From the IMG/VR virus record IMGVR_UViG_3300042321_000183: DNA of 13,438 nt, one strand, 5' to 3'. The stretch is from a virus (taxonomy: Duplodnaviria; Heunggongvirae; Uroviricota; Caudoviricetes). The notes beneath the pieces were generated by a model. It had not been told where the DNA came from, did not search any database, and saw only the letters and a list, made by a program, of their open reading frames with translations. Positions 1 through 13,438 of this stretch are shown one piece after another. Positions within the stretch are counted from its first letter, which is position 1; every line of letters starts with the position of its first letter. The translations under genes were made by a program, and so were the position numbers.

Positions 1-2
1 CT

Positions 3-605
3 TGTTATGGTAGACCTGAGAGAACCAAACGATCTATACAATGTATATTAGACCAAGATACTAATAATTGGGAAGCCTTTATAATGGGAGACTGTTGTCC
101 AGATTTTCAAAAACTTATTGATAGTGGATATTTACAATCTATTAAAGAGGAACAAGAAAAAAAAGGAAACATTATTCATTTCTTTAATGCTAAAGAAAAT
201 GGAGGAGGATGTGGATATAAATTAATTAACTATGCAATACAAAATGCTACAGGTAAATATTTTATATTCTATGCAAATGATGATATTATACTTAGTAGTC
301 ATTTTAGTAATTACCTAGAAATAGAAAATACCAATTTAGATTATATGTTCTTTGACTCCTTCATAGATCCTATTAATAAAGCTAGAGTGTCAAAATTTGC
401 TAATTGTGAAATAGGTCATAGTGAAATAATATTAACAACAGAACTAGCCAAAAAATTACCAGAACATTTACCAATATATGGACACGACTGGGAATTTATA
501 TATGGTATGTCAAAAGAAGGGAAAGGAGAAAAATCAAAAAGTACCAATTTATCTTATAGAATTATGCATGTACCAATGTTTGGTACAAATGATATAATAG
601 ACTAA
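3..605 (+). CDS. Glycosyltransferase family 2 (GT-A fold), 5'-truncated by the window edge
   Basis: The frame of the 84..605 ORF is open back to base 3: CYGRPERTKRSIQCILDQDTNNWEAFIMGD matches the GT2 N-terminal pattern; ANDD is a DxD-like motif. Confidence 0.8.
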   Translation, partial: CYGRPERTKRSIQCILDQDTNNWEAFIMGDCCPDFQKLIDSGYLQSIKEEQEKKGNIIHFFNAKENGGGCGYKLINYAIQNATGKYFIFYANDDIILSSHFSNYLEIENTNLDYMFFDSFIDPINKARVSKFANCEIGHSEIILTTELAKKLPEHLPIYGHDWEFIYGMSKEGKGEKSKSTNLSYRIMHVPMFGTNDIID

Positions 606-606
606 T

Positions 607-640
607 AAAAAAAGCCTCCATTTCTGGGGGCTTTTCTTTT
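607..640. terminator. Bidirectional intrinsic terminator between convergent genes
   Basis: AAAAAAA-GCCTCCA-TTTC-TGGGGGC-TTTTCTTTT; stem 614-620/625-631, U-tracts on both strands, GAAA loop on the minus strand. Confidence 0.8.
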
Positions 641-842
641 ATTTTGATAGTCTCTTTTGTTTAAGAGGCCACATTTTACTTCTCAATCTAAGCTTTGTAT
701 CAGCTTCCTTCATATAATTACCATTAATTGGATTAGGAGGAGCCACCTTAGGTGCAGGTCTTGGTTTACCTGATCCTTTAGCTTTACCTGCAGTCATTGG
801 CTTTACTGACTTTGCTTGTTTAACGCTTACTTTAGATTTCAT
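639..842 (-). CDS. Small Lys/Pro-rich basic protein (67 aa), putative virion core protein
   Basis: Start moved to ATG 842, which overlaps the upstream stop (TAATG); MKSKVSVKQAK...KPRPAPKVAPPNP...KQKRLSK. Confidence 0.75.
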   Translation of the reverse strand: MKSKVSVKQAKSVKPMTAGKAKGSGKPRPAPKVAPPNPINGNYMKEADTKLRLRSKMWPLKQKRLSK

Positions 843-1309
843 TAGCAACCATTTTTACACTTACCACCCATCTTCATCACAGATTTGCCATACTTAGCTT
901 TAGTTAAACCTACAGCTTTTGTATTTTTACCTTTGTAGTTTTTACCAATTATATCTTTGTAAGAACCTAATTGCATAGATAAGCCATCTTTCTTAGGAGC
1001 AGATAATATACCACCATTTTTCATCATCTTCTTAGGTACCATAGAAGCAGCTTCACCACCATATTGCATTTTCTTCTTAGGAGTTTTACCAGCTTTCTTC
1101 ATAGCGATTGCTATTGCAGCTTGCTTAGCAGCTTTACCACCCATTTTCATCATTTCCATACCAGACATAGCTTTTTTCTTAGCACCTGCAATCTTATCTG
1201 CAAATGTAGGATTAGGATTATTATCTATACCTTTTTTTACTGATAACATTCCAAACGCTGTTTTTTCAGCTTTTTTCATCTTTGCAATTCCATTTTGAGC
1301 TTTCTTCAT
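842..1309 (-). CDS. Lys/Met-rich basic protein with repeated [AM]-[KQ]-x-G(G) motifs
   Basis: 155 aa, about 24% Lys by hand count; KKAQNG, KKAMSG, MMKMGG, KMQYGG, MMKNGG, KAKYG, VMKMGG, KCKNG; contains a KQAAIAIA segment seen in phage basic proteins. Confidence 0.8.
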   Translation of the reverse strand: MKKAQNGIAKMKKAEKTAFGMLSVKKGIDNNPNPTFADKIAGAKKKAMSGMEMMKMGGKAAKQAAIAIAMKKAGKTPKKKMQYGGEAASMVPKKMMKNGGILSAPKKDGLSMQLGSYKDIIGKNYKGKNTKAVGLTKAKYGKSVMKMGGKCKNGC

Positions 1310-1327
1310 TTTTTATAATTTAATATT

Positions 1328-1717
1328 TTAACAATTCCATTTACGAAGTGATTTATTAATTCTGCTATTAGGATCATTAGCTGTCTTAGCAGATGTAAGT
1401 TTCTTTTTCATACCTGACATTCTAGAACAGAAAGACTTACGTCTACTTGCTGCTTTAGAACCAGCTTTAAGCTTTGATGGTTTAGTTGTAACAGCTGTCT
1501 TTAGTTTGCTGCCTGGGTTAGCTCTTCTATAAGAAGCTACACCTTTAGCATTCAATCCACCTTCAGGATTCTTTCCTTCTTTGCGTTGCCATGCTGGTGT
1601 AGAACCACCACTTTTTTGGTAGCCCATTTTATTTCTAACTTCCTTAGGGAGTTTAGCCAAACCAGGTTTCTTAGAACTATCTACTGGTTTTAGAGAAGCT
1701 TTTTTAATTGTAGCCAT
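1328..1717 (-). CDS. Basic phage protein with DUF6321-like C-terminal module
   Basis: TPAWQRKEGKNPEGGLNAKG...RRKSFCSRMSGM...DPNSRINKSLRKWNC is a widespread phage module (recalled as DUF6321); N-terminus MATIKKA. Confidence 0.8.
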   Translation of the reverse strand: MATIKKASLKPVDSSKKPGLAKLPKEVRNKMGYQKSGGSTPAWQRKEGKNPEGGLNAKGVASYRRANPGSKLKTAVTTKPSKLKAGSKAASRRKSFCSRMSGMKKKLTSAKTANDPNSRINKSLRKWNC

Positions 1718-1719
1718 AG

Positions 1720-2232
1720 CTATTTCTTTTTACCTTTATATTTGTAATCAGGATTATCTTTGTGCCATTTCTTTGTAGAAGCTACACCCTGTTTAACAGT
1801 TTTGGCTCTTCCAATCTTTGTAAGATCTATTGTATCCCACTTGCCTTTGTCTTTGGTAGGATGGTTAACCATAATGTTACCCTTCTTACCTTTTCCAACT
1901 CCTGTAGGACTAGTCTTTTTATATACTAAATGCTTCTCTCCACCAGCCATTACTTTTACCTTCCCTCCATCTTCCATGGTTTTTTTAACACAGTTGTTAA
2001 CTATTCTACCACCTTTTTTCTTTGTACCCTTCTTAACATACCCTGTCCAACATTTTATCTTACCACCATTCTTTAATGATGTACCATCTTTTTTAATTAG
2101 ATGACCATTAGGAACAGGTGTTATAGCACCTTTGATAGCTGGAAGTGTATCTCCATTTCTAAGAACTCTTTTACCTACATAAGCTTCTGCTTTCTGTGGG
2201 TTATAAACTTTTGTCTTAGGTATTCTAGCCAT
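1720..2232 (-). CDS. Basic mosaic phage protein containing a CW-x-GY...NC module
   Basis: 170 aa, Lys-rich; KCWTGYVKKGTKKKGGRIVNNCVKK module is flanked by SLKNGG and TMEDGG. Confidence 0.8.
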   Translation of the reverse strand: MARIPKTKVYNPQKAEAYVGKRVLRNGDTLPAIKGAITPVPNGHLIKKDGTSLKNGGKIKCWTGYVKKGTKKKGGRIVNNCVKKTMEDGGKVKVMAGGEKHLVYKKTSPTGVGKGKKGNIMVNHPTKDKGKWDTIDLTKIGRAKTVKQGVASTKKWHKDNPDYKYKGKKK

Positions 2233-2681
2233 TATTTTTTCATCTTCTTTAATGTCATTGCTAAACGAGCACGTTGACCTAATTTACCTTTTGCTTTGGC
2301 AGCCTTAGCAAGCTTAGCAGCAGGGATAGGTTTACCTGGTTTAGCACCAAGTTGAGCACGTAAAGCTCCTGGCTTCTTAATAGCTTTTTGAATCCATTTG
2401 CCATCTTTAGCTTTAGGATTTTCTTGACTAGCTATATATTTTTTTTCTTCTGGTGTAAGAGTGTTATATCTAACAGAATCAGCACTATTCATCATAGCTT
2501 TTCTACTATTCTGTTTTTCTAAATTATACAAATCTTTACCAGTAGATCTATAATATCTATCTCCTTGAGAAGTTTTAAATCTATCAAGTTTATCATAGGT
2601 ACCAGTTTTACTATCCATAGTTGTACGTGTCCCTACAGACATTCCAGTTTGAGCCTTTTTAACCTTTTTAGCTGTTGCCAT
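2232..2681 (-). CDS. Basic phage protein with C-terminal KWIQKAIKKPGAL module
   Basis: 149 aa; N-terminal KKAQTG; C-terminal KWIQKAIKKPGALRAQLG...KLGQRARLAMTLKKM module follows KAKDG. Confidence 0.8.
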   Translation of the reverse strand: MATAKKVKKAQTGMSVGTRTTMDSKTGTYDKLDRFKTSQGDRYYRSTGKDLYNLEKQNSRKAMMNSADSVRYNTLTPEEKKYIASQENPKAKDGKWIQKAIKKPGALRAQLGAKPGKPIPAAKLAKAAKAKGKLGQRARLAMTLKKMKK

Positions 2682-2683
2682 GA

Positions 2684-3019
2684 TTATTTCTTTTTAGATT
2701 TTAACTTAGGAGCCATTTCACCACTACGCTTTTCTATCAATTCAGATTCACGCTTTAACGCTGCTTTTCTGAATGTAGCTGGATTCATTTCTTTGTAAGC
2801 TGGAGTCTTCTTATCAAGACCATAAGACTTTTCAGAACGTCCCATACTAGTAGCACCAAGTTCTTTATCTTTTTTTAATGTAGGTTTCATTCTAGCATCA
2901 GCTAGAGTAGCCTCTTGAACTTTAGTCCAAGCACCATTAGGATCTACAGGACCTACACGCTTATCAGAAGCTTTCATTCCTGAAAGACTACCCATTCTGT
3001 CTTTTTTTACCTTTGCCAT
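2684..3019 (-). CDS. Basic hypothetical protein (111 aa)
   Basis: Lys-rich; N-terminus MAKVKK; start overlaps the upstream stop (TAATG at 3019). Confidence 0.75.
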   Translation of the reverse strand: MAKVKKDRMGSLSGMKASDKRVGPVDPNGAWTKVQEATLADARMKPTLKKDKELGATSMGRSEKSYGLDKKTPAYKEMNPATFRKAALKRESELIEKRSGEMAPKLKSKKK

Positions 3020-3489
3020 TATTTTTTAGTTTTAGCTTTAATTTTCTTTTCTTGTTTTAACATAGCAGCTGTAGGCTTCTTTCCAGACCCTTTGTTAGCT
3101 CTAATGTTATCCCATAGTCCTCTTTTAGAATATGAACCATCAGCACGCTTTAGCATACCACCATTTTTCATACCTGCAACTTCATCTATAGCTTTAGAAA
3201 CTTTTGCAGCAGTTAATTTAGGTTTTTTAGTAGCTGCTTTTGCTTTCTTTATTTCAGCTTCTGAGAAGTTAGAAATCATTTCTTTCAAAGGATTATTTGT
3301 CTTAGCTGAAGCTTTCTTCTTAGCCATAGCAGCTTTACCAAACACACCAGATTTGTCTAGCTCTTTAGCTTGCTTTCTGCCAATCTCATCTATTTCAGAC
3401 TTCTTGTACATTTTACCAGTCATTTCACCTGGTACCATTTTAGAAGCTGATTTCTTAATACCAGCTTGAGCTTTCTTAATTGTTGCCAT
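3019..3489 (-). CDS. Lys/Ala-rich, histone H1-like basic protein with C-terminal GLWDNIRA module
   Basis: 156 aa; MATIKKAQAG; KKAKAATKKPKLTAAK; GMKNGG precedes MLKRADGSYSKRGLWDNIRANKG. Confidence 0.8.
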   Translation of the reverse strand: MATIKKAQAGIKKSASKMVPGEMTGKMYKKSEIDEIGRKQAKELDKSGVFGKAAMAKKKASAKTNNPLKEMISNFSEAEIKKAKAATKKPKLTAAKVSKAIDEVAGMKNGGMLKRADGSYSKRGLWDNIRANKGSGKKPTAAMLKQEKKIKAKTKK

Positions 3490-3755
3490 TATAAACTAGA
3501 TTTATTTTCTGGAACCTCTACTACTAAACCAGATTCAACTCCAGCAGCCAATGTCTCTTCAAGAACATCTCCTGCTTGTTTAGCTAATAAAATAGTTTGT
3601 GCTTCCTTTGTATTAATAACTGCACGCATTGCGTTTAATAACATTCCAAAATCACCACCATCTAATACAAACTTTGCATCCATATTCCACGTATACTTCT
3701 TGTTTGGATCAAACTTAGGACCTTGTTGTTGTTGTAAATCAATAATCTCTGCCAT
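3489..3755 (-). CDS. Hypothetical protein (88 aa)
   Basis: Coupled to the next gene (TAATG at 3489); first gene after the promoter at 3780-3811; no recognised motif. Confidence 0.75.
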   Translation of the reverse strand: MAEIIDLQQQQGPKFDPNKKYTWNMDAKFVLDGGDFGMLLNAMRAVINTKEAQTILLAKQAGDVLEETLAAGVESGLVVEVPENKSSL

Positions 3756-3779
3756 ATAATTATATTTTTGGTTTAGTCA

Positions 3780-3811
3780 CAAAGATATGCATTTATTGCG
3801 TATCTTCCAAA
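3780..3811 (-). promoter_or_regulatory. Bacteroidota primary-sigma promoter (-33 TTTG / -7 TAnnTTTG)
   Basis: Minus strand reads TTTG (3811-3808), 20 nt, TATCTTTG (3787-3780), 24 nt upstream of ATG 3755. Confidence 0.75.
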
Positions 3812-4086
3812 TTTATTTCAAACGTTATAGTTGCTGAACTTTTAATACTCTTAGACAGATTCAGTCTAATCTTGAACATGTTATGAAACTTTAAGATTTC
3901 TTCTAGCAACATTTCATTGTACATGGGTACTGAAGGTGCCAATCTAAAGTGATACGAATTAGGATTTTTAGTAATCTCTAACGTAGATAGTTCATCAACT
4001 GAGGATATAATTCCCTCAAGGTGTGCAAAATAAGCAAGTTCATTATCTTGCATCACCTGAGGAAAAAATTTCTTGTTAATTTGCAT
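3793..4086 (-). CDS. Hypothetical protein (97 aa)
   Basis: TAATG-coupled to the ferritin-like gene; globular-looking composition; no recognised family. Confidence 0.75.
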   Translation of the reverse strand: MQINKKFFPQVMQDNELAYFAHLEGIISSVDELSTLEITKNPNSYHFRLAPSVPMYNEMLLEEILKFHNMFKIRLNLSKSIKSSATITFEINLEDTQ

Positions 4087-4490
4087 TAAGACAAGGTTAA
4101 TAAGTATTTAGTTTTTGCTGCTTCACCACTTAGGGCATCAGCTAAATTGGCTATATCGTGATAGCTGTTTGATTCAGCATATCTCTTTAAGTTACTAGAG
4201 AAGTCCATTAGTGCTGTGACAACTGAATTAGAGTCTGCACCGCTCAATGCTTCTATTTTATATACACCAGGACGTTTACCTGTATAACCCATAAGCTTCT
4301 CTATCACACCATCTTTAAAGTCATGTACATAATCATACAATCCTCCTAAAGCTTGGTGCTCAGCATAACTTTTTGTCTGCCAATGTAATAGGTGTAGTTG
4401 CTCATGGAAATATGTAAGCTTCCCAGCTATTGTTTCCAAGTTTAATTCCCCTGATTTCATCATCTCTTCAGGGAATAATGATTTTGCCAT
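4086..4490 (-). CDS. Dps/ferritin-like four-helix protein (DUF5856-like)
   Basis: HLLHWQTKSYAEHQALGGLYD...KDGVIEKLMG; the His(15 residues)Asp(4 residues)Glu spacing matches Dps ferroxidase ligands. Confidence 0.8.
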   Translation of the reverse strand: MAKSLFPEEMMKSGELNLETIAGKLTYFHEQLHLLHWQTKSYAEHQALGGLYDYVHDFKDGVIEKLMGYTGKRPGVYKIEALSGADSNSVVTALMDFSSNLKRYAESNSYHDIANLADALSGEAAKTKYLLTLS

Positions 4491-4504
4491 GTTGTTTGGT
4501 TTTA

Positions 4505-4750
4505 TTATCCAGGACTAGTTGTTGTTGTGGTAGTTGTGCTAGTAGAAGTGCTAGTAGTAGTAGTAGTTGTACTTGTGCTACTAGTAGATGTTGTAGTTGT
4601 AGTAGGAGGATTACAACACTCATTTGCATCTATCTCTTGCCAGTTACCAACCTTTGGTTTGAATCTTTGTAAGATCAAACTACCTGCTATGACACGTCCT
4701 GTACCATCGTAACGTACATATGCTTTTAATCTATTATTGCTATTTGCCAT
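4505..4750 (-). CDS. Small protein with conserved ~47-aa domain and poly-Thr/Ser tail (paralog B)
   Basis: LKAYVRYDGTGRVIAGSLIL...KPKVGNWQEI...ECCN followed by 30 consecutive Thr/Ser residues. Confidence 0.85.
   Translation of the reverse strand: MANSNNRLKAYVRYDGTGRVIAGSLILQRFKPKVGNWQEIDANECCNPPTTTTTSTSSTSTTTTTTSTSTSTTTTTTTSPG
4514..4603 (-). repeat. Imperfect ACN/AGT codon repeat encoding 30 consecutive Thr/Ser
   Basis: Plus strand shows runs of agt/tgt triplets. Confidence 0.85.
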
Positions 4751-4762
4751 GTTTATTTAATT

Positions 4763-5002
4763 TTAACGAGGTTCAGTTGTAGTTGTTGTTGTTGTAGGAG
4801 TAGCTGTAGTAGTAGTTGTTGTAGTACTACTTGTACTAGTGGTAGTGGTAGGAACGTAATTGCAGCATTCATAAGCTGGGATCTCTACCCACTTACCCAC
4901 TTTTGGTTTCTTTCTTCTTAGAATTAGGCTACTTGGAACGATTCTTCCAGTACCATCAAAGCGTACATAGGCTTTGAGAGGGCGATTAGTATTCTGGGCC
5001 AT
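4763..5002 (-). CDS. Small protein with conserved ~48-aa domain and poly-Thr/Ser tail (paralog A)
   Basis: LKAYVRFDGTGRIVPSSLIL...KPKVGKWVEI...ECCN followed by a 25-residue stretch with 23 Thr/Ser. Confidence 0.85.
   Translation of the reverse strand: MAQNTNRPLKAYVRFDGTGRIVPSSLILRRKKPKVGKWVEIPAYECCNYVPTTTTSTSSTTTTTTTATPTTTTTTTEPR
4775..4849 (-). repeat. Imperfect triplet repeat encoding the poly-Thr tail
   Basis: Plus strand shows agt/tgt/ggt triplet runs. Confidence 0.8.
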
Positions 5003-5004
5003 AA

Positions 5005-6021
5005 TTAATAATTTATATTATATTTGTTTTTTATTTCTATTAGTTGTTGAGTGTAGTAATGATTAGCATGTTTTTTAGTAGTCTCATCACTAAGCACTTT
5101 TAGTATGTGTGTATCTAGAAAAGGATCTTTACCAGTGTGATATGCTCCTTTATAGAAAGCAGGGTATCCCATTGTGTTCTGTCCTGTAATACCTGCGTTA
5201 TGTAATATTGTTGTTCTATCAAGCTTCTCTATAGGATCTGAAGACCAACAGAATTCCATCTCAGGAATGTTCTTTGCTTCTTGTTCTCTAAGCCAAATGT
5301 TCCATAACACAGCCCACATATCTGCACACCAGCTTTGGAACCCTGTGTTCTCATCTTTAAAGAACTCTTTGTTTATATTCTGAAGGTAGACACGTATTAA
5401 TATACAGTCATTCATCACCTTCTTCCAGAAGTTAGAGTCTATGTTCTTTAAGAAATACTGAGCTCCTCCTGAGTGATCATTGTTAGCTTCAGCTATCTCT
5501 CTTGTTATACCCACTAAGCTTGTAAGCTCAGCTAAGACATCTCTAGTTTGGTACTCTTCCACCTTATCAAATAAGACATCTTTTAATTTACTATCAAAAT
5601 ATGAAGCATTGATGTAACTGTTTGTATCAGATAGATAGTTTATATCATCATCTTTAAACTTGTCAACATCAAATTTATCTGTAAAGATTACGTCACAATC
5701 ACAGTAAAACACTGCTTTGGTAACCATATCAGGATTATCCTGGAAATATCTCATTAAGCAGTAAGGACGTAGAATAGGAATATAAACTCCTAAATACTGA
5801 CTTACGTCTCCTGAATCCTTGTAGAAAGCAAACTTTGCTTCAGGATACAGTTCCATGATCTTCTCCCATTTGCCATTGTATTCTCTAAAACTAGGTGTAT
5901 ACACTAAAACAATTGCCTTGTCTGAGTGTCCAAGCTTCTTCAAGCTTTCCAACCATAGATGTACTTGCCATGTGTAGTAGACATCATCTGGTTGTGCACA
6001 GATAAATTTAAGATCCTTCAT
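5005..6021 (-). CDS. GT-A glycosyltransferase resembling HPAT/SGT1 (GT95/GT96) protein O-glycosyltransferases
   Basis: Colinear motifs DDVYYTWQ, ILRPY, YCDCD (DxD), SGGAQY, SWCADMWA, ILHNAG and FYKGAY correspond to recalled plant motifs DSVYNTWQ/YFDWQ, LNRPW/INKP, LDAD/EPD, VGG, GWVLEMYA, IIHY and FDKRSY; no signal peptide or TM segment. Confidence 0.7.
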   Translation of the reverse strand: MKDLKFICAQPDDVYYTWQVHLWLESLKKLGHSDKAIVLVYTPSFREYNGKWEKIMELYPEAKFAFYKDSGDVSQYLGVYIPILRPYCLMRYFQDNPDMVTKAVFYCDCDVIFTDKFDVDKFKDDDINYLSDTNSYINASYFDSKLKDVLFDKVEEYQTRDVLAELTSLVGITREIAEANNDHSGGAQYFLKNIDSNFWKKVMNDCILIRVYLQNINKEFFKDENTGFQSWCADMWAVLWNIWLREQEAKNIPEMEFCWSSDPIEKLDRTTILHNAGITGQNTMGYPAFYKGAYHTGKDPFLDTHILKVLSDETTKKHANHYYTQQLIEIKNKYNINY

Positions 6022-6047
6022 ATATGTAGTTTGTTGGTTTCTCTTTA

Positions 6048-6185
6048 TTAAGGAGTAGCTGTAGTGGTTGTAGTAGTCGTCCCACCTTTATATAATATAC
6101 CTGTAAGGTATTCCAATTGCTTAGATATTTGCCAAAGCAATTTAGATTTTTGACTCCAGCCTATTTGTTGTGAAGGTATTGCCAT
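6048..6185 (-). CDS. 45-aa protein: fibre-type N-terminal domain plus poly-Thr tail (not in ORF track)
   Basis: [45 protein letters not shown]; clear paralog of the N-terminus of 6198..7166; fills the intergenic gap. Confidence 0.85.
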   Translation of the reverse strand: MAIPSQQIGWSQKSKLLWQISKQLEYLTGILYKGGTTTTTTTATP

Positions 6186-6197
6186 TATTAATATATT

Positions 6198-7166
6198 TTA
6201 TCCTACTTGATTTACTGTTACAATTAGACCAGGGATAGCAGGAACATTTCCTGTAGCTGCAGCTGATTGGATAACTATTGCATCGTTTACATTACTATTT
6301 ATTTCCCATTTAAGCTGTACATATTCATTAGCCACTGTTGTCTTGAAAAAGAAATTCCAAGCTGCTACAACATACACAGAGTTAGAAGGAAATCCTAATT
6401 GAGAAGCACTAGTAGGTACATTTGTACCATTTTGTGATAGCCAAATGTGTGCATGCGTTGCAGTGTTACCAGCATTTTTTACCATCTGTGCACTAAATTG
6501 TATATTATATACACCAGGATTAGCTATTGTTATTTGATTACCAGAAACAAGTGAAACACCATTATTCCAAGAATCTGAATTAGTAAGACCCATTGTAAGA
6601 ACAGCTCCTGCAAGACCTGTTTGACTTGTAGTATCATAGAAAGATCCTAAATAACCACCAACAACCCCATTAACTCCACTAGTTCCTGCAGTTCCTGCAA
6701 TACCAGCTGTTCCAGCTGTACCACTTACTCCTGAAGTACCTGATTCACCTGATGTTCCTGAAGTACCATCTATACCAGAAGTACCAGTTTCGCCACTTGT
6801 TCCTGATGAACCATTATCACCTGAAGTTCCAGCTGTTCCATTTATTCCACTAGTACCATCTATACCAGAAGTTCCATCAATTCCTGAAGTACCACTTGTT
6901 CCACTAACTCCATTAGTACCACTGATACCATTGGTACCACTGATACCAGATGTACCAGAAAGACCTGAAGTTCCAGACGTACCTACAACACCACTAGTTC
7001 CTGATGTTCCTGATAAACCAGCAGCACCACTTGTACCAGAGGTACCAGTGCCACCACCACCACCTGCGTTATATGCAACACCATTTATAGCTTCTAATTG
7101 CTTAGAAATTTGCCATAAAAGGTTTTCTTCTGTTCCCCATCCTATCTGTCTGCTTGGTATAGCCAT
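6198..7166 (-). CDS. Collagen-like (Gly-X-Y) fibre protein with C-terminal beta-sandwich head (C1q/TNF/BclA-CTD-like)
   Basis: N-terminal [10 protein letters not shown]...[10 protein letters not shown]; 43 uninterrupted G-X-Y triplets; C-terminal GSFYDT...[10 protein letters not shown]...IWLSQNG...WNFF...YVQL...VTVNQV beta-rich domain. Confidence 0.85.
6660..7046 (-). repeat. Gly-X-Y repeat, 43 triplets, 18 of them GTS, no Pro
   Basis: Direct translation of aa 41-169. Confidence 0.9.
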
Positions 7167-7185
7167 GATTGAAAAAATTAATGCC

Positions 7186-7215
7186 CAAAGGTATGTTACT
7201 TTTTACTATTAACAA
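7186..7215 (-). promoter_or_regulatory. Bacteroidota-type promoter for the fibre/glycosylation operon
   Basis: Minus strand reads TTG (7215-7213), 19 nt, TACCTTTG (7193-7186), 19 nt upstream of ATG 7166. Confidence 0.7.
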
Positions 7216-7274
7216 TGACTGTCAATAATTTACAATAACAATTTTAGTTATAAGTGTTTTAACTTTTTTAGTTA

Positions 7275-7403
7275 TTATCTGCCCTGTCTGTTGTAAGGCT
7301 TAGTTGCTTTGTCCTTAGGACCTTTGAACTTAGTAGCCTTTCCTCCTTTGCGTTTTCCAAAGGTAATTTTCTTAGCATTTGATGCTCCTTTTGCTTTTGC
7401 CAT
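7275..7403 (-). CDS. 42-aa highly basic peptide ending YNRQGR (not in ORF track)
   Basis: MAKAKGASNAKKITFGKRKGGKATKFKGPKDKATKPYNRQGR*; leader TAAATAACCAAC-ATG; the C-terminus resembles small phage proteins ending Y-x-G-Q-G-[RK]. Confidence 0.8.
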   Translation of the reverse strand: MAKAKGASNAKKITFGKRKGGKATKFKGPKDKATKPYNRQGR

Positions 7404-7408
7404 GTTGG

Positions 7409-7825
7409 TTATTTATGTAATGATGAAATTGTACCAAATTGTATAAGAACAATTAATATTAATAGTCCTTTAGATATTTCATGTAACCTATCTCTACCAC
7501 GTTGATCTTTCTCTTGACTCAAGAATATCTCCCTGTTTGCTTCATACTTCCATTTGTATTGCATAGCTTCATACATTAGTCTTCCAAGACTATCATATTT
7601 TCTTTGCAAGGAGTCAATCTTTACTCTATTTAATTGAGTATCAACCTTTAAGAGATCTATCTGAGCTCTGTAGTTTTTATACAAAGTATTGATTTGATCT
7701 CCCTGTTCTACAGTCATAATGACTACAGAATCTTTACCTATTCTTCTTGTCTTTGGGTATTGGCAATAAGATGAAACTGATACCAGTGTCAATGCTAACA
7801 CTATCAAGAGCTGCTTTAGCTTCAT
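7409..7825 (-). CDS. Secreted coiled-coil protein with C-terminal TM anchor (spanin-like, type I topology)
   Basis: Sec signal MKLKQLLIVLALTLVSVSSYC|Q (Gln at +1, typical of Bacteroidota); heptad-like middle; C-terminal GLLILIVLIQFGTI. Confidence 0.7.
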   Translation of the reverse strand: MKLKQLLIVLALTLVSVSSYCQYPKTRRIGKDSVVIMTVEQGDQINTLYKNYRAQIDLLKVDTQLNRVKIDSLQRKYDSLGRLMYEAMQYKWKYEANREIFLSQEKDQRGRDRLHEISKGLLILIVLIQFGTISSLHK

Positions 7826-8075
7826 TTAATTCTGTTTTGAGAGTGGTAACCTCTTCTTTGAGGTTGGTTATATTTTGAACTGTTTCTTTTACAATCTTCT
7901 TTTGTGTCTCACTAGCCTTGGCTTGAACCTGTAGGCTTATTTTAGTATTTGTTTCAACTTCGTTAAGAAGTTGTTCAAACTTCCTGTCTTCTTCAACAGA
8001 GCTATCAATTTTTTGAGCAGTTGTATTTTGGCACCCATAGATGAATGGTATTAATATGATTAATAAGTATTTCAT
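7734..8075 (-). CDS. Coiled-coil lipoprotein (o-spanin-like)
   Basis: MKYLLIILIPFIYG|C lipobox-like signal; heptad region ITNLKEEVTTLKTELNEAKAAL; located in the lysis module. Confidence 0.65.
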   Translation of the reverse strand: MKYLLIILIPFIYGCQNTTAQKIDSSVEEDRKFEQLLNEVETNTKISLQVQAKASETQKKIVKETVQNITNLKEEVTTLKTELNEAKAALDSVSIDTGISFILLPIPKDKKNR

Positions 8076-8377
8076 TAGTTAAGCTTTTTAATTGCTCCTA
8101 ATTGTTGTAATGTCTGTAACTGAGTACTAGTTACAGCTTTGGCTGAATCACTCACTCTAAGTGCTTCCTGCACTCTATCCAATCTAGTTTCCACCTTATC
8201 AATACGTACATTCTGAGAAGTTGCCTGCTCTTTGAATGTTGTACGAACGTCTATGTACAGGTATGAAATAGCAATGAGCACCAAGAAAAGGGTGCCCACT
8301 ATTGGGTTTTTAGCAAACTCCTTAAACGATATAGGTAAAGGGTTTGCTGAAATGTTTGTTTCTTTTTTTGCTGCCAT
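8075..8377 (-). CDS. Single-TM coiled-coil membrane protein (i-spanin-like)
   Basis: TM IVGTLFLVLIAISYLYI then IDKVETRLDRVQEAL; TAATG-coupled on both sides. Confidence 0.65.
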   Translation of the reverse strand: MAAKKETNISANPLPISFKEFAKNPIVGTLFLVLIAISYLYIDVRTTFKEQATSQNVRIDKVETRLDRVQEALRVSDSAKAVTSTQLQTLQQLGAIKKLN

Positions 8378-8523
8378 TATTTATAGTTTTTTAAAACTTG
8401 TTGAGCATTAAGTGCTGTCCATACATTGTACAATACCTCACTGTTATGTTTTAATAGTTCTGCTTTTTTAACTCCAGAGCGTCTGCTACGCATTGCTTTA
8501 GGTTTTTTCTTAGCGTTAGCCAT
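8377..8523 (-). CDS. 48-aa basic hypothetical protein (not in ORF track)
   Basis: MANAKKKPKAMRSRRSGVKKAELLKHNSEVLYNVWTALNAQQVLKNYK*; TAATG overlaps at both ends, so it exactly fills the gap. Confidence 0.75.
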   Translation of the reverse strand: MANAKKKPKAMRSRRSGVKKAELLKHNSEVLYNVWTALNAQQVLKNYK

Positions 8524-9128
8524 TATATACTACCATTTAAAAGGTTGTTGTATTCATTAAAATGTTTGATACGATCAGCAAGACCAATTGTACCACCATT
8601 AACACGCTTAGTCACCTTGGTTACCACAGCATCTGTAGCTCCCTCATCAGCAATCTTATGTAATCCATTCTTATGGAAGAACCAAGCAGCAGATAAAAGT
8701 GGGTACTTTGTAGCTACAAGTTCTGGGTTAGCTAAGATGTCATCCTCTACCACTTTATCAAAAGCAGTGTAGTTATCCTTTCCTGTTAACTGGATGTAAC
8801 CACGTCCTCTAAACTTAAATCCTTCTCCACTTGCTTGAGGTCCATTACCCATACGATTAGCATAGACAATGTTAGCAATCTTTTCAGGTTTGCGTTCAAA
8901 CTCCTTAGCACTCTCAGCAGTAAAGTATTTCTTAAATATGCTCTGTAAACCAGCAGCACCATAGTTTAAGTTTTCTGTAACAGCTTTGAATCCACCTGAC
9001 TCATGTCCTGTTTGTGCTAGGAAATGAGCTAAACGTAAAGGTGTATTGATCTCAAACTTCTCCTGCACAGCAGGAATCTGAGCAATCACTCCATCAGGAA
9101 TGTGTCCTTTTAATTTATCTAAGTTCAT
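8523..9128 (-). CDS. Glycoside hydrolase family 19 endolysin
   Basis: LAHFLAQTGHESGGF, ENLNY, FRGRGYIQLTGKDNY and TKRVNGGTIGLADR GH19 motifs. Confidence 0.93.
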   Translation of the reverse strand: MNLDKLKGHIPDGVIAQIPAVQEKFEINTPLRLAHFLAQTGHESGGFKAVTENLNYGAAGLQSIFKKYFTAESAKEFERKPEKIANIVYANRMGNGPQASGEGFKFRGRGYIQLTGKDNYTAFDKVVEDDILANPELVATKYPLLSAAWFFHKNGLHKIADEGATDAVVTKVTKRVNGGTIGLADRIKHFNEYNNLLNGSI

Positions 9129-9130
9129 AA

Positions 9131-9733
9131 TTATTTAATTTTCCAATAAGATTGAACACCATATATAATTTGACTATTGCCATTTATACCAAGGTTTAAT
9201 CCAAAAACTTTATCTTTTTTAGATTTGTATAAGAATCCTCCCTGTAACAATTCTACACCATTTTTGTTACCTGCAATCCCACCACCCATAAACAGAGCCC
9301 CCTTAGCAGGAGCATATTTAGTAATGGTGTTTGTCACAGTAACTGTAGGAATCTTGTAGTTGTATTTGTAAGATCTACTATGTATCTCATTCTTATACAC
9401 TGTATCAGCTACAGCTACATAGCCCAAAGTATCTAGTTTCACTGTGTCAGCATAGATATTCTTTGCTAAATAGGAAACAACTAATGCATCATATTGTGCT
9501 TTAAGTTTAGGGTAGTTTGTGTCTGCTATGTATTCAGGAGGAAGAGTGTCATGAATCACCTCTTTGATCTTTAACTTCTTGATAATCAATGAGTCATGTA
9601 TCTGCCAAGTTGTATCATGTAATGTTACAGTGTCAGCTTTTATTTGAGGAGCGTTACATCCACTCTTTTCAAAAGACAAAATCATCAATAGTATAACTAT
9701 GATAGCACCTAGTATTTTATTCATCAGATTCAT
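9131..9733 (-). CDS. Lysis-module envelope protein: N-terminal signal/TM, Asp-Thr-rich stalk, C-terminal amphipathic beta-strands
   Basis: Hydrophobic ILGAIIVILLMILSF; repeated D-[ST]-hydrophobic; four beta-strand-like segments ending YGVQSYWKIK; alternative start at 9724. Confidence 0.65.
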   Translation of the reverse strand: MNLMNKILGAIIVILLMILSFEKSGCNAPQIKADTVTLHDTTWQIHDSLIIKKLKIKEVIHDTLPPEYIADTNYPKLKAQYDALVVSYLAKNIYADTVKLDTLGYVAVADTVYKNEIHSRSYKYNYKIPTVTVTNTITKYAPAKGALFMGGGIAGNKNGVELLQGGFLYKSKKDKVFGLNLGINGNSQIIYGVQSYWKIK

Positions 9734-9968
9734 TTTGGTTTTTTTTGTTTATCCACTTATCAACAGATGCTATACCAAAGCAAGCTATTGTTAATATTTT
9801 GAATGAGTCAAATATAAACTCATTAACTAACAATGGTTGGTTCATAGCCCCTGTAACAATGTCTGCTACAGCAAATATAATCATCATAATAAAAGCTGCA
9901 AATCCAATTACAGCCTTCTCATTAATAGAATTGTTATCATCAAATAGATCAGAGAAGAACTTTTTCAT
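9717..9968 (-). CDS. Putative holin (two TM segments)
   Basis: 83 aa; AVIGFAAFIMMIIFAVADIV and FKILTIACFGIASV; charged C-terminus; two genes upstream of the endolysin. Confidence 0.65.
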   Translation of the reverse strand: MKKFFSDLFDDNNSINEKAVIGFAAFIMMIIFAVADIVTGAMNQPLLVNEFIFDSFKILTIACFGIASVDKWINKKNQNESDE

Positions 9969-10269
9969 TTTTTATAATTAATTTATTGTTAGGAAGCATA
10001 GCCATCTCTCTAAATACTCTTGTTTCTATAGGAATACTAGTAGGAAAAGAAGTAGCTGTTTTATAAACTACTCTTTCCAAGTTGTCTATACGTGTCTTGT
10101 CTACATTAGATTGAGCCATTAGGGCTTTGACATCTGACTTTACCTCAGCTAAGTCATCTTTGATGTCTTTTAACGTCATACCAGCAAATATCCCAATGAT
10201 TGTAACAATACCAGGAAATAGCCAGTTTTTAATTTCTGCAATAACAGAACTCTGTTGTTTTGTCGTCAT
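9949..10269 (-). CDS. Single-TM coiled-coil membrane protein, first gene of the lysis operon
   Basis: WLFPGIVTIIGIFAGM then LKDIKDDLAEVKSDVKAL heptads. Confidence 0.65.
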   Translation of the reverse strand: MTTKQQSSVIAEIKNWLFPGIVTIIGIFAGMTLKDIKDDLAEVKSDVKALMAQSNVDKTRIDNLERVVYKTATSFPTSIPIETRVFREMAMLPNNKLIIKNEKVLL

Positions 10270-10361
10270 TATAGTAAGTTGTAGAAATAAAAATACACCC
10301 AGGACATGAGTGTATAATATGGTCAGAAAGACCTATTTAAGTTAAGCTATCTAATTCCTGG

Positions 10362-10393
10362 CAAAACTAAGTAAAAAAGTTGAAACTACCAAA
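10362..10393 (-). promoter_or_regulatory. Bacteroidota-type promoter for the lysis operon
   Basis: Minus strand reads TTTG (10393-10390), 20 nt, TAGTTTTG (10369-10362). Confidence 0.7.
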
Positions 10394-10400
10394 TATTTTT

Positions 10401-10769
10401 TTAGTAGGGCTGGTAGGATTTCTCCTCTACAAAGTCAGACCCATACTTAATATTAATTTCTTTTTTAATATGTGCTCTTTTATCATTCAACTTGTAGACA
10501 GATCTAGCTAAATCAATAAACTCTTCTCCAAAACTATTAGCTCTTTCAAAGTCTCTTATAAGATCTTCCACTTTCCAAAGAGCTTTATTAACTTCAAGCA
10601 ACATGTCTGTCAAAGGATCATGTAATATCTCAGGATGTACAGCATCATTTAGATAAGTTTTCTCTTTGAAAACATTAACTAGTTTGTCTTTGTCTGTAAT
10701 GTTCAGAGCTTTGATAGAAAGTATAGTCCATTTGTCTACAACTTCCCCCACAGAAACTTCAATTTTCAT
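10401..10769 (-). CDS. DUF6165-like protein (122 aa)
   Basis: Start reassigned to MKIEVSVGEVVDKWTILSIK...LWKVED.IR.FE...F...F..LARSVY..ND.RA.IKKEIN...GS..VEEKSY; this start removes the overlap with the GT9 gene. Confidence 0.75.
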   Translation of the reverse strand: MKIEVSVGEVVDKWTILSIKALNITDKDKLVNVFKEKTYLNDAVHPEILHDPLTDMLLEVNKALWKVEDLIRDFERANSFGEEFIDLARSVYKLNDKRAHIKKEINIKYGSDFVEEKSYQPY

Positions 10770-10793
10770 AGTAAAAATGTTTTTTATTTCCAA

Positions 10794-10824
10794 CAAATAT
10801 AGTAACTTTGTTTTAAATAACCAA
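10794..10824. promoter_or_regulatory. Back-to-back divergent Bacteroidota promoters
   Basis: CAAATATA-G-TAACTTTG (10794-10810) gives TAnnTTTG on both strands; the minus-strand copy has TTG 20 nt upstream (10824-10822); lies in the 58-bp gap between divergent starts. Confidence 0.75.
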
Positions 10825-10827
10825 CAG

Positions 10828-11754
10828 ATGAAACCAGTTTGTTTAAATCTAGAAGAATGTAATGGATTGGGTGATCTTATCTGTGCCACCCCCACTATTA
10901 AAAAGCTTCATGATGCGTATCAAAGAAAGATTATAGTCATCTCTCAGATGCCTGAGTTGTTTAAGATGAACCCTTATGTAGAAAAGAGCTACAAAGCTAG
11001 CTCTATAGACATGACGTACATACAAAGTAATTACATTATACATAATTCATTCTATCTAGTGGGTAAGAAAGATGAGCGTGGTATAGAGATGAAGCACAAC
11101 ATGATGGATATTAGGCAGTTCCATGCTATACATCTAGGATTTATGCTTGGAAAAGATGAATTAGAATGTTTCTATCAGCCTACAGAAGAACCTAATGTTT
11201 CTGTAGAGGGTAGATATGCTGTGATACATCCTGTTAATAGCTGGCCCAATAGAACTTGGTCACAAGAGAACTGGCTTAAACTAGTTGATGAATTAAATAA
11301 ATGGGGCTACAAAGTGGTGGCAGTTGGTAAGGATAGTTCTGAGACAGGATTCTTTAATGTAAACAAACCTGTACATAAGATGGACGATAACGTTATAAAC
11401 CTTATGAATAAGACATCCATCGCTCAAACTTGGCATCTCATTAACAATGCTAAGGTTGTTATCACCATGGACTCAGGTATTCTACATCTAGCAGGCACAA
11501 CCAAAACTGACATTGTTGAGTTAGGATCTCCTATCAATCCAGAGTTTCGTACACCACATAGACAAGAAGGCAAGCACATATATGTAAGAGGAGGTTGTGG
11601 ATTACATTGTAATTCTAATATGAAATATGCTCTTGAGTATTGGCCAACAATAGATTATGTACAACCATTAATAGGATGCTTAGAGAAGAAAGAAACTTTT
11701 GAATGTCATCCATCTGTAGAACAAGTAATTCACGCAATCAATAATAATTTATAA
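10828..11754 (+). CDS. Glycosyltransferase family 9 (heptosyltransferase-like, GT-B)
   Basis: Start reassigned to ATG 10828 (308 aa); GLGDLICATPTIKKL, IHP..SWPNRTW..ENW, INNAKVVITMDSGILHLAG; Cys-rich C-terminus. Confidence 0.85.
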   Translation: MKPVCLNLEECNGLGDLICATPTIKKLHDAYQRKIIVISQMPELFKMNPYVEKSYKASSIDMTYIQSNYIIHNSFYLVGKKDERGIEMKHNMMDIRQFHAIHLGFMLGKDELECFYQPTEEPNVSVEGRYAVIHPVNSWPNRTWSQENWLKLVDELNKWGYKVVAVGKDSSETGFFNVNKPVHKMDDNVINLMNKTSIAQTWHLINNAKVVITMDSGILHLAGTTKTDIVELGSPINPEFRTPHRQEGKHIYVRGGCGLHCNSNMKYALEYWPTIDYVQPLIGCLEKKETFECHPSVEQVIHAINNNL

Positions 11755-11755
11755 T

Positions 11756-12451
11756 ATGTCAGAACAACAAAACCAAGGAGGAGTAATAGTACCAATCTTC
11801 CCTATCCCTGTTTTATTAAATAACATCAATAGAGACTTTACTAATGAAGAAATAGAATGTGCATATGAGTATGAAAGTGATGTATTTAGAAATTCATCAA
11901 ACTCTACAACACACAATTTGTATGTTTTAAACAATCCTAAACTTAGTAATGTAAAACTATTCATTGAGTCCATTCTTAATGATTACTTGATAAACGTGTA
12001 TAATCCTATAAATCCAGAAGGACTTAAATTATCTATAACTCAGTCTTGGTTTAATTACACAAAGAAAGAACAATCACATCATCAGCACCATCATCCAAAC
12101 AGTATAATTAGTGGATGTTTATATTTCAATGCAGATAAGAATACAGATAAGATAATGTTTGGAAGAGCATTGCCTAATAATTTACAAATACAGGCAAAAG
12201 AACAAAACATGTATACTTGTGTTGAAGCTTATTTCCCTGTAAATAAAGGAGATATTGTTCTATTCCCATCTACTACAGAACATAGTGTTCCAACAACAAG
12301 TGATGATAAAACTAGAATAAGCCTTGCATTTAATACTTTTTTTTCAGGCAAGATAGGGTATCTTAGTGGTCCATTACAAGGTTTTAACTTTTTAAATATT
12401 ACAGTAGAAGATCAGACAATTGATAATCCATACAAAAAGAGATTTACATAA
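11756..12451 (+). CDS. Putative 2OG-Fe(II) oxygenase (TIGR02466-like)
   Basis: SWFNY...HHQHHHPNSIISGCLY...GDIVLFPS..EHSV...RISLAFN. Confidence 0.85.
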   Translation: MSEQQNQGGVIVPIFPIPVLLNNINRDFTNEEIECAYEYESDVFRNSSNSTTHNLYVLNNPKLSNVKLFIESILNDYLINVYNPINPEGLKLSITQSWFNYTKKEQSHHQHHHPNSIISGCLYFNADKNTDKIMFGRALPNNLQIQAKEQNMYTCVEAYFPVNKGDIVLFPSTTEHSVPTTSDDKTRISLAFNTFFSGKIGYLSGPLQGFNFLNITVEDQTIDNPYKKRFT

Positions 12452-13438
12452 ATGAAAAAGCTATTAATAATCACTCCTCACCTATCAACAGGAGGGGCTC
12501 CTCAGGTAACAGTAAACAAAGTGGAACTGTTAAAAGATTACTTTGAAATTAAGGTGGTAGAGTATTCATTTCTAGCATGGTCATTTGTTGTACAGCGAAA
12601 CAAGATCATTCAAATGCTTACAGAAGGAGTTAACTTCCATTCTTTAGGAGAAGATAAGTATGGTGAACTGTCTGGAATTATTGAACAGTTCAATCCAGAT
12701 GTTATAGTGATGGAAGAGTTTCCTGAGATGTTCATGGACGACAAGCTTTCTGCATTCATCTATTCAGATAATAGAACTTGGAAGATATCAGAGACTACGC
12801 ATGACAGCTCATTCAATCCTAAGCACAAGAGATGGATGCCTGACAAGTTTATATTTGTTAGCTCTTACAACTCATTCCAATACATAGACTTAGATGTACC
12901 TACAGAAGTAATTGAATATCCTATTGATAAGAAGGTTAGAAATAAAGTAGAAAGACAAAAAGACTATGGCTTAGATCCTGAATACAAACACTTTGTAACT
13001 GTAGGACTATTTACACCTAGAAAGAATCAAGCTTATGCATTTCAACTAGCAGAAAGACTTAAGAACTATAAGGTGAAGTTTCACTTCCTAGGTAACCAAG
13101 CAGGTAACTTTGAGAATTATTGGAAGCCACTGATGGCTAATAAACCAAACAACTGTGTTGTCTGGGGAGAGCGTGATGATGTAAGTGACTTCTTAAAAGC
13201 ATGTGATGTATTCTTCTTTCCATCAAAGGGAGATAGAGGTAACAAGGAGTTAAATCCTATTGCTATTAAAGAAGCCATGGAATATGATGACTTGATCAAA
13301 GTGATGTATAATCTAGATGTATACTGTAACAAATATAACAATGAAGAGAACATGGTTTATTTAACTGGAGATCTTGGTAGTGATGCTACCAATATTATCA
13401 AAAAATTAAACTTAGATGTAATGGAAGAAGAGTGTATC
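12452..13438 (+). CDS. Glycosyltransferase family 4 (GT-B), 3'-truncated by the window edge (not in ORF track)
   Basis: Open from ATG 12452 to the edge: MKKLLIITPHLSTGGAPQV...VGLFTPRKNQ...GERDDVSDFLKACDVFFFPS...ELNPIAIKEAM. Confidence 0.85.
   Translation, partial: MKKLLIITPHLSTGGAPQVTVNKVELLKDYFEIKVVEYSFLAWSFVVQRNKIIQMLTEGVNFHSLGEDKYGELSGIIEQFNPDVIVMEEFPEMFMDDKLSAFIYSDNRTWKISETTHDSSFNPKHKRWMPDKFIFVSSYNSFQYIDLDVPTEVIEYPIDKKVRNKVERQKDYGLDPEYKHFVTVGLFTPRKNQAYAFQLAERLKNYKVKFHFLGNQAGNFENYWKPLMANKPNNCVVWGERDDVSDFLKACDVFFFPSKGDRGNKELNPIAIKEAMEYDDLIKVMYNLDVYCNKYNNEENMVYLTGDLGSDATNIIKKLNLDVMEEECI

What the first reader, a model, noticed from the sequence alone, without database searches (positions are those of the whole stretch)
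639..3489. Seven consecutive highly basic, histone H1/protamine-like genes forming a putative viral nucleoprotein operon
Seen: seven tightly coupled Lys-rich genes lie between their own promoter (3780-3811, shared with the 88-aa gene) and a terminator (607-640). They share paralogous N-termini (MATIKKAQAG, MATIKKAS, MATAKKVKKAQTG, MKKAQNG, MAKVKK). Inferred: these are internal head proteins that neutralise or condense packaged DNA, or are injected to bind host DNA or ribosomes. Single genes of this kind are common in aquatic phage metagenomes, but I know of no functional characterisation of a dedicated array like this.
Basis: partly seen in the sequence, partly recalled or inferred. Interest (0 to 1): 0.75.

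Follow-up and report, generated by a model that had tools for sequence, protein, structure and literature searches.

The report
Cassette of basic phage cargo mini-proteins
Seven back-to-back genes of a freshwater crAss-like phage encode small, very positively charged proteins built from shuffled mini-modules that other phages carry inside proteins known to travel in the virus particle, so they are probably packed with the DNA and injected, but they are not histone or protamine relatives and their job is untested.

Summary
Seven tightly coupled minus-strand genes (639-3489) encode proteins with pI 10.1-11.3 and 19-24% Lys. An acidic 88-aa gene heads the unit. It lies between a Bacteroidota-type -33/-7 promoter (3811-3780), conserved in relatives, and a hairpin terminator (610-635).

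The seven are not paralogs: no pair is significantly similar once composition is corrected. They are strings of about ten unrelated mini-modules, one of them Pfam DUF6321. Related crassviruses fuse, split and reorder these modules; the acidic gene always comes first and the 67-aa gene last.

Three modules tie the cassette to virions:
- The C-terminal modules of genes 1 and 4 sit inside hundreds of 600-2400-aa proteins. These also carry the crassvirus cargo-protein-1 domain, polyvalent-protein ADP-ribosyltransferases or peptidoglycan hydrolases. One lies in the canonical ring-muzzle-C1 gene slot.
- A DUF6321 protein was detected in purified cyanophage S-SM1 particles (Sullivan 2010).

Best reading (about 0.6): packaged and ejected basic cargo proteins, analogous to T4 internal proteins. 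DNA condensation is plausible but has no direct support, and nothing supports H1 or protamine homology.

A [Y/F/M]-x-x-G-G joint punctuates the modules and is sevenfold enriched in the giant proteins. No matching protease was found.

This scan has met the same kind of cassette before on other DNA.

The parts
3780..3811 (-). Bacteroidota-type promoter: -33 TTTG (3811-3808), 20-nt spacer, -7 TATCTTTG (3787-3780)
   Evidence: Exact match to TTTG-N17-22-TAnnTTTG. The motif is conserved upstream of g88 homologues in about 30 relatives.
3489..3755 (-). g88: acidic 88-aa protein (pI 4.5), invariable first gene of the cassette; ATAATG overlap with gene 1
   Evidence: It comes first in every multi-module locus. 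AF2 gives pLDDT 83 with a helical hairpin. No fold or sequence match.
3019..3489 (-). basic gene 1 (156 aa)
   Evidence: 2368 unnamed homologues of similar length.
3022..3171 (-). module b1-C (residues 107-156, core ...KRADGSYSKRGLWDNIRANKGSGKKPT...)
   Evidence: Near-invariant over about 40 residues in 270 sequences. Found in at least 566 viral contigs. Found in 1474 longer proteins, many with crAss_CARG1 or ART-PolyVal.
2684..3019 (-). basic gene 2 (111 aa); module at residues 10-59 (2843-2992) moves between genes in relatives
2232..2681 (-). basic gene 3 (149 aa)
2235..2414 (-). module b3-C (residues 90-149), widespread as a stand-alone gene of about 80 aa
   Evidence: At least 557 viral contigs. 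Median ORF length 83 aa. Weak hit to phrog_20603.
1720..2232 (-). basic gene 4 (170 aa): disordered N-terminus, a Cys...Cys module (about residues 60-84), then a C-terminal domain
1729..1977 (-). module b4-C (residues about 86-168), predicted beta-sheet plus helices
   Evidence: pLDDT 77-86 over residues 90-160, mean 62 for the whole protein. Embedded in 700-2400-aa proteins that also carry CARG1, peptidoglycan hydrolase or ART domains.
1328..1717 (-). basic gene 5 (129 aa)
1337..1576 (-). DUF6321 domain (residues 48-127), ending in a conserved terminal ...WNC
   Evidence: Pfam PF19846, E = 8.9e-21, 74.8 bits against a 28.5-bit cut-off. 534 phage records. The S-SM1 orthologue is a virion protein.
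842..1309 (-). basic gene 6 (155 aa), four M-x-x-G-G joints, ends ...CKNGC
639..842 (-). basic gene 7 (67 aa from ATG 842), invariable last gene of the cassette
610..635 (.). hairpin terminator serving both convergent units

Best explanation
The unit is a self-contained cassette: promoter, acidic gene, seven basic genes, terminator. Its products are most likely cargo proteins. They would be made from a host-type promoter of the same class as the tail-fibre and lysis units, loaded into the capsid or tail cargo space, and released into the host with the DNA. Each protein is a string of small independent basic modules joined by [Y/F/M/A]-x-x-G-G linkers and headed by a short Lys-rich leader. In other crassviruses and other aquatic phages the same modules are beads inside the giant C1-type cargo or polyvalent proteins; here they are encoded as free small genes.

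Shown: the genes, their conservation and shuffling, the domain fusions, and virion detection of one module's family in another phage.

Inferred: that these seven proteins are themselves packaged, and that their positive charge serves binding of the phage DNA, for charge neutralisation in the head or coating and escort of the entering genome. Which of these applies is open.
For: - The cassette is conserved in eight crassvirus relatives and many further contigs, with modules fused, split or reordered but fixed end genes. The relatives carry the crassvirus muzzle protein.
- Module b4-C: 263 hits, mostly inside 700-2400-aa proteins. Of 36 scanned, families found were DUF6321 x4, PG_binding_1 x4, VanY x3, crAss_CARG1 x2, SLT x2, YkuD x2, Glucosaminidase x2, Phage_lysozyme x2, ADPrib_exo_Tox and ART-PolyVal.
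- Module b1-C: 1474 longer proteins. Among the top 120, 13 carry PF25725 (crAss_CARG1) and 3 carry ART-PolyVal. 64 giants hold both b1-C and b4-C.
- P0368 (1852 aa, CARG1 plus b1-C) lies in the order Ring2-Ring1-muzzle-[P0368]-896 aa-2630 aa. This is the slot of PhicrAss001 gp45, which MS and cryo-EM place in capsid and tail (PMC10172136).
- DUF6321: S-SM1 T4-GC119 (SSM1_115, domain at residues 424-493) was detected in purified virions with 13 peptide counts (PMC3037559 Suppl. Table 8 and ORF sheet).
- Polyvalent proteins are argued to be packaged and injected (PMC5512222).
- The cargo-slot giants of a complete relative carry the same joints and an N-terminal basic leader ending in YEQGG, as do many module-bearing giants.
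- The promoter is of the same -33/-7 type as those heading the lysis and fibre units on the same strand.
Against: - No direct evidence that any of the seven proteins is in a virion.
- No cultured relative: tblastn of genes 1, 4 and 6 found nothing in 50,697 GenBank phage records.
- T4-GC119 was not detected in Syn9 virions although it is encoded there.
- The fusions are to large proteins whose packaging is itself mostly inferred; only the C1 and T4-GC119 families are shown experimentally.
- The cassette lies about 57 kb from the muzzle and cargo genes in a complete relative, beside lysis and fibre genes rather than head genes.
- The Lys-rich leader is not universal: in other phages the same modules start directly after MAK.
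- Nothing tests DNA binding.
Confidence: 0.6

Rival explanations
1. The proteins are not packaged. They are intracellular nucleic-acid-binding helpers, for example acting on the host nucleoid, ribosomes or mRNA, or assisting genome packaging from outside the capsid.
For: They have extreme positive charge and conserved R/K-rich cores. The promoter is read by the host polymerase. A Dps-like gene lies two genes upstream. The near-invariance of b1-C across phages of different hosts argues for a universal ligand such as nucleic acid.
Against: This does not explain why the same modules are embedded in C1-type cargo and polyvalent proteins, or why a DUF6321 protein is in virions. No similarity to ribosomal or nucleoid proteins was found in Pfam.
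Confidence: 0.2
2. The proteins are cationic envelope-active factors that help lysis or entry by binding peptidoglycan, LPS or membranes.
For: The cassette follows the holin/GH19 endolysin/spanin and fibre units on the same strand. The giants that hold the modules are rich in peptidoglycan-binding and peptidoglycan-cleaving domains: PG_binding_1, VanY, SLT, YkuD, lysozyme, LysM.
Against: The cassette has its own promoter and terminator, separate from the lysis unit. There are no signal peptides or membrane segments in the seven sequences. Peptidoglycan hydrolase domains in giant phage proteins are typical of ejected proteins, which fits the main reading just as well.
Confidence: 0.1
3. The genes are a tandemly duplicated family of histone-H1/protamine-like low-complexity paralogs.
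For: Shared composition and similar first residues.
Against: No pairwise similarity after composition correction. Each gene has its own distinct, widely conserved modules. No H1, Hc1 or protamine family hit. Arg is only 0-7%.
Confidence: 0.03

Closest known systems
Bacteriophage T4 internal proteins IPI, IPII, IPIII and the polymorphic IP locus, with the N-terminal capsid-targeting sequence (from established knowledge of T4; not searched here)
   Same: Several adjacent genes encode small basic proteins of unrelated sequence that share a short N-terminal leader. They are packed in the head and injected with the DNA. The locus varies strongly between related phages.
   Different: No sequence similarity. 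T4 leaders end in an L/I-x-E site cut by the gp21 protease, whereas here the leader ends in x-x-G(G) and no head protease was found. Packaging is not shown here.
Crassvirus cargo protein 1 (PhicrAss001 gp45; Pfam PF25725 crAss_CARG1; PMC10172136)
   Same: Modules b1-C and b4-C occur inside C1-type proteins, next to the portal-binding CARG1 domain on either side, and in the canonical gene slot.
   Different: The seven proteins have no CARG1 domain. No CARG1 match was found in complete relatives. They are small, separate and encoded far from the cargo genes.
Cyanomyovirus T4-GC119 'structural protein' (S-SM1 SSM1_115; P-HM2 PHM2_112), a DUF6321 protein
   Same: It has the same DUF6321 domain as gene 5, with the same terminal ...WNC. 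It has been found experimentally in virions.
   Different: It is a single 230-990-aa protein encoded between the terminase genes of T4-like phages, not part of an array.
Polyvalent proteins of phages and conjugative elements (Iyer et al. 2017, PMC5512222)
   Same: The modules are beads in giant multi-domain proteins with ART-PolyVal and cell-wall hydrolase domains.
   Different: Here the beads are free small genes without any enzymatic domain. These modules returned no hits in my term searches of that paper, which I did not read in full.
Adenovirus core proteins VII, V and mu, processed by adenain at (M/I/L)-x-G-G|x (from memory; a lead only)
   Same: Basic proteins packed with viral DNA, with Gly-Gly motifs preceded by a hydrophobic residue.
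   Different: They belong to a eukaryotic virus and are Arg-rich. The hydrophobic residue here is one position further from GG. No clan-CE protease was found. No homology.

Membership tests
Pfam DUF6321 (PF19846) | Match to the family profile above its gathering score | tested here: met
   Gene 5, residues 48-127: E = 8.9e-21, 74.8 bits against a 28.5-bit cut-off, full profile 1-72.
Linker histone H1 / bacterial Hc1 / protamine | Profile match to a histone H1/H5, Hc1 or protamine family | tested here: not met
   Pfam scan of all seven at E <= 1 lists none of these families.
Linker histone H1 / bacterial Hc1 / protamine | Low-complexity K/A/P tail (H1) or Arg-dominated sequence (protamine) | tested here: not met
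   Arg is 0-7% and Lys 19-24%. The sequences consist of conserved non-repetitive modules, one of them predicted to fold.
T4-type internal proteins | N-terminal capsid-targeting sequence ending in an L/I-x-E protease site | tested here: not met
   The N-termini are MATIKKAQAG, MAKVKKDR, MATAKKVKKAQTG, MARIPKTK, MATIKKAS, MKKAQNG and MKSKVS; none has L/I-x-E.
T4-type internal proteins | A prohead protease encoded in the genome | tested here: inconclusive
   Peptidase_S78, C39 and C48 were not found in two complete relatives. The T4 gp21 family (S77) was not searched, and the window's own genome is not held.
T4-type internal proteins | Presence inside the capsid and injection with the DNA | not testable with these tools
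   Needs virion proteomics. Only indirect support exists.
Crassvirus cargo protein 1 (PF25725) | The portal-binding CARG1 domain | tested here: not met
   No hit in any of the seven proteins. The domain is present in other phages' proteins that contain modules b1-C or b4-C.
Polyvalent proteins (Iyer 2017) | Two or more domains of disparate biochemical activity in one polypeptide | tested here: not met
   The seven proteins are 67-170 aa with no enzymatic domain. Their modules occur in such proteins elsewhere.

The most novel reading that the evidence does not exclude
The small basic modules form a shared 'cargo alphabet' of aquatic phages (crassviruses, T4-like cyanophages, pelagiphages). They would be autonomous beads delimited by [Y/F/M]-x-x-G-G joints, which are both the points where genes are fused or split in evolution and sites where an unidentified protease (viral, host or autocatalytic) releases the beads. 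The Lys-rich N-terminal leader ending in x-x-G(G) would be a removable loading signal equivalent to the T4 capsid-targeting sequence. The always-first acidic gene would be a chaperone or loader for the basic beads. In this lineage the cassette would be a C1-type cargo protein taken apart into separate genes.
Probability: 0.2. Interest if true: 0.8.

Novelty: new variant of a known kind. Interest (0 to 1): 0.55.

Why it matters
Proteins that phages carry in the particle and inject decide the first minutes of infection: protecting the DNA, defeating host defences and taking over the cell. Outside a few model phages they are poorly known.

This cassette links thousands of unannotated, highly conserved mini-genes of lake and ocean phages, including Pfam DUF6321, to that compartment. 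It also shows that they are interchangeable beads of the giant cargo proteins of crassviruses.

If packaging is confirmed, three things follow. A large block of viral 'dark matter' would get a cellular address. There would be a tractable set of 50-80-residue domains to test for DNA binding or anti-defence activity. And the G-G joints would point to a possible processing or loading signal.

Tried and rejected
- **Cultured relatives.** Megablast of the whole window and tblastn of genes 1, 4 and 6 against GenBank phages gave no match. No whole genome is held for the window.
- **Literature.** Searches for DUF6321, and for lysine-rich virion proteins of crAss-like phages, returned nothing. A cyanophage proteomics keyword search returned nothing relevant.
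- **ESM Atlas, gene 4.** Only unnamed viral clusters, scores <= 0.85.
- **Fold searches.** The gene 4 model gave best Z 3.7 against 48,161 PDB representatives and nothing convincing in AFDB clusters. The acidic g88 model gave no PDB or BFVD match at E <= 0.001, and its profile had no PDB sequence hit.
- **Complex prediction of g88 with gene 7.** No verdict (score 0.00); this is not evidence either way.
- **Public RNA runs.** Three lake metatranscriptome or metagenome runs hold only short contig pieces of this or related phages. Pieces fall on 673-858 and 2176-2417, among others. Depth is not interpretable and DNA carry-over is not excluded.
- **Searches in complete relatives.** No match for crAss_CARG1, the HK97-type prohead protease S78, the double-glycine peptidase C39 or the Ulp-type C48. 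Absence of a match is weak evidence.
- **Sigma-70 scan.** It did not detect the promoter, because the promoter follows the Bacteroidota consensus.
- **Tandem duplication.** Considered and rejected.
- **'MA' start as an array-specific signal.** Rejected: many non-array genes here also start MA, and 23% of control ORFs do. Only the fuller MA[TK][IVAM]KK leader is enriched: 17% of 342 array-type ORFs against 1% of 839 controls.
Full report
**What is there.** Bases 639-3489 of the minus strand hold seven ORFs of 156, 111, 149, 170, 129, 155 and 67 aa.
- The last is best started at the ATG at 842, which overlaps the preceding stop as TAATG. Independent gene calls on identical public contigs give the same sizes.
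- Junctions are -1, +2, -1, +2, +18 and -1 nt.
- All seven have pI 10.1-11.3, 19-24% Lys, 0-7% Arg and net charge +15 to +33. Most surrounding genes are acidic or only mildly basic; two tiny Lys-rich ORFs further upstream are the exception.
- An acidic 88-aa gene (3489-3755, pI 4.5) overlaps gene 1 as ATAATG.
- No gene has a Shine-Dalgarno sequence, and many genes in the window start ATG-GCN.

**Promoter and terminator.**
TTTG (3811-3808), a 20-nt spacer and TATCTTTG (3787-3780) give one of only three full matches to TTTG-N17-22-TAnnTTTG in the window.
- The two boxes are conserved upstream of the 88-aa gene in about 30 relatives whose flanking sequence has diverged.
- A second full match heads the lysis unit at 10393-10362, and a -7 box precedes the fibre gene at 7193-7186. 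So the 10-kb minus-strand block probably consists of three units with the same promoter class.
- An 11-pair hairpin with a T-run at 610-635 ends the cassette and the convergent glycosyltransferase gene.

**Not paralogs, but strings of modules.**
- With composition-corrected BLASTP no pair among the seven is significantly similar; the best E is 0.26.
- Each gene has its own relatives. In eight related contigs of about 100 kb the cassette is present with six or seven genes. Three of these contigs carry the crassvirus muzzle protein, and two are rated complete.
- The pieces are joined differently between relatives. The N-terminal 62 residues of gene 4 are fused to DUF6321 in two relatives. The module at residues 10-59 of gene 2 sits at 94-143 of a 157-aa protein elsewhere. 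The C-terminal 59 residues of gene 3 follow a gene-2-like module in another.
- Across 201 fetched loci the interior order is permuted in many ways. The acidic gene is always first and the gene-7 homologue always last.

**The modules outside this clade.**
- Gene 5 is Pfam DUF6321 (E = 8.9e-21). The domain occurs in 534 GenBank phage records, mostly T4-like cyanophages and pelagiphages. In the cyanophages it ends a protein encoded between the two terminase genes.
- The last 50 residues of gene 1 (b1-C) are nearly invariant over about 40 positions in 270 sequences. They occur in at least 566 viral contigs, in 2368 proteins of similar length and in 1474 longer ones.
- The C-terminal module of gene 3 occurs in at least 557 viral contigs, mostly as a stand-alone gene of about 80 aa.
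- The C-terminal 80 residues of gene 4 (b4-C) gave 263 hits in an exhaustive phmmer search, most of them inside proteins of 700-2400 aa.

**The link to virions.**
- I scanned 36 of the giant proteins holding b4-C against Pfam. They also carry DUF6321 (4), PG_binding_1 (4), VanY (3), crAss_CARG1 (2), SLT (2), YkuD (2), glucosaminidase (2), phage lysozyme (2), LysM, ADPrib_exo_Tox and ART-PolyVal.
- Among the 120 best longer proteins holding b1-C, 13 carry crAss_CARG1 and 3 carry ART-PolyVal. 64 giants hold both modules.
- One such protein (1852 aa) is encoded directly after Ring 2, Ring 1 and the muzzle protein, and before genes of 896 and 2630 aa. That is the position of PhicrAss001 gp45, cargo protein 1. 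Mass spectrometry and cryo-EM place gp45 in both capsid and tail, and its residues 425-552 bind the portal (PMC10172136).
- ART-PolyVal and cell-wall hydrolases are hallmarks of the polyvalent proteins that Iyer et al. argue are packaged and injected (PMC5512222).
- Independently, Sullivan et al. 2010 list T4-GC119 as a structural protein detected in purified S-SM1 virions with 13 peptide counts. It is absent from S-PM2 and was not detected in Syn9 (Suppl. Table 8 and ORF sheet).
- I confirmed that the S-SM1 protein (SSM1_115, 495 aa) carries DUF6321 at residues 424-493.
- So three of the cassette's modules belong to proteins that are, or sit in the gene slot of, experimentally established virion proteins.

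**Joints and leader.**
- Module boundaries in the cassette carry M-[KQE]-x-G-G: 107 in gene 1; 53 and 86 in gene 4; 34 in gene 5; 54, 81, 96 and 145 in gene 6. The N-termini carry a related KKAQxG.
- In 141 module-bearing proteins of at least 600 aa, [Y/M/F]-x-x-G-G occurs 993 times against 144 +/- 11 in shuffles. Median spacing is 66 residues, about one module. Y/F/H/M are enriched at -3 and a hydrophobic pair follows GG.
- b1-C is flanked by such joints on both sides in the giants.
- In a complete relative, the two giant genes in the cargo slot after the muzzle carry the same joints, and one begins with a basic leader ending YEQGG. Many giants begin in the same way.
- The strict leader MA[TK][IVAM]KK heads 17% of 342 distinct array-type ORFs against 1% of 839 control ORFs. 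It is not universal: in other phages the same modules follow MAK directly.
- The joints may be hinges, recombination joints or cleavage sites. I found no S78, C39 or C48 protease in two complete relatives.

**Structure.**
- AF2 with a 77-row alignment gives gene 4 a disordered N-terminus (residues 9-57 below pLDDT 50) and a moderately confident beta-sheet plus helices over residues 90-165 (pLDDT 77-86).
- Nothing in the PDB representatives or AFDB clusters resembles it convincingly; the best Z is 3.7.
- In the giants this domain has invariant His, Tyr, Trp-Asp and His-x-Glu positions. By eye, gene 4 reads N where the consensus has the His of the GHIMVNHPT stretch, and D for the Glu of WHKENP; I did not align it to confirm.
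- The acidic g88 folds as a confident helical hairpin with an ordered N-terminal arm (pLDDT 83) and has no known relatives.

**How it most likely works.** The cassette most likely encodes cargo proteins that enter the particle and leave it with the DNA (confidence about 0.6). Three points are inference.
- Binding the phage genome is the simplest use of about +179 charges per set of proteins, but it is untested.
- The acidic first gene would be a plausible chaperone for basic partners, but the one complex prediction gave no verdict.
- The timing is probably late, judged only from the shared promoter class and the neighbouring fibre and lysis units.

The rivals are non-packaged nucleic-acid binders (0.2), envelope-active cationic factors (0.1) and H1-like paralogs (0.03, contradicted).

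**Comparison and novelty.**
- Functionally the nearest known system is the T4 internal-protein locus. It is the same in being adjacent small basic proteins of unrelated sequence with a shared leader at a variable locus. It differs in lacking the L/I-x-E site and a detectable head protease, and membership is not met.
- By homology the anchors are crassvirus C1 cargo proteins and the cyanophage T4-GC119 protein.
- I found no paper describing these modules or cassettes.
- This scan has reported similar cassettes on other genomes with the same general reading. New here are the direct CARG1 and C1-slot link, the fixed end genes with the conserved host-type promoter, and the quantified joint motif.
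- I rate it a new variant of a known kind (virion internal or cargo proteins), of moderate interest.

Noticed in passing
window 4086-4490 (-): A Dps-like gene (Pfam DUF5856, E = 2.6e-14; phrog_858 'starvation-inducible regulator', 1.4e-14; weak PDB hits to MrgA and HP-NAP) lies two genes upstream of the cassette. It also lies upstream in another related contig. A DNA-protecting ferritin-like protein next to basic cargo genes may not be a coincidence.
   Followed up: partly
window 7275-7403 (-) and 8377-8523 (-): Two further tiny Lys-rich genes (42 aa, pI 11.4, 29% Lys; 48 aa, pI 10.6) sit outside the cassette, one between the spanin-like genes and the fibre gene and one after the endolysin. 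The 42-aa gene is conserved in the relatives.
   Followed up: partly
window 1328-1336 and 842-860 (-); L002, L003: DUF6321 proteins end with Cys as the very last residue (...WNC) in crassvirus, pelagiphage and cyanophage copies. Gene 6 and its relatives end ...CKNGC or ...CKYGCK. Conserved terminal cysteines suggest disulfide or metal links between cargo proteins.
   Followed up: no
window 3756-3779 (-) and relatives: Between the -7 box and the ATG of the 88-aa gene nearly all relatives keep an AAACCAAAA element. It may be a transcription-start or leader signal for SD-less translation.
   Followed up: no
L001 3975-9236 (Marine virus AG-345-E15): Four consecutive Lys-rich multi-module proteins (416, 632, 454 and 178 aa). 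One carries DUF6321 and a Cys...Cys motif like that of gene 4. One has a weak cytidylyltransferase hit, which recalls the virion cytidylyltransferase T4-GC190 of cyanophages.
   Followed up: partly
L204 7047-14210 (complete relative G001, after the muzzle gene): The giant genes in the cargo slot of this lineage have no CARG1 match but carry [Y/F/M]-x-x-G-G joints and an N-terminal MAKWLDKYEQGG leader. The next one has a glycine-zipper hit.
   Followed up: partly
window 7409-8075 (-): Two overlapping genes after the endolysin look like a spanin pair. The 113-aa product starts with a lipobox-like ...IYGC, and the 138-aa product has a hydrophobic N-terminal segment that could be a signal or anchor sequence.
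   Followed up: no
alignment A1 (giant proteins), domain equal to gene 4 residues 86-168: The domain has invariant His, Tyr, Trp-Asp-Thr-Ile-Asp-Leu-Thr and Trp-His-x-Glu positions, which suggests a metal or catalytic site. By eye, the window's copy appears changed at two of them (His to Asn, Glu to Asp).
   Followed up: partly

What the first reader, a model, noticed from the sequence alone, without database searches (positions are those of the whole stretch)
842..3489. Recurring [AMLCQ]-[KQE]-x-G(G) motif sits at module boundaries, suggesting polyproteins cut by a maturation protease
Seen: the motif occurs at least 15 times across five genes (AQNG, MKMGG twice, MQYGG, MKNGG twice, AKYG, CKNG, QKSGG, LKNGG, MEDGG, AQTG, AKDG, AQAG, plus the variant AMSG). 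It falls directly before recognisable modules: QKSGG|STPAWQRKEGK, KAKDG|KWIQKAIKKPG, LKNGG|KIKCWTGY...CVKKTMEDGG|, and MKNGG|MLKRADGSYSKRGLWDN. I recall several of these as stand-alone small proteins in other phages. Known: adenovirus protease cleaves core precursors at (M/L/I)xGG and ASFV pS273R cleaves at GG-X. Inferred: an analogous processing code in a tailed phage, with one extra spacer residue, releases many short basic peptides inside the head. Alternatively the motif is a packaging or scaffold-binding tag.
Basis: partly seen in the sequence, partly recalled or inferred. Interest (0 to 1): 0.8.

Follow-up and report, generated by a model that had tools for sequence, protein, structure and literature searches.

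The report
Gly-Gly junction code in phage cargo
Seven small lysine-rich genes of an uncultured crAss-like phage are strings of swappable mini-modules joined by a short peptide ending in Gly-Gly, which sits exactly where T4-like phages carry their head-protease cut site in front of the same modules; so it is probably a loading or cutting signal for proteins packed in the virus head, though no cut and no protease has been shown.

Summary
In the six motif-region genes (842-3489, minus strand) the strict motif [MLFYIQ]-[KQE]-x-G-G occurs 8 times against 0.5 expected from shuffles.

In crAss-like relatives the same mini-modules (about a dozen) are dealt out differently among 5-8 genes, and the joints almost always carry the motif. 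In two relatives (90% and 100% complete by CheckV) the motif is 40-60 times denser in this cluster and in cargo proteins C1/C2 than in all other proteins, where it tends to be rarer than chance.

The same modules (DUF6321, the Cys-Trp module, the GLWDNI module) also occur in T4-like phages. There they sit behind T4-type capsid-targeting leaders, and each joint reads hydrophobic-x-Glu, the gp21 cut site. Both large contigs of that kind encode the gp21-type protease.

This makes a loading or processing signal the best reading. Cleavage remains inference: eight protease families were sought in crAss-like relatives and none was found, some joints have lost the motif, and no proteomic data settle it.

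The adenovirus analogy holds only loosely. This scan has noted the same motif on other DNA (e1-1852139, e1-1852795, e1-5387531, e1-5345523). I found no published description.

The parts
639..842 (-). P0, a 67-aa basic gene and the seventh member of the cluster. It has no motif. Its real start is the ATG at 840-842, which overlaps the P1 stop.
   Evidence: conserved 57-68 aa orthologue closes the cluster in L004, L005, L007, L009, L032, L033, L058
842..1309 (-). P1, 155 aa, 24% Lys. It has the leader MKKAQNG (1289-1309) and motifs MKMGG (1136-1150), MQYGG (1055-1069), MKNGG (1010-1024) and MKMGG (863-877). It ends in the tail KCKNGC (845-862).
   Evidence: the tail KCKNGC / MKKCKYGCK follows a GG motif in the relatives that carry it (six of the seven examined)
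1328..1717 (-). P2, 129 aa. It has the leader MATIKK, the junction YQKSGG (1604-1621) and a DUF6321 module (1331-1603).
   Evidence: Pfam PF19846 8.9e-21; junction classes; AF2 model of the module pLDDT 83
1720..2232 (-). P3, 170 aa. The N-module ends in LKNGG (2062-2076). The Cys-Trp module runs 1963-2061 and ends in MEDGG (1963-1977). A beta-rich C-module runs 1723-1962.
2232..2681 (-). P4, 149 aa. The leader is MATAKKVKKAQTG (2643-2681). The C-module begins at AKDGKW (2235-2411).
2684..3019 (-). P5, 111 aa, no motif. The joint between its two modules is degenerate here (..TSMG|RSEKS). L032 has MKSGG at the same place, and L004 and L007 have MAKNG.
3019..3489 (-). P6, 156 aa. It has the leader MATIKKAQAG (3460-3489), the junction MKNGG (3157-3171) and the RADGSYS/GLWDNI module (3022-3156).

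Best explanation
The seven genes encode small, mostly disordered, lysine-rich proteins that are loaded into the phage head or tail as cargo and leave with the DNA. Each is a string of one to four promiscuous mini-modules.

The peptide hydrophobic-[K/Q/E]-x-G-G, and its N-terminal form MA[T/K]xKK..AQxG, is this lineage's leader and junction signal. It plays the part that the 10-residue capsid-targeting sequence and the hydrophobic-x-Glu cut site play in T4-like phages.

Most likely each module is marked for loading and then cut loose after Gly-Gly by a protease not yet identified, either of the phage or of the host.

Shown: the motif, its position at joints, its restriction to cargo-type genes, and the swap of junction type between phage lineages. 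Inferred: packaging, and above all the cut.
For: 1. Enrichment and a fixed P5-P1 context.

2. Orthologous clusters in seven crAss-like relatives reshuffle the same modules at the motif.

3. The RADGSYS module lies in at least 1470 longer proteins. Several of them carry Pfam crAss_CARG1 (cargo protein 1), lysozyme, glucosaminidase, SLT, YkuD or ART-PolyVal domains. It is bracketed by GG motifs on both sides when internal.

4. Genome-wide, in two relatives (90% and 100% complete), the strict motif per 1000 aa is 5.7 in the basic cluster, 3.7 in C1/C2 cargo, 0.4 in the virion RNA polymerase and 0.09 elsewhere. Elsewhere that is 5 observed against 10.8 expected.

5. For 71 non-redundant contexts in front of DUF6321, the same position holds one of three things:
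- a start codon (32)
- a GG or xG motif (about 29)
- hydrophobic-x-Glu (about 12, all in long ORFs).

6. Several of those long ORFs open with T4 CTS-like leaders (MKTFKAFISE, MITFKQFLDE, MKKFNEYINE). They also string the Cys-Trp and GLWDNI modules, with a hydrophobic-x-Glu at each joint. Cultured cyanophages Sf-CH8 and S-RIM4 show the same.

7. Both large contigs of that class encode Peptidase_S77, the T4 gp21 family (E about 5e-34). None of nine GG-class or start-class records does.

8. A third lineage uses its own shared leader, MGDISLRGxG...[F/M]A[K/S]GG, on several different small genes. In L172 and L164 these lie between the portal gene and the capsid gene.

9. In crAss001 cargo protein gp45, the two cryo-EM-resolved pieces (214-245 and 425-552, PMC10172136) begin just after AYGG and AFGG/TQGG.

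10. T4 CTS facts are taken from PMC9026906.
Against: - No protease of families C5, C48, C39, S78, S77, S14, Prok-JAB or MPTase-PolyVal was found in crAss-like relatives, four of them at least 90% complete.
- HExxH motifs in cargo are present in one relative and absent in the closest one.
- The crAss001 structure paper mentions no protease or processing.
- Some conserved joints lack the motif: window P5, KAKNG|MLK in L007, KAKSGA|MIK in L033.
- Motifs can lie only 6-9 residues apart, and 5-9 residues from the C-terminus. That would give tiny peptides and fits a hinge or docking tag as well.
- Packaging of these seven proteins has not been measured.
- The window's own genome was not available.
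Confidence: 0.45

Rival explanations
1. The cargo role and the motif are the same as above, but the motif is not cut. It is a portable docking or address tag, or a flexible hinge, that lets each module be loaded and later threaded unfolded through the portal and tail.
For: - No protease was found.
- Motifs occur in tandem 6-9 residues apart and close to termini.
- The C2-like cargo has WLDKY-EQGG at its N-terminus and GG-WLNKYK at its C-terminus, like anchors on hinges.
- The joint motif can decay without loss of the gene.
- The crAss001 authors model gp45 as reaching from capsid to tail and propose ejection of partly unfolded cargo (PMC10172136).
- P3 is predicted mostly disordered, pLDDT 39.8.
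- An earlier follow-up on other DNA reached this view (e1-5345523).
Against: - Internal joints of a string that is already addressed at its N-terminus need no further address.
- In T4-like phages the same internal joints carry a cut site, not a targeting sequence.
- A plain hinge would not keep Met or an aromatic at P5 and Lys at P4.
- The tendency to avoid the motif in non-cargo proteins fits a signal that does harm elsewhere.
Confidence: 0.33
2. The motif has no function of its own. It is a relic of repeated gene fusion (a former N-terminal leader plus a Lys tail), or of recombination at short nucleotide matches. Or the Met in KKK-M-K-x-GG marks internal translation starts in an A-rich context.
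For: - Internal linkers such as PVKKAKSGG look like the N-terminal leaders MATVKKAQxG.
- Genes abut with one-base overlaps.
- Met is the commonest P5 residue.
- GG is mostly GGT GGT.
Against: - The same junction carries L, F, Y or Q instead of M in relatives, so it is not a start codon.
- Stand-alone modules lack GG, so GG is not an old N-terminus.
- GGT is simply the favoured Gly codon of these genes: 18 of 22 in GG pairs against 41 of 65 elsewhere.
- The motif is kept in thousands of distant proteins and is specific to cargo.
Confidence: 0.08
3. The motif is a structural or DNA-binding element of a nucleoprotein. It would be a K-hydrophobic-K / N-G-G / K-hydrophobic-K-K cationic beta-hairpin or turn that helps condense DNA, in the manner of histone H1 or protamine motifs.
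For: - Residues after GG are often K, then a hydrophobic residue, then K-K, and P3 is often Asn, Ser or Asp, which favour turns.
- The proteins are 19-24% Lys.
Against: - The motif is equally typical of neutral or acidic cargo proteins, where P4 is Glu or Gln.
- The residues after GG are whatever module follows.
- It does not explain the lineage-specific swap with hydrophobic-x-Glu.
Confidence: 0.07

Closest known systems
Bacteriophage T4 internal proteins IPI-III and Alt, with their capsid-targeting sequence removed by prohead protease gp21
   Same: Both involve small basic proteins loaded into the head and injected. A short shared N-terminal leader sits on otherwise unrelated proteins, and the locus is hyperplastic. 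The very same modules (DUF6321, Cys-Trp, GLWDNI) occur behind CTS-like leaders and hydrophobic-x-Glu joints in T4-like phages.
   Different: The leader and joint sequences are unrelated (MAT-x-KK..AQxG and hydrophobic-K-x-GG). No S77 protease is present in crAss-like relatives. Packaging and cutting are unmeasured here.
Polyvalent proteins of phages and conjugative elements (Iyer et al. 2017, PMC5512222), and crassvirus cargo proteins C1/C2 (crAss001 gp45/gp46, PMC10172136)
   Same: The modules of this cluster are fused into C1-type cargo proteins in other phages, next to lysozyme, glucosaminidase and ART-PolyVal domains. C1 homologues carry the same GG motif at domain borders.
   Different: Here the modules are spread over seven small genes rather than one giant protein. 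The polyvalent-protein paper does not mention a glycine junction motif, and the proposed MPTase was not found.
Adenovirus core precursors cut by adenain at (M/L/I)-x-G-G|x, and ASFV polyproteins cut by pS273R after G-G (clan CE). Recalled from established knowledge, not tested here.
   Same: Basic core proteins, and a Gly-Gly at P2-P1 with a hydrophobic residue upstream.
   Different: The hydrophobic residue is at P5, not P4, and Lys is at P4. No clan CE protease (C5, C48) is detectable in relatives. The virus lineage is unrelated.
Double-glycine leader peptides of bacteriocins cut by C39 peptidases
   Same: In one phage lineage a shared N-terminal leader of about 20 residues ends in G-G and is followed by varied small products.
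   Different: The leader sequence is unrelated. No C39 domain was found in the phage records. These leaders are processed during export, not virion assembly.

Membership tests
DUF6321 (Pfam PF19846) | Match to the family model above its gathering score | tested here: met
   P2 residues 48-127 score 74.8 bits against a cut-off of 28.5, E 8.9e-21
T4-type internal protein / CTS system | A 10-residue N-terminal CTS with aromatic residues at positions 4 and 7, and hydrophobic-x-Glu at positions 8-10 | tested here: not met
   The window's leaders are MATIKKAQAG, MATAKKVKKAQTG and MKKAQNG. CTS-like leaders occur only in the T4-like strings.
T4-type internal protein / CTS system | A gp21-type prohead protease (Peptidase_S77) in the genome | tested here: not met
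   Absent from five crAss-like relatives, four of them at least 90% complete. The window's own genome is not held.
T4-type internal protein / CTS system | Proteins present in the mature head and injected | not testable with these tools
   Support is indirect only: fusion of the modules into cargo protein 1
Adenain / clan CE processed core proteins | A clan CE cysteine protease is encoded | tested here: not met
   Peptidase_C5 and Peptidase_C48 gave no match in five relatives
Adenain / clan CE processed core proteins | Consensus (M/L/I)-x-G-G|x with the hydrophobic residue at P4 | tested here: not met
   P4 is Lys in 63% of sites. The hydrophobic residue is at P5.
Crassvirus cargo protein 1 (Pfam crAss_CARG1, PF25725) | Presence of the CARG1 domain | tested here: not met
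   No Pfam hit in the seven window proteins. The domain is present in larger proteins that share the RADGSYS module.
Polyvalent proteins (Iyer et al. 2017) | Many unrelated domains in one polypeptide, often with an MPTase for self-processing | tested here: inconclusive
   The window's proteins hold one to four mini-modules. Their modules occur in polyvalent-type proteins. MPTase-PolyVal was not found in relatives.
Double-glycine leader / C39 system | A C39 peptidase domain encoded nearby | tested here: not met
   No match in five records

The most novel reading that the evidence does not exclude
CrAss-like phages and their relatives, for which I found no maturation protease reported, process their head and tail cargo at hydrophobic-K-x-G-G sites with a protease of an unrecognised family, or a recruited host enzyme. 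One gene row would then yield a dozen or more small basic peptides in the particle. The large cargo protein C1 would also be cut into the pieces seen separately in the capsid and the tail barrel.
Probability: 0.3. Interest if true: 0.85.

Novelty: new variant of a known kind. Interest (0 to 1): 0.62.

Why it matters
CrAss-like phages are among the most abundant viruses known, and how they choose and load their cargo proteins is open. A short, lineage-specific peptide in front of every cargo module would give a direct handle. It predicts which unannotated genes are cargo, where the mature proteins begin, and that a processing enzyme may be missing from current annotations.

The same modules are used behind three different leader types in three phage lineages. 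This suggests a general rule: the cargo modules travel between phages, while the address or cut code belongs to the capsid.

It would also offer a tag for loading foreign proteins into such capsids, as the T4 CTS does.

Tried and rejected
- tblastn of P6 and P3 against cultured phages found nothing, probably because of the low-complexity filter. A giant C1-like protein gave one weak hit.
- The whole window has no near match among deposited phages, and no genome is held for it.
- Literature searches found no paper naming DUF6321. They found no report of Gly-Gly processing in tailed phages or of proteolysis of crassvirus cargo.
- AlphaFold2 of P3 gave pLDDT 39.8. This is uninformative about the motif beyond suggesting disorder.
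- The DUF6321 model (pLDDT 83) has no PDB match by Foldseek and none above Z 4.6 by VIA-align. The ESM Atlas gave only viral hypothetical proteins.
- Codon use at GG pairs does not stand out from the rest of these genes, so a DNA-level recombination signal was set aside.
- I re-read the public MALDI peak lists of crAss001 virion gel bands (PMC6235969 supplement) with a peptide-mass fingerprint:
  - Bands 3-9 resolve to gp50+gp47, gp49, portal gp20, gp26+gp22, gp22+gp25, gp25 and gp23. The matched peptides span most of each protein's length.
  - Cargo gp45 (90.8 kDa, 23 usable tryptic peptides) is not detectable in any band of about 70 kDa or more.
  - The sheets for bands 11-13 are not held, and the band 10 list (7 weak peaks) was not fingerprinted, so this neither shows nor excludes that gp45 is cut.
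- HExxH motifs were looked for as a phage-borne zincin. They occur in cargo of one relative and not in the closest one.
- The 327-aa and 222-aa unknown genes between the leader genes and the capsid gene in L164 have no protease annotation in Pfam or PHROGs.
Full report
**What is there.** The window carries seven tightly packed minus-strand genes:
- P0, 639-842
- P1, 842-1309
- P2, 1328-1717
- P3, 1720-2232
- P4, 2232-2681
- P5, 2684-3019
- P6, 3019-3489

Their products are 67-170 aa and 19-24% lysine, and several starts overlap the preceding stop by one base. The neighbours on the same strand are a GH19 endolysin, membrane proteins, a collagen-like fibre, a glycosyltransferase and a DUF5856 protein. 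Earlier notes of this scan place the window in an uncultured freshwater crAss-like phage. The genome itself is not held. Only P2 has a Pfam family, DUF6321. P3's Cys-Trp segment and P2 hit PHROG families of long multi-module proteins.

**The observation.** Against 20,000 shuffles within each protein:
- the loose pattern occurs 18 times against 5.7
- the strict [MLFYIQ][KQE]xGG occurs 8 times against 0.5
- M[KQE]xGG occurs 6 times against 0.14
- GG alone is not enriched.

In 198 non-redundant Lys-rich ORFs from related loci the context of GG is fixed. P5 is Met in 39% of sites, or else Leu or Gln. P4 is Lys in 63%. P3 is K, S, N or M. After GG there is often K, a hydrophobic residue, then K-K. 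GG in ordinary long ORFs has no such context.

**Module boundaries.** The C-terminal module of P6 (MLKRADGSYS..GLWDNIRANKGSGKKPT) is found at about 90% identity in more than 560 viral contigs. It occurs as stand-alone genes of about 51 aa, at the end of basic proteins of 110-190 aa, and inside giant proteins. Among 107 copies in longer proteins, 101 have GG 2-4 residues upstream (FKNGG, LANGG, LKNGG, YKNGG, MKAGG and others). Internal copies are followed by a second GG motif 38-56 residues on.

Seven crAss-like relatives carry the same gene row. About a dozen modules are distributed differently over 5-8 genes, and the joints are nearly always at the motif. The N-module of P3 ends in an invariant L-K-x-G-G and is then followed by five different modules in eight phages.

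Nearly every gene starts with MA[T/K][I/V]KK followed within a few residues by [A/M][K/Q]xG(G). Internal linkers such as PVKKAKSGG look like these leaders.

AKDG belongs to the module that begins (A)KDGKW. And the joint inside P5 has lost the motif in this phage, while L032 keeps MKSGG there.

**Link to virion cargo.** Giant proteins that hold the RADGSYS module carry Pfam crAss_CARG1 (crassvirus cargo protein 1) and glucosaminidase. Precomputed domains on other such proteins include lysozyme, SLT, YkuD, Gly-zipper and ART-PolyVal. These giants are littered with the motif between recognisable domains.

I fetched two relatives whole, 90% and 100% complete by CheckV. The strict motif per 1000 residues is:
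- 5.7 in the basic row
- 3.7 in the C1/C2-type cargo genes beside the virion RNA polymerase
- 0.4 in the polymerase
- 0.09 in all other ORFs (5 observed, 10.8 expected from shuffles).

A 193-aa C2-like protein of one relative equals the 1519-aa protein of the other with whole domains removed exactly at GG or AQNG joints.

In crAss001, cargo protein gp45 has 20 GG pairs in 842 residues, while gp46 and gp49 have one each. The two pieces resolved by cryo-EM (214-245 and 425-552, PMC10172136) begin just after AYGG and AFGG/TQGG.

**The comparison that bears on function.** I collected 71 non-redundant sequences in front of the DUF6321 module. At the same position they hold one of three things:
- a start codon within 15 residues (32, mostly MAK[S/T]|PAW)
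- a GG or xG motif 1-3 residues upstream (about 29)
- hydrophobic-x-Glu (about 12: DLEE|T, IEE|AKS, DLDE|S, IDE|V, LVE|GT).

The third class lies only in long ORFs. Several of these ORFs begin with leaders such as MKTFKAFISE, MITFKQFLDE and MKKFNEYINE. These have the aromatic residues at positions 4 and 7 and the hydrophobic-x-Glu at positions 8-10 that define the T4 capsid-targeting sequence and its gp21 cut (PMC9026906). The ORFs string the Cys-Trp module, a GLWDNI module, a HicA-like module and DUF6321, with hydrophobic-x-Glu at each joint. Cultured T4-like cyanophages show the same: Sf-CH8 gp72 has EEVIDE|KSPAW, with a CTS-bearing gp73 next to it, and S-RIM4 gp108 is similar.

Both large contigs of this class encode Peptidase_S77. 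None of nine GG-class or start-class records does.

A third lineage puts one shared leader, MGDISLRGxG...[F/M]A[K/S]GG, on two or three different small genes per locus. In L172 and L164 these genes lie between the portal and the capsid gene.

So the modules move between phage lineages, while the leader and joint type goes with the lineage. In the one lineage where the enzyme is known, that type is its cut site.

**What remains open.** No cut has been seen. Pfam models for adenain (C5), Ulp1 (C48), C39, HK97-type S78, T4-type S77, ClpP, Prok-JAB and MPTase-PolyVal find nothing in crAss-like relatives, four of them at least 90% complete. HExxH motifs are not shared by all. The crAss001 papers mention no processing.

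My fingerprint of the deposited MALDI lists identifies the large polymerase subunits, portal and tail proteins at their expected sizes. It does not find gp45 in any band of about 70 kDa or more. The sheets for bands 11-13 are not held, and band 10's seven weak peaks were not fingerprinted, so this is inconclusive.

Tandem motifs a few residues apart, motifs close to the C-terminus and decayed joints fit an uncut docking tag or hinge about as well. P3 is predicted disordered. DUF6321 folds confidently into a small helical domain without a solved relative, so what the modules do in the host is unknown.

**Verdict.** The reading as a cargo junction and leader code is well supported. Cutting after Gly-Gly is the most likely single mechanism (about 0.45), with an uncut address or hinge close behind (about 0.33). 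The adenovirus parallel is only a loose functional analogy.

The same motif and cassette were noted by this scan on other DNA, and those follow-ups reached compatible verdicts. The cross-lineage swap at identical module borders was tested here after a lead from those notes. I found no published description.

Noticed in passing
window 1331-1603 (minus strand): The DUF6321 module is kept at 75-96% protein identity across crAss-like, T4-like and other phages, and at 66-80% nucleotide identity with pelagiphages and cyanophages. It is almost always the last module and ends in W-N-C. AlphaFold2 gives pLDDT 83, with no solved relative found.
   Followed up: partly
window 842-3489: Each Cys-bearing module has exactly two cysteines (C-x3-C in the tail KCKNGC, C-x19-C in the Cys-Trp module, C-x31-C in DUF6321). 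This may point to disulfides or metal sites in the particle.
   Followed up: no
window 842-3489 compared with the other genes of the window: The basic genes favour GGT for Gly (59 of 87) much more than the other genes of the window (90 of 198). This may be a mark of high expression.
   Followed up: partly
window 7275-7403 (minus strand): A 42-aa very basic ORF lies apart from the cluster, between the fibre gene and the lysis genes. A 42-aa ORF with 29% Lys exists in relative G001 at 68715-68843.
   Followed up: no
window 4086-4490 (minus strand): A DUF5856 protein (Pfam 2.6e-14) lies three genes upstream of the basic row.
   Followed up: no
L175 (IMG/VR contig, ORF holding DUF6321): In a T4-like cargo string, a HicA-like toxin module sits between a CTS-like leader and the Cys-Trp and DUF6321 modules, with each joint reading hydrophobic-x-Glu.
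   Followed up: no
L085:10283-10864 compared with L095:10546-15105: The C2-like cargo protein is 193 aa in one relative and 1519 aa in another. The short form is the long form with three large inserts removed at GG or AQNG joints. Both begin MA-x-WLDKYEQGG and end GG-WLNKYK.
   Followed up: partly
L164:474-1999 and L172:2742-4279: A separate phage lineage with an SU10-type portal has two or three small genes per locus that share the leader MGDISLRGxG..AKGG. In L172 and L164 they lie between the portal and capsid genes, next to a GroES-like gene.
   Followed up: partly
L096:11988-14516 (crAss001 gp45): In the deposited MALDI peak lists of crAss001 virion bands, gp45 is not detectable at about 70 kDa or more, although the equally rare portal protein is.
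   Followed up: partly

What the first reader, a model, noticed from the sequence alone, without database searches (positions are those of the whole stretch)
5005..6021. Viral homolog of a glycosyltransferase family characterised in plants and algae (GT95/GT96)
Seven motifs are colinear with my recollection of Arabidopsis HPAT1 and SGT1: DDVYYTWQ vs DSVYNTWQ, YIPILRPY vs YVVLNRPW, YCDCD vs LDAD, SGG vs VGG, SWCADMWA vs GWVLEMYA, ILHNAG vs IIHYTYG, and FYKGAY vs FDKRSY. The intact DxD is closer to SGT1 (Ser alpha-galactosyltransferase) than to the EPD of HPAT. It lacks the type II membrane anchor of the Golgi enzymes. It could inform the origin of plant extensin glycosylation and provide a soluble bacterial-expressible O-glycosyltransferase.
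Basis: partly seen in the sequence, partly recalled or inferred. Interest (0 to 1): 0.75.

Follow-up and report, generated by a model that had tools for sequence, protein, structure and literature searches.

The report
Phage sugar-transferase resembling plant extensin enzymes
A phage gene encodes a soluble sugar-transferring enzyme whose predicted fold most resembles the plant and algal enzymes that glycosylate cell-wall proteins, and because its gene always travels with poly-threonine tails on phage particle proteins it probably sugar-coats those tails, although no sugar has been shown.

Summary
The ORF at 5005-6021 (minus strand, 338 aa) is real, and all seven quoted motifs are present and fall on conserved columns of a very large, unannotated phage family (PHROG 4417).

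- **Fold.** A high-confidence model (pLDDT 96.9) is a GT-A glycosyltransferase with an invariant DxD (D108, D110) and H274. Its nine best Swiss-Prot fold matches are all GT96 (SGT1) and GT95 (HPAT, RDN, PLENTY), ahead of GT8. Two other structure libraries agree.
- **Family membership.** By sequence it is not a member: the protein itself has no Pfam HPAT hit, and only 3 of 130 relatives give marginal hits. It is a separate, soluble family and a remote relative.
- **Function.** The stronger result is context. The gene sits beside poly-Thr/Ser-tailed proteins in Bacteroidota, Enterococcus, Staphylococcus, Clostridium and Lactobacillus phages. Among 27 close relatives of one major tail protein, tail and enzyme are present together (12) or absent together (15), never apart. 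I read it as a Thr/Ser O-glycosyltransferase of virion proteins, analogous to mycobacteriophage virion glycosylation but using a different enzyme.

This scan has already reported the same enzyme-tail pairing on at least 16 other genomes. I found no paper describing it. Verdict: first reading supported; new variant of a known kind.

The parts
5005..6021 (-). 338-aa soluble GT-A glycosyltransferase (PHROG 4417). Its closest characterised fold relatives are GT95 HPAT and GT96 SGT1.
   Evidence: Translation; PHROG 4417 at E 3e-54; AF2 model pLDDT 96.9; fold searches.
5692..5700 (-). DxD motif (D108-C-D110), the predicted metal and nucleotide-sugar binding site at the end of strand 103-106.
   Evidence: D108 and D110 are invariant in both 64- and 66-sequence alignments; secondary structure.
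5200..5202 (-). H274 (ILHNAG motif), the predicted third metal ligand, as in GT8 and GT6 type GT-A enzymes.
   Evidence: Invariant in A1 and nearly invariant in A4. The ligand role is inferred by analogy with GT-A enzymes (own knowledge).
4763..5002 (-). 79-aa protein: a conserved N-terminal domain of about 47 aa ending in ECCN, then a Thr/Ser tail of about 30 residues. Candidate acceptor substrate. It starts 2 nt after the GT stop codon.
   Evidence: a tract-bearing ORF lies within 1.5 kb on the same strand in 61 of 65 informative loci of this lineage, almost always downstream of the GT.
4505..4750 (-). 81-aa paralogue of the previous gene, with a longer Thr/Ser tail. Candidate acceptor substrate.
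6048..6185 (-). 45-aa 'stub' ORF that shares the N-terminal domain of the collagen-like fibre and ends in GGTTTTTTTATP. Candidate acceptor substrate immediately upstream of the GT.
   Evidence: the same 47-aa stub is present in related loci L025 and L028.
6198..7166 (-). 322-aa collagen-like Gly-Thr-Ser triplet-repeat fibre protein. A possible further acceptor, and the first gene of the same-strand block.
   Evidence: Pfam Collagen at E 1e-17 and PHROG tail-fibre families.

Best explanation
The gene encodes a soluble, metal-dependent GT-A glycosyltransferase. It belongs to a very large, unannotated phage and bacterial family whose nearest characterised relatives by fold are the plant and algal peptide O-glycosyltransferases GT95 (hydroxyproline arabinosyltransferase) and GT96 (peptidyl-serine alpha-galactosyltransferase). 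Most likely it takes a host-supplied nucleotide sugar, bound through D108/D110/H274 and a divalent cation. It would then transfer the sugar to the hydroxyl groups of Thr/Ser in the extended low-complexity tails of the proteins encoded next to it: here two small ECCN-domain proteins, a 45-aa fibre stub and perhaps the Gly-Thr-Ser fibre; in Bacillota phages the C-terminal tails of the major head and major tail proteins. The result would be a glycan coat on the virion. SHOWN: the fold, the conserved catalytic-type residues, the fold ranking, and the gene adjacency and co-variation. INFERRED: the acceptor, the retaining (alpha-linking) mechanism, which is suggested because all the nearest folds (GT95/96, GT8, GT6, GT24 and the Skp1 alpha-GalT) are retaining enzymes, and the identity of the sugar, which is unknown.
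For: - **Fold and catalytic residues.** The model has pLDDT 96.9 and a GT-A topology. D108, D110 and H274 are invariant.
- **Fold ranking.** Ranks 1-9 in the Swiss-Prot AFDB are all GT96 or GT95. In AFDB clusters most of the clusters after the protein's own family are eukaryotic and many are named HPAT-like, but the first (rank 4) is a generic nucleotide-diphospho-sugar transferase. In the ESM Atlas shape search a Chlorophyta HPAT cluster scores TM 0.71. The language-model neighbours include clusters with PF23452 HPAT on 10% and 58% of members. PF23452 is the only Pfam family hit by more than one of 64 relatives.
- **Solved structures.** The best are retaining GT8-type enzymes, Z 13-14.
- **Fusion partners.** In other members these are GT2, GT32-like, GT6, methyltransferase and radical SAM domains.
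- **Adjacency.** Strict poly-S/T tracts occur at 5.8 per 10 kb within 500 bp of the GT, against about 0.03 per 10 kb beyond 2 kb, in the window's lineage. A second lineage shows 4.3 falling to about 0.4. With a relaxed definition, 61 of 65 and 47 of 65 informative loci are positive.
- **Named phages.** The same pairing occurs in phiFL1A (major tail and major head), MA9V-3, and RQ1, phiCTP1 and Semele. In Bacillota prophages the tailed proteins are phrog_10 major head and phrog_88 major tail proteins.
- **Converse test.** Of 27 relatives of one major tail protein, 12 have tail and GT, 15 have neither and none is discordant. The tree needs 2-4 independent changes.
- **Gene spacing.** The GT stop codon and the next start codon are 2 nt apart.
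Against: - No biochemical evidence exists for any member, and no glycan has been shown on any of these virions.
- The protein has no Pfam, NCBIfam or PDB sequence match. HPAT profile hits in relatives are marginal: 3 of 130, E 0.012-0.045.
- In the Atlas shape search a viral GlcNAc/O-FucT cluster scores almost the same as HPAT (TM 0.70 against 0.71), so the preference for GT95/96 over other GT-A families is moderate, not overwhelming.
- Both sides of the key fold comparison are predicted models.
- The long fused family members in Bacteroidota chromosomes have no adjacent poly-Thr tract, so the acceptor is not the same across the whole family.
- 18 of 65 loci of the second viral lineage lack a nearby tract.
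Confidence: 0.7

Rival explanations
1. The enzyme is a generic retaining GT-A of the GT8 clan. Its top ranking against GT95/96 reflects shared peripheral helices in predicted models, not a specific evolutionary relationship, so it tells us nothing about plant extensin glycosylation.
For: All solved-structure matches are GT8, GT6, GT24 or GT77-type. Sequence identity to HPAT/SGT1 is only 10-14%. Pfam HPAT does not detect the protein, nor the family members in three genomes that carry them. In the Atlas a non-HPAT viral cluster scores TM 0.70 against 0.71.
Against: No GT95/96 structure appeared among the PDB matches, so the PDB ranking may not be able to show them. Where they are represented (Swiss-Prot AFDB) they take ranks 1-9 with better TM and rmsd than GT8: eight of the nine at TM 0.58-0.61 and rmsd 5-6 A, against TM 0.40-0.50 and rmsd 7-13 A for GT8 (Chlamydomonas SGT1, rank 7, is no better than the best GT8 rows at TM 0.50, rmsd 7.5 A). 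They also cover the whole length, residues 2-329. Two further libraries and the language-model search point the same way. HPAT is the only recurrent Pfam hit.
Confidence: 0.2
2. The enzyme does not act on proteins. It modifies phage DNA, or host surface polysaccharide, teichoic acid or LPS (serotype conversion or superinfection exclusion), and its position next to Thr-rich genes is incidental.
For: These are the classic roles of phage glycosyltransferases (review cited in PMC12619734). The window also carries GT2, GT9-like and GT4-like genes. The chromosomal long forms have no adjacent poly-Thr tract.
Against: The gene sits inside structural modules, between the major tail protein and the tail chaperones in three unrelated siphophages. 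Tail and GT co-vary perfectly among close relatives, with repeated gain or loss. Tract density falls off steeply with distance. The carriers differ between lineages (head, tail tube, fibres, small proteins) while the tract is constant. One chromosomal context examined is a peptide-modification cluster.
Confidence: 0.07
3. In this phage the true acceptor is the collagen-like Gly-Thr-Ser fibre (6198-7166), as with BclA-type collagen-like proteins, and the small poly-Thr proteins are unrelated spacers or decoration proteins.
For: The fibre is two-thirds Ser/Thr in its repeat region and lies in the same same-strand block.
Against: In Bacillota phages that have this GT there is no collagen-like fibre next to it, only poly-Thr tails. 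In the window's lineage the constant neighbours are the Thr-tailed small proteins. The two acceptors are not mutually exclusive.
Confidence: 0.1

Closest known systems
GT96 peptidyl-serine alpha-galactosyltransferase (SGT1/SERGT1; Arabidopsis Q8VYF9, Chlamydomonas H3JU05)
   Same: Best Foldseek match in Swiss-Prot (E 4e-10, colinear over query 2-329). It has a GT-A-type catalytic domain. It is a polypeptide O-glycosyltransferase acting on a hydroxy amino acid within a repetitive, extended, low-complexity sequence (own knowledge).
   Different: 12% identity. The plant protein is 750-800 aa, membrane-anchored and located in the secretory pathway, whereas the phage protein is 338 aa and soluble. 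The predicted acceptor here is poly-Thr/Ser rather than Ser-Hyp4. No sequence-profile membership was shown.
GT95 hydroxyproline O-arabinosyltransferases (HPAT1-3, RDN1/2, PLENTY, NOD3; Pfam PF23452)
   Same: Ranks 2-6, 8 and 9 in Swiss-Prot (TM 0.58-0.61, rmsd 5.0-5.3 A, aligned to nearly the whole HPAT catalytic domain 57-356). An Atlas HPAT cluster scores TM 0.71. PF23452 is the only recurrent, though weak, Pfam hit in relatives.
   Different: The protein itself does not match PF23452 even at E 10. It has no type II anchor. The acceptor is presumably Thr/Ser, not Hyp, and the donor is unknown (HPAT uses UDP-L-arabinofuranose; own knowledge).
Mycobacteriophage virion glycosylation (Che8 gp110, Corndog gp38, Myrna; Freeman et al. 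2023, known here through PMC12363180 and PMC12619734)
   Same: Phage-encoded glycosyltransferases modify C-terminal extensions of capsid and tail-tube subunits. The arrangement found here in Bacillota phages is the same: tails on the major head and major tail proteins plus a GT in the structural module.
   Different: A different enzyme family: no Mycobacterium phage is among the 77 phage records with a tblastn match. The hosts also differ (Bacteroidota, Bacillota). In this window the tails sit on small dedicated proteins and fibre stubs rather than on the capsid or tube. Glycosylation is not yet shown for this family.
GT8 retaining glycosyltransferases (glycogenin, LgtC, GlyE of the pneumococcal serine-rich-repeat protein pathway)
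   Same: Best solved-structure matches (Z 13.2-14.2, about 216-238 residues aligned). They share the DxD plus C-terminal His architecture. Glycogenin and GlyE also act on protein-linked acceptors.
   Different: Only about two-thirds of the protein aligns. TM by Foldseek is 0.40-0.50, against 0.58-0.61 for most GT95/96 matches. No relative hit Pfam Glyco_transf_8.

Membership tests
GT95/GT96 (Pfam PF23452 HPAT family) | Sequence match to the family profile above the curated threshold | tested here: not met
   P0001 has no PF23452 hit at E up to 10. Only 2 of 64 and 1 of 66 relatives hit, at E 0.012-0.045, below significance. Three genomes holding family members give no PF23452 match at E up to 1.
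GT95/GT96 (Pfam PF23452 HPAT family) | Same fold, colinear over the whole catalytic domain, and closer than other GT families | tested here: met
   Foldseek ranks 1-9 in Swiss-Prot are all GT96 or GT95, covering query 2-329. AFDB clusters and the Atlas agree. The margin over other GT-A families is moderate.
GT95/GT96 (Pfam PF23452 HPAT family) | Type II membrane anchor and secretory-pathway location | tested here: not met
   There is no hydrophobic N-terminus. The catalytic fold starts at residue 4, whereas it aligns from residue 57-68 in the HPATs.
GT95/GT96 (Pfam PF23452 HPAT family) | O-glycosylation of Hyp or Ser in repetitive extended polypeptide | not testable with these tools
   Only the genomic association with poly-Thr/Ser tails is available.
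GT95/GT96 (CAZy classification) | Assignment by CAZy/dbCAN family models | not tested
   No CAZy or dbCAN library is among the tools.
GT-A fold metal-dependent glycosyltransferases | Rossmann-like GT-A topology with a DxD motif after a central strand and a C-terminal metal-ligand His | tested here: met
   The model has pLDDT 96.9. D108/D110 are invariant in both alignments; H274 is invariant in A1 and nearly invariant (at least 90%) in A4. 108 solved chains score Z 8 or more, and the top-ranked ones are GT-A glycosyltransferases.
GT8 | Match to Pfam Glyco_transf_8 (PF01501) | tested here: not met
   None of the 130 relatives scanned hit PF01501 at E up to 10. Structural similarity only.
Phage virion O-glycosylation systems (mycobacteriophage type) | A phage-encoded GT plus Ser/Thr-rich extensions on virion proteins, inherited together | tested here: met
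   Adjacency statistics; major head and major tail identities; perfect co-variation, 12/0/0/15.
Phage virion O-glycosylation systems (mycobacteriophage type) | Demonstrated glycans on virion proteins | not testable with these tools
   Needs mass spectrometry or glycan staining of virions.

The most novel reading that the evidence does not exclude
This abundant phage and bacterial family is the prokaryotic sister group, or even the source by horizontal transfer, of the eukaryotic GT95/GT96 enzymes. On this reading, O-glycosylation of repetitive hydroxy-amino-acid tracts in plant and algal cell-wall proteins descends from a bacterial or phage system that sugar-coats poly-Thr tails. The family would also define a widespread, undescribed mode of virion glycosylation outside the Actinobacteria.
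Probability: 0.2. Interest if true: 0.85.

Novelty: new variant of a known kind. Interest (0 to 1): 0.65.

Why it matters
- **Scale of the unannotated family.** It has 759 clusters at 50% identity and more than 2,000 at 90%, and sits in PHROG 4417 as 'unknown function'. This work gives it a concrete, testable function.
- **Reach of virion glycosylation.** Glycosylated virions would extend from mycobacteriophages to phages of Bacteroidota, Enterococcus, Staphylococcus, Lactobacillus, Lactococcus and Clostridium. That bears on phage stability, adsorption and immune recognition in phage therapy.
- **A soluble model for GT95/96.** It offers a soluble, bacterially expressible relative of these enzymes, for which no solved structure appeared in the PDB searches here. 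That would be useful for structural and mechanistic work on peptide O-glycosylation and as a tool for glycosylating poly-Thr tags.
- **Origin of the plant enzymes.** It puts the question of where plant extensin-type glycosyltransferases came from on a testable footing.

Tried and rejected
- **Sequence searches of the protein alone.** Pfam, NCBIfam and PDB sequences gave nothing. A profile of 64 relatives against PDB sequences gave only chance-level hits.
- **Megablast of the whole window against named phages.** No match.
- **Locus search with the full 64-sequence alignment.** I used two sub-alignments instead.
- **Bona fide bacterial members of Pfam HPAT (PF23452) for a profile-profile bridge.** None was found in 3 genomes holding family members, in 401 genomes of the Bacteroidota sample, or in 401 genomes of a second phylum. 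The 14 control genomes did not ring either, so this says nothing about absence. The window has no whole genome on hold.
- **Homologue search with the ~300-aa subgroup.** I hoped for relatives with a precomputed HPAT domain, but none of the top 120 carries any Pfam domain.
- **Profile-profile comparison and phylogeny with real HPAT/SGT1 sequences.** Not possible: the tools returned no plant sequence and I did not type any from memory.
- **Promoter and terminator scan of 3700-7500.** Counts were at chance level and so uninformative.
- **Freeman et al. 2023.** The paper is not held, so it is cited only through papers that describe it.
- **Complex prediction of enzyme with substrate.** Not attempted, because the tool's own guidance says enzyme-substrate pairs are rarely informative.

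Full report
**1. The observation**

The minus-strand ORF 5005-6021 encodes 338 residues.

A search of 5.8 billion proteins found more than 2,000 relatives, the best at 95% identity on metagenomic contigs of up to about 118 kb. An exhaustive HMMER search of 50%-identity representatives found 759 clusters.

In a 64-sequence alignment spanning 30-95% identity, the invariant or nearly invariant positions are W18, Y80, R85, Y106, D108, D110, Y136, Y141, K145, G185, G186, Q188, Q229, D234, F257, H274, A276, G277, F289, K291 and Y323.

**2. Annotation status**

The protein has no Pfam, NCBIfam or PDB-sequence match. It belongs to PHROG 4417, 'unknown function' (E 3e-54). In named phages its homologues are annotated 'hypothetical protein'.

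**3. Fold and nearest families**

With the alignment, AlphaFold2 gives a model of mean pLDDT 96.9 and pTM 0.93. It has a GT-A topology: the DxD (D108-C-D110) follows strand 103-106, and H274 ends strand 272-274.

- **Swiss-Prot AFDB (Foldseek).** Ranks 1-9 are Arabidopsis and Chlamydomonas SGT1 (GT96), HPAT1-3, PLENTY, RDN1/2 and NOD3 (GT95). They score E 4e-10 to 5e-7, TM 0.50-0.61 and rmsd 5.0-7.5 A, and are colinear over query residues 2-329. GT8 enzymes follow at E 1.3e-6 or weaker, with TM 0.40-0.50.
- **AFDB fold clusters.** Three clusters of the protein's own family come first (TM 0.76-0.81) and a generic nucleotide-diphospho-sugar transferase cluster is next. Most of the following clusters are eukaryotic, and many are named 'Hydroxyproline O-arabinosyltransferase-like domain-containing'.
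- **ESM Atlas by shape.** A Chlorophyta cluster with PF23452 HPAT on 100% of members scores TM 0.71 (301 residues, rmsd 4.2). A viral cluster with PF11397 and O-FucT domains scores 0.70. PF11397 is, to my knowledge, the Skp1 hydroxyproline GlcNAc-transferase family.
- **Language-model neighbours.** These include a viral cluster with PF23452 on 10% of members and a bacterial cluster with it on 58%.
- **Solved structures.** No GT95/96 entry appears among the matches, and the best are retaining GT8-type enzymes. They are glycogenin (Z 14.2), the Skp1 alpha-galactosyltransferase 6mw8 (14.0), LgtC (13.8), UGGT (13.6), WbbM (13.4) and GlyE of the pneumococcal serine-rich-repeat pathway (13.2). The GT6 enzyme Bogt6a and the PBCV-1 capsid glycosyltransferase A64R also match.

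**4. Sequence-level link**

Pfam holds an HPAT model (PF23452). It is the only family hit by more than one of 64 relatives, but only by 2, with best E 0.012. One of 66 further relatives hits at E 0.045. The protein itself does not hit at all.

Attempts to find bona fide bacterial PF23452 members for a profile-profile bridge failed.

The conclusion is a remote relative that is nearest to GT95/96 by fold. It is not a member by the sequence criterion, and it lacks the membrane anchor.

**5. Context: the main functional clue**

In the window the gene lies in a tightly packed same-strand block:

- a collagen-like Gly-Thr-Ser fibre (6198-7166);
- a 45-aa stub with the fibre's N-terminal domain, ending in GGTTTTTTTATP (6048-6185);
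- the GT;
- 2 nt after its stop codon, a 79-aa protein, followed by an 81-aa paralogue. Each has a conserved domain of about 47 aa ending in ECCN and a Thr/Ser tail of about 30 residues.

Across 160 related viral loci, plus the window and two named-phage loci, 79 of 163 loci have a strict poly-S/T tract (at least 13 of 15 residues) in an ORF within 100 bp of the GT on the same strand.

| Lineage | Tract density near the GT | Tract density far from the GT | Side | Relaxed definition, tract within 1.5 kb |
|---|---|---|---|---|
| Window's lineage | 5.8 per 10 kb within 500 bp | about 0.03 per 10 kb beyond 2 kb | mostly downstream | 61 of 65 informative loci |
| Second lineage | 4.3 per 10 kb within 500 bp | about 0.4 per 10 kb beyond 3 kb | upstream | 47 of 65 informative loci |

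Densities are and the relaxed counts. Two of the four 'negatives' in the window's lineage still carry the Thr-tailed stub.

**6. The pairing in unrelated named phages**

- **Enterococcus phage phiFL1A.** The homologue gp51 lies between the major tail protein and the tail chaperones. Both the major tail protein and the major head protein end in poly-Thr tails.
- **Staphylococcus phage RQ1 and Clostridium phage phiCTP1.** The gene occupies the same slot, after tail-tube proteins that end in poly-Thr.
- **Lactobacillus myophage Semele.** Two Thr-tailed small proteins lie directly upstream.
- **Chryseobacterium phage MA9V-3.** Long poly-Thr/Ser tracts occur in the ORFs upstream.
- **Bacillota prophages.** The tailed proteins match phrog_10 (major head) and phrog_88 (major tail).

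**7. Converse test**

I took 27 viral loci encoding close relatives (65-100% identity) of the phiFL1A major tail protein. Twelve have both a poly-Thr tail and the GT gene, 15 have neither, and none is discordant. Fisher's exact test gives p = 6e-8, which ignores relatedness.

On a tree of the tail-protein cores, the paired character needs between 2 changes (forced by well-supported branches) and 4 (most parsimonious). Tail and enzyme are therefore gained and lost as a unit.

**8. Mechanism proposed**

The enzyme is a cytoplasmic, metal-dependent GT-A. It would use a common host nucleotide sugar to O-glycosylate Thr/Ser in flexible tails of virion-associated proteins before or during assembly.

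All the nearest families are retaining enzymes, so I predict an alpha-linked first sugar; this is inference. Siphophages such as phiFL1A show no other GT in the stretch of the structural module examined, so the glycan there may be single residues or short. This window carries further GT genes that could extend it or serve the fibre: GT2-like at 3-605, GT9-like at 10666-11754 and GT4-like at 12452-13438.

**9. Breadth of the family**

Other members are fused to GT2, GT32-like, GT6, Glyco_transf_7C, methyltransferase or radical SAM/SPASM domains. Long forms of 450-770 aa sit in chromosomes of Chitinophaga, Sphingobacterium, Pedobacter and Mucilaginibacter without adjacent poly-Thr tracts.

The one locus examined lies among radical SAM, LanC-like, GT4-like and S41 peptidase genes. 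This suggests peptide modification rather than virion coating.

**10. Comparison with what is known**

Virion O-glycosylation of C-terminal capsid and tail-tube extensions is established for mycobacteriophages (Freeman et al. 2023, as described in PMC12363180 and PMC12619734). No Mycobacterium phage is among the 77 phage records matched by this protein.

No held paper links HPAT-like enzymes to bacteriophages, or poly-Thr tails on tail proteins to glycosylation.

Within this scan, the same enzyme-tail pairing has already been reported on at least 16 other genomes. One follow-up also reported the plant-like fold. My tests reproduce those readings independently.

**11. Verdict**

The most likely function is Thr/Ser O-glycosylation of virion proteins, at confidence 0.7. 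I class it as a new variant of a known kind, with interest 0.65.

Noticed in passing
window 842-3489 (minus strand): A row of five Lys-rich small proteins with paralogous N-termini (for example M-A-T-I-K-K-A-Q-x-G). They may be internal or DNA-binding virion proteins.
   Followed up: no
window 3-605, 10401-10895, 10666-11754, 11756-12451, 12452-13438: A second set of sugar-related genes on the plus strand: GT2-like, GT9-like (heptosyltransferase family), a 2OG-Fe(II) oxygenase (PF13759, phrog_81) and a GT4/GT1-like gene, plus a DUF6165 gene on the minus strand. They could extend the glycan or modify the collagen-like fibre.
   Followed up: partly
L180:2562-11578 (Chitinophaga niastensis chromosome): A 582-aa fused form of the family (this GT domain plus a Glyco_transf_7C-type domain) sits among radical SAM, LanC-like, GT4-like and S41 peptidase genes. 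This looks like a glycosylated-peptide (RiPP-like) cluster. Similar long forms occur in many Sphingobacterium, Pedobacter and Mucilaginibacter genomes.
   Followed up: partly
L163:3232-3934 (Staphylococcus phage RQ1): The annotated major tail protein ends after a short Thr run. An overlapping ORF in another frame continues with about 60 residues of poly-Thr repeats. This is either a programmed frameshift, a sequencing error in the repeat, or phase variation of tail length.
   Followed up: no
L043:11039-11779 and L067:11042-11779: In some relatives of this phage the ECCN docking-type domain downstream of the GT carries a folded C-terminal domain of about 200 aa instead of a poly-Thr tail. The N-domain therefore behaves as a modular anchor with exchangeable payloads.
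   Followed up: no
window 7409-9128 (minus strand): A GH19-type endolysin (phrog_181, E 9e-68) is followed by three small membrane or coiled-coil proteins at 7409-8377 that may form a spanin-like lysis set.
   Followed up: no
window 4086-4490 (minus strand): A DUF5856 / phrog_858 'starvation-inducible regulator'-like (Dps-like) protein lies directly downstream of the Thr-tailed genes. It is conserved in that position in related loci.
   Followed up: no
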